Positions 1-64,000 of a stretch of DNA of 64,000 nt are shown here, in pieces (position 1 is the stretch's first letter; every line of letters starts with the position of its first letter). The DNA comes from Mustelus asterias (Eukaryota). Below the pieces are notes generated by a model, which saw only the letters and a list, made by a program, of their open reading frames with translations, did not search any database and was not told the origin of the DNA. The DNA is taken from positions 37,324,001-37,388,000 of the forward strand of contig NC_135819.1 in the NCBI RefSeq assembly GCF_964213995.1, given 5' to 3'. The position numbers and the translations under genes were made by a program.

Positions 1-1009
1 GGAGCTTATTAGGAAAATGATTAGGCAAATTACACAGGTGTCGGATGCATTTTTTATGATAAATTTGCTAGAACAATCCTGCAATTCCATCTGTTCAGCT
101 GGTTATCAGAATGTCAGCCTGGAAGAATTAATGGGGCAGAGTCACAAACTTAAAAGGGGAGGGGGGGTCTCCGGGAATTAAACCCAGCCTGTGAGTTTGA
201 GTGGGTGGATGTGGATGTGGGGCCCACATCGTTCTGGGCTGGCTGAAGAAACTGGAGCTCAGAATATCCCATATTCAAAGTGCGCAACACTAACTGTTTC
301 TGTTATAATTTTCCCTGTTCCAAACACTCAGAAAATAAATGACGAAATGTTAAATTAATGCCATCGGAAATTGAAATTAACGCTTACTATTTAAATAATC
401 AATTTCCCAATTTATCAAGTCCTGCGTTGACTAGACCAGAGAGGTGTACAATATGTATATAGTCTCAATCCACACTGTTATTATGATTTGGTAGAAATAG
501 GGAAATAATTATATAGTATAAATGGTTCTTGAATCACAGTGTGTGTACTCACTGAGTGGAGTATGCTGATTAGATTTCAGGCAACTCATTGTGTATTAAT
601 GGTAATGAAGAGAAGAGGGAGACAATTGCTTAAATGGGGGATTGACAAGTGACAATGATTAATGGTGTTTTTGTTTATTGATCTGGCTCGGTGCCAAAGG
701 TACGAAGGCTGAATTTCGCAAACACTCTCTGCTGATAATACAGCGATAGAACAGGTGCACGCCTGGCCTTGTCATAGATGAGTATTTGAGGAAGTGAAGT
801 CTTTCCGTGTCTAACAATTCTACTTCACGGTAATTTGTTAAATGTAGTGAACTTTGCATCCTGGACCGTTATTTGAAGCACGCATGACGCAAAATATGCC
901 CTGGCCCAGTTTCTGAAGAAGCTGCCATCGTGTGAATTATTGGGACCACGGTTGCACTGCAGTTCAAACAGATATCAAATGTTTTATCACAGAAACAAAA
1001 CATGGCACC

Positions 1010-1088
1010 TGCTGGGGATCTGAAATAAAAATAGAGAATGCTGGAAACACTCAGGTCAGGCAGCATCTGTGGAAAGAGAAACAGAGTT
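1010..1088 (-). mobile_element. Penelope-like element 3' terminal fragment
   Basis: ctgaaataaaa...tgctggaaacactcaggtcaggcagcatctgtgga..gagaaacagagtt is the reverse complement of the terminus type seen at 31500-31565. Confidence 0.55.
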
Positions 1089-1099
1089 TAGATCTTATA

Positions 1100-1510
1100 T
1101 TTGATTTCTAATTGCATTGGGATACAATGAAAAGTATTGTTTCTTGCGAGCTTTACAGACAAAGCATACTGTTCATAGAGTACATGGGGGAGAAGGAAAA
1201 GAGAGAGTGCAGAATGTAGTGTCACCGTCATAGCTAGGGTGCAGGGAAAGATCAACTTAATACAAGGTAGTTTCCATTCAAAAGTCTGATGACAGCAGAG
1301 AAGAAGCTGTTCTTGAGTCAGTTAGTACGTGATTTTTGTATCTTTTTCCCGATGGAAGAATTTGGAAGAGAGTATGTCTGGCGTCTGTGGGGTCCTTGAT
1401 TATTCTGGCTGCTTTCCCGAGGCAGCGGGAAGTGTAGACGGAGTCAATGGATGGAAGGCTGGTTTGCGTGATGGACTGGGCTACGTTCACAACCCTTTGT
1501 AGTTTTATGT
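1100..1510 (-). mobile_element. Rex1/Babar-like LINE 3' fragment
   Basis: Peptide NVAQSITQTSLPSIDSVYTSRCLGKAARIIKDP..LPSGKRY (Rex1 ORF C-terminus) plus a 3' UTR shared with 20872, 29548 and 52500. Confidence 0.8.
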
Positions 1511-1804
1511 AGTGTCATGCCAGTAGAGACGTGAAGGTAACATGTTTTTTTGAAACGGTGTTCCTTTTAAAATGGATCTTGATGAACTTATAAAATTGCT
1601 GCCAAAGGGGATTTGCAATTTCGACAGAGATCAAGCTTTCTGGAAAGTTCCAGATTGGATTACAATGGGTTGGGGTCCCTCCCCTTGAATGGATATGCCT
1701 AAACAGCATCCCTCCGTGAAATTCCACAATGATGTTGTCCAAGCTGAACAAATTCAATAGGCTCCATGGCTTTATGATTCCCAGTTCGCCATTTAAAAAA
1801 AACT

Positions 1805-2452
1805 AATTGATGGGATGTGGACATCACTGGCTAGGCCAGCATTTATTACCCATCCCTACTTTCCCTTGATAAGGTGGTGTCAAGCTGCCTTCTTGAATCT
1901 TTGCAGTCCCTGAGGTGTAGGTACACCCACAGTGCTGTTACAAAAGGAGTTCTAGAATTTTGATCCAATGGCGGTGAAGGTACGGTGATATATTTTGAAG
2001 TCAGGATGGTGAGTGACTTGGAGAGGAATTTGCAGGTAGTGGTGTTACCCCAGGTATCTGCTGTTCTTGTCCTTCTAGATGATAGTGGCCGTGGGTTTGG
2101 AAGGTGCTGCCTAAGAGACCTTGATAAATTCCTGCAGTGCACCTTTTAGATGATCCACATGTCTGCCATTGTTCTTCGATGGTGGAGGGAATGAATGTTT
2201 GTGGAAGGGTTAGCAATCAAGCAGGCTGCTTTGTCCCTGATGGTGTCCAGTTTCCTGAATGTGGTTGGAGCTGCACTCATCCAGGCAAGTAGTCCATCAC
2301 ACTCTTGACTTGTGCCTTGCAGATGGTGGATAGGCTTTGAGGAGCCAGGAGGTGAGTTATTAGCCACAGGATTCCCAGCCTTTGACCACGGTATTTATAT
2401 GGCTAGTCCAGCTTAGTTTCTGGTCATTGGTAATCTCCAGGATGTTGATAGT
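1805..2452 (-). mobile_element. CR1-group (L2/Crack-like) LINE 3' fragment
   Basis: LAWMSAAPTTFRKLDTIRDKAACLI..HSLHHRRT; sense tail gggatgggtaataaatgctggcctagccagtgatgtccacatccc; same family at 6200, 40120, 49740, 61622. Confidence 0.7.
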
Positions 2453-2750
2453 GTAACAAAGGAGCACTATTGAGACCAGTCATCCACAAGTGAGGGTGGG
2501 AGATCACCATTTATCTTTCATTGAATATCAGTAGCCTTTGATCATGTGACTGTAACTATTACTTCCCTATGGAAAGATCACCATTTGCTTCTTATTGTGT
2601 ATTGATGGCCATTAATTATGTGACTGAAACTGTTCTATGAAGCTGAAAATATTTTATTCCAAGACTCTGCCTGCTCTAGGGCAGTCTGCAGACCAACATC
2701 ATCAATACCACAGCTGCAGAGAAAGGCTATGACACCTTGCCTTTCAATTA

Positions 2751-3045
2751 AGGGCAGCACAGTGGTTAGCACTGCTGCCTCATAGCCAGAGACCCAGGTT
2801 CGATTCCCGGCTTGGGTCACTGTCTGTGTGGAGTTTGCACATTCTCCCCCTGTCTGCGTGGCTTTCCTCTGGGTGCTCCGGTTTCCTCCCACAGTCCGAA
2901 AGACGTGCATTGGCCATGCTAAATTCTCCCTCCGTGTACTCGAGCTGGTGCCAGAGTGTGGCGACTAGTGGGTTTTCACAGTGATTTCATTGCAGTGTTA
3001 ATGTAAACCTACTTGTGACACTAATAAATAAACAAACTTTAAAAA
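2751..3045 (+). mobile_element. HE1-related V-SINE, tail type A
   Basis: tRNA-like head (gtggttagcactgctgcctca, ggttcgattcc), V domain (gggtgctccggtttcctcccacag), tail tgtgacactaataaataa. Confidence 0.85.
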
Positions 3046-3502
3046 AATCTGGAAGGTCTTTGAAAAACCTCCTGCAACTTATTCCCGAAAAGCTCCGAGC
3101 TCACCTGTCAGGAAATTAGACCTCTGGTTACAAGAGCCACCAGGGCCTGTTCATTTGTCCTGCTGAACATTCTTTACCTCAAAGGAGGCCGGCAGTTAAC
3201 CTGGACCTGACCCCAGCCACCCGAACTTACCTGAACTTCAACTGCAGAGTGGGGAGAGCTCCCTCCTTTACTGGGCTCTCAAAGACACATGTACTGCTCA
3301 CAATTCTGTGTGGCCTTAATGCTTGGTGAATTGCACTGCCATCCTTATTTGTATCTGTCTAGGCTGCATGTCGTGTGATTGACATAACGTAGACTCACCA
3401 GGATGAGCGCACAAATACTCACTCCGAGCTTAAATCCAGGAAAATCTGTTGCTGGTGACTTTAAGTTGACAGCACAGGGGTTTGGGAATACACACTTCAG
3501 CC

Positions 3503-5355
3503 TTTTCCTTTTTGCTCTAAGAATATTTTTATTGCAGGTTTTCATTTTACATTTGCCAGAAATGCAACAAATCCTCCAAACATTTCGTACAGCACAGAGT
3601 GAGCATCATTCCACACAAACATACAGAAAAGACCAATAAATATTCATACAAATTATTCCAATTATCCATCATTGCTATCATTGTAGTCTGCATCTCCTCT
3701 TATACAGATAAAGAACGGATATCAGACAGAGTGGGGAACCTCAGGACAACAGGATAGAGCACATGGCCCCACATTGCACACCCTCCCCCATAGACAGGGC
3801 TCAAAATATACGGAATCCCTTATGGGGTAATGTACAAGAGCCTGATACGGCATTCCATGACCCACCCCTTTGGTACTGCCCAATGCATGGTGGACAGTGA
3901 GAAGGTGCCCCTTGGGCATTGCCATTTTGCTCTTTGGGCAGTGCCAGGGGGCCCAGGCTGGCACTGACAAGCTGGCAATGCCCAGGGGGCACCCCCCTTA
4001 CCGCTGACCCCCTGGGGGGCTCGATGGCCTCCGTTCACCCCAGTGGGGATCGGACCACCAACTCCCCGCCAGTGGGGAGCTGTTGTAAACCTCGCTGGAG
4101 TGGAACACATCTGGCAGGGGCGGGAGAGGCTCGCGGGCCCTGGGATTTCAGTCCCAGGCTCCCTAATGGGATTTAGATAATTTATGTGAATTTAGATAAT
4201 TTATACAGCATCGCGCCGATTTCTGACACAGAGCTGATGGCGCCGGTAATCCGGTGCCTGGAGACTCACGGAGGTCGTGGCATTCAGCAGGGAGCCCACT
4301 ACACGGCGTCCGGTTGAGTCTCCCAGCCCGCCACACTGCGAGAATTGCACCTCATATGAAAGATCAGGATTCAAATCTCAAGAGCACAAAGTTCAGGATT
4401 AATGATGGACTAACAGGATAAAATAACCATCCACAGGGCTAGAAAAGGCCAAAGCCATGACAAGGGTCACCAAGCAACATCCAGGATCAATCCAGAGTTT
4501 CACCGAAGCCTCTACACCTCCGCCATGTCGTCATCCTGAAGCCGCGGCAAAGAAAAGTCGAAATTCCGGTGGGTGACGAGGACCCGCACTACCGGCCGCC
4601 CCCAACCCTTCTCGATGAACACCGAGGACAAAATAACGCAAGACCAGTGGTCGGAGCCTTTGACCTGCCCCAAGCCTCTAAAACCGGATACAATTTGCTT
4701 CATCGAACTCGAGACACTCGGCCTTCAAATCGAGATTGTGAAGGCACGGCAGCTAATTCTCTATTTCAGCCGGGAATTCATCCCCAGCTCCCCTCAGGAG
4801 ACCGGGCTCACAGATATTCCCTCTCCAGTCCCATCTCCCCAAGTCAGCCAGGATGTACAACACACCATGCAGCAGAGATTTCCAAAAACTGAAGGTTCTT
4901 CACTGAGGAAACTGCCCTCTCGACTAACTGGATTCTCTTCCCCCCCCCCCCACCTTTATCCATCATTTTCAGGATATCTTGCGCTTCATCAAAAGGAGCA
5001 CCAGAAATCGGTGCCAAGGAGCCAGACCATTGTCCACAACTTCACCCATAATGTCGGCCATTATGTCGATGCCAAAGCATCACTGAGGCATAGGCCCACT
5101 CGTCAGCCAAACCTCCACAGCGAACTGGACCCCAGCCTGGCCATCTCCATTTGTCTCGATCAAACAAGGATTTTCTTGAGTTAACTCGGATCCCCTTTGC
5201 CAAAAGCTAGTCAGGATCAGAGCACCGATTATACACATTAGTATCGGATAATCATGGGCTGTGCATCAGGATGAAAAACAAATGAATAGATGAGCAGCAC
5301 CAGACCTCGCAAAAACGCAGCCTCTCTGGCAATACTTTATGTGATTACTTCCCCC
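3503..5355 (-). mobile_element. L1-derived element with ORF1 remnant and no ORF2 (HAL1-like), interrupted by a MITE
   Basis: Minus frame ~4870-4640 LADLGRWDWRGNICEPGLLRGAGDEFPAEIEN*LPCLHNLDLKAECLEFDEANCIRF*RLGAGQRLRPLVLRY resembles the L1 ORF1p RRM; AATAAA (3528-3533, minus) and a decayed A-tail near 3503-3513. Confidence 0.6.
3726..4352. mobile_element. GC-rich non-autonomous DNA transposon fragment (Harbinger-type MITE)
   Basis: GC-rich block with internal inverted motifs ending gcgagaattgcacc, like other ggg(c/t)..aatt termini in the window. Confidence 0.5.
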
Positions 5356-5511
5356 CCTCCCCCGACATCATCCTTTTCAAAACGAAACCACACTGATTAC
5401 AGACAGAAGGGAAGAGGACTTGCGGCTTTCAATTTATCCCCCTTCCTTGACTATAACACTCAACAGGTGCTGTATGACCTGCTGAGTATTTCCAGCAACC
5501 ACAAATACTTT

Positions 5512-5636
5512 GACTGGAATTTTACCGTTCTGCCCACCACGGGAATTGGAGCGGGCGAGGGGCAGACCATAGAAAGGTCTGTGGACCTCGGGCGGGATTT
5601 TACGGTTTCAGGATGAGCGAGGCCTAAAACCCCACC
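5512..5636. mobile_element. ~125-bp Harbinger-type MITE
   Basis: Homologous to 20406-20532 and 30031-30157 (gaccat.gaaaggtc core, inverted termini). Confidence 0.7.
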
Positions 5637-6199
5637 TTTTGTGTCTTTGTTTCGCGCAGTGAATGCTTAAAGACCCCAGTGTTGCTTTGCCCATTGGAGA
5701 ACAGAATTTTACCCATTCGGCACTTAACAAAATAACGCAGTCTTTCTCTGGGTATGACAGGGGACAGCATTAACATCTGGCACCTCTGCCACCGGTTGTG
5801 TGGGACTGCTACCATTCTTTTACCCAGTGGTGTAACTGCAGAGGCGCAACCCAGAGTTCTCATCTGTCTTAATGGGACAATAGACATTGGTTTCTGTTTT
5901 GTACATAATCAACGGTGGGTATTTTGAGAAATGTTTATTTCTCTTGAGTCTTGGCTCATCCCATTTGCATACCAGCAGGTGTACAATCTGTCCTGAACCC
6001 AAAACAATCAGGCAACCTTTAAAGTGTGACTTAAAGTTCTTAAAATTTCCTTGTAAAAAATTCCTTGCTATATTTAAAAGTGGTAACTAGGCACAGTTTG
6101 ATTAATGCAGCTGAAAATGCGTTTTTCACAAAATACAAACACTTTTAATCATAGTCCCAATCTACCACCTGGCAGTTAGCGAATTTTAAATCTAGTTTT

Positions 6200-6663
6200 A
6201 AAATGCTTTCACAGGGATGTGGGCATCGCTGGCAGGGCCAGTATTTTCTGTCCACCCCCAGTAACTGCCCTTGAGTGGTTGTGGTGAGCCGCTTTCTTGA
6301 ACTGCTGCGCATCATGTGGTGTAGGTACATCCACAGTGCCGTTAGGGAGGGAGTCCCATGATTTTGACCCAGCGACAGTGAAGGAAACCAGTCCAAGTCA
6401 GGGTGATGAATGGCCTGAAGGGGAATTTGTGGGGGTGGTGGTGTTTCCATGTGTCTGCTGTTCTTGTCCTTCTAGAGGTTGTGGTAATCAAAAGGTGCTG
6501 TTGAAGGAAGCTTGGTGATTTCCTGCAGTGCATCTCGTAGATGTACACACTGCTACCACTGTTCTTTCGATGGTGGAGGGAGTGAATGTTTAGCCTGATG
6601 GATGGGGTTGCCAAACAAGCGGGATGCTTTGTTCTGGATGATGTTGAGCTTCTAGAGTGTTGT
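6200..6663 (-). mobile_element. CR1-group (L2/Crack-like) LINE 3' fragment
   Basis: HSLHHR peptide and the same 3' end as 1805-2452. Confidence 0.7.
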
Positions 6664-6664
6664 T

Positions 6665-6917
6665 AACTTTTATTTGTTAGTGTCACAAGTAGGCTAACAT
6701 TAACACCGTGAAAATCCCCTAGTCGCCACACTCTGCTGTTTGGCTCAATGCACCTAACCAGCACGTCTTTAAGACTGTGGGAGGAAACCGGAGCACCCGG
6801 AGGAAACCCACGCAGACGCGGGGAGTATGTGCAAACTCCACACAGACAGTGACCCAAGCCGGGAATCGAACACGGATCGCTGGCACTATGAGGCAGCATT
6901 ATGCCACCTTGCGGCCC
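6665..6917 (-). mobile_element. V-SINE, tail type A
   Basis: Reverse complement of the 2751-3045 family. Confidence 0.85.
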
Positions 6918-7527
6918 TATGGAACTGCACTAATCCAGGTAAGTGGAGAACATTCCACCATACTCCTGATTTGAATCTTCGAGATGGTGGAGTGGTTTTG
7001 GGGAATAAGTTACTCTCTACAGAATTCCCAGTAATTACATTCAACAACTTTGAAAACATTCCTGTTAGTGTCTTTACATCCAAATGAACCAACTTAATGT
7101 TGGACCCTCCTTGGAGGTCCATGAACAGGTGCAATGAATGAAAACTCCCAATGGTGATTCATTCATCCTGGGGGGCATTGTTAGTTTCATATACAGGACA
7201 GTTTTTAACGTGTTCTTTTCCACTATCTTTCGTACCAATTTGGTTGATTTTGGACAATTGAGGCCAAGAGAACAAAAATGTGATTGTGAACAAATTATTG
7301 GGAATACTCCAGTTCTCCAATTGCCTAATCCTTAGGCTTTGGTGGCTGGTTCAGAAAATATTCGGAGCTAGATTTGGGATGTTTGTGAATTGGGACGAGG
7401 ATCACATATCAGGACCTCTGTTGTCATCAGCCATTATAAACGTGACAAAAATCAATTCTTGAAAAGTTGGCTTTTCCATGTGGGACTGGTTTTAGAATTT
7501 CTTCTGTTGTTGAGTCTAAAAGACTCT

Positions 7528-9060
7528 GGTCAGAAGTTTACATGTTTGGATGGAAGGGAAAGGACTGGACCCAGAAGTGTGTAAAATCTCGTGAGAAGAT
7601 GTCAGGAGGGTTTCCCGATGTCACTGTGTGATTTTGAGATTCGGGGCACATGCACAGATTGGATGTGTGCCTGTCGACAATTGAAGGGCCATTTAAGACC
7701 GTTAAAAGTCCAATCGGAAGTGAATTTATATTACCTGTGTGATTTTTTTTTTTAGCCTGTTGCACAGGCAAAACGGTGGGTGCCCACTCTGTTTTTTGCA
7801 TTTCCTCATCCAAGGACAGCAGCAGTTCCATTGTGATAGAGTTCCTAGGCATGCGAGTATAGGGTTTAGCTTGAGTTTCCGAGTTATTGCTTAGTGGTGG
7901 TACGGTGGCACAATGGTTCACACTGCTGCCTCACAGCGCCAGGGACCTGGGTTCGATTCCTGCCTTGGGTCACTATCTGTGCAGAGTCTGTACATTCTCC
8001 CCGTATCTGCATGGGTTTCCTCTGGGTGCTCCGGTTTCCTCCCACAGTCCGAAAGACGTGCTGGTTAGGTGCATTGGCCATGCTAAATTCTCCCTCCGTG
8101 TACCCGAACAGGCGCCAGAGTGTGGCGACTAGGGGATTTTCACAGTAATGTCATTGCAGTGTTATAAGTCTACTTGTGACACTAATAAATAAACTTAATA
8201 TTTAAGCAGGGGCTTTCAGCATTTCAGGACTTCCCTGGAAGGTTTTCCTGAGCTTGTTCAAGGCGCTGGTCCCCTGCATCTGCTCCAATGAAGAAGAGGA
8301 AGAGGGGCAGGAGGGAGAGACAGCATGGTGAGTGCAGGTAGCATCCCAGACAGAGGCACAGCCTCAGTTAATGCGGGGCCAGCATGGAGGCCATGTGGGA
8401 GGGGGCACCAAAGACCCAACTACTTGGGGGCTCGAGTATACAGCCAGCGCACCAATTACCTGCAAATGTCTGACAACTAGTGTCACAGGAGCCTTCACCT
8501 CTTCAGGGAAACAGTCACTTCCATTTGCGAAATGAAAGGTCCTGAGATTGCCTCCAAACGCTCGGAGGATTGCCCCATGCTGGTGGCACTGAAGGTTACA
8601 GTGGCGGATCTCACAAACAGCTGCACAAAATTATGTCAGGCTAGTCACTGGTGCCCTCTTCAAACACACCTGCACTTTCATCAACTACTACACAGACGAG
8701 GGCAGTCAAACACCGAGAGCACGAGGGTTTGTGGCGATGTCTGGGTTTCCCCACGTTAAGGATGCTGTAGACTGCATGCATGAGGCTATCAGGACACCAG
8801 CTGGAGAGCCAGGAGCTTCCATCAACAGGAAGGGGAACCACTTGATGAATGTGCAGATTGTCTGTGATCACAGGACACAGGTTCTACAAGTCTGTGCCCC
8901 TTATCCTGCGGGCTCACATGTTTCATACATCCTGCGGCACTCTCAGGTACCAACGCTGTTTGTGGCTCCTGAAAAATTGGATGGATTGCTCCTGGGTGGC
9001 CCTTGAAGAGGTGGTTAATGACCCCACTCCACCACTGAGACCGAGGAGAGATATGTCGTC
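7528..9060 (+). mobile_element. Decayed PIF/Harbinger DNA transposon; transposase pseudogene ~8400-9060
   Basis: GFPHVKDAVDCMHEAIR..INRKGNHLMNVQIVCDH..CAPYPAGSH..LLG then LKRWLMTP matches Harbinger DDE_Tnp_4 motifs, with frameshifts; TIR-like ggtcagaagttta near 7528. Confidence 0.8.
7895..8198 (+). mobile_element. V-SINE, tail type A, full length
   Basis: Head, V domain and tail as at 2751; nested in the Harbinger element. Confidence 0.9.
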
Positions 9061-9525
9061 TCGGTGCCCTCGCTGCCCCGCCTTCTTCACCCACTGGCAG
9101 TGGAATTGGTGGCAGCCCGCTCATTTTGCTGTCCTGGTGACCTTGATGACTTTGGCGGACATCCCGTGGACACTGGTGCGTGAGCCAGCCCCAGCTGGGA
9201 AAGAGAATCCAGCCTCATGTCTGGGCACTCCTCAGAGGTCACAGTATCGTCAGATGCAGCGGTCACTGGCAGAGGGGTGGAGGAGATGCCACCATTGTCT
9301 AGAGCACTCTGAGAGGAACCCACAAAGACGACAGACGGCTCACCTGCCAGTGTGAGGTTATTTGCACCTCCCTGCTCATGATTGTTGGACAAGCACCAGT
9401 AGTGAGACTGGGTGTCCTGACCTGCAGGTCTGAACCTGACCCCTGGAATCCCTGAGGGAAACTCTGAAGCATCCTCGTCACAAGAGTCACCACTCTCTCA
9501 ATAGAAGACGCTGTGTGCTCAGGAT

Positions 9526-9628
9526 TCCCACTCACCTGAAGAAGGGGCTTGGAGCTCCGAAAGCTTGTGTGGCTTTTGCTACCAAATAAACCTGTTGGAC
9601 TTTAACCTGGTGTTGTTAAGCTTCTTAC
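9526..9628 (+). mobile_element. Penelope-like terminal fragment with minimal hammerhead motif
   Basis: cacCTGAAGAaggggcttggagctccGAAAgcttgtg; flanked by direct repeat tgtgctcaggat (9514-9525, 9629-9640). Confidence 0.8.
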
Positions 9629-9856
9629 TGTGCTCAGGATCAACGCAGTGCTTATGTTCCAAATGGACGCCTCAGTATCGGAAGCCATTGAATACAGTCC
9701 CTCATGGATCTCTGCCAGATCCTCCTGGACTTACAGTAACTCCCACCTGATGGATGTCTCCAGATCTGCCTGAGGTTCAGCCTGGTCCTGGTCTCCAGCA
9801 GTTCTGTAAGAAATGAATCTGTGGAGTCCCTAGTTTTTATTTACATGTGACATATG

Positions 9857-10173
9857 TGTGGTGAACCATCGTTGGTTCCCACTGGATAGTACTGAGCCAG
9901 GGTCTGGCCAGTACTACAAGGATGTACATATGTTACTGTTGGGTTGTGCTACTTGTTGCTGTTGGGGTTAGGGTGGGGTTGTTACACCTTTGTACTGTAG
10001 TGTTGTGGTACATCCCAGTTGGGCTCCGCCTCCTGGGAGAGGTATAAAAGTCCCTGCTCTGGCTGGGACCCCTTCAGTCTGGGATCGTGTATATAATTAT
10101 TGGCTGCTTCATTACAGTAAATAAAAGCCTTTATTTCCCGAGCATCTAGCCTCGTGTTTGATAACGCGCATCA
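9857..10173 (+). mobile_element. Solo LTR
   Basis: TG...CA termini, perfect 5-bp TSD ATATG (9852-9856, 10174-10178), TATAAAA near 10043, AATAAA near 10120. Confidence 0.85.
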
Positions 10174-10577
10174 ATATGTAAACACAGAAACATGTAAACA
10201 CTGCGATTGTCTGCAATTTTAAACTGAGGAAATAATTCAGTCGCTGCCCATGCTACTTTTTAACAAACAATGACCACAGCCAATAGAGAATATGATTTCA
10301 GATCAATGAAAAATTTTAACTGAATGCATCAATGCTGAACTTAGACCATTTGAGATGTACCCTTTATGGGGTCAGTCTGCTATATCACATCATTTGGTTT
10401 CATATAATTAAATGCTTGGAGCTCATAAAGTTTTGGATAATAGTTGCATTTTTAAAAGTAGCGCTCCGTGTCATTTCTCACTATAGGCTGGATGTTTCAA
10501 TGCATTAGAATAATGACAACAACAACTAGTATTTGTATGGTGTCCTTAATACATTGGATTGTGAAAGGAGATATTAG

Positions 10578-10915
10578 AGGTGATCTTACCAAATGAATTC
10601 TAAGTGCCAAATGAATGTGAACATGGCAGGCAATTGGGCCGATTCTTTGGGCAAACCCCCAGATGTAATCATACAGTACTTAGAAAAAAAAGAGCCCGGA
10701 TGTGGTTCTCACCAGTAGGGGGGAGTGGGCAGAACCTATTTTTACCAGGAAGCCGGCTGTTGAGCTCAAGGGGCGCCATTGCACAGGTACCCTGATCACC
10801 CAGATGTCACCCAACTTCACCGCCACGGACAATGTCCTCCACCCATCCCCCCACACTGATCACCGCACCAGGCACCGCCACCCCCCCCCCCCCCCCGACC
10901 CCCCGCCCCCCATTT
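10578..10915. mobile_element. Harbinger-type MITE fragment
   Basis: ggtgatcttacc..aagtgcc start resembles the 31995 element; interrupts L2. Confidence 0.4.
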
Positions 10916-11025
10916 GACCGGCTTGATCAAAGAGGTAAGCTTTAAGGAGTGCCTTAAAAGAGAATCCCCTTGGACTTACAGTAACTCATCACCTGCCTGA
11001 GGTTCAGCATGATCCTGGTCTCCAG

Positions 11026-11590
11026 CAACGGATGAATGGACACCACTCGACAATCACCAGGCAGGAATATTCTCTTCCTGTCGGGGAACACTTCCGCAGT
11101 CAAGGGCATTCAGCCTCTGATCTTCGGGTAAGTGTTCTCCAAGGTGGCCTTCAACACACATGACAACGTAGAATCACCGAGCAGAAACTGATAGCCAAGT
11201 TCCGCACACATGAGGACGGCCTCAACCGGGATCTTGCGTTCATGTCACACTATCTGTAACCCCCATGACTTGCCTGGGCTTGCAAAATCTCACTAACTGT
11301 CCTGGCTTGAGAGAATTCACACGTCCTTAACCTTTGCTTAACCTTCTCTCCACTCGCATTGCCTGTACCTGTAAAGACTTGATTACCTGTTAAGACTCGC
11401 ATTCCAACCATTATCTTGCAATTGTGTCTCTGTCTATATATGCCCTGTTTGTGAACATAACTCTTCACTCACCCGATGAAGGAGCAGCGCTCCGAAAGCT
11501 CGTGCTACCAAATAAACCTGTTGGACTTTAACCTGGTGTTGTGAGACTTCTTACTGTGCCCACCCCAGTCCAACACTGGCATCTCCACAT
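11026..11590 (+). mobile_element. Penelope-like element 3' part: GIY-YIG endonuclease C-terminus (11026-11259) plus terminal repeat with hammerhead motif
   Basis: QRMNGHHSTITRQEYSLPVGEHF..GHSASDLRVSVLQGG..EQKLIAKFRTHEDGLNRD; cccgatgaaggagcagcgctccgaaagctcgtg at ~11472-11504; 10-bp TSD cttaaaagag (10953-10962, 11591-11600). Confidence 0.9.
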
Positions 11591-11610
11591 CTTAAAAGAG
11601 GAAGGAGTGA

Positions 11611-13890
11611 TGTAATAGATCAAGTGTGACTCGATGAAGTTTTAACTATAAAGGCTTTATTGCTAACAGAGTAATTAGATACAGGAGCAACAAGGTCAGA
11701 TTAGACTACAAATTAGACTCCTGGGCCCCAACTGCCCTCCACGAACTGTGTCTACCTGCTCCTGCCGATTGGCTCAGCTTCACACTGGGGAGATCCTCAG
11801 GGTCCTCGCCAATCACGTGGCCCCCGCAAACTGCCCCCCCATCCCCCTTCATGGGCCAAGCTACTACACCCCCTCCCCCTAAAGTCAGAAACACTCCTAA
11901 GGAGAAACAAAGGACAGGGCTTTTAGGCACACAGCAGGTTCTTACACAAAAAGCATATCCAGAAAAACCTCTTGAAAACTCAACAAAGGTTCAAACGTTC
12001 CAGAGTTTTCCTGGCTTTGTTAGAGCACTTCTGTTTGGTGGTAGATTCGTCTGCGTTTAAAGGAACAGACGATACAGATGAGAACAGCTGGCTCATCAAT
12101 CCTGGGTCCAATGGCTGTGCAGTGGTTTCAGACTCCTGCGTCTTCTCCCCCATGGGTCGCCCAGGCCCCACATTCTCCACCAAAATTCCAGGAGCCAGAC
12201 TGGAACTAACTGCACGGATCGCCTGGGTATCCTCTTTGTCTAACGCTGCTCTCCTCCTCAAGTTCAACATTTCCAGCCAGTTTAGCCGTATCTGCTTTAA
12301 CCAATCCTGCCCCTTAAACAAGGTCTGTGACCCTTGATTCCCAAGACTGGCAGCTTTACCGTCTGATTCTGATATGCCACTGTTACTGTTACTGCACCTA
12401 GAGCCGGCAGTGTCTCTCCCGTATATCCAGACAACATGACACCTGATTCACTTAGTCTTAATTGCAGATTGAAGTCCCTATTGCAGATAATAAAATGCCT
12501 GTTCCCCTGTGACTGTGGCCGCTACCCTTGTACTCACTTCCGCTTTTAGAGTTCTGTCATATACCAGCAAGTTCTCTCTACTGGGGGCAATTTGTTTAGT
12601 TGGACCTGGTTTAGGGTGAATGACTCGGATCCCTTGCTGGGCTCCGCATCCAGATTGTTTACAGGAGTTAAGCTAGCAATCACTGCCCTTTTTTTTGCAC
12701 TGACTGTCCTGATTGATTTGCTCTGCACCGTGACTTTGAGCGACCTTTCTTGTTCAATTTGAAGCAGACATAGTTCTTAAATCGACAAACTTCTTGGGAG
12801 TGTTCTCCCCCACATTGAGAGTACACTCCACCCCTCAATGTTGCGCATCTTCTATCGGGCGCGGTTACACCCACTCCTGAGCGGTTTTGCGCCACAGCCA
12901 TTTCCCGCCACAAATGATTTATCTCGTTTGGCACTCCCTGCAGTTCTGTTTAAAGTTTATTTATTAGTGTCACAAGTAAACTTCCATGAAGTTACTATGG
13001 AAATCCCCTTGTCACCACACTCCGGCGCCTGTTCGGGTACACTGAGGGAGTATTTAGCATGGCCAATCCACCTAACCAGCACGTCTTTCGGACTGCGGGA
13101 GGAAACCGGAGCACCCGGAGGAAAAACACAGACTATTCTGTCCTTTAACATTTCAGCTAATGCTGGGCCAAATTTGCAGTATTCTGCCAGTCCCCTAAAT
13201 CTTGCCACAAAAACTTGAAATGGCCTCCCTGGCTCACGGGCTGCCGGATGAAATTTGTACCTCAGGTGTAGTAATCGAGGGGCAGGGATTAAAATGATTT
13301 CTGACCAGCTCCACAATCTGCTCAAATGACTTTCTGTCTGGAGCATCTGGTGTTGTTGATGTTCTCACAAAGCTGTAATTTGGGAGCCACAGACTATTAG
13401 CAAAATGACCTTCCTCTTGTCATCCATGGGTATTTCATTTGCAACAAAGTAATACAACAGCCTTTCTCAGTCAAGTTCTCAGTCATTGACCTCAGGGTCG
13501 AATGACTCGATCTTTCCCAGGCATGCGAAATGAGTGTCCTTACTTTTTCTTATTATCAACGATCAAGTCTCCTCCCTCTCTAGCTGGACACTGTGAGCCC
13601 TGACAACTTCAATGTTTTGCCTCGTCGCCAATGTAATAGATAGAGGGAAACATGATGAACGTTTAAGTATTAAGGCTTTATTGCCAACAGAGTAATTACC
13701 TACAAGAACAACAAGGTAAGACAACAAGTAGAACTGCTCCTCTGGATTCCCAGGCTCCAACTTCCAGTCCCTCCTCAACCCACCCTCCTGCCAATTGGCT
13801 CGGCTTGTGGCAGAACAATGCACAGGGTCCTCGCCAGTCCCGTGGCCCTTGGAGAACCCACCTCCTGCTTCAAGGGCCATGCTGCTACCA
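11611..13890 (-). mobile_element. Internally deleted Gypsy (Mag-clade) LTR retrotransposon
   Basis: LTRs 11611-11868 and 13632-13890; PBS TGGCGACGAGG (complementary to the tRNA-Ser(GCU) 3' end) at ~13620-13630; PPT at ~11869-11880; TSD (A)GTGA; gag (RYKFH..LAEYCKFG..MLKDRIVC, double CCHC) and GQDWLKQIRLNW; no RT, RNase H or integrase core seen. Confidence 0.9.
12951..13125 (-). mobile_element. 5'-truncated V-SINE, tail type A, inside gag
   Basis: End of V domain plus tail A. Confidence 0.85.
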
Positions 13891-15657
13891 GTGAATTAGG
13901 AAGAATTCCAGAGTTTAGGCGCTCTACAGCTGAGAGCACACAGTGGGGAGGTGCAGAAGGCTGGAAGTGAAGGCGCATCGGCACCTCAGAGGCTTTTAGG
14001 GCTAGAGGAGGTCAAAGAGATGATGGAGTGGGATGTAAGGGTGTTAGTGAGACCATGGAGGGACCTGAAAGCACGGATATGATATTTCAAACAAAGGCAT
14101 TGCTCGACAATGAGTCTATTTATGCCAGTGAGCATAGAGGTGATGGGTGAAGAGGACTAAGTTTGGATAGAGGCGACAGCATTCTGATTGAGGTTGTGTT
14201 TATGGTGGGTGGAAGAGGGGGGAGTCTGATGAAGAGTGGGATGGAATAGGCAAGTGTAGAGGCACTGAAAGTCTTCATAGTTGCTGAGCTGAGTCATCAA
14301 TTCAGGTGGGATCAGACAATATCACAGAAGTGAAAGTAAAGTGTTAGCGATGCCGCAGATATTTAGTTGGAACAAAACACCAAACATTTCTCACCCAAAC
14401 ACTGGAATGAAAGAGGTCATCAGAGGTTAGAATTGCGCCGTAGCAACCAAAGTACAATTCTGGAAATACTCTGGACAGTTCTCAGTATTCACACAGCCCA
14501 TTAAACAGTATCTTTAGCGGTTGGCAGAGGCCTGAGAGAGATTTGGCCTCTCTCACAGCCGCCTCAAGTCTGTTGGGAAACTAACTTCCGTTAACAAATT
14601 CTCTGACTGACCTTGCATCTGTCACCTTCCCCCATTGTCCATAATGACACAATTACGGGTCGGACCTAAACCTATGCCTTAAAGTTAAACAGTACATTAA
14701 CCACTAATTCAATTTTCTCACTCGAGCTTTTCAATAATCACCTCAGGAATGAGAACAAAGCTTTTTTATATTCATGTCCTCATCGCTGATGTGGTGGGGG
14801 CTGGTGGTGACAGTTGCATTTGATTGTTAGCCCAGTGTTAATGTATTTTGAGCTCTGATCCCAGCACCTAAAGTGTTACTGACAAACCTCTCAACAGTGT
14901 CTGAAGAGCCAGGGCTAGGGGTCCACTTGCCCTCTAATTTTAATCTGGTTTTGAACTACTTTGGACATCCTGGATAAGATGGAAATGTGCTGTATTAATA
15001 CAAGTTGTTTATTTTAGATTCACGTCGAAGATGCATCATCTTATTTGTCCATACGGCAATCCGCATGTTTTGCTCATTAACTCTGCAAAGTAACTGAGCA
15101 TGTGACAAATGCATTTCAAGTCATTACACTTCCCTTCTATTAAGCAGCAGGTTTGAAATGTTGCTTTTGTTTGCTATCCTGAACACTACAAAGTGAATAA
15201 AAACACAAACCGGAATAATTACTTGGGAAGCTGTAATCTGCCAATAAAACAAGGTGTCCTGATTACTCTGTGTTCAATATTTGAGTTGAGTAAAAGCCTC
15301 CGAGAAATCGCTGCAGACATTTTTTTTCCATTTTGTTTACCATTCGCCGAATCGTGGTGATTCACCACGATATCTTTTTAGTCACCTGGGCCTGAAATTA
15401 TTTAACTTCAATATTTAATGGTATTTCTGTTCATCTAACTGTTATTCATTTATTCATTCTCACTGATTGTGTTGTCTAACTTCAGAAGGAACATTGTCAT
15501 ATTAAGGCCAAAGAAACACACTGAGCTGTTTTCAGAATAAAATTGCAGCCAAAGTCATTATTGTTAATGACTGGAATCGGTAATGACAATGAAAAAAAAA
15601 TGACTGCAGATGTAATTTCAGAAGTGTCTTCGACTTTAGTGCTCAAAGACTAAATGT

Positions 15658-16019
15658 AAGTTTATTGATTTATTAGTCACAAGTAGGCTTACATTAACAC
15701 TGCAATGAAGTTACTATGAAAATCCCCTAGTCACCACACTCCGGCGCCTGTTCGGGTACAGGAGGGAGAATTTAGCATGGCCAATGCACTTAACCAGCTC
15801 GTCTTTCATTTACCCTAGCCAGTCCCCCTGACACGAAGGGGCAACTTAGCATGGCCAATCCACCTAACCCGCACATCCTTGGAGTGTGGGAGGAAACCGG
15901 AGCACCCGGAGGAAACCCACACAGACACGAGGAGAATGTGCAAACCCCGCACAGACAACGACCCAAGCCGGGAATCCAATCCAGGTCCCTGGTGCTGCGA
16001 GGCAGCAGTGTGCCACCCC
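15658..16019 (-). mobile_element. Chimeric V-SINE (type B body fused to type A tail)
   Basis: 16019-15808 is head, V domain and start of tail B; 15807-15658 restarts at the end of the V domain with tail A. Confidence 0.75.
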
Positions 16020-17700
16020 TGAATCAAATTAATCATTGGGCAGGGAACTCTCCTGCATTTTCTGTATTGTTGTCCCAAATGACCATAGGCTGAATAGTTG
16101 ATAGTCATTTAACCTGAGGATCACCACACCTCGGATGAGGGGCAAGGTTGAGAAGGTGGGGCCTTCATGAATTACTTTAGCCTGTACAATAAACACTCTT
16201 ATTCTCTTTTTAAATACTGTACCCATTTTTCCTTCCATGGAGCACTGCATCCACACTCTCTCTCTCCTGTTTCATCCGTTTGATTATCTTTATTCTCAGC
16301 TGCTGTTGTATTCTGAAGTCTGCAGGCTTTTTCACTGCACTGCAGTCCAAAATACTTAAGGGTGTATGAGAAAAAACACAATCCTGACAGCCACTGTTTG
16401 AGATTTTTGCAGCATTGATTAGAACAAATGTTACCAGTACCACTTTCCCTCATGTGGTTTACACACTGTGCTCATTAACTCGATATTAAAAGTTCTACAA
16501 GCTGCTGCCTCCCTGATATCATTAGGGCTGAAAACAATGTGTGGCAAACAGGAATGTGGCAATAAACAAAATTAATGAGAAATATTACAGCCGTTCGAGT
16601 TAACTCTTTGAGTCCTTGAAAACTTGTTCATCTTTTGCTGAATTCATCCCTATTTCATCACCGGCCAAATTGATTTTCTGATCTGAAAGGAGTGGAATAT
16701 TTTAAGATCTTTGAAGCTGTTTTTTCAGTTAAGCATTTTAATTCCGCAGTGCTTTGGTTCACAACTGATACCTGCAGTATTCGAAGATTAAAATGCCTTG
16801 GTCCAGTTTCTGTGGTCGGAATGACAGTGAAGCTATCAACATTCACCATTATAAAAGAGTGAATTGGATGGCAACATACAGTGACAGCAAATGCATATTA
16901 TCCGGAAGTTTCTATTTAAGTTCTCCCGCTCCTCCAAAAAGCTTTCAAATATCGTTTTTCCACCAAGAAACTTGGAACTTGAACACATAGAAGGGCATGG
17001 ATTTAACATACTAGCTTAATAGATACCCACTAAAAACAAAATGTCAGGTAAATTTGGGTCTAGTTCATTTAATAGCAAGAGAATTTTTAACAGTGTGTTG
17101 TGTCTTAATTATTGGAAATCCATCTCCCTGGCAGTAGAACTGATTTGTTCCCCAAGTGTGGAGTCCCATTCCTTCAAATTTCAGTTATTCCTGGAGATTT
17201 GAAAATAACTTTGCTTTTGTTCTCTTTTTCAGTCCCACTGTTTCCACCCCCCCCCCCCACCCCCTTTATTTCATCCTTTATTTCATGCTCTGCACATGAT
17301 TTGGCATAGAATTAACTATTCAAACTTGCATTTCCTGGTTGACACTCTGCGTGGCTCAATAAGGGTTCTCCAATCTGATAGGTTCAGGAAATTCAAATAT
17401 TATTGGACTTTTGGCATTGTTCTCAGAGCTCCTATAGAGGCCTCTGCTCTCTTTAGTATTTTTAATAACTACACTTTCCAACTCCTCGACAGTCTGTGTC
17501 CAAGTGTAAGTATAATGCATGACTTGTCCCATTTCTTTGCCAGTGGCTGCAAGATCATAACCAACAATATCGTGATGCTTTAAAATGGCAGTAAGTGTAA
17601 CATGAAACATATGGCCAGCTTTCTAAAACAAACCCCACTGTAAACTTAGAGATTGCACTCACAAAGTAAAAAAGGATTGAGATCACCAGGGGTATAAAAG

Positions 17701-18008
17701 GGTGGCATAGGGTGGCACAGTGGTTAGCACTGCTGTCTCACAGCATCAGGGACCTGGATTCAATTCCCGGCTTGGGTCACTGTCTGTGCAGAGTCTGCAC
17801 GCTCACCCCATGTCTGCGTGGGTTTCCTCCGGGTGCTCCGGTTTTCTCCCACAGTCCGAAAGGCGTGCCGGTTAGGTGCATTGGCCATGTTAAATTCTCC
17901 TTCAGTGTATCCAAACAGGCATCAGACTGTGGCGACTAGGGGGTTTTCACAGTAACTTCATTGCAGTGTTAATGTAACCCACTTGTGACACTAATCGAAT
18001 AAACTTTA
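17701..18008 (+). mobile_element. V-SINE, tail type A, full length
   Basis: Head, V domain, tail A. Confidence 0.9.
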
Positions 18009-18204
18009 AAATTCTTTAATTTTGGCAGCAGATTGGATACTGGATGTGTTGTCTACCAATCCTTCAGGAGGTTTGACACTGTTCAAACTGATGGGAGGTG
18101 GAACAGTTAGATCCAGCATGCATATGCCTGTGAACTTCCAGGGAAGTATATATATCACAAGATAACATGGACAACTATCAGCACAAAAGTCTTGCACCCT
18201 CATA

Positions 18205-18419
18205 ATGTTGAGATGCCGGTGTTGGACTGGGGTGGACACGGTAAGAAGTCTCACAACACCAGGATTAAAGTACAACAAGTTTATTTGGAATCACGAGCTT
18301 TCAGAATGCTGCTCCTTCATCAGGTGAGTGGGATCATCACTCACCTGATGAAGGAGCAGCGCTCCAAAAGTGCATGATTCCAAATAAACCTGTTGGACTT
18401 TAACCTAGTGTTGTGAGAC
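18205..18419. mobile_element. Inverted (head-to-head) pair of Penelope terminal repeats with hammerhead motifs
   Basis: 18205-18330 on minus and 18338-18419 on plus are reverse complements around ~18333; cacctgatgaaggagcagc on both strands. Confidence 0.85.
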
Positions 18420-20405
18420 CTGTTGCACCTTCAAAGATATAGAAGAAAGGCATAGGACAAGGAAGACTCTTAGGGCATTAGAAAGTCTCTAGACCTTCTC
18501 ATTGTCTCTCCTCACGCTCTCTCTCTGAGCCTATCCTGTCCATGTGATCCACTTCCTGTTCCCTCAATCTGAATTCTCACTAAATTGCTGTTCATTCAAC
18601 CTCTCCTCCTGCTCCCCGTGTTAACCAATACTGTGGTTCCCTTTCTTCAGCTGTCTCTCTCTCTCCTTTACATCTGTCATTGTTAACCCTCTCCTCAAAA
18701 TACCAACCCAGAACCACCATCCTTGCTCGCATCCCATCTCCAACCTCACTTTCCCACCAAAGTCCTTGACTTTATAGTCACCCCAAAAACCCCTCTCATC
18801 TTTCCCAGAACTGTGTGTTCCAATCCCTCCAATTAGGATTCCACTCCTGTCACAGTATTGAAGTATCTTTCGTCAAAGTCACAATTTTAATTCCTATGTA
18901 ACAATGACAAAGGCAAACTTTCCTCCTCACCATTCCTGACCTGGCTGCAGCTTTTGACCAAACCGTCCTCCTCTAACGCCTCCCCACTATTGTCGAGCTG
19001 GGTGGACTGCTCTCACCTCATTCCATTCTTATCTATTAATCAAAGTCTGAGCATCACTTTCAATGGCTTCTCCTCCTGCTCCCACATCATTACCTCTGAT
19101 GTTCCTCAAAGGATCCATCTTTGGCTCTCCTATTGTGCCTCAGCAACATGATCCAGGGACAGAGTGTTAATTTTCCTGTGTACCCCGATGACATCCAGCT
19201 CTACCCCTCCACCACCTCTCTACTTCTTCACTATTGTTAAATGATTAGACTGCTTATCCAACATCCAGCACTGGAAGAGCCTCTAATTAAATTCCTCTAC
19301 TTAAATATGAGAAAGACTGGAACCATTGTTTTCGGTCCCAACTCCAAGCTCTGTTCTTCAACTATCAGCTCCACCCCTTTCCCTGGCTCCATGAGGAGAT
19401 TAAATCAGCCCATTCCAATCTGAAACCTTTTCCAGATTATTCCAGGTCAGGTGTCCTCCTCAGATGATCAAACCCACTTAAGTTTGAGAAAGACAGACCT
19501 TGCAGACACTGAAATGGGTCTGAAGAACTGATCCAACTCTCCCCAAAGGAAAGGAACAGCCAGAGAATGTTACTACCCACCATTTAGCCTTTTTAACAAG
19601 TTTTAGCCAGATTATAAAAAACCAGTTATTATAATACTCTGGACATTTCTCCTCAGTACTGTACCTTTCCACTGAAGAGTGTATGGAGATGGGTTCTCAA
19701 GATTTGATACAGAAGGCTATAATAAAACAATATATTTTCTAAATTATATTGAAGTTTATTAAAGAATCAAACATGCAATTCATATTAGATGGTAAGACAC
19801 TTGCAACATTGATAGGAAAAAGAGTATAATCTTGTTTCCATTAACGAATTCAGGTTTAAAAAATGTTATAGAGAGGTATGTAAGATGTCCATCAGTATTT
19901 AAAGTAGTATTTATCTTAAATCCCTTCATAAAGAGCTACAGAGCCAATACCTCTATCCTAATTAAGGGGCAAACTATTGTCGCTACACTACTGTAGCTGT
20001 ACCTTAATTTGAAAGACACTGGTGTAAATCCGATGAATCTATAAATCCTTAAAAAGCCTAACCAGCAAGGAAGCATGTTCGGTGCACAAACTGGACAACA
20101 TCCTTTGTTTTAGTCAATATCCTTCAAGCAAACAGGTTACCTAGATATGCAGAAGGTGGTCAGTTTCTTCCTACACTCAGTTTCCAGGATTCAGCTGATT
20201 TAAGGACATCCTTAAGGGTTATCCATTGTTAGCTTGTGGTATCTTACAAATTTTCAATGCCTTGCTGAGGTGATGTAAAGGCTAGTTTCTGTTTTTTCAG
20301 GAACTGCCTTGCGTGAGAGGATAAGCGATATCTCATGTCACAGGATGTTGGTGTCCTTGAGCAGATAATTATGCTGCAGCATGTTGAAAGACTTCTGAAT
20401 CCTTG

Positions 20406-20532
20406 GGGGTGAAATTTCCCATCCTGCTCGCCACGCGAATCATAGCGGGTGGGGAGTTGACCATGCAAAGGTCCATTGACTCCGGTTGGGATTTTCGGGT
20501 TTTGGGGTGAGAGTGGCTGGAAAATCCCGCCC
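20406..20532. mobile_element. ~125-bp Harbinger-type MITE
   Basis: Imperfect TIRs ggggtgaaatttccc / ggaaaatcccgccc; homologous to the 5512 and 30031 copies. Confidence 0.75.
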
Positions 20533-20871
20533 TCGATTTTAATTTTTAATCCCAACTCATTGGAGAATCACTCTTATGATTCTCGTATAAATAACTCTTT
20601 AATTTTAGCTGCATCGCTTCACAAACATTGGTGTCACATTTGACCCGAGCTGTGTTTTCGACCTATATCTGTGCCATCATTAAGACTGCCTATTTTGGCC
20701 CCGATCACATCGCTCGACTTTGTTCTGTCTCAGCACATCTGTTGCTGAAACCTTTATTCAAGCCTTTAACATTACTAGACTTGACTCTTTCCACATACTC
20801 CTGGCTGGTTTCCCACATTCTACCCTGTATAATCTTCAGATCATCCAAAGTACTGCTGTCTGTAGCTTAAT

Positions 20872-21342
20872 GTTTGATTTGATTTGATTTATTATTGTCA
20901 CATGTATTAACATACAGTAAAAAGTATTGTTTCTTGCGCGCTATACAGACAAAGCATACTGTTCATAGAGAAGAAACAAGAGAGTGCAGAATGTAGTGTT
21001 ACAGTCATAGCTAGGGTGTAGAGAAAGATCAACTTAATGCAAGGTAAGTCCATTCAAAAGTCTGACAGCAGCAGGGAAGAAGCTGTTCTTGAGTCAGTTG
21101 GTACGTGACCTCAGACTTCTGTATCTTTTTCCTGAAGGAAGAAGGTGGAAGAGAGAATGTCCGGGGTGCGTGGGGTCCTTAATTATGCTGGCTGCTTTGT
21201 CGAGGCAGCGGGAGGTGTAGACAGAGTCAATGGATGGGAGGCTGGTTTGTGTGATGGATTGAGCTACATTCACGAGCTTTTGTAGTTCCTTGCGGTCTTG
21301 GGCAGAGTAGGAGCCATACCAAGCTGTGATGCTTTCTATGTG
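20872..21342 (-). mobile_element. Rex1/Babar-like LINE 3' fragment with (AATCA)n tail
   Basis: ESITAWYGSYSAQDRKELQKLVNVAQ..HPGHSLFHLLPSGKRYRS; tail tgtgacaataataaatcaaatcaaatc. Confidence 0.85.
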
Positions 21343-22216
21343 CACCAAGTCCTGTTCCCCTATCACCCCCGTGCTCGCTGTCCTACATTCGCTCCCAGTC
21401 AAGCAATGTCTTGCTTTTAAAATTCTCATCCTTGTTTTCAAACCTCTTCATGACTTTGACTCTCCTGATCACTGTGATTCCTCCAGCCTCTGAGATATCT
21501 GTGCTCCTCTAATTCTGGCCTCTTGAGTATTCTAGCTCTGGGATATCCTTCATGCACTCCTTCACCCCACTTTCCTCCTTTAAGGCATCCCTTGAAACCT
21601 TCCCCTTTGATTAGATTTTGGTAATCTGGCCCCAGTCAGCCGTAGGCACTGGAGTTGAATCCAACCTGGCTCCAAGCATCTCAGTATGATACACCTCCAC
21701 TAAGCCACAGCATTTTCTTTTGTAAACCAATTAAACAGTCAGCACAGTAAGGAAAATATATGGCAAAGCTTTTTTATCGAGAATGCACACTGTGTAAGTT
21801 ACCCAGTTAGGCAAGAAGAAATCATTGCCCGTTACTATAATGCATTACACAAACACAATAAATTTATTATATTTAATAAGTAACACTACATAATCACTGA
21901 TCACATCTGAACTGAGTAATCTCTATTCACCCAACCCTTTCAGCTGAGCACATGACTTGATTCGAATTATTAGAAACTAATTGCTATTGTTATGGAGACC
22001 AGTAACTTTTAAAAACAAAATCAAAGTCCCAGTTAGTCCCAATTATGCCACAAGGCTTCATGTTTTAAATCAAAACTATTACTGTACAAGAAGCAAGCAC
22101 TACTAACTATCACTATGGCCCAAATTGTCCGGCCTTCAAATTGTTGGAGACTGGATGTGTGGTCCAAGTTACGCTTTTGGACCCCACGCAAGTCCTGACA
22201 CACTGACCTCTGTGGG

Positions 22217-22500
22217 AATCATAGAACCATAGAATCCTTACAGTGCAAAAGGAGGCCGTTTGACCTATCGTGTCTGCATGGACTCTTGCCCTATACCCGT
22301 AGCCCTGTGCATTTAGCACAGCCAATCCACCTAACCTACACATCTTTGGAGTGTGGGAGGAAACCAGAGCACTCCAAGGAAACCCACACAAACATGGGGT
22401 GAATGTGCAAACTCCACACAGACAGTAACCCGAGGCCGGAATTGAACCTGGATCTCTGGAGCTGTGAGGCAGCAGTGTTAACCACCGCGCTGCCATGCCG
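22217..22500 (-). mobile_element. HE1 V-SINE, tail type B (CR1/HER1-like)
   Basis: Head, V domain and tail ..tgcactgtaaggattctatggttctatg. Confidence 0.85.
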
Positions 22501-22649
22501 GGAAGTTTGAAGTTCCGATGGACAAGCCCCCTGCTCGCTGGGGCCCTGCACAAATGTCTCTGATTCTGAGTTAGGGTCGGGGATGTTGAACAGTTTCAAT
22601 GAGCTTACCTGAATAGCTGCCCAGGAAATGTTGACAAAAAAGTCTATTC

Positions 22650-23080
22650 AAACTCCTGGGCAACTAAAAAACCAACACCACCCCCTCAATCACTCTAACT
22701 GACTCTCAAACACCACTCCCAACTTGACTAACCTCCAATCTGACCCACCTACACCCTAAAAGCATGAATATACACCAAACATTCCAACTACCCGTACTGA
22801 CGACCACAATTACAACTTCAGCTCATTACTTTCCCCTTAACTGACTTGACAAATCCCCCAATCATCCAACTTACCCCTCAACCATCCCCCAACCATCCAA
22901 CTAACCTCCCCAACCAAGCCCAACTGCCCTCTCGACTTGACCCTCCATGACTATCCCCTAACCTGCTGTCTCTCTGACCCGACCACTCATACATCCACCT
23001 GCAACTCACCCACATACCCACCTCATACACTCACCCATTTAAGCACTCATCCATCTCCCATTCCCTCATCTATTTACTAA
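22650..23080. repeat. C-rich low-complexity tract
   Basis: Imperfect ccc/caac/ccaact repeats. Confidence 0.6.
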
Positions 23081-23299
23081 CTTTCAAAGATTGGACCTTA
23101 CAATATGACAGTTTGAGCTGCAAAAATGAGGTATTTCTTGTCTTCACCTGACTCGATTGGGCTCTGGGGGGTTCCCTGGCAGACATTGCACTGTGCATTT
23201 CTTTGACAGCTGAGATCAGAACATTCTAGAAGCAATAAGAGGCAGTGTCAGCTCAGGAGACTCTTCACACACATTGGCAATTCGCTCAACATTACTGTT

Positions 23300-25987
23300 G
23301 CTTGCAAGATTGTTCTTTCAGCCCTAAAATTTCAACAGAACATTTTCCATTCCACCTTCATTTCTGCCCAAGAAATCCCCTACGCTTTACAGGATCATGA
23401 GGGCTACTTAAGTTCTCCTGGGACCAAACCAACATGTGCCACATCTCTCTGGAATTCACTCTAATTCTCTTCAGTGTTCATGCTATTCCCAGAGGTGTGA
23501 TAATCCTTGTGATCTTTCCACTAACATTTGACTAGGCGGCTCTCCAATTCTCTTTAGGCACATCATAATTGTGGTCCCACCAGTTCAAGCATGGATGTCA
23601 CTGCTTAATTGTTCAGTGACTCCAAAATTGAAAGTGATCTGGCACTGAAAGGCATGAGTACAGCTTTGTGAATCCTGTGACAAACAGTCTCAGGTGCAGA
23701 GACTGAACCATCAGGTGGGAAAAGGTCATAAGTTTGCAGCCTTAATCTTTGACAATAAAGGGTCTCTATTAGTCCATTACCTGACGTGCTGTGCTGTGAA
23801 AGGCAGCGTCTAGGAAGTTTAAGACCATTACAATCTCCTGCGGTACTAGAGCGAGTGACAAACGGAAGGTGGCTTAAAGTGTCTGCATTGCTTATATCTG
23901 CCACTGTCTAATATTCGAAAGCAATATTCATAGCCTGACAAAAACAGTGCGTATTGCTGTATTCTAGTAGAAACAATTTGAGGGAATTGCTTTGTCTTCC
24001 CTGAAAATACCTAAGAGTGGCTTGTGGTCGGTGATGTTAGTAAAATGTCTCCTGTATATGTACTGATGAAAAATCTGGATGCTGCAGGCAACAATCAAGC
24101 CTTCCTTCCTTTCAGCAATGAGGCCTTTCTACCTGTGAGTATCCTCTTTCCGTGTCTCTCAGGATTCTTGAGACGTACGCAATAGATCTCTTGGATCTAT
24201 CATCCATTGTGTGGGATAACACAGATCCAGCTCCATGTGGTGATGTATCATATTTAAATACTATCTTCTTAGAGGGATCAAAATGCACTAAGGTTTAAAG
24301 TTAAAGTTTATTTATTCGTGTCACAAGTAGGCTTACATTTAACACGGCAATGAAATTACTGTGAAAATCCCCTAGTTGCCACACTCCAGCGTCTGTTCGG
24401 GTACACTGAGGGAGAATTTAGCATGGCCAGTACACCTAACTGGCACGTCTTCGGACTGTGGGAGGAAACCGGAGCACCCGGAGGAAACCCACACAGACAA
24501 AGGGGAGAACTTACAAACTCCGCACAGACAGTGACCCAAGCCGAGAATCGAACCCAGGTCCCTGGCGCTGTGAGGCAGCAGTGCTAACCACTGTGCCAGA
24601 AGATTGAAGTGCCTGCTTAACTTGGTTAAAAGCCACTTTTCATGATGTTTTCCCACACTATCTCTGGTGCTTCTTTAGTAGCACATACAATGGTGTTAGT
24701 AATGTTGATAGATGTGGGAGCAAGTACCCATAATAGTAGCCCATCCCAAGGAAGGAACTGAGTTCTGGATGGTCCCTCGGACCAATCTCTCCTTAATAGC
24801 CATTTCGTTCCTCCGTTGGACAATCCACCACACTATGCATTGGGGCTGGATTATTTACACTGCTTGCACTGGGCTGGACCTGTTTGCTTTTACATTTGTG
24901 CTTTAAATGATCTTTCTTTCTGCACCCGAAGCTTTCTGCTCCTCTAAATCTACACATTTCTCGGGAGTGGCTTCCCCCACATCGGAAGCATGCTGTATTA
25001 CTCCTAGGCTGCTGAAATCTTTAGTGATTCTTCCTGCTTCAGCATTCAACTTACAGCTTGAGCTTGATCCCATGCCCTTGCTTCTGGTATCATTACGACT
25101 CACAGTTTCCCACCCTAACTAATGGACCTTGATGCTTTGCACATTTTGTAACTCCGGAGTGCCCTTCTCGGCACTCCCTATCATTGTCACCATTTCCAGT
25201 GCCTTCTTAATACTCAACTCTGGCTCAACACACAGTTTACTTTGTATAGCTGCATTATTTACACCGCATACCAATCAATCTCTCAACATGTCATTTAAAG
25301 CTGGCCTGAAGTCATGCTTGGCCATCTGCTTTAGCCATGCTACAGAGGCCCTGGGGCCCTCCCCTTTGAGTTAAACTTACATCTTTGCAGTATTACCGAG
25401 GCTTTAGAGTGCAATGCCCCATTGCTAGTTCAACGAGCCCTGCAAATTTCTTTGTGTTGGATGAATCCAGGAACGTTACAACACGGATCAAGTTATACAT
25501 CTGGCTCCCTTATGCAAAAAGTAAAATGACTTTCCTCTTATCTTTCCTCACTATTCCTTTAGTCCTGATAAAATACTCCAACATTTCCACATACTGTACC
25601 CAGTGGTCACCTTGAAGTCTTCTCGCTTCCCAAAGAGAGGAGTGCCTGTTCCCTCATTTTCAGGCTTGGACTCATCTGATTCACTGCAGTTTTGCAATGA
25701 CTTACTCTTAAAATTGTTCACTACAAACAGAGTCACTTTGGTTTACCTCATCACCAATGTAGCAATTAGAACTGGTGACCACCAGTTGGTATAATGAACT
25801 ATAACAGCTTCATTTACAAACAGATAATTATATATAGAGTAATTTCACAATGTTAACATTTCCAGCCCTAGGGTCTAATCTGCTTGCAAAAGCTCATGCT
25901 CTACAAGAAGATCCCCATCTTGTTCTCTATTGGGTGATCATCACATGACCCTCCGAGTGTACATTCCTTAAAGGGCCTGTTACTACA
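23300..25987 (-). mobile_element. Decayed Gypsy (Mag-clade) element: 5' LTR, gag and partial pol
   Basis: LTR 25758-25987 (TG..CA); PBS TGGTGATGAGG at 25746-25756; gag WVQYVEMLEYF..LNDMLRD*LVCGVNN, CWRCGGSH; RNase H LVHFDPSKKI..DTSPHGAGSVLSH..IAYVSR; TDHKPLLGIF; NADTLSHLP; 3' LTR not found. Confidence 0.85.
24293..24598 (-). mobile_element. V-SINE, tail type A
   Basis: Nested in Gypsy pol. Confidence 0.9.
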
Positions 25988-26798
25988 ATATGCTAATTGG
26001 GATCTGATGAGCTCCTTGGGCATGGGCAGCATTCCTAACTTCCACCTGAGCTGTCATGGCTTCCCTGCCAGGTGAGGCTAGTGTGACAGGGATTGGGAAG
26101 CTGAACAGGGCCTCCTGATGAGGCTTTAAACTTTCCTTTGTGGGGCCTGGAGGGCTAATTGTGCCACAAAGATAGATTAGACCTCCATTGCCCTGCACTC
26201 AGCCCACCTTCCTGATATTCACCAATGTCAATGGATAGTTCTTGGCCATTTCCCACCTGACGCTGCTGACTTGTTCATAAGACTCACATTTCTTCTGCAC
26301 ATGATGGCAGTGTTTATCTGCATGTAACCTCTGTTTTTGCAGTGCGCTTAACACCATCAATGTTTTGTGCAGCTGTATGTATCTATAAACCTCGCCTTGA
26401 TCTACGTGCTTTCCTAACAGAGGAGACAGACTTTGGTGACTACTGCTTACCCTAAGAGTTGCTGCAACACTAGATTGGGGCAATAAATACCTGTCCTCCA
26501 TCATTAGTTCAGGGGACCTCCAGTGCTTGAGATACTTGCTACCCCGGTTCAGCAACATTTCTGGAAGCCACTTATATCTGGTGTCACTACCGTCTCATGC
26601 CGACACCAAAAAAAACCCGAAACAACAAAAGTGCAGTGATCTCGTCCAACTTATTCCTGCAGCCATTCAGTTGCCTCAATCTAGTACCCGATTACACTTG
26701 AGCTTCCATATTATCTTTGATTCTTCCACTTTACCATGTAGACCATTCCAAAACCCAACGCCATTTTTTAAATTTTACTTGGCGCATGTTTAAACTTG

Positions 26799-27132
26799 GA
26801 ATCATAGAATCATAGAATTCCTACAGTGCTGAAAGAGGCCATTCGGCCCATCCAGCCTGCACCGGCAACAATCCCACCCAGGCCCTATTCCCCGTAGCTC
26901 CACATATTTACCCTGCTAATCCACCTGACACTAAGGGCAATTTAGCATGGCCAATCCACTTAACCTGCATATCTTTGGAGTGTGGGAGGAAACCAGAGCA
27001 CCCAGAGGAAACCCACGCAGATATGGGGAGAATGTGCAAACTCCACACAGGCAATGACCTAAACTGGGAATCGAACCCAGGTCCCCAGCGCTGTGAGGCA
27101 GCAGTGCTAACCACTGTGCCACCGTGCTGCCC
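26799..27132 (-). mobile_element. HE1 V-SINE, tail type B, full length
   Basis: Head, V domain, (gattctat)n tail. Confidence 0.9.
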
Positions 27133-27446
27133 TAAAACTCAAACCACTTCTGGCAGCGGTGGGATACTGAGGTTCTGCTGACTTGCACCAAACCAATGCA
27201 AAAATATTGAAGCATCTCCAAGTGTGAATTACATTCAGCGCACATCAGAGCTCTATGGTCTTTGACATTGGTTTAAAAGACCATTGTGATGGAAGCTGAC
27301 CCTATCCACAAAACTGGCCAATTAATCAGGGTGGCATGTTTTTACAAATAGCATCTTTTGGGACCCTTCAATGGGGCTCCCCAAGTTTTCTTTAGAAGGT
27401 GCACAGACATTACTACCAGTTTTTCAAAATGTTAAAATAATTTAAA

Positions 27447-27778
27447 TTTTTTAAAATACTTTTCCAATTCAATCAAATCAAATCCAATTCAGAGTCTCAA
27501 CAAGTTGAGACATTTCCGATCCAGGCTGACAAGACAGGGCAAGCGACCATTTACCCTGTCCTGGGCCTGATCTACATGAGCCAAGCTGATTGGAGGAGGG
27601 GGAGGTTTCCTCCTCCAAGGCTTGATCTCATTTGCATCTTAGCCAAAAGGCCGAGATGCCGCTTTTAAAAATTGCTTCATATGAATATATGAAGCTTAAA
27701 TACAACCCAACAGCCTCAGCCAAGCACAGCATCCTCTCCACACTACACTTGATCTTAGCCAAAAGGCTGAGAAGCGAT
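27447..27778 (-). mobile_element. U2 snRNA-headed structured short retroposon candidate (SINEU- or Keno-like)
   Basis: U2 nt 1-37 at 27778-27742; second U2 nt 7-27 copy at 27656-27636; four further hairpins; A6 tract at 27452-27447. Confidence 0.65.
27742..27778 (-). pseudogene. RNU2: U2 snRNA 5' fragment (nt 1-37)
   Basis: ATCGCTTCTCAGCCTTTTGGCTAAGATCAAGTGTAGT, 36/37 identical to the vertebrate U2 5' end. Confidence 0.9.
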
Positions 27779-28140
27779 ATTAAAATTACTTTACTAAGAA
27801 ACTGATTAGGGTACACCAACGAACTAGTAAATGGTTCAGTGTAGATCTTTTTGAGTAATCAGGACTCACAAATGCACGGACAGACACCCTTATTTAAAAT
27901 GCTTATAGTTTTCACCAGGTTGTCACTCAGATAAATCAAGGATTTTCTTTAGAGGAAAAAAGTTAAACAGTTACATTCTGGAACGCTGCCTGATTACATT
28001 GGGTCTATTTGTGATTATGCAAATAACTTTGAATAGATAGTTGAACTGTAACTTCACTTCGGAAAACTGGCGCAATTTCAAACGCAATTTGAACCCAGAT
28101 TGCTGATTGCGTCTAATTTAAAACCAGGCTTCATTGTTCG

Positions 28141-28520
28141 AAAGAAAGAATCTGCATTTGTGTAGCACCAATCCAAAGGATGCTTCAAAGTGTTATTGTT
28201 GAACTAGTTACTGTCGTTATGGAGACAAACTTGCAAACAGCAAAGCACCACAGAAATTAAGGTAGCATAAACAAAATGGAATGAGTCCAGTTGGTCTTTT
28301 TTGCTTGGAGTGTTGGCCGAGGAAACAATATTGTCAAGGCTAGTTTCTTCAACCAATGGCATGGGGTCTTTTACAACTACCTGATCAGCTAAACAGGCCT
28401 TCATTTCAAGGTCTCACTCAAAAGGTGGTACCTGCTTCATACAAGGCTCTTTGGGCACTGTGCTGAAGTCTGGATGTGCAGTTTGAAACCACAACCTTTT
28501 TGGAATAGAGCGTACCAGCA
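28141..28520 (-). mobile_element. Old Deu-domain SINE (SacSINE1/AmnSINE-like)
   Basis: ggcatggggtcttttacaactacctga..ggccttcatttcaaggtctcactcaaaagg resembles the reverse Deu domain; L2-like tail at 28141-28170. Confidence 0.55.
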
Positions 28521-28819
28521 CCAAGCTCGGGTGGGACTTCAGGACAAATTTTATAAATAAAACACTGTGAGTAGTGACCCCAACCGCCCAATATTTCCTA
28601 TCCACTCATTTTAATGCGCAGTAAAACATGGACAGCATGCTATGATTTTGCAAATGTGTACAGACCAGGCAATCAGAGTATCTGAACCTTCAGCTAATAA
28701 CACATAGCTGGCTGATGAACTGCTCAGATGCTTCTGTATTGCACCCTTGCTGTGGGCCATCTTTTGAGGAACTCTGGAGGGGACAGAGCATACATATCTA
28801 TGAGGTTCCAACATCCTCC

Positions 28820-29141
28820 GGGCAGCATGGTGGTTAGCACTGCTGCCTCACAGCATCAGAGATCCGAGTTCAATTCCCAGCTTGGGTGATTGTCTGTGTG
28901 GAGTTTCCACATTCTCCCCGTGTCTGCATGAGTTTCCTCCGGGTGATCCAGTTTTCTCCTACAGTCCAAAAATGTGCGAGTTACGTTGACTAGCCATGCT
29001 AAATTGATCCTTAGTGTTAGGGGGATGACAGGGGATTAGTAGGCTAAATATGTGGGGTTGCAGGGATGGGGCCTGGGTGGGATTGTTGTCGGTGAGGGCT
29101 CGATGGGTCAAATGGGCACTGTAGGTATTCTATGATTCTAT
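28820..29141 (+). mobile_element. HE1 V-SINE, tail type B
   Basis: Head, V domain, ttctatgattcta tail. Confidence 0.85.
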
Positions 29142-29547
29142 CCTCCCCATTGGCTGCTATTGTAACCATGCATTGGGTTACTGTTGTGTTCAGTTCAGTT
29201 GCCACTGGTACCAATGTATTAAGAAAGCAAATGCATATATTGTTGTTTATTGTAAGTGAAATGGAATATAGAAGTAGGGATGTTTTGCTTCAATTGTCCA
29301 AGGCATTGGTGAGACCACATCTGGAGTACTGAGTACAATTTTGATTTTTCTGTTTAAAAAAGGATATAAATGCATTGGAAGTAGTTCAGAGAAGGTTTAC
29401 TCGACTGATACCTGGAATTTGGGATGTGGGGTTACGCAGTTACCTTATGAGGAAAGTTTGGACAGGCTGGACCTGTATCCATTGGAGTTTAGATAAGAAC
29501 CGATTTTATTGAAATATATAAGCTCCTGAGGGGACTTGACAGGGTGG

Positions 29548-29963
29548 ATGATTTGATTTGATTTATTATTGTCACATGCATTAGCATACAGTGAAAAATG
29601 TATTGTTTCTTGCGTGCTTTACAGACAAAGCATACTGTTCATAGAGAAGGAAACGAGGGACTGCAGAATGTAGAGTTACATCATAGCTAGGGGATAGAGA
29701 AAGATCAACTTAACACAAGGTAGGTCCATTCAAAGGTCTGATGGCAGCAGGGAAGAAGCTGTTCTTGTGTCAGTTGGTCAGTGACCTCAGACTTTTGTAT
29801 TGCTTTCCTGATGGAAGAATGTGGAAGAGAGAATGTCCGGGGTGTGTGGGGTCCTTAATTATGCTGGCTGCTTTGCCGAGGCAGCGGGAAGTGTAGACAG
29901 AGTCAATGGATGGGAGGCTGGTTTGTGTGATGGATTGGGCTACATTCACGACCTTTTGTAGTG
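29548..29963 (-). mobile_element. Rex1/Babar-like LINE 3' fragment
   Basis: LQKVVNVAQSITQTSLPSIDSVYTSRC..; (aatca)n tail. Confidence 0.85.
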
Positions 29964-30030
29964 TCTTGCACTGAAAGGATGTTTTCCCTTGTGGGAGACG
30001 AGAACTATGGGAACACAGTTTAAACATGAG

Positions 30031-30157
30031 GGGCTGAATTTTACTGTCCCACTCGCCAAGGGAATCGTAGCGGGTGAAACACAGACCATGCAAAGGTCCG
30101 TTGGCCTTGGGTGAGATCTGCCGGCTTTGGGGCGGGCGTGGCCGGAAAATCCGGCCC
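30031..30157. mobile_element. ~125-bp Harbinger-type MITE
   Basis: gggctgaatttt...aaaatccggccc inverted termini; interrupts CR1. Confidence 0.8.
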
Positions 30158-31404
30158 AAGGGGTCTCCCGTTGAGGAGATATTTTTTCTCTCAGAGGGCC
30201 ATGAGCCTTCGGAACTCTCTTCCCCAGAATGCGGTGGAGGCAGGGCCATTGAATAAGGTTGAGTTAGATAGATTCTTGACTAACGATGGGGTCAAAGGTT
30301 ACCAGGGATAGGTGGGAACATGGAGTTTGGCCATGATCACATTGAATGGCAGAGCCGGCTTGAAGCACCAGATGATTTCCCCCTGCTCCTAATTCGTATG
30401 TTGGTATCAATGAAAGAGGATGTCGCTCTGACCAATTATTGATCCTTCCCAGTATGTCAATCACACAGCATTGGAACTTGTCGACACGGTCTATGGGTTT
30501 AATGAGCCTGTAGTGGAATGCCAGAAGAGCTGTTACTCGTAGGGATGATGCTTCTCCACTCCGGATCAAGCTCCATCCCTTTGGTTTTCCCCATTAGTGT
30601 TCTGCAAAATATTCAGCGCTTCCTCATTCTTCTCATTCCTTAAATTCCCAACCTCTGATTTCTGGGCTGTCAACAATGATTCTGGGTGTTTTGGTTCCTG
30701 CTACAGTCTATTAGTTTCCGCACCATCATCTGAAGACAGTGCAGAATACAATTAAGAGTACATTAGCAGACATCTCCAATCCACAATTGGCTTTGAAAGT
30801 AATGAACTGCAAAATTGTCGTTCTCAGTGTGAGAGAATAGAAATGCTGATGTTAATTGCTGTGCAAATCAGGAGGAGATAGCACGAAGCTTCTATATACC
30901 ACCTGGTGCATGTCCCCCTCCCACCTCATCAGGAGAAGTGCCTTCAACTATCTCTATGGCAATGCAGGGCCATTATCCTTCCCTCAAAAGGCTGTCAAAG
31001 GTTTTACTGTTTTCAGGCTCCCTCCAGTAGCTCTGCAGAGCTGGAATTGGAAATTATTTTTATTCTGCAAATGTTATATGCTATTGCGTTTCTTTTAAGC
31101 AAAATTTTATGTTGCTCTGCTATCCATCCAGAGCATGGATGCTGCAGTTATGAAGAGACCTCATTCAGACATGGAACATTGTGAGCTATTATTCACTGCA
31201 AATAGCAAATCACCACTGACCAAAAACAGCCAGGAAAATGGCTCAGAATAAAGTATCAGCAGCCAATGAGCCAAGCACCTGTCTTTGGGTAAAGTACACA
31301 TCAGTACATGTATGTCGCTACCTTCACATAAATGAAGAACTTTCATTGTACCAACACTAGTACAAGACAACAGAATGAGTCTTTTCCCCTGGTTTCTGTG
31401 GCTG

Positions 31405-31570
31405 TGACTCATCTTCCATTCCCTCACCCTGCGGTATAAATATCTCTCACTTTCTCTGCCTTTTAACTTTGACAAAGGATCATCTGGACTCGAAACGTCA
31501 GCTCTTTTTTCTCCTTACAGATGCTGTCAGGCCTGCTGAGATTTTCCAGCATTTTCTCTTTTGGTTTTTG
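31405..31570 (+). mobile_element. Penelope-like terminal fragment (second family) with degenerate hammerhead motif
   Basis: tttgacaaaggatcatctggactcgaaacgtc..cagatgctg..cctgctgagattttccagcattttc. Confidence 0.65.
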
Positions 31571-31645
31571 CAAAGAAATTAGTTAAAGTTTGAATATGTT
31601 AAACTGTATGCCTGCAGTCTGTAAAAAAGCCTACAACAATTCAAG

Positions 31646-31834
31646 TCCAGAGATGTGCAGGTTAGGTGGATTGGCCATGTTAAATTGCCCCAAGAGGTGC
31701 AGGTTAGGGGGATTCGTGGGGTAAATATGTGGGGTTAGGGGGATAGGGTGGGCCTGGGTAAGATGCTGTGCTGGAGAGTTGGTGCAGGGTTGATGGGCCG
31801 AATGGCCTCCTTCAGCACTGTAGGGATTCTATGA
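31646..31834 (+). mobile_element. 5'-truncated HE1 V-SINE, tail type B
   Basis: gatgggccgaatggcctccttcagcactgtagggattctatg. Confidence 0.8.
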
Positions 31835-31994
31835 CTAACCTGATATGATAATCCTAAACTTCACTTTCCCACCTTATCCCCATAATCCCTGATTCCCTTT
31901 CTGATTACTTACCACGCAACTTTGCAACTAATGAACCTGATGGGAAGAAACCTAAATACCTTCACCCAGATGATTCACACAAACAGAAATCAAG

Positions 31995-32379
31995 GCCTCG
32001 ATTCTCCCAAAAGTGCTGAATTGGTGGGAGAACTGTTCTAAATCCCGACTGTCCTGTCAGTTCAGCTTCTCACCTGAATCTCGTGAATATCGTTAAAAGC
32101 CCGGGGGGGGGCGGGCGGCGGGCGGGGCCTATACGCACCAGAGTCTGACAGCTCCGGAACTCTGCGCATGTGCAGTGGTCCTGATCTGTCAGTCTCCCCG
32201 TTTGCTGGCCAGCTCGATCGCTGGCCAGCCCAGGACCCCCGCAGTGCTGCCCCTCCAGCAACCCCCCCATGGCCGCCTGATCACGGCCCCCACAGCAATT
32301 CCCAGGCCAGCCCCGACCACCCCTGCCCCCCCACGCCTGCTACAATTCCCACGGTGGGTGAGACAGGAAAATTCTGCCC
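31995..32379. mobile_element. Harbinger-type MITE, GC-rich
   Basis: Starts ggcctcgattctccc and ends ggaaaattctgccc. Confidence 0.55.
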
Positions 32380-32437
32380 TTTGGGTGCCATTGCACATAA
32401 AGAACAAGGATGGCATCCCAGGATTTTTGGGCTTCTT

Positions 32438-32968
32438 TATAGAATCATAGAATCATAGAATTCTTACAGTGCAGAAGGAGGCCATTCAGCCCATCAAGCT
32501 TGCACCGACTCTCCGAAAGAGTATCTTACCCAGGCCCACATCCTCATCCTATCACCACCAGTAACTCCATGCTTTTAGCATGTTCGCTAATCTACCTAAC
32601 CCGCACGACTGTGGGAGAGAACCGGAGTATGTGGAGGAAACCCATGCAGACAAAGGGAGAACGTGCAAGCTCCACACAGACAATCACCCAAGATGGGACT
32701 CGAACCCGGGTCCCTGGCGCTGTGAGGCAACAGTGCTAACCATTGTGCCACTGTGCCACAGATTGGTCATGCTAATTTGTCCTTTAGCATCCCAAAGATG
32801 TTTAGGCTAGGTGGGTTAGCCATGGTAAATGTACAGGGTTACAGAGACAGGGTGGCGGGCGGGGGGGGGGGGGGGGGGGGGGCCTGAGTGGGGTGCTCTT
32901 TCAGCGAGTCAGTGCAGACTCAATGGGCTGGGTGGCCTCTTTCTGCACTGTAGGCGTTCTATGGTTCA
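32438..32968. mobile_element. Head-to-head fused HE1 SINEs (minus copy 32438-32758, plus-strand 3' half 32759-32968)
   Basis: Both tails point outward; no spacer at the junction. Confidence 0.75.
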
Positions 32969-33269
32969 ATGATTAATCATCCCCAATCTTCTGGGCAGAT
33001 TGTTCCACACCAGTGGTGGGACCTAGTAAAATTCCTACCCATGTTTTCTCTTTATTTCATTGAAATGCCTGTTCAATTCAAAAATGAAAACAATACAAAG
33101 GGACATCTCACAAATGTGGACAAATTCAGTGATTGGTTTAATTGTTTTGGCTCAATGATTACCGTTGTTCACTTGCAATCCAGGATGGTCTTGTCGCTCT
33201 TGGATCAAACGGTACAGAATGCATTACTGGTGAATGTAGACAAAAATGAGTACTAAATCTGAACGCAAT

Positions 33270-34405
33270 CTGGGCTGGCACCAGCAGGGAGGCTGTCTTT
33301 TGAATAAGAGATTAATCAGAGGTTTTGTTTACTATCTCGCAACAATCCCATTACTTTAAGGTAGGAAAAGGAATTCTCCCTTGGGTTACCTACAATATTT
33401 ATCCTTCAACCAGCATCATCAAAGAAGCAGGCTATCTAGTCATTACTGTTAAAGGAAATTTGTCATCTGTAAATTGGCTTCTGTGTGGGGAGTGGGACCA
33501 GGTAGATCGCTCTTTCAGGGAGCCAATGCAGCCAAGCCGACATGGAGCTCCCAGGCCAGAGCCCCAAGGAATATTATGAAGCCAGACTGAACCCCGACAA
33601 TTTTTCTATTTTGGCATAAATGTGAGTAAAGGATGCTTCACTCCAGGAGTAATCCCACTGACAAATTAGGGATCTTTTATAAAAACAAGCTTTATTCATA
33701 ACACAGTTTAACTCGAACAACATGTAACAGCTTGACTCGTAACAGTTGAACAATCTTTAAAAATGGAAAGAAACAACTTATCACTATTTCAGTTCCAAAT
33801 AAGTAACATTCTTCTTACCATCTTAAAAAAATCTGCTGTACATATAGTTAACAATCACTGATACACTTGCTATAAAGAATGTAGACAACCTTGGAGTTTT
33901 CAGAGAGATGTAGAGCTTTCAGAAGCCTGAAAAGTTCTCCTAACGTCAACCAGAATAGCCAAACTACCACTCCTTTCAGCAAAAAAATGTTTCTTTCTCC
34001 TACAAATCCAGGACTGCACATAAAGCATAACATCACATGACCCTGTCAATCACTTTAATCTGAAATCCCAGGGGAATTTAAGTAAATGAAAGTCCATTAA
34101 CTCTATTTAATATAACCACTTGCAAGGCTGAAATGAGTATTATCCTGCTTCTCAGCATCTGAGTTGTATTCCTTCCAGATATACTGACTACCTGTAGAAA
34201 AAAGTCTAAACTTTAAAACATTCTCCCGAAACATAAAAAACACACACAATAATAATACATATCATTTACGCACTTTCATTACACTGGGCCACCTGGCCTC
34301 CTTCTGCACTGTGTTTCCCACATGTCAACAGTGAATACACTTCAAAAATGGTGTTATTGGCTGCAGAGCCCTTTCAGTCATCATGAGGATGTGAACGGTG
34401 CTATC
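33270..34405 (+). mobile_element. Deu-domain SINE split by a CR1 tail and an LTR (pieces 33270-33482, 34314-34405)
   Basis: caatatttatccttcaaccagcatc..gtaaattggct ... acagtgaatacacttcaaaa..attggctg. Confidence 0.55.
33527..34283 (-). mobile_element. Solo LTR-like insertion related to 62208-62883
   Basis: Reverse complement contains aactgtgttatgaataaagcttgtttttataaaagatccct, similar to 62730-62775; splits a CR1 3' tail. Confidence 0.55.
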
Positions 34406-34467
34406 TGGGAATTGAAACCAGGTGTGAACCCCTGGCGGAGGGGACCGAGTGTAGGGTAACAAAGGCT

Positions 34468-34548
34468 GCAGATGACACAAAGATGAGTGGGAAAGCAAAT
34501 TGCGTGGAGGACACAGAGAGTCTGCAGAGAGATTTGGATAGGCTAAGT
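34468..34548 (+). mobile_element. Short CR1 RT fragment fused to the 5' end of a SINE
   Basis: ADDTKMSGKANCVEDTESLQRDLDRLS. Confidence 0.75.
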
Positions 34549-34948
34549 GATTCCCAGCTTGTGTCACTGTCTGTGCAGAGTCAGCACATTCTCCCTGTGT
34601 CTGTGTGGATTTCCTCCGGGTGCTCCGGTTTCCTCCCACAGTCTGAAAGACATGCTGGTTAGGTGCACTGGCCATGCTAAATTCTCCCTCAGTGTACGCG
34701 AACAGTCGCTGGAGTGTGGCAACTAGGGGATTTTCACAGTAACTTCATTACAGTGTTAATGTAAGCCTACTTGTAACACTACTTGTGTGAAACAAGTCAT
34801 GCTACAGTCATGCTTAAGAACTTAACAAGCTTAATACTATTTGCCAATCCATGTTATTAATTACAGAATGATATGAATGTCATGCATTTTTAAAATTTGG
34901 CTTCTGACCTTACTTGTAACACTAAAAAATAAAATAAAATAAATAAAA
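34549..34948 (+). mobile_element. 5'-truncated V-SINE type A with a ~135-bp insert in its tail
   Basis: V domain and tail A; insert 34784-34917 copies 35560-35694. Confidence 0.85.
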
Positions 34949-36189
34949 GGTGCCAAGATATTCACACATTAACATTGACCGAATCAGAGGATTTGGAGTA
35001 TCACACTATGCAAAGCCAGCATTCAGTCGACCGCTTATTCCCATCATCTCATTGAAGATTGTATTTCCAACAAGCATTCCGGTGAAACTTGAATCGGATT
35101 AGTTCTGTACACGTCATGAAGCCTGACAGGTGAGGTGCATTTTCCAGTTACGAAATAGTCAAATATGCATGGAAAAGGGAAAACTGGGCGACCCTTATCA
35201 GCACCCGACCAATATTTTTTTTCGTGATTTATTCAACATTAATCAGTATAGATTCTCTGAATTTCAATCAAATATCTGGGCCTACCCCTTTGAATTTTGA
35301 AGTCCTCTGTGTACTTTTTCCGAATATCTTTGGCCTTTGATTCAGTCTGAATACCCAAATGAGAAAAAGCAACTTGATCCTGCTTTTAAACTCATTCATC
35401 AAACATTGGCCAGTTTGTAAAAGTTTGTGACTGTAAGCCAGTAAACAATTGTACTGTGCACCAAAAGCAGGCATGTTCCACAACTGCCTGAGGCTGATCC
35501 ACCTTTTGCGATTAACATTAATCAACATTGTTACACTGTCTCCAAACTACACTACATGATGTGTGAAACAAGCCATGCTACAGTCATGCATAAGAGCTAA
35601 ACAAGCTTAATGCTACTTGCCAATCCATGTTATTAATTACAGAATGATATGAATGTCATGCATTTTTAAAATTTTGCCTTCTGACCTTACTTGTTCCATA
35701 GCTAGGAATAACAAGAGACTGACGTGGAATTTATAGGTATGCATGTCTGTCTATTTATTTGTGCTCTGGGAGGCTAAATGAGGAGAGAAACAGTAAATAA
35801 TGATGGAGGGAATACACAGGCATTATCACGTTGCCTGACAATTTACCATTAGATAAAGATGAGCCAATTATCCCTGCACTACACCAAATGTAATTATTTT
35901 TTTGAAAAGGTTGAATGGAACGGTAATGGAACGGAATATCTGGCGGATCATATAACCGGTGGCCGATGCAATTACACTCCTTCAACACCACAGCCTTGTG
36001 GCTTTTTAAAGGTACCACTATTGCTGTTGTTCGGAATGCTTTCTCCACTGTTTAAACAAAGACTTCAGTCCAATTGGGAAAACGTTTAGACTTTTGGGAA
36101 AATGCTGCCTTCAACATGGCCTGTTCAGGGATCATTCCTCTGGCCAGGGAAGACAACACTTCTTCTTAACTGGAGTCTTCTTAACTGGA

Positions 36190-36480
36190 GGGCAGCACGG
36201 TGGCACAGTGGTTAGCACTGTTGCCTCACAGTGCTAGGTTCCAGGGTTCGATTCCTGCCTTGGATTACTGTCTGTGTGGAGTCTGCATGTTCTCCCCGTG
36301 CCTGCGTGGGTTTCTTCCGGCGCTCCGGTTTCCTCCCACAGTTCAAAAGATGGGCTTTGACCATGCTAAATTCTCCTTCAGTGTACATAAACAGGCACTG
36401 GAGTGTGGTGACCAGGAGATTTTCACAGTAACTTCATTGCAGCGTTAATGTAAGCTGACCTGTGACATAAATAAACTTAA
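36190..36480 (+). mobile_element. V-SINE, tail type A, full length
   Basis: gggcagcacggtggcacagtggttagcac...tgtgacataaataaactt. Confidence 0.9.
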
Positions 36481-36829
36481 ATATTGCTGGTAGGGGGGGA
36501 CTGTGTGATACTGAATGTCTCTTCACCTATATGCATTAGTAAATACTAACAAATACACTTTAAAACTACTGTGTCAAATAATAAAGACATCATTGACCAA
36601 AGCAAAAACAAATTATCTGGACAAAATTGCAATGTAATCTTCTTTTGTAGGGAGCCAGCACTGACTTTGCAAAGTAACTCACTCCGAGTGCTTCCGAAGT
36701 ATGTTTCACTTTTGGTCAGTTTCTTTCAAAAATCCATCTCGATGAAACCTGGAGAGCAAGTTCGTATCGAATGATTATTGTTCAAGAATATGTCAGTTTA
36801 AAATTAAAAACAGGAAAATGTCCCATCAA

Positions 36830-37125
36830 TAAAGTTTATTTATTAATGTCACAAGTAGGCTTACGTTAACACTGCAATGAAGTCACTGTGAAAATCGACT
36901 AGTCACCTCACTCCGGCGCCTGTTCGGGTACACTGAGGGAGAATTTAGCATGGCCAACGCACCTAACCAGCACGTCTTTCAGACTGTGGGAGGAAACTGG
37001 AGCACCCGGAGGAAACCCATGCAGACACGGGGAGAACGTACAGACTCCACACAGACAGTGACCCAAGCCGGGGATCAAACCCCGGTCCCTGGTGCTGTGC
37101 GACAGCAATGCTAACCACTGTGCCG
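36830..37125 (-). mobile_element. V-SINE, tail type A
   Basis: Reverse-complement copy; tail-to-tail with the 36190 copy. Confidence 0.9.
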
Positions 37126-37387
37126 CAACTCTCAGTGGGGAATCATCAGGAGTATTGACTCAAGCCTCTCATATTTGCTGCTGTTTATGTTAACGCAGTT
37201 CTGGAAATTAAAAATAAATAGCAAGTCTGTCTGAAAAAATAAAGAAACTAATGTTGCAAAGAAATGTGATTCTGTTTTGGGTAACTGGATTCAACTGAAA
37301 AGATGGGTTCAGACAAAATGAAACATACAGCAAGAATTAAATAAAGATCTGAATGGAATCAAAGTGAATGCAAGAAATGACTGGCAG

Positions 37388-37409
37388 CTGATGATGATGA
37401 TGATGATGA
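37388..37409. repeat. (GAT)n microsatellite
   Basis: tgatgatgatgatgatgatga. Confidence 0.9.
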
Positions 37410-37894
37410 AATGAAATCAGACAATGTTGTAAGATACATGTTATCCCACGACAGATTTTGTTTTGCAGAGACAGTCATTCTTTGTTACTTGTTTGGCTGA
37501 CAGTGACATTGATAACTGCACGAAACCCTGGTGGGTTTTTTTATATGGAGTTTATCCTAGCATGGAGTCAGGCTGTCTGTCCATTATCATCCCGAATGAG
37601 AGCATCTCAGTCTAATCTGAATTAAGGACTCAGGGATGTTAGTTTATCACTTTATTGGCAGATCATATTGACTTTCTGATAATGTTCCAAAAAGCCTGCT
37701 GGGTGAGCAGGAGAATGTACAATTGGGAGCAATTTGTGGGATCAATATTACACAAGACTGATCAATTTAGAAATTATCTTTCACTTTTAGCCAGAGCAGG
37801 CAAGTTAAAATCATCATAACTTTCAGCTGCACTGTTTATGGAAACAATGAACAGAACAATAAGTTGCACAAGATCCCAAAAATATTCCAGGCAA

Positions 37895-38341
37895 AATCTT
37901 AGAACCATAAGACATAGGAACAGAATTAGGCCACTCGGCCCATCGAGTCTGCTTTGCCATTCAATCATGACTGATATTTTTCTCATCCCCATTCTACTGC
38001 CTTTTCCCCATAACCCCTGACCCCCTTATTAATGAAGAACCTATCTGTCTCTGTCTTAAAGACACTCAATGACCTCGCCTCCACAGCCTTCTGCAGCAAA
38101 GAGTTCCACAGATTCACCACTCTCTGGCTGAAGAAATTCCTCCTCATCTCTGTTTTAAAGGATTGTCCCTTTAGCCTGAGGTTGTGCCCTCTGGTTCTAG
38201 TTTTTCCTACTAGTGGAAACATCCTCTCCACGTCCATTCTATCCAGGCCTCACACTATCCTGTAAGTTTCAACATGATCCCTCCTCTTCCTTCTAAACTC
38301 CAATGAGTAGAGACCCAGAGTCCTCAACCGTTCCTCATACA
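37895..38341 (-). mobile_element. CR1 LINE 3' fragment
   Basis: MFPLVGKTRTRGHNLRLKG..RRNFFSQRVVNLWNSL. Confidence 0.9.
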
Positions 38342-38680
38342 ACCATAGAAATAGAGCCAGAGAGTCCTTACAGTGCAGAAAGAGGTCATTCAGTCCATTG
38401 AGTTTGCTCTAACTCTCCGAAAGAGCATCCCTATTCAGGCCCTTCCCTCCACCCAATTCCCGAAACCCCGTGCATTTACCATGGCTAATCTACCAAATCT
38501 GCACATCTTGTAACACTAAGGGTCAATTTAGCATGGCCAATTCACCTAAGCTGCACACCTTTGCACTGTGGGAGGAAATTGGAGCATCCAGAGGAAACCC
38601 ACACAGACACGGGGAGAACGTGCAAACTCCAGACAGTCACCCGAGGCCGGAATCGAACCCAGGTCTCTGGCGCTGTGAGA
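38342..38680 (-). mobile_element. HE1 V-SINE, tail type B
   Basis: V domain and CR1-like tail. Confidence 0.8.
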
Positions 38681-39211
38681 CAGTGGTTAGCACTGTTTGT
38701 TGGAGCTGCCTTTTTCCTTTCAGTTTCAGAAATGAAACTCTGGCATTTGTATCTTTACAAACATGATTTGGGAAAAAGTTTATGATGAAGTTTGTATCGG
38801 ACTGGATTTAAACATCAGTAGCAGTTTTATGGTAGGTTTGGGCTAGTTATTGGGTTAGATGCGGTCTATGTTTGGATTCCTGGTTATGCAGAATCTGGTT
38901 TATGATAGTGTTTACATTTGGAGTTGGATTTAGATTCAGCCTTAGCTATAAACTTAAAACTGAGTTTAATTTAGATATAGATTTGAAGTTAGGGTTGAAT
39001 TTAGGCTAATTTTCGATACAGGGGTTCCACTGAATTTTGGATATATGAAGAGTGTGATGATTATTGCTTGGATAATGAAATGGTTAGGAGCACATAATTT
39101 CCGTCACATACCAGTATGAAGGAATATAAAGGGCAAAGACAACTTAATCCACCTGGGAGAATCAAGTTGCACAGTTTGGAATTGAAGCTGTTAACTCTAC
39201 CTGTTTTACAG

Positions 39212-39750
39212 TTACAGTTTTGGCCGCCTTATTTAAGGAAAGATACTTTATCATTGAAGGCAGTGCCAAGGAGGTTTACTAGGATGATCCCAAGTATGGA
39301 GGGACTGCCATAGGAGGAAAGATTAAACAGGTTGGGTCTGTACCCCTTGCAATTCAGAAGAATGAGAGGTGATATGATTGAAATGTAAAAGATTCTTAGG
39401 GGGTTAGACAGTGTAAATGTTGGGAGAGTGTTTCCACTCATGGGAGAGTGTAGGGCCAGAGGAAACAGTCGCAGAATAAGCGGGTGCTCATTTAAGATGG
39501 ATTTGAGGAAGAATTTCTTCTCTCAAAGAGTGGTAAATCTTTGGAATTCTTTCCCCCAGGAAGCTGAAGTCTCTGGACATTTTCAAAGCTGAGATCGATA
39601 AGTTTTTAATCAGCAGGGGAATTAAGAGTTATGGAGATAAGGTAGGAAAGTGGACTTAGCGAGTGTTAAATCAGCGATAATCTTACTAAATGGCAGAGCA
39701 GGCTTGAAAGGCTGAATGGCCTATTCCTGTTGCTGTTTCTTGTGGTCTTA
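39212..39750 (+). mobile_element. CR1 LINE 3' fragment
   Basis: QFWPPYLRKDTLSLKAVPRRFTRMIP; FFSQRVVNLWNS. Confidence 0.9.
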
Positions 39751-40119
39751 CATGATATGATTTGAGCCAATGTGGGCTATCTCCCTACTTCTGGTTCAAA
39801 TGTTTACTCTGGACAACAACTAAACATGACCGAATTGCGGCATGTTTATTCAACATTTCAAAATCTTACACTCAATAAGAATTATTTCATTGACATGGGC
39901 ATGGAGGCTTGGACTTGTGCGAGAATCGGAACAGAGCAAACGATCAGTCCTCTCCCTCCGGCCTCCAGACAGTTGATCAGACGACTTTGTCCTGAGCTAG
40001 CTAATTATTACCTGGAGCACAATTTCTTATGCCCCTGCTCTGGGCATGTCACCTGCATGATCAACTCTGGGTAGGCTGATCCTACCTCCTCGGGGCTCAG
40101 TGATTGGCCAGTTGTGGCA

Positions 40120-40360
40120 AGCTGTCATCTTGAACCGTTGTAGTACACCCACAGTGCCGTTAGGAGGGCATTCCAGGAGTTTGACCCAGCGATGGTGAAG
40201 GAACGGCGATATATTTCCAAGTCAGGATAGTGAGTGGCTTGTAGGGGAACTTGCAGTTGGTGGTGTTCCCATATATCTGCTGCCCTTGTCCTTCTAGATG
40301 TAAGTGGTCAAGGGTTTGGAAGGTGCTGTCTAAGTGTGGTCGTGGGCTTGGAAGGTGCTG
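40120..40360 (-). mobile_element. CR1-group (L2/Crack-like) LINE 3' fragment
   Basis: GNTTNCKFPYKPLTILTWKYIAVP, same family as 1805. Confidence 0.7.
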
Positions 40361-41580
40361 GCTACTGCTTTCTGTCCTTAAACTAATTTGTTTTACCCAA
40401 TTGCGCCCTGGCCCAACTATTCCATAAGCCTCGATTTTTGTTAACCTGCCTTTCACATGGCATCTTGTCAAATGTTTCCTAGAAATCCATATAGACACCA
40501 TCTACCGCATTCCCTTCATCAACCCTCTCTGTTATTTCATCACAAAATTCAATCAGATGACTCAAACACAATCTGCCTTTTGCAAATCCTCACTGTCTCT
40601 GTTGTGTATTCATCGTAGTGCTAGGTTTTCCTTACTCACAGTCTTACAGCTGAAGGAGCACTTTAAGAGAATGATGTAATTAATTGTTTGGACGAATAAG
40701 CTGGCAGTATAACATCTCAGCCTGTAGTGTTAATACCTTTTGAATAAAGGACCTTTGTTGAACCTCCAGGGTCTCCTAAAGTCAACCTTGTGAACACCAC
40801 ACAAAAACTGGCAACGAGGAAGTTGAACAAATACTTGCAAACAACTGGAGGGAAATAAAAAGAATCTCCAAAACATTTGAAGAAATAACTTTGAAGAGAA
40901 GCTGATCACCTGCACTACCTGAAACAAACCCAGTAGCTGTGAATGGCAAGTACCCCGCAATAATAAATTTATAGCTAAGTGTGCTTCAAAACACAAAGAA
41001 ACAAGCCGAGCCTGGGGTGTGCCTTGTTCTTGGGAGAAAGGAATCAAGGCACAAATCTGTGGCACATCGTGCACATGAAGGTCCTTTCATAGAGAGAAAA
41101 CGGCAGGGGTTTTTGGCACCATGGGACTGTTTGATGAGAATACAGAGTAATGGGACTCTTATATGGAACTGTTTGCCTATTTTGTTCAAGCTAACAAGAA
41201 AGCAGAGGATATCACAGCTCCCACATCTCTGAGCATAATGGGCAGGTGTGCGTGGGGTGGGGAGTGACATTTAAACTCCTCTGGAGTCTGGTGCGGCCGG
41301 CAAAACCAGGCACGAAGACATACAAAATAATACTGAACTTTTACAGAACCCCCACTGCTCACCAAAACCTTTAGTGAACACAGAAAGGTTTAGATTTAAT
41401 AAGTGCAATCAAGAAGAGAGCAAATTATTTGCACAGTTTGTAGCTACCCTGAAAGGACTGGCTGAAATCTGCAAATTCCAGGATGTGTTAAATGACACCA
41501 TCCGAGATCGATTAGTCTGTGGTTTAAAGAGTGAGGCTATTCAAAAGTGGTTGTTAACTGAAAGCAACCTGGCCTTAAAG

Positions 41581-41898
41581 CAGTGGTTCCCAAACTTTTT
41601 TCACTGGGCCGCACTTTCGGAATAAAAATTTGCTCGCGCCTCACCGAATTTTTTATTGATAAGAAATACATTCAAAAACAAAAAAAACACAACTCCTAGC
41701 AGGGCTTGATTCATAACTTAAAACACAACTACATTATAATATGATCATGGGACATCCAGAAAGTATAAAACAATCACTTTGGAAAAATATCTAATCCATG
41801 TTTAAATGTTTCTTTGATTGTCCTTGAATCTTCCTGCCACACTTGCCAGCCTCTCTCGCCGCACCAATGTGGCGCGCCGCACCCTTTGGGAACCACTG
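41581..41898. mobile_element. hAT (Charlie-like) MITE, 318 bp
   Basis: Perfect 14-bp TIR CAGTGGTTCCCAAA; perfect 8-bp TSD CCTTAAAG (41573-41580, 41899-41906). Confidence 0.95.
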
Positions 41899-42652
41899 CC
41901 TTAAAGAAAGCTTCGGTAGTTGCTGAATCCATGGAATTAGCAGCCAAAGAAGCTCAACAGTTGAGTTCAAACATAAGAATTCGCAAGGTGTTGGCTGAAA
42001 CTTGAGTGCAAATACAGACTCTCACTTCCCGTAAGTGTACAAGGACTGGACATTCAGCAGCAGGTTGTTGGTGCAAAGACATCATGTGCAGAAATTGTGG
42101 AAGAACGGGCCACATTCAATGCATATATTAGAAAAAGAAGCAAGCTTCAGGCAAAAATAGCAAAAACTGAAAGTCAAATAAAACAAATGGGTGAGCTGAA
42201 TGAAGGAAAAAATGTCCATGTAGTACAAAAACAATGCGAGAAGGAACTTGATTCAACATCCGAGGATAAACTATCATTGAATGTCCTGGCTATTGCTGAT
42301 GTAGCAAATGATATTGAGTCACTTCATTACTGGGTGGAGAGCTGCTGAAGAGGGAGGTGGACACTGGAGCAGCAGACTCACTGGTGCCAGAGACTGTGTA
42401 TAAAGAAAAGTTTTGACATATTGCTCTGAAACGCTCGAAGATTGTGGTAGAAAAATTACACTGGGAAAGTGATTCCATTGGGGTGCCAGGATTCACAACA
42501 ATTCCTGAAGATTGTCACACACAAAGAGTTATTTTTATACAAAGGATCTGGTATCACTTCATGCCAGCATTGTTCCAACAAGCAATAGCCCAAATCTTAA
42601 GAAGATTGGATGGAGTCCAGGGTTGTCTAAATGACATCTTGGTTACTAGAAA

Positions 42653-42986
42653 GAATCATAAAATCATAGAAACCCAACTGTGCAGAAGGAGGCCATTTGG
42701 TCCATCAAGTCTGCAACAATCCCACCCAGGCCCTATCCCTGTAACCCCACGCATTTACCCTGCTAATCTATCTGATACTAAGGGGCAATTTAGCTTGGCC
42801 AATCAACCAAGCCCACACATCTTTGGGCTGTGGGAGGAAACAGGAGCACCTGAAGGAAATCCACACCAACACAGGGAGAACGTGCAAACTCCACACAGGC
42901 AAGAGAATCACCCAAGGCAGGAATCAAACCCGGGTCCCTGGCACTGTGAGGCAGCCATGCTAACCACTGTACCACCATGCCGGCCC
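42653..42986 (-). mobile_element. HE1 V-SINE, tail type B, in Gypsy RT
   Basis: Head, V domain, tail B. Confidence 0.85.
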
Positions 42987-44957
42987 ATGCCGAAGAACAT
43001 CTCTGCAACCTGGATGCCACCAGAAATGAGAAGATTGTGGATTAAGAGTCTGAAAAGACAAGTGTGAATTTTTCCAATCTTCAGTTGAATATCTGGGCCA
43101 CGTCAGTAATGCCAGTGGACTATATAAGTCATCTTTGAAAGTCAAAGCCATTACTCAGGCACTTACACCTCAGAATGTGAACCAACCTTGATCTTTGCTA
43201 GACCTACTAAATTACTATGGAAGGTTTTCCCCCAATATGGCAACTACATTAAAAGCCTTGCACAATCTACAGTGCCAAAATAAAAAGTGAAATGGGTGGA
43301 TCGATGTGAGAGAGCATTCACGCAAGCCAAAGAGGAGCTACTCAAGTCAGAAATCCTGACACATTTTGATCCGAATTTACCCCTACAGTTGGCATGTGAT
43401 GTATCACCTTAGGGAATTGGGGTAGTGGTTTACCACTGAATGTCCACAGGTGAAGAGACATCGATAGCCTTCGCATTCAGGACCTTGAATAAGGCTGAAA
43501 GTGAATAGGCGCAGATGGAGGAAGAGGCCTCAGGAATTATTCTTGGAATGAAATGGTTCTGTTCAATTTCTGCATGGGAGGAAATTTACTTTATTGATGG
43601 ATCGTTGTCCTCGAAAAATGATATTTGGACCTCATATCAGGATTCCATCACTGGCAGTGACCAGGATGCAGAGATGGGCATTGCTGTTGTGAGCACACAC
43701 ATACACGATCAAATATGGTCAGTCAAGCCTTCATGGGAACACAGGTAGACTCTCCCAACTACCCTTACCAAATAGTTCATTGATAAGTAGTTCATCTGGA
43801 AACATTTTCTACTTTGAGCAAGTAGATAAAACTCCTGTAACCGCAGGGTGAGTTAAGAAGCATAATAACCCAGAAATAATCCAGTACTTGCCGAGGCAAT
43901 GGACATGGAGCTTTGAGGCACGATCTCAGGGACAAACCCCGAGTTAAAGCCAGATTCTACTTGAAGACTTGAGTTTTCCATATGGGCAGGTTGTCTCCTC
44001 TGGGGAATGAGAATCATTGTTACACCATTACGAAGAAAATGTGTATTAAACCAATTACATGAAGGCCACTGTGGTATTGTAACAATGAAGGAAAAAGAAA
44101 GGATCTATTTTTGGTGGCATGGTCTAGATTCTGAAATCAAGGAAAAGGTGGGAATGTTTTCCGCAAAAGTGCGGAACCAGTCACCATTAGCACTATTTCA
44201 CTCATGGAAATGGCCAAAAGAGGCCTGGCAATGGGTACACGTTGACTATACCAGACCATTTTAAGGAAGCATGTTTCTCATTCTAATTGATGTTCATTCA
44301 AACCGGCCTGAAGTTGCCATCATGAAGTCAACATCAGCAGAGAAAATAATTGAGCGTTTGGACGAAATATCCAGCAGGTTTGGTTACCCTGAACAAGTGG
44401 TGAGTGGTAATGGATCGCAGTTCATATCTCAAGAGTTTGAAAACTTCTTGAAGCTAGACAGAGTTCAACACATCAGGTCCGCTCCTTATCATCCAGCAAC
44501 ACATAGGCTGGCAGAATGTTTTGTGTAAGTGATGAAGAACTTGTTAAAGGTAACAAGCGTCATTGACAACACGCTTGAGTCAATTCCTGCTCCAACAGGA
44601 ACACTGCTCACTCAACAATCCAAGTTTCTCCGGTGTTGCTAATGTTAAACGCCAATTATGTACTGCTTTCGAGATACTAAAACCACCAAACTAAATTGTG
44701 GAGGAAAAGCAACAGGATTAGGTCAGATGGCAGGAGAACAAAGCAAAATATCATGATTTTCACCAGGGTCAAGAGGTTGGTGGCAAGAAACTATACCACA
44801 AGTGAAAGATGGATTCCTAACACCATTATAGGACAAACAGGATCGGTCTCCTCCAACATACAAACCCGAAACAATGTAATCCGGAGGAGGCATGCGGATC
44901 AACTTTTGGCAACAAGAACCAATCTGCCAGTGACAAAACCAACAGAGTCCAAATCCA

Positions 44958-45184
44958 AGAACATAGAACATATAGAACATAGAACAGTACAGCACAGAAC
45001 AGGCCCTTTGGCCCACGATGTTGTGCCGAGCTTTATCTGAAACCAAGATCAAGCTATCCCACTCCCTATCATCCTGGTGTGCTCCATGTGCCTATCCAAT
45101 AACCGCTTAAATGTTCCTAAAGTGTCTGACTCCACTATCACTGCAGGCAGTCCATTCCACACCCCAACCACTCTCTGCGTAAAG
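44958..45184 (-). mobile_element. CR1 3' tail fragment with (aacatag)n
   Basis: RRVVGVWNGLPAVIVES on minus; tail ttctatgttctatatgttc. Confidence 0.8.
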
Positions 45185-45508
45185 AGCCAAGAGATAACAT
45201 TGACCTTCCCGAAAACCTGACACTAACTGAACCAATTGGTGAAAATAGCACCTATTGTGAATCAAACACCAAGTCAACCTCAGATCACTCCGGCAACTCT
45301 GGTTGAGACAACCACTGATGATGTTCACACCAAGCCAAAGACACCAGAGGTTGCAGCAAGAATTAAAAAACAGATGCCTGAGTTTTGTCGACAATCACAC
45401 AGAGAACGATAGCCTCCGAAATGTCTGACTTATTGACTGTCGTTGTTAATTGTTTATTAATGTTATCCTGTTTTCTGTGTCAGGGATGTTTAATTTAAAG
45501 GGGAAAGA

Positions 45509-45814
45509 GTCAATTACTAGGGGACGCAGGTTTAAGGTGCGAGGGGCAAGGTTTAAAGGAGATGTACGAGGCAGATGTTTTACACAGAGAGTAGTGGGTG
45601 CCTGGAACTCGCTGCCGGGGGAGGTAGTGGAAGCGGATACAGTAGTGACTTTTAAGGGGCGTCTTGACAAGTACATGAATAGGATGGGAATAGAGGGATA
45701 TGGTCCCCGGAAGGCTAGGGGGTTTTAGTTAAGTCGGGCATCATGGTCGGTGCAGACTTGGAAGGCCGAAGGGCCTGTTACGGTGCTGTAATTTTCTTTG
45801 TTCTTTGTTCTTTG
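45509..45814 (+). mobile_element. CR1 3' fragment between the Gypsy PPT and 3' LTR
   Basis: TRGRRFKVRGARFKGDVRGRCFTQRVVGAWNSLP; (ttctttg)n tail. Confidence 0.9.
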
Positions 45815-45828
45815 ACATGTTGTGTATT

Positions 45829-46522
45829 TATTTGTTTATTAGTGTCACAAGTAGGCTTACATTAACACTGCAATGAAGTTACTGTGAAAATCCCCTGGTC
45901 GCCACACTCCAGCACGTGTTCAGGTACACTGAGGGAGAATTTAGCATGGCCAATGCACCTAACCAGCACGTCTTTCAGACTGCGGGAGGACACCGGAGCA
46001 CCCGGAGGAAACCCATGCAGACACGGGGAGAACGTGCAGACTCCACACAGACAGTGACCCAAGCCAGAAGTCGAACCCGAGTCCCTGGCACTGTGAGGCA
46101 GCAGTACTAACCACTGTGTCACCGTGCTGCCCTCCAGTTAAGAAAACTCCGGTTAAGAAAAAGTGTTGTCTTCCTTGGACAGAGGGATGATCCTTGGACG
46201 GGCCATGTCATTGAAGTCCCAAATGTTCAAACATCTTCCCAACTCTATTGAAGTTTTTATTTAACTGGAGGGGAAAGCATTCCAAACAACATTACACAGC
46301 AATAGTGGGACCTTTAAAAAGCCACTAGGCTGTCGTGTTGAAGGAGTGTAATTGCATTGGCCACCGGTTATACGATCTGCCAGATAATTCCGTTCGGGTA
46401 CACTGAGGGAGAATTTAGAATGGCCAGACTCCACACAGACAGTGACCCAAGCTGGGAATTGAACCTTGGTCCCTGGCGCTGTGAGGCAGCAGTGCTAACC
46501 ACTGTGCCACCATGCCGCCCTA
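45829..46522 (-). mobile_element. Composite insertion: partial V-SINE (46520-46390), ~260-bp spacer, full V-SINE type A (46132-45829)
   Basis: Spacer is the reverse complement of 35929-36189; flanked by imperfect duplication tgttgtgtatt / tactatgtatt of the LTR start. Confidence 0.8.
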
Positions 46523-47179
46523 TACTATGTATTCATAGTATTATTAATGTTTTTCCCTACTTGCATCTGAACAGGGTTTCTTCAAGAGAACGATTCAGCC
46601 ATTTCCACATTCAGTCTGGCAGTGTAACATCGCAGCCTGTAGTGTTAACATCTCCTCAATAAAGCTCTTCGTTTCATTGAACCTCCATGGCCTCCTAAAC
46701 TCAGTCCTGCAATCACTACAGGCTCTCGTTAATTAACTCAAAACTCGCCAAGCGTCTGCTGATTTATTCTATGATTAAGGATTCCAAAATATTACCCACC
46801 ACTATTTTTAGACTAACCAGCCAGTAGTTGCTCACATTGTCCTTACACCCTTCCTTGAAAAAGGGGGTCATATTTACCACTCTTAAATCATGCAGCACAC
46901 TTCCCAATCCAGGGAAGATTTAAAGATAATACAAGACCTTCAGCTATCTCTGCCTTCACCTACCTCCTTTAGCACCTGCAAGGCAAGTCACCTGGACCAG
47001 ATGGCCCATCTACCATAAGTATAGCCAGCTTTATCAGGACCTCCTCCCTCTCACTTTCACTGCATCCTTTACCTCCACTATCACTGCTTCTATTAATATT
47101 TTTCAGAATCCTTTTCCTTAGTAAATATTAATGCAAAGAGCTCAATAGGTACTCCTGTGCCTCGAAGCATTACAGCAGA

Positions 47180-47545
47180 GGCACTGGCTTAATGATATTA
47201 TGGCTAAACTATTAATCCAGAAACTCAGCTAATGTTCCAGGGAACTGGGTTCGAATCCTGCAGATGGTGGCATTTGAATTCAGTTAAAAACAAATCTGGA
47301 ATTAAGAATCTACTGATGACTATGAAACCATTCTCAATCGTCGGAGAAACCCATCTGGGTTCACTAACATCCTTTAGGGAAGGAAATCTGCCGTCCTTAC
47401 CCAGTCTGGCCTACATGTGACTTCAGAGCCACAGCAATGTGGTTGACTCTCAACTGCCCTCTGAAATGGCCTAGCAAAGGGCAGTTGAGAGGATGGGCAA
47501 TAAATGCTGGCCAGCCAGTGACACCCATATCCCATGAATGAATAA
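47180..47545 (+). mobile_element. tRNA-headed SINE with the L2/Crack-like LINE tail
   Basis: B-box ggttcgaatcc; body ggttcactaa..cctttagggaaggaaatctgccg; tail gatgggcaataaatgctggccagccagtgacaccc shared with the 1805 family. Confidence 0.75.
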
Positions 47546-47584
47546 ACTAAATATAAATAAAATCACCCTCATTGTCCCTAACAG

Positions 47585-47914
47585 AATCATAGAATCCCTA
47601 CAGTGCAGAAGGAGGCCATTCGGCCCATCGAGTCTGCACCGACAACAATCCCACCCCGGCCCTATCCCCACAATCCCACACATTTACCCCACTAATCCCT
47701 CTCATCTACACATCCTGAGACACCGAGGGACAATTTAGCATGATCAACCAACCTAACCCGCACATCTTTGGACTGTGGGAGGAAACCGGAGCATCCGGAG
47801 GAAACCCACACAGACACGGGGAGAATGTGCAAACTCCATACAGTCACCCAAGCCGGCAGTCGAACCCAGGTCCCTAGAGCTGTGAGGCAGCAGTGCTAAT
47901 CACCATGCCGTCCC
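47585..47914 (-). mobile_element. HE1 V-SINE, tail type B
   Basis: Head, V domain, tail B. Confidence 0.9.
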
Positions 47915-48179
47915 TTCTCAACAGGATCTACTCCAGCTCTTACCATCATTTACATGCTGATGAAAGGTTTTTGGGTCCCTTTATAGTGACTGCCATCCTA
48001 TTCTCTACTGTCCCTTTGTCAGCCTTACCTTCTTCTTCACCTCCCCTCTCAGCATGCTGTTTTTGACCAGGTTTGCACTTGAAGAGCTCAACTGACATGC
48101 ATCATACATCCTCCTTTTTTGTTTTGCCAAGATTCCCATCTGCTTCTCATCATCCAAGGAGCCCTGTTATTAGGCTCTT

Positions 48180-48528
48180 TTTTTGTATCTATTCATGGGA
48201 CGTGGGCTGACCAGCATTTATTGCCCATTCCTAGTTGCCCTTGGAGGACAATTGAGAGTTAACCACATTGCTGTGGCTCTGGAGTCACATGTAGGCCAGA
48301 CCAGGTAAGGACGGCAGATTTCCTTCCCTAAAGGACATTAGTGAACCAGATAGGTTTTTCTGACAATCGACAATGATTTCATGGTCATTAGTCGAGTCTT
48401 AATTCCAGATATCTTTTATTCAAATTCCACCACCTGCCATGGCAGGATTGGAACCTGGGTCCCCAGAACATTAACTGAGCTTCTGGATTATTAGTCTAGT
48501 GATAATACCACGAGGCCATCACCTCCCC
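48180..48528 (-). mobile_element. Second copy of the 47180 SINE family, inverted
   Basis: ggcagatttccttccctaaaggacattagtgaacc is the reverse complement of 47358-47392. Confidence 0.75.
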
Positions 48529-49739
48529 TTCTGAAAGACTGCACCTTTAATCTTACCAGACAGAAATGGCGGTAAACATGTGTGGGGGAGGTTGGGGCAC
48601 GATTTGAGGAGGGGCGGGGGTGGAGGTTGTTTTGCTTTACCCCAACCCTAAAACACTCTCACAGAGTCTGCCGGAGTTTCCTGGCAAATGTCGTTTTCAA
48701 ACCAGCATGTAGAAAATCACAAAAATTCGATTGATGTTAAACAGAACTCATACTTAAGGTTCCTTATTCTGCTCTGCAACTTGGTCAAGTTTCAGGCAAA
48801 TTGAAGGAACAGAGCCTCCAGGCCACTTGTCGGGTTTTTTTTGTTACAGTGGGAGTTTATGAACCTTTTTTACAGGTAATGTTAACCACATTTACAATTA
48901 AAGATAATTTTTTTTCACAAGGAGAAATCACCACTTCATCGCCATAAGAGTTCACCATGGGTTTGGACAATGGATGTTCTTAGCCTTTTCAAAGTAAGAA
49001 TTGGCCAGTTCCTAACCACAAGTGTTCAGCACTTTTCACAGTTAGATTTCAACCCTTCCCAGAATTAAAATTCACCAGTTTTCACAGTCAAATTTATTCT
49101 CTTCTTAGAGTAAATTGTGAATCATTTTTACAGGGAGTGTTCATTACTTCATGGTAAGAGATTATTACGTTTCCCATTCTAAGTTCATCACTTTTTAAAA
49201 TAAGAATTGATGATTTTTTAAGTGAATCCAACAATGCACGATGAGATGTCACTTCTTACAGTACATTCTTTTGCTCAGACTTCAAGACATTTTACAGCGA
49301 GAGTTCATCACTTTAAAAAAAATCTTTGTTTTTTAGATGTAAGCTTTCTGCATTTAAAGTTAAATTCCCCTGAGCGTCAAAGTTAATCACATTTTATGGT
49401 GAGCTCAATACTTTTTACAGTGAGCATTCAACATATTCGAAAGTTAAACAAAAATGTAATGAGTGATTATAACACAGGAATATATAAGCTATTGCGCTGG
49501 AAGCCAGCCTTGCTCATTAAACCAGGCATTTCCCTCAAATCAAAAGAACGAGCTTGGTCGGTTTCCGCAAATTGCATCTAAAACCATTGAAATGTTATGG
49601 TGAAACAAATAAGAGAAACAAATAAACTAGCTGTTCATTTTTATCCCTCTTTCCAGCGCCTGGTCTGTAGCCTTGTAGGCTGTTTGCAAACCTTTGCGGA
49701 GAATCTTCAAATTAAGTTTGCTTTTTCAGATTCAAGTTT

Positions 49740-50517
49740 TTTTTATTCATTCGTGGGACATGGGTGTCGCTGGCTGGCCAGCATTTATTGCCCATTCCTA
49801 ATTGCCCTTGAGAAGGTGGTGGCGAGCTGCCTTCTTAAATTGCTTCAGTCAATGTGCTGTGGGTTGACCCACAATGCCATTAAAGGTGGAATTCCAGGAT
49901 TTTGACCCAGCGAAGGAACGGCAATATAATTCCAAGGCAGGATGGTGAGTGACTTGGAGGGAGACTTGCAGGCGGAGGTGTTCCTCCAAATGCAAGTTCC
50001 TGCTGCCCTTGTCCTTCTAGATGGAAGTGGTTGTGGGGTTGGGAGGTGCTGAGTACGGATCTTCAGTGAATTGCTGCAGTGCACCTTGTAGATAGTACAC
50101 GCTGCTACTGAACGTCGATAGTGGAGGGAGTGGATGTTGGTAGATGTGGTGCCAATCAGCAGGCTGCTTTGTCTTGGATGGTGTCGAGCTTCCTGAGTGT
50201 CATTGGAGCTGCACCCATCCAGGCGAGTGGGGAGTATTCCATCACACTCCTGACTTGTGCCTTGTAGATGGTGGATAGGCTTTTGGGCGTCAGGAGATGA
50301 GTTACACTCTGCAGTATTCCTAGCCTCTGACCTGCTCTTGTAATGACTGTGTTTGTGGGGTGAGTCCAGTTGAGTTTCTGGTCAATGGTAACCCCAAGGT
50401 TGTTGACAGGGGGGGATTCAGTGATGGTTGCACCATTGAATGTCAAGGGGCGGTGATCAGAGTGCCTCTTATTGGTGCTGGTCATTGCCTGGTATTTGTG
50501 TGGTGAGAATGTTACTC
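49740..50517 (-). mobile_element. CR1-group (L2/Crack-like) LINE 3' fragment
   Basis: LGVTIDQKLNW..YKAQVRSVMEYSPLAWMGAAP. Confidence 0.8.
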
Positions 50518-51094
50518 AAGTACAGAAATGAACACATTTTAAACCTTTTTAAGTATTAAAAAACATTTAATTGACGACAAAACTCTTCCTGTTAAGGGTG
50601 ATGAGCTCTTACTGTCACTATTGATTAACTTTCGTAGTAAAAAGTGTTGAACTCTCTCTGTAAAACATGATAAACTCTCATTGGTAAATGTAATTAACTT
50701 GAACTGAAAAAAGCTGATGAACCTTCACTGTAAAAAGTGATGAATTCTCACAATCAATCACTTTCCATTGCAAGAGTTGATCACATTTCACAGCAGGAGT
50801 TCACTTTTTACAGAGATTATCACTGCTCACAGTCAAAGATCATCAAATTTACAATTAAGTTTCATCACAGTTTTCATGACTTTTTATAGTTCAGTTTCTG
50901 CACTTTTCCTTGTCAGAGTTCTTCCTCTCGTCTCTTTATCACTTTTTATGGTCAAGTTAATCACTTTCACTGCAAGTGTTAATCACTTTCCAGTGTGTGA
51001 CTTAATCTCTTTTCACAAGACTAGTCATCATGTTTCGCAGCTAACATAACCATTTTTAACATTGATATAAAAATTGAACAGGCTGTGGCTTTTT

Positions 51095-51393
51095 TCTCTA
51101 CAAGAGAGAATACTGTAGGGTCACCTGGTGGATGAGTTAAAGATCATGAAAAGATTCGACAGATTAGATGTAGAGAAGGTACTTCCAGCTGAAGACGAGA
51201 TAAGAACTATGGATCTCAACATAAGAGAGTCATTGATAAATCCAGTGGGAAATTCAGGCAAAACTTCTTTATACTGAGGGTAGCGAGAGTGTGGAAGCCG
51301 CTGCGATGGTATTTGGACTGAACAGCACAGATGCCTTCAAAGGGAAGCTGGATAAACACAAGAAGGAGAAAAGAGTTGAAGGGCATGTTAGAT
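51095..51393 (+). mobile_element. Old CR1 3' fragment
   Basis: aagatcatgaaaagattcgacaga..gccttcaaagggaagctggataaacac. Confidence 0.7.
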
Positions 51394-51617
51394 AGGCCAA
51401 AGAGAATTGGTGAAATGGTGCAACGACAGTAATCTCTCCCTCAGGGTCAGTAAAACGAAGGAGATAGCCATCAACTTCAGGAAGCATTTTGGAGGACATG
51501 CCTCTGTCTACAGCAATGGGAATAAAGTGAAAATGATCGAAAGCTTCAAGCTTCTAGGTCTCCAGATCACCAACAACCAGCCCTGGTCCCTTCATGCTGA
51601 CACTATAGTTAAGAAAT

Positions 51618-52136
51618 GATGTGGAGATGCTGGTGTTGGACTCGGGTGGGCACAGTAAGAAGTCTCACAACACCAGGTTAAAGTCCAACAAGTTTATTTG
51701 GTATCTCGAGTTTTCGGAGTGCTGCTCCTTCGTCAGGTGATACCAAATAAACCTGTTGGACTTTAACTTAGGATCTTAGAAACCCTACAGCACAGAAAGA
51801 GGCCATTCAGCCCATCGAGTCTGCACCGACCACAATCCCACCCAGCCCTACCCCCATATCCCTAGATATTTACCCACTAATCCCTCTAACCTACGCATCC
51901 CAGGACACTAAGGGCAATCTTTTTTTTTAGCATGGCCAATCAACCTAACCCGCACATCTTTGGACTGTGGGAGGAAACCGGAGCACCTGGAGGAAACCCA
52001 TGCAGACACGAGGAGAATGTGCAAACTCCACACAGACAGTGACCCAAGCCAGGAATCGAACCCAGGTCCCTGGAGCTGTGAAGCAGCAGTGCTAACCACT
52101 GTGCTACCGTGCCGCCCTGGTGTTGTGAGACTTCTT
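51618..52136. mobile_element. Penelope terminal repeat (minus) with short inverted copy, interrupted by HE1
   Basis: Minus cacCTGACGAaggagcagcactccGAAA; plus copy taccaaataaacctgttggactttaac|ctggtgttgtgagacttctt; flanks atagttaagaaa / ataattgagaaa. Confidence 0.8.
51770..52117 (-). mobile_element. HE1 V-SINE, tail type B
   Basis: Full length; nested in the PLE. Confidence 0.9.
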
Positions 52137-52961
52137 ATAATTGAGAAAGTCCACCAGCACCTCTATGTTCTCAGGAAGCTGAGGAAATTCGGCATGTCAG
52201 CCACGACTCTAACCAATTTTTACAGATGCATCATAGAAAGCATTCTTTCTGGATGTATCACATCATGGTATGGTTCCTGCTCAGTCCACAAAACAGAAGA
52301 TCACAAAAACTAAAAAGGGTCGTGAACAAAGCCTAGTCTATCACACAAACCATTGATTCCGTCTCCACTTCCCGCTGTCTCGGAAAAGCAGCAGCATAAT
52401 CAAGGATCCCACACACCCCGGACATACTCTCTTCCACCTTCTTCCATTGGAAAAAGTCTGAGATCACATACCAACCGACTCAAGAAAGCTTCTTCCCTAC
52501 TGCCTTCAGAATGGACCTACTTTTTATTAAGATGATCTTTCTCTACCCCCTAGCTATTAATGCAACACTACAATCTGCACCCTCTTCTTTACTTCTCCTC
52601 TATGTACTCTTTGAACAGTATGCTTTGTCTGTATGATGCACAAGAAACAATACTTTTCACTGAATCCCAATGCCTGTGACAATAATAAATCAAATTAAAC
52701 AAGATTGGATAATGAGATGTCGGAAGAGTTTCATCTGGAGTATCAATTCCAGCATAGACTCGATGAGCCAGATAACCTGTTTCTGTTCTGTAAAGTTAAT
52801 CACGTTTCCAGGGAACGTTTGTTACATTTTATAGCAAGTGTTTCTCACTATTTACTTGGAAAATATCATCACGTTTCACAGTTAAAGCAAACACGTCTTG
52901 CATTTAAACTTCATCACTTCTCAGTTCTTACAGTTAAAAGGTATATTTTTATATGTTGTGA

Positions 52962-53042
52962 GTTTATATGTGGTAACCATGTGGTTTATATGTGGTAACC
53001 ATGTGGTTTATATGTGGTAACCATGTGGTTTATATGTGGTAA
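52962..53042. repeat. 22-bp tandem repeat, ~3.6 copies
   Basis: (gtttatatgtggtaaccatgtg)n, perfect. Confidence 0.95.
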
Positions 53043-53189
53043 TGAAGAATTACTTCTTTAGTAAGAGTTAATTCTTTTACCAGCGAAATCCAGAGGAAAG
53101 GCAGGGTGACATCACGCAATGTCACTTTTGGGGCTTTGACACCTATACGCACCTCCAGGCCTGTGAAATTTCCCCAAACAGCCAGTAGA

Positions 53190-53535
53190 AATTCATAGTA
53201 TCATAGCATCCCTACAGTGCAGAAGGAGCCCATTCAGCCTATCCAGTCTGCACTGACTCTCCGACAGAGCATCTTATCCAGGTCCAAACCCGCCCTATCC
53301 CATAACCCTATGCACATACCCCGCTAATCCACCTAACCAAATCTGTGGACACCAAGGGGCAATTCACTATGGCCAATCCACCTAACCTGCACATCCTTCA
53401 GATTGTGGGAGGAAACCGGAGGAAACCCACGCAGACAAGGGGATAAACGTGCAAACTCCACACAGTTAGTCTTCCAAGGTCGGTATCGAACCCAGGTCCC
53501 TGGCACTGTGGGGCAGCAGTGCCACCGTGTCACCC
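53190..53535 (-). mobile_element. HE1 V-SINE, tail type B
   Basis: V domain and tail B. Confidence 0.85.
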
Positions 53536-53586
53536 ATAAATTTGCCAGCAACTAATTTGTGAGTTGTTGATTAACTCCTTAAATGT

Positions 53587-53894
53587 GGGCAGCGTGGTGG
53601 CACAGTGGTTAGCACTGCTGCCTCACTGCTCCAGGGACCCGGCTTTGATTCCCAACTTGGGTCACTGTCTGTGTGGAGTTTACACATTCTCACCGTGTCT
53701 GCGTGGGTTTCCTCCGGGTTCTCCGGTTTTCTCCCACAGTCTGAAAGATGTGCTGGTTAGGTGCATTGGCCATGCTAAATTCTCCCTCGGTGTACCCGAA
53801 CAGGAGTGTGGCGACTAGGGGATTTTCACAATAACTTCACTGCAGTGTTAATGTAAGCATACTTGTGACACTAATAAATAAACTTAAACTTAAA
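53587..53894 (+). mobile_element. V-SINE, tail type A, full length
   Basis: Head, V domain, tail A; 3' flank shared with the 36190 copy. Confidence 0.9.
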
Positions 53895-54779
53895 TATTGC
53901 TGGTATGTGGGGGACTGTGTGATGCTGAATGTCTCTTCAGCTATGTGCATTTGAACATAGAGTGGTGAGGTCCAAAATGGCAACAGTGACACTAAATGAG
54001 CACTGACTAATGTCATGATGAGCCATACACTGGAGCACACTTGTAATGTGCTTACCAAGGTGGTGTTTGGTACAGACCACACCAGCATTGAGCAGTAGAT
54101 GCCACTTTCATCATAAACAGCCACATCGCTGAAAATCCTGGGCAATGGAGTCAGATTTTGCAGCCTATTGACTTTCGCTAAAAGTGTTCATCATTTATGA
54201 CAGCGAGATTCCATCATTTTTTTTTTACAGGGAAAATTCACCACTGATCACAGTGAGAGATAAAACATTTTCAAGTGAGAGTTCATCACTTTTCACCATA
54301 AGAATTCATCGATTTTCACAATGAGAGTTCCTCCGTTTTTACAGTTAAATAAACACTCTTTACTATTAAATTTCATGACTTTTTTTCAAATAACATTCAT
54401 CACTTTTGACAGTTGGAATTCATCCCTTTCCACAGTTTAACAATCACATTTTACAGCTAATGTTCGTCACCTTTTAAATTGAGAGTTCGTCACTTATATT
54501 TCGAAATTAGATTGGCTGACATTGGATCAGCACGTGAGGTCAATTATGCTTTCTACTGTAGATGACCACAGGGAACATGGACTGGGCTTTTGCTGCCAAC
54601 AACAGGTTGGTCCAGATAACTGACAGGTCTATTGTCACTTCTGGTTATCTTGTACCTCTTAGTTTACACTCAGATGGAGGTTTCGTCGCCATCATCTGCA
54701 CTCAGACACCAGCTTTAAGAGCGAATGCCAAAGACAAAGAACATTTCTACAATGCTCGAGATGGAATTTAACCCTGAAA

Positions 54780-55293
54780 AGGGAGGATGTGATTGCACTG
54801 GAGAGGTTGCAGAGGAGATTCACTGGGATGCTGCCTGGGATGGAACATTTAAGTTATGAAGAGAGGTTGGATACGCCTAGGTTGTTTTCATTGGAGCAGA
54901 GAAGACTGAGGGGTGACCTGATCGAAGTGTACAAGATTATGAGGGGCATGGACAGTGTGAATAGGAAGTAGCTGTTCCCCTTAGTTGAAAGGTCAGTCAC
55001 GAGGGGATATTGGTTCAAGGTGAGGGGCAGGAAGTTTGGGTGGGGTGGTGTGAGGAAAAGCTTTTTTACCCAGAGGTTGGTGATAATCTGGAATGTGTTG
55101 CCTAGGAGGGTGGTAGAGGCGAGTTGCCTCACATCCTTTAAAAAGTACCTGGGTGAGCACTTGGCATGTCATAACATTCAAGGCTATGGGCCAAGTGCTG
55201 GTAAATGGGATTAGGTGGGAAATCAGGTGCTTCTCGTGTGCCGGTGCAGACTCAATGGACTGAAGGGCCTCTTCTGCACTGTATGATTCTATG
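54780..55293 (+). mobile_element. CR1 (HER1-like) 3' fragment
   Basis: IALERLQRRFTGMLPG..RLRGDLIEVYKIM; tail cttctgcactgtatgattctatg. Confidence 0.9.
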
Positions 55294-55296
55294 ACA

Positions 55297-55452
55297 TTCT
55301 GGAAAATCTGTCACATGAAGAAAATTTAATTATCCTGAGGGACTTAAAAGCAGGAGTCTGTGTATCAGACAAAGTTTCTTGCCAAATGTGCCTTGGTCGC
55401 CATGGCATTGGCAAATTGAATTGGAAGTGGACAGTAACTGCTAGAACTTTGT
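55297..55452 (+). mobile_element. RTE-type AP endonuclease fragment
   Basis: LIILRDLKAGV..CLGRHGIGKLN..GQ*LLELC resembles LGDFNARVG..HGIGKMNENGQRLLELC. Confidence 0.6.
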
Positions 55453-55479
55453 CCACCACCTGAACAGGCCAATTGGATA

Positions 55480-56125
55480 CCACTTTAGACCTACACGTTC
55501 TAGTTTTGGACTCCACCACCCTGGGGAAAAGATTTTGGCCATTCACCTTATCTTTGCTCCTCATGATTTTATAAACCTCTATAAGGTCACCCCTCACCCT
55601 CCTACACTCCAGGGAAAAAGTCCCAGCCTATTGAGTCTCTTCTTAAAATTCAAACCTTCCAGTCCCGGTAATAACCTTGCAAATCTTTTTGTACCCTTTC
55701 CAGTTTAATAACATCCTTCCAAAGCAGGGCTATCAGAATTGTACGCAGTATTCCGAAGATGGCTTTAGCAATGTCTTGTACATTTGGAACATAACATCCT
55801 AACTTCTTTTGTAACATAACATCCTAACATTTGTAACATAGCATCCTAACTTAAATGCTCTGACTGGTGAAGGCAAGTGTGCCAAATGCCTTCACTACTC
55901 TGTCTACCTATGATGCCACTTTTTCAAGGAACTATGTACCTGCAACCCTAGGCCTGTTGGTTCAGCAACACTCCCCAGGGCCTTACCATTAACTGTGTAA
56001 GTCTGGACCTGGTTTTTCTTACCAAAATGCAACCCCTCACATTTATCTGAATTAAACTCCATCTGTCATTTCTCGGCCCACTGGCCTAGTTGATCAAGAT
56101 CCCTTTGTAGTCTTAGATAAGCCTC
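55480..56125 (-). mobile_element. CR1 fragment
   Basis: MRGDLIEVYKIM..LFPRVVESKTR. Confidence 0.85.
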
Positions 56126-56630
56126 CCTGAGGAAGGGTTGAATAATGTTCCTGCAGGAACAGGAGATGTGATCGGCACTGATGCACCTTTACAGGTTGAG
56201 AGTCCGATTTGTGGAAATGAAACTGGATCTGCCCCTGTTGATGAGGCACTTCCTGTTGAGCTGCGTTGCCCCAAAAGGGAGTGGAAATCCTCTGGTAGAC
56301 TGACTTTATAATAGACTGTGCTAAAGAATTAATTAATGGTGTAATGTAAATAGTTAAACTTTTAATGGCATATGTTAGTAAAGGACCGAAAGGGGGAGGG
56401 ATGTAGTTGCGAGCCCCTTTTAGGCATGAGGTTTCAGAGGATCATGTGACCCATTCAGCCATTGGACCGGAACACCCAAATCCTGGGGCTGAACATGGGC
56501 TGTCCCAGGCAGTTTAGAAACTAGAAATAAAATAATGGGTAGTATCTTTCTCACTCCCTACATGTTGCTGTTAATAAATAGTTCTTTTGTTACTCCATTT
56601 GATGGTCATCACTTGTTCCAAGATATTACA
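56126..56630 (+). mobile_element. Gypsy 3' end: pol C-terminus, PPT and LTR (56402-56630)
   Basis: LRCPKREWKSSGRLTL*; PPT aaagggggaggga directly before TGTAG; AATAAA; ends ttaCA. Confidence 0.75.
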
Positions 56631-57760
56631 AGACTGACCCAGAAGGTGAGATCTCAGTGGATTGAGGATAGAGTCCTAGATTGGATTAAGGATTGGCTGA
56701 CTGACAGAAAGCAGAGGGTCCGGGATAAATGGGTCCTTCTCTGGCTGGCAAAATGTAACTCGCGGGGTGCCGCAGGGGTCAGTCCTCGTTCCTCAACTGT
56801 TTATAATCTATATAAATGATCTGCAAGCAGGGACAGAGTGTAACATCGCAAAATTTGTGGATGATACTAAAATAGGTGGGAAAGCAGGCAGTGAAGAGGA
56901 TATAAAGATTCTACAGACGGATATAGATAGAGAAGGAGAATGGGCCAAAATTTGGCAGCTGGAGTTTAATGTGGATAAGTGTGAGGTTATCCATTTTGGC
57001 AGAAATTATTTCCTTAATGGAAAGCAGATTCAAAATGCGTCCGGGCAGGGGTATCTGGGTGTCAATGTTCATGAATCATAGAAAGTCAGTATGTAGGTGG
57101 AGCATGTAATAAAAAAGGCAAATGGGATGTTGGCATTTATTGAAAGGGACAGGAGTATAAAAGTAGAGAAGTGTTGTTGCAAATGTATAGGGTGTTGGTG
57201 AGAACACATCTGGAGTATTGTGTCCAGTTTTGGTCTCCTTATTTGAGGAAGGATGTGGTGGCATTGGAGGCAGTTCAGAGGAGGTTCACCAGATTGATTC
57301 CGGGGATAAAGGGGTTGACGTATGAGGAGAGATTAAACGGTTTGGGCTTGTACTCACTAGAGTTTAGAAGGATGAGAGGGGATCTGATCAAGGTATATAA
57401 AATTTTAAAAGGGATTGATGAAGTAAATGTGGACGAAATGTTTCTTCTTATGGGGCAATCTGGACGAGGGTCACAGGTATAGGTTGAGAGGCGGTAGATT
57501 TAAAACTGAGATGAGGAGGAACTGCTTCTTGCAGAAGGTGGTGAATTTGTGGAACTCGTTGCCCCATAGCGCGGTGGAGTCTGAATCATTAAATGGTTTC
57601 AAGAAGGAGATAGATATATTTCTAATAAAAAAAAGGGAAAGAGAGATATGCAGAACAGGTGGGGAGGTGGATTTGAGAGATCAGCCATTATCTGAATGGC
57701 GGATCAGGCTCAAAGGTCTGAATTTGCCCACTTCTGCTCCTAATTCCTACATTCCTATGA
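56631..57760 (+). mobile_element. CR1 LINE 3' 1.1 kb including RT
   Basis: GVPQGSVLVPQLFIIYINDL..KFVDDTK..LVRTHLEYCVQFWSPY. Confidence 0.95.
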
Positions 57761-58044
57761 ACCATCATTTATTGCTCAGAGAATCCATCAATTTATACAC
57801 TGAAAATCCATCATTTTTTACACTGAGAATCCATCACCTTTTAGACTGAGAATCAATCACTTACACTGCGAATACATCACTCTTACACTCAGTATCTGTC
57901 ACTTTTTACATTGACAATTCATCGGTTTTTATACTGAGAACTTGTCATTTTTTACACTGAGACTCTCACATTTTACACTGAGAATTCACCACAGAAATGA
58001 TAACTTCTTACACTGAGAATTCATCACCTTGGGAAAAATAATCT

Positions 58045-58255
58045 GAATATCTACTTTATCCATGCTTCTTATAATTTTGTAAACTTTTATCTGGTTACCC
58101 TTCAGCCTCCGACAGTCAAATGACAACTAACCTAGCTTGTCCAATCTCTCCTCATAGGTAATACCGTCCAAACCAGGCAACATCCTAATAAACCTTTTCT
58201 GTTCTCTCACCAAAGCCTCCAAATCCTTCTGGTAGTGTGGTGACCAGAACTGTGC
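58045..58255 (-). mobile_element. CR1 fragment
   Basis: Minus: VLVTTLPEGFGGFGENRKGLLGCCLV region is a frameshifted QFWSPHY..ALE..QKRF motif. Confidence 0.6.
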
Positions 58256-58259
58256 GCCT

Positions 58260-58698
58260 CTCCAGAGGCTTTTTAGAAAGTTTCAGGATTAGGAGGCCTC
58301 AGAGTTTTAATCCAGCATTGAAAGATTCATTTCATAGCAGACGCTAAAAAGCTGCAAAATCCAGCATTGCATGAGCATACTTTCTATTTGTGCCAATCTA
58401 GAAAGTGATGTATGTTTTTTGGGTATTGTTTAACTTGGAACATCATAGTTAGTTAGCTGTTAAGGTTTATATTATATCGTGTTTGATTCTTGAAATTGGT
58501 AAAAGTTATGCTAATTATTTTTGTTATACTCTAACTGTGTTCTTAAATAAACTTTGTTTGATAAAAGCTTCCTAGTGGGTCACTTGAATCATACTTGGAA
58601 TGAAACACCTCAGGCTTACCCATGCAAAATCCAATGTAAAACCTAGTGTCTAGGCTAACTTCATAAAACACCTTGGAGTTCTGCCCTGGGTCATAGCA
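58260..58698 (+). mobile_element. Partial LTR, same family as 62208-62883
   Basis: Shares ttcttaaataaactttgtttgataaaagcttcctagtgggtcacttgaa with 62738-62786. Confidence 0.7.
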
Positions 58699-60831
58699 AA
58701 TTTTTACACTGTGATCTGTGAAATCACTTTTTACACTGAGGAATCATCACTTGTTACTTTGCGAATCCATCACTTTTTTCACTGAGAATCCACTGCTTTT
58801 TATTTTAAAAGTTCATCGCTATTTATACTGAGAATGGTTCACTTTTTAACATTGGGAATTTGACAATATTTACCCTGAAAATGCATCTCTAATACATTGA
58901 GAGCCCATCACTCTGAGTTAATGGAGGGTCAAATTTTATTATATTGTGAATCCATCACTTTTTATTCTGAGAATCCATCTCTTTTTACACTGAGAACACA
59001 ACACTGTTTGCATGGCAAATACTTAATTTTTACACTGAGAATCCATCAATTTTTACACTGAGAATCCATCAATTTTTACACTGAGAATCCATCAATTTTT
59101 ACCCTGAGAATCCGTCACTTTTTATTCTGAGAATCCATTATTTTTAGTCTGAGAATCAATCGTTTTTACAGCGAATTCCTCAGTTATTACATCGAGAATC
59201 GTTTAGTTTTTACACCGAGTCCGTCACTTTTTACAATTAGAATCTATCATTTTTACACTGCGAATTCACCAATTTTTACACTGTGATCCCTAACAACACT
59301 TTTTACATTTTATACGTTGAGAATCCATCACAATTTTCAATTGAATCCCTCACTTATTACACTGAGAATTCATCATGTTTCATGCTGAGGATCCATCACC
59401 TGTTACAGTGAGAATTCATCACTTATCATGCTGAGCATTCATCACTTTTTTACACTGGGAATTCATCACTTTATTCACGGAGGTTTCACCTCTTTTTACA
59501 CTGAGAAATTACCACTTTTTACCCTGAGAATTTGTCACTTTTTACCCTGAGAATTTGTCACTTTTTTCAGTTTTTACAGAGAGTACCCATGACATTTACT
59601 GTTAAAATTAATCCATTTTTGCTACAAGTGTGCATCCTTATTTCAGTTAAATGTAATGGGTTTTCACGATAAAGTTCATCAGATTTGATATTGGAAGTTC
59701 ATCACTCATTTTCTTTCATCACTTTTCACAGCAAAAGAATGTCATTTTTTCAGTGATTTTTTAAAATCAGCTTCTCCTTTTACATCATTTGTTTTCGCAA
59801 TTAAAGGTTATTTCTTTTAAAGGGACATTGTAGCATTTAAGAGTTTATTGCTCTTCACTGTAAGCGATCATCACACTTTACAGGCAATGATCTTAACTTT
59901 TGACAATTAAAACTTTTCAATGCAAGCTCTCGTTGTTTTTTCACAATAAAACCTTATCACTTTTTACTGACAAAGTCCATTACTTTTTACAATGAGTGGC
60001 CATCATATTTTTGCAGTTAAAACATAATCACTTTTTACAGGGAGATTCAACCAATTTTTCAGTGATGGTTCAGCTCATTTTACAGTTAGAATTAATCACT
60101 TTTTGCAATTACAGCATGAATTTATCAATTGTGCAAGTAAGATTTTATTCGTTTTACTGTAATTGCTCTGTATGGTTTATAGGGTGAGTTCATTACTTTA
60201 CAGTTAACGTTATATGTCCAGACTTTGCAGGAGGTATTACAGGGAGTCGATCAGCATTCATCGTTATTATGGAATAAATCAGACAGCAACTTCCTGTGTC
60301 CACACTTGCACGGTTAAATGCAGAAATTAAGAAGTTGCTGCCCAATTTGTGATATTTCTCTACTAGCTTTGCTACACAACTACCTCACAGAAATCTAACC
60401 ATCACATATATTACGGTATGACTCATTAGTTACCCACTAAACATGCCATGAAATTAAGGATTTGTGCATTCAGGTGTAAGTGTTTTTCTAAAGGAATGAT
60501 AATTCTTAATTGCTGCCAAAAAATAACTTTTGAAAGTTTCAAGCTCATTCCTACTCGATTTAATTGTTGCTGGAGATTTAAAGCAATTTTTATTTCGAGT
60601 TTGTCTTGTTCGCTAAATTGAACCTTTCTTTCCCACACTTGATTTCACTTGCTGTCATGATTTTATATAGAAAAAAAATGTTCTGACTTAAATTTTCAGT
60701 TTTGGTTCCTGATGTTTATCAGGAGGGATTTTCAAATGTGGCGAAGAGATTTTGGTCCCTGCACACCAAGCAGTTTTAACCCAACTGTGTGAGTGTTTTC
60801 ATTGCCGCTCCCGCCCCCCCGCCCCCTCCCC

Positions 60832-60912
60832 CCCACTCCTCCATTTGGAAGTCAGTCTAGTTGACAACCCCCCCACCCCCACTCCTTCATCTGGAAGTCA
60901 GTCTAGTTGACA
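60832..60912. repeat. ~45-bp tandem duplication
   Basis: cccactcctt(c)cat(t/c)tggaagtcagtctagttgaca occurs twice. Confidence 0.85.
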
Positions 60913-61042
60913 GGTTTGGTGCAGTCTCAGGAAGGGAAAGCTGTAGCAGAAGTCTCAAGCATGAAATACGCTGCTGCGTGTGAACACCCAAAAGTAAGGC
61001 TGAGTACAAAATCGATTTGATGATCACAATCACAACTGCACT

Positions 61043-61432
61043 ATGGCACAGTGGTTAGCACTGCTGCCTCACAGCTCCCGGGACATGAGTTCAATTCCAG
61101 CCTCGGATCACTGTCTGTGCGGAGTTTGCACATTCTCCCTGTGTCTGCGTAGGTTTCCTCCGGGTGCTCCGGTTTCCACCTATTGTCCAAAGATGTGTAG
61201 GTTAGGTGGATTGGCCATGCTAAATTACCCCTTGGTGTCCAAACGTGTGCAGGTTAGGTGGATTGGCCATGCTATTTTGCTGCTAAGTGTCCAAAGATGT
61301 GTAGGTTAGAAGGATTAACGAGGTAAACACATGGGGTTATGGGCATCAGGTTAGGGTGGGATGCTCTGTTGGAGATTTAGACTTGATGGACCGAATGGCC
61401 TTCTTTTGCACTGTAGGGATTCTATGATTCTA
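61043..61432 (+). mobile_element. HE1 V-SINE type B with internal tandem triplication
   Basis: gtccaaa..gtg..ggttaggtggattggccatgcta repeated at ~61186, 61237, 61289. Confidence 0.85.
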
Positions 61433-61621
61433 GAATCAGGAAGCGACCTTGTGGGTGGATTGGTACTCATGGTCAGTGATTGTGAAGATAATCAATAATA
61501 ACTTGGGAGGGTTGATGCCACTATTGGAAACTGATTACAGGGATGCAAGCAAGTGAGCTTAAGGCTCGCAAGAACAGCTCTGCTGTTTCTCTTCGCCCAC
61601 AAGCATTTGTTTTCACAGGAT

Positions 61622-62193
61622 TCAGGCATTGCTGGCTAGGCCGGAATTTATTATCCATCCATAATTACCCTTGATAAGGTGCCGGTGAGCTCCTTTCTTG
61701 AAATGCTGCAGTTCAGGTGATGTAGGAACACCCACAGTGTTGCTAGGGAGGAAGTCCCAGGATTTCGACCCAGCGACAGGGAAGGAACGAATGTTGCACA
61801 TATCATCACCAATGCACAATGGCAGTGGTTTGAACCATCTACAAGATAGACTGCAGCAACTCACCAAGGCCCTTTTGACAGAACCTTCCAAACCTGTGAT
61901 CTTTATTACCTGGAAGGACAAAGGTCGCAGATGCACGGGAACATTACCAGCTGCAAGCTCCCCTCCAATCCACACACCATATTGACTTGGAAATATATCA
62001 CCATTCCTTCAGTGTCGCTGGGCCAAAATCCTGGAACTCCCTCCCTAACACCACTGTGGATGTACCTACACTACTTGGTTCAAGAAGACATCCTGACAGC
62101 CTGAGCTCACCACCACCTGCCCAAGGGCAATTTTGCCTGCGCAATAAATAATATCCCAGCCAGCGATGGCCACATCACTGGAGAGAATAAAAA
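61622..62193. mobile_element. Head-to-head pair of L2/Crack-like LINE 3' ends (minus 61622-61800, plus 61810-62193)
   Basis: Same tail in both orientations, pointing outward. Confidence 0.7.
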
Positions 62194-62207
62194 GATCATG
62201 TTCAACT

Positions 62208-62883
62208 TGTGATGTTAGTGTACCTTTAAGAGTTTTTTTAAAAATTCATGCTCACAGCCTTAGGTGATGTCATTGTTGGAAGGAGAAAAAAAAACAATGG
62301 GGGGTAGCTCAGGTGTCAGAGATTCATTTTCAGTTTCAAGTTGGAGCTGCAGGTTTGAGGTTTTTGGGTTTTAGAAGGTAGAGCAAGTTGTTTTGAAAAT
62401 TCTGTTGGTTTCCTGAAGGGTGAAAATCTGTTATTGTTGTTGGGGGCGGGACCAGAATCTCGCTGGTGTTTTGGGAAGCTGTCTTGTCTTCAAACTGAGT
62501 TCTGAGTCTCAAGAGCATTTGACTGCAGAATTCAACTAACGCCCTCAATCCTATTCTCACGTGAGCAGTAGACTGTGCTGTATTGAACCTGCTTAAAGGA
62601 TTATTTATGGAGGTTGGTTTTGATTGGGACAGCTTATATATATTCATTAAGGATTCTACATTATTGGGGTTGTTTTGTTTCTTGTTTGTAGTTGATAAAA
62701 ATTCTTGCTAACGTTCTTACTATACATGTTAACTATATTCTTAAATAAACTTTGTTTGATAAAAGCTTCCTAGTGGGTCACTTGAACCATACCTGCTTAT
62801 CCTCGACAAAATTCAAGATACAAAACTTATGATTCAGACAGGCTTCATAAAATACTCTGGAGTCTCTAACCTGAACCTTAACA
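62208..62883 (+). mobile_element. Solo LTR, 676 bp
   Basis: TGTGATG...TTAACA termini; 4-bp TSD AACT (62204-62207, 62884-62887); AATAAA near 62744. Confidence 0.8.
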
Positions 62884-63059
62884 AACTGTGCATGGCTGAG
62901 AGAGACTTGGTTGGTGCATTCAGGCTGAAAATGCCAGCACTGCACTGTGTTCAAATCAGTATTACATGCTGAATAACATCGCGATCTGCCTACTCTGTTA
63001 CTTTTGGCACACTCCCTCTCCCTGCACTAACATGTCCAGCCCCAGAATGTAATCATGGA

Positions 63060-63960
63060 TTCATACAAACTCATGGGACATAAGGAGGCCACTTGGCTCA
63101 TCGTGTCGGCGCCAGCAAATAAAAAAGAGCTTTCCAGTCTAATCTCACTTTGAGGTTCCCGGCTCACAGCCCTGCAAGTTATCACAACTCAAACACGTAT
63201 CCAAGTGTTTCATAAACACAGTGAGGTCTGCTGCCTCGACCACATTCAGCAGTGAGTCCCAGACCCTCACCACCTTCTGGGTGTATAAGTTTCTCCTCAA
63301 CTCTCCTCTCGTCCTCCCATCAGCTAGTTTAAATCAATGATTAATGACCTCTGCGAATAGAACTAGTTCCATCCTATCCACTCTGTCTTGGTATTTCATA
63401 ATCTTATACACCTGAATTAAATCTCCTCTCAAGCCTCCACTGTTCTAACCCCAGCCGATCTAAACTTTCCTCAAATAAAATTTTCCGTTACTGGCAACAT
63501 GCTTGTCTCCTGTACCCTGTGGTGTGATCACATTCCTTCCTGTAATGTGGTGCTCAGAACAGCACACAGTATTTTGCCAGTGGTCTAACCAATATTATAT
63601 ACAGCTCTAACATAGCCTTCCTGCTCTTATAGTCCATGCCTTAGTTCATAAAGGACCTTATCCCATGTGGCATCTTGGTCAGCTTATCTACATCTCCTAC
63701 AGGGATCACACAGGGCAGTGGACAGGCACTCCAAGGTCCTTGTGTTCCTTTACACTTCCCAGAACCCTGCCATTTATTCCCCTTGTCTTGTTTTCCTCCT
63801 CTACCTCATCCCCATTCCAGATTAATTTCCATTTGCTGCTTTTCTGCCCATCCGACCATTCCGTCGATATCTTGCTGCAGTCGACTGCTTTCTTCCTCGC
63901 CACCAACCGTGCAGCCAAGCTTTGCATCATCCACAAGCTTCTCAGCCATGTAACGCACAC
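63060..63960 (-). mobile_element. Old CR1 fragment
   Basis: gatgatgcaaagcttgg (DDAKL) and VLGSVKEHKDLGVPVH on minus; CR1-type tail at the left end. Confidence 0.8.
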
Positions 63961-64000
63961 ACATACACAGCACTAACACCACTCGGGAACCAAACCGACT

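Follow-up and report, generated by a model that had tools for sequence, protein, structure and literature searches.

The minus strand of a 64,000-nt stretch of Mustelus asterias DNA (the window; contig NC_135819.1, positions 37,324,001 to 37,388,000) carries a sequence that starts like a U2 snRNA, turns into something else within forty nucleotides and ends in a run of A. What such a sequence is, from where it could be transcribed and what moves it are the questions this locus raises, since SINEs usually carry a promoter within the head and snRNA heads cannot. An earlier note, made from the letters of the window, had proposed an snRNA-headed retroposon or chimeric RNA arising from a U2 gene that carried a Keno-like insertion.

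The element and its family

The window copy (27778-27447, minus strand) is a single member, belonging to a mid-age subfamily, of a family of non-coding U2-headed retroposons of ~330 nt (Table 1). Aligned to the genome's own U2 gene, it begins exactly at U2 nt 1 and matches nt 1-37 at 36/37 positions, just as the earlier note had read it, and the described switch to non-U2 sequence and A6 end were also seen, the 3' end being GAAAAGTATTTT followed by A6 at 27447. The head length of 37 nt holds for this copy, which has GT and not AT at nt 38-39, and needs correcting for the family, most copies of which match U2 up to nt 39. Rfam scored the element as U2 at 44 bits (E 5.6e-07) against a cut-off of 46, and no model passed its gathering score anywhere in the window; across the element there was no Rfam match to tRNA, 5S, 7SL or a ribozyme, nor to any family beyond the U2 fragments, and no likeness to the U1 and U5 of the same genome. 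A U2 gene or simple U2 pseudogene was ruled out because the match to the genome's U2 ends at nt 37-39, with no colinearity beyond nt 39 (Sm site, 3' stems), and a classical Pol III SINE was rejected because the head is U2 and the only A/B-box-like words are loose, ~8 nt apart and within U2-derived parts. The ORFs of the window are repeats, and a common tRNA-headed SINE with an ATTCT-type repeat end lies ~315 bp downstream of the element (26800-27132, minus strand).

Table 1. Features of the window copy (window coordinates) and of related loci elsewhere in the genome.
Feature	Position or locus	Strand	Basis or remark
Whole element, ~330 nt, U2-headed, non-autonomous	27447..27778	minus	family matches, subfamily assignment
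U2 snRNA nt 1-37 head, one mismatch at nt 11	27742..27778	minus	family head to nt 39
Decayed antisense U2 head	27704..27733	minus	predicted pairing with head nt 11-34
Short hairpin	27673..27696	minus	loop length varies by subfamily
Second internal U2 stem-loop I copy	27636..27659	minus	element nt 120-143; 23/24 to U2 nt 4-27
Perfect octamer ATGCAAAT	27630..27637	minus	kept in 57/62 aligned copies
Long hairpin starting with U2-like word AGATCAAG	27577..27630	minus	
Long hairpin with the sole two-sided change	27519..27572	minus	G-C to A-U, 9 copies
7-bp hairpin, near-invariant	27494..27511	minus	sample chosen on its 25-mer, so invariance partly built in
Tail: GATTT repeats, then AAAGTA (Keno 3' end-like), then A-tract	27447..27493	minus	A6 at 27447-27452
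5' flank TTAGT/AAAGTAATTTTAAT; putative left TSD	27779..27797	minus	fits family AGY/AW bias
Putative right TSD, weak	27431..27443	minus	about 11/14 in AT-rich DNA
A-to-G hypermutated copies, sense strand	L154 (C1:53.88 Mb), L101 (C1:13.51 Mb)		
Keno 5' ends with U2 upstream DNA	L228, L230, L241, L239, L242		

An exact 25-mer from the body occurs at 4,712 places in the genome, a lower bound on copy number, and the reversed-sequence control at 0. The 40 candidates scored, out of 2,861, were all near full length, with 93-100% identity. Sampling 90 loci around the first 100 listed 25-mer places on contig C1, with five overlapping loci dropped, gave 110 copies in 91 clusters, and 67 of the 110 start within U2 nt 1-8; the body is thus neither single-copy nor unlinked to a U2 head, and the snRNA-headed family postulated in the earlier note, rather than a one-off, is borne out. 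Copies end in an A-tract, and of the 89 clusters with an intact 3' end 34 have recognizable TSDs, 9-23 bp long with a median of 14 bp, whilst none was found in the other 55. The possible TSD flagged for the window copy itself is weak, with about 11/14 matches and 3 extra bases in AT-rich DNA, whilst those at other copies are clear.

Several subfamilies were recognized, which differ in head-body junction, indels and loop lengths, the junction being fixed inside each. The youngest is nearly identical: the 20 best matches to a young copy, a set biased by having been picked as full-length matches, showed a median of 4 differences in ~294 nt, with one pair identical and 14 beginning at nt 1. Amongst matches to the old subfamily, 24/30 were also scored as U2-headed. 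With their subfamily-specific junctions and indels, the copies form a master-copy family and not the sum of independent chimeric retrocopies, and they carry the marks that would place them in the SINEU class, namely a U1/U2-derived head, a non-coding length of <500 bp, poly(A), TSDs, oligo-T and no internal promoter.

Fifteen of the 91 clusters are tandem, and in these both new element and Keno insertions reuse the 5' junction site of existing copies, far above chance. The downstream copy of the tandem pairs L076, L121, L154 and L170 starts at U2 nt 28-29, which suggests a second nick site within the head. A tree-path test of tandem order found the upstream copy younger in 12/18 cases, which was not significant (p 0.24), and its later arrival was shown directly only by the junctions in L086, L089 and L154.

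Beyond this genome, 9 coded organisms and two metagenomes have sequencing runs that contain a 328-nt copy at a word share >=0.25, rows with a share <0.2 being ignored. None of the positive runs listed is on record as RNA, which speaks neither for nor against expression. As the U2 head alone accounts for only a few percent of the words, the body is likely to occur in several species, with contamination possible: two of the three runs of organism C were nearly without the words, one positive was a hot-spring metagenome, and some positive runs may be contaminated or mislabelled.

Transcription and mobilization

The true U2 genes form arrays on C24, which are probably collapsed in the assembly. 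Copies behind snRNA upstream DNA, which the earlier note had suggested looking for, do exist: five stand directly behind U2 upstream DNA (L064:1851, L106, L108, L109 and L110), with a PSE-like motif at L064:1851. Four of them have their 3' junction at U2 nt 38, and L064:1851 runs into a Keno fragment instead. This last copy, the sole promoter-proximal one in the main U2 array, has 300 bp of upstream DNA near-identical to that of intact genes, then U2 nt 1-40 and then the element body; having lost part of its sequence and diverged (on average 92% to the three copies nearest to it), it is not the current master. Farther along L064 a second element copy lies between U2 38-55 and U2 38-191. Genome-wide, the element tail is joined to U2 nt 38 at 6 exact places (control 0), to which L108 can be added. 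The other four promoter-proximal copies are preceded by at least 235 nt of upstream DNA from a second, minor U2 class of genes or pseudogenes, a 448-bp unit with 86-90% identity to the main U2. Nearly every locus of this class examined (L225-L236; C21:28.05-28.08 Mb, C14, C1, C8 and C7) has Keno or the element.

The upstream regions of U1, U2 and U5 have in common a PSE-like motif at -62 to -65. When the matrix was derived from U1 and U5 alone, both the main U2 class and the copy at L064 scored 12.7 at -62. The motif upstream of the second U2 class reached only 3.5-5.3, less than the best chance-level score within the element (7.5), so a promoter there is putative. A motif scan of 3 element copies found no internal PSE above shuffles. 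Runs of T4-T5 at element nt 15, 108 and 131 make Pol III transcription unlikely. The octamer, together with 10 nt that match the U2 PSE region, had suggested a HeT-A-like arrangement in which a copy would transcribe the tandem copy after it from an snRNA promoter of its own; this was rejected on account of the missing PSE, the wrong spacing and the lack of tail-only 5' tags in 91 clusters. From these upstream sequences, the U2 promoter likely drives the U2-embedded copies.

In some scattered copies nt 1 is preceded by U2 upstream DNA: 153 nt in L238, 93 nt inside a TSD in L240, 13 nt in L113 and its duplicate L114 (counted once) and 5-7 nt in L066-L068, L107, L111 and L112. The short extensions were selected by search pattern, and a part of them may be due to chance; that of L068, 7 nt long, lies between TSD and nt 1. 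A copy within a U2 locus has an extension of 32 nt. As mature U2 snRNA has no upstream DNA to give, U2 loci provided some of the templates. The 93- and 153-nt extensions reach back beyond the PSE position and thus point to read-through and not to +1 initiation. Most copies have no extension, which fits +1 initiation but also template switching to U2 RNA.

Switching could account for the family as a whole if the element were read through from any upstream host promoter, its head were restored by reverse transcriptase jumping to U2 snRNA and the copies in U2 genes were targets only. Such switching does occur, given the extra U2 fragments found 5' of L066, L067, L112, L113 and L240; the tandem clusters (15/91) also speak for this route, and Kojima proposed flank-driven transcription for SINEU (PMC4494074). 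Nevertheless, the up to 153 nt of U2 upstream DNA at scattered copies is impossible to obtain from mature U2 snRNA, a tail-only 5' tag from an upstream copy was found in 0 leading copies of the 91 clusters (the single regex match was unrelated flank) and the head-body junction is constant within subfamilies, and we regard this account as improbable.

The LINE found at U2 37/38 encodes an ORF1 with ZCCHC3-type RNA-binding domains and a zinc knuckle, whose protein-cluster matches are mostly chordate CCHC clusters, together with an APE endonuclease, an RT and a zf-RVT domain. The accessible text of PMC4640811 defines Keno by an APE endonuclease, the Tx1 clade and a U2 target, and by that definition the LINE is Keno and not Utopia; of the two U2-targeting LINEs linked to the site in the earlier note, the first is thus retained and the second dropped. 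The 5' head of Keno is U2 nt 1-33/35. Its 3' 25-mer occurs at 282 exact places, and 0 of the first 30 of these 3' ends (all on C1-C3) continue into U2 nt 38, so Keno is also scattered.

Element insertion sites have AGY before the nick in 11/34 cases against a background of 4.4% (p 1e-7), and A or T at +2 in 32/34 against 55%, AGY/AW being a loose form of the TAGT/ATC of U2. Keno sites have AGY in 3/12 (p 0.014; 12 of 13 sites kept, L200 being without upstream context). At three of the 30 Keno 3' ends an element copy follows immediately, and the TSD extends into the head of that copy, where about 5e-5 would be expected per copy; two more abut a copy, and two further cases of Keno beside the element were noticed by eye among 30 old copies. 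Four insertions are inverted into the antisense U2-like segment of the element, the other strand of which presents a U2-like site (CAAGTGCAGC/ATCC in the family), and in L029 and L101 both flanks set the nick at CAAGTGCAGC/ATCC, that is in the 37/38 register. The common site, the AGY/AW bias, the adjacency and the inverted insertions together indicate that Keno-type machinery likely moves the element.

The promoter could also be borrowed as above whilst some other L1/Tx1-type A-tail LINE moved most scattered copies and Keno only those at the U2 site. Such a division of labour would fit the more than 99% of copies that lie elsewhere than in U2 genes (which contain about 7 of at least 4,712) and the shortness of the tail common to both, but Keno is itself scattered, has the same bias and occurs at the element 5' junction far more often than the expected rate given above, and we consider a second mover hardly probable.

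Sources within U2 genes, transcribed by the U2 promoter and copied into new sites by Keno, are in our judgement quite probably what the data reflect. U2-embedded copies would be transcribed by the host U2 promoter from U2 nt 1, some of the templates would undergo A-to-I editing before insertion, and Keno ORF2p would prime on the A-tract and reverse-transcribe the element RNA into new sites. Most new copies would land outside U2 genes, lack a promoter and be dead, whilst one inserted at U2 37/38, its head being the gene's first 37-39 nt, would turn into a new source, and such sources would in turn give rise to successive subfamilies. Set against this are the divergence of the single proximal copy in the main array, the motif scores of 3.5-5.3 in the second class and a tail likeness of about 10 nt. 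The mechanism of the earlier note, as distinct from its origin for the body, is largely supported by the source-type copies and the Keno site link, as far as sequence can tell.

Keno 5' ends, too, were observed to start at U2 nt 1 with U2 upstream DNA before them, and Keno copies scattered elsewhere carry 92-145 nt of such DNA (Table 1); Keno itself likely uses the U2 promoter, to judge from these 5' ends. At L061 (G000:C24:44838000-44847200) a U2 array unit holds one intact and one Keno-disrupted U2 gene, and 13 intact U2 genes stand at 8,035-bp spacing in C24:44.84-44.94 Mb; with one unit read, the pairing of intact and disrupted genes appears to have been tandemly amplified.

Body, RNA fold and editing

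The earlier note took the body to be a Keno insertion in a U2 gene, reduced to a remnant. Full-length Keno in this genome does have the same site and a U2 head, the AAAGTA tail (Keno-like over about 10 nt) is present in 47/62 aligned copies, and an extinct Keno family could have had a different UTR. However, neither the window body nor that of the old subfamily aligned to the Keno copies compared (best E 1.1 or worse), AAAGTA is absent from 30/30 old-subfamily copies, so that the Keno-like tail was acquired later, and several body segments trace to U2. The proposed remnant does not survive this comparison and is, we think, very unlikely. An internally deleted Keno of the SIDE type was rejected in the same way, as only the U2 head and the ~10-nt late tail are common to both, even though insertion at the partner's site is seen.

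Two U2-derived segments had escaped the earlier note, the second stem-loop I copy at element nt 120-143 and the decayed antisense head at nt ~46-75. The U2 word AGATCAAG occurs three times in 3/62 copies and twice in 21/62, at the base of long hairpins, and in old copies it also starts the hairpin at 27519..27572. Sequence comparison suggests that 5' fragments of U2, both sense and antisense, make up at least part of the body; their repeated addition or fold-back would be its simplest origin, and would resemble the recurrent additions in SINEU-1.

The element is highly structured, as the earlier note had surmised (MFE -132.5, z -6.23, 0/100 shuffles as low), and the median fold z over 13 copies was -7.9. 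Two-sided changes were found at 1/67 pairs, no more than in shuffles. On a single-sequence fold, changes common to >=4 copies keep pairs in 22/40 cases versus 22/83 for private changes (p 0.003), and three such folds agree (p 0.003, 0.0005 and 0.003); a ratio of 15/16 versus 15/59 is circular, its structure being derived from the same alignment, and is not relied on. As common changes tend to keep the predicted stems, these appear to be under selection and the fold likely matters for mobility. One predicted long stem buries the U2 branch-point-pairing segment. The octamer sits in a largely unpaired stretch, and the same octamer is found near -200 in two U1 upstream types.

The strong fold, the pair-keeping common changes, the U2 promoter context and the conserved unpaired octamer might also be expected of a chimeric small RNA under host selection (variant snRNA or regulator) with the scattered copies as its retrocopies, yet no array of genes turned up that is stable and homogeneous, the few source-type loci belong to different subfamilies, subfamilies replace one another and loops change fast, Rfam offers nothing beyond U2 fragments and selection for mobility explains the fold equally, which makes such a source most unlikely. 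A host-functional chimeric snRNA is not needed for the data.

Private changes are skewed towards A>G (101 versus 55 T>C, p 7e-8), whilst G>A and C>T are in balance. Of the A>G changes, 30 come from two copies among 100 (Table 1; 18/19 and 12/16), and compared with their nearest natural neighbours A>G makes up 22/25 and 13/21 of the differences. ADAR editing of a double-stranded template before insertion is the likely cause. We lean slightly towards a fuller version of the source-copy reading, in which the element would be an independently arisen and still active snRNA-headed SINE with two compartments, sources in U2 genes and promoterless spread elsewhere. Put together from U2 pieces of both senses, its selected dsRNA would be ADAR-edited in the germline and hide the branch-point sequence, and the element would provide Keno with a target of its own.

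Relation to known retroposons

SINEU-1/2/3 are described from crocodilians only, with a preference for Mariner-N4_AMi, and their transcription was left an open question (Kojima 2015, PMC4494074). Compared by architecture, and with SINEU by description only, the element here resembles them in its snRNA head, length of <500 bp, poly(A), repeated U2-derived segments, tandem insertions, internal oligo-T, absence of an internal promoter and extra snRNA fragments added 5'. A Keno-related LINE of the Tx1 clade moved SINEU-1/2/3 (PMC4494074, where Keno is also described), and the element shares site, bias and adjacency with Keno. Unlike SINEU-1/2/3, it targets U2 37/38; some of its copies follow directly on U2 upstream DNA, and some bear 5' extensions derived from such DNA. 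By analogy, the element would work like SINEU and its source loci like an R2 SIDE. If the reading is true, it answers how SINEU-type, snRNA-headed elements get transcribed, the point PMC4494074 calls open, with U2-upstream copies, 5' extensions tracing to U2 loci and a partner LINE at the same site all held in one genome. Recent activity makes both the promoter borrowing and the trans-mobilization by Keno testable in cells. Keno with relaxed specificity, thousands of lineage markers and ADAR-type editing preserved in genomic copies come with it, in what is a variant of selfish element and not a new class of biology.

The chondrichthyan CmiSINE and SacSINE1 are likewise short non-autonomous retroposons, but according to the accessible text of PMC5499810 they have tRNA heads with A and B boxes and L2-type tails, unlike the U2-headed element. 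The term 'snRNA' does not occur in the main text of that paper as available, and no such shark element is mentioned in the accessible parts of PMC5499810, PMC5381603 and PMC13034634. Our literature search, which covered few subscription papers and did not extend to Repbase Reports, returned no U2-headed SINE outside crocodilians and none sourced from U2 genes; among the papers searchable, this would be the first snRNA-headed SINE outside crocodilians, and a repeat library may already hold an unnamed entry for it.

The element is like Keno in its 3' junction at U2 nt 38, its U2 head in this genome and the same loose bias outside U2, with a TSD of U2 38-55 (L064) as against 38-58 for Keno (L061), and unlike it in encoding nothing and in having a body not homologous to the Keno copies compared. 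Utopia, in the accessible text of PMC4640811, uses the same U2 site, and its crocodilian families also show weakened specificity and U2-like junctions; it is autonomous and has a restriction-like endonuclease, not an APE domain like that of the LINE occupying the site in this genome. As described in the available parts of Eickbush and Eickbush (2012, PMC3414825), R2 SIDEs and R2/R1 SIDEs are, like the element, non-autonomous, occupy their partner's site in a multicopy RNA gene and need that gene's transcription. R2 SIDEs are there internal deletions of their partner, with a 5' ribozyme, in rRNA genes, whereas the element does not derive from its partner, matches no Rfam ribozyme, keeps the 5' end of the host RNA and is spread genome-wide. 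An internally deleted Keno derivative of ~1.2 kb with a U2 1-35 head was observed directly upstream of a U2 gene (L059:260-1500), preceded by a short U1-like 5' fragment.
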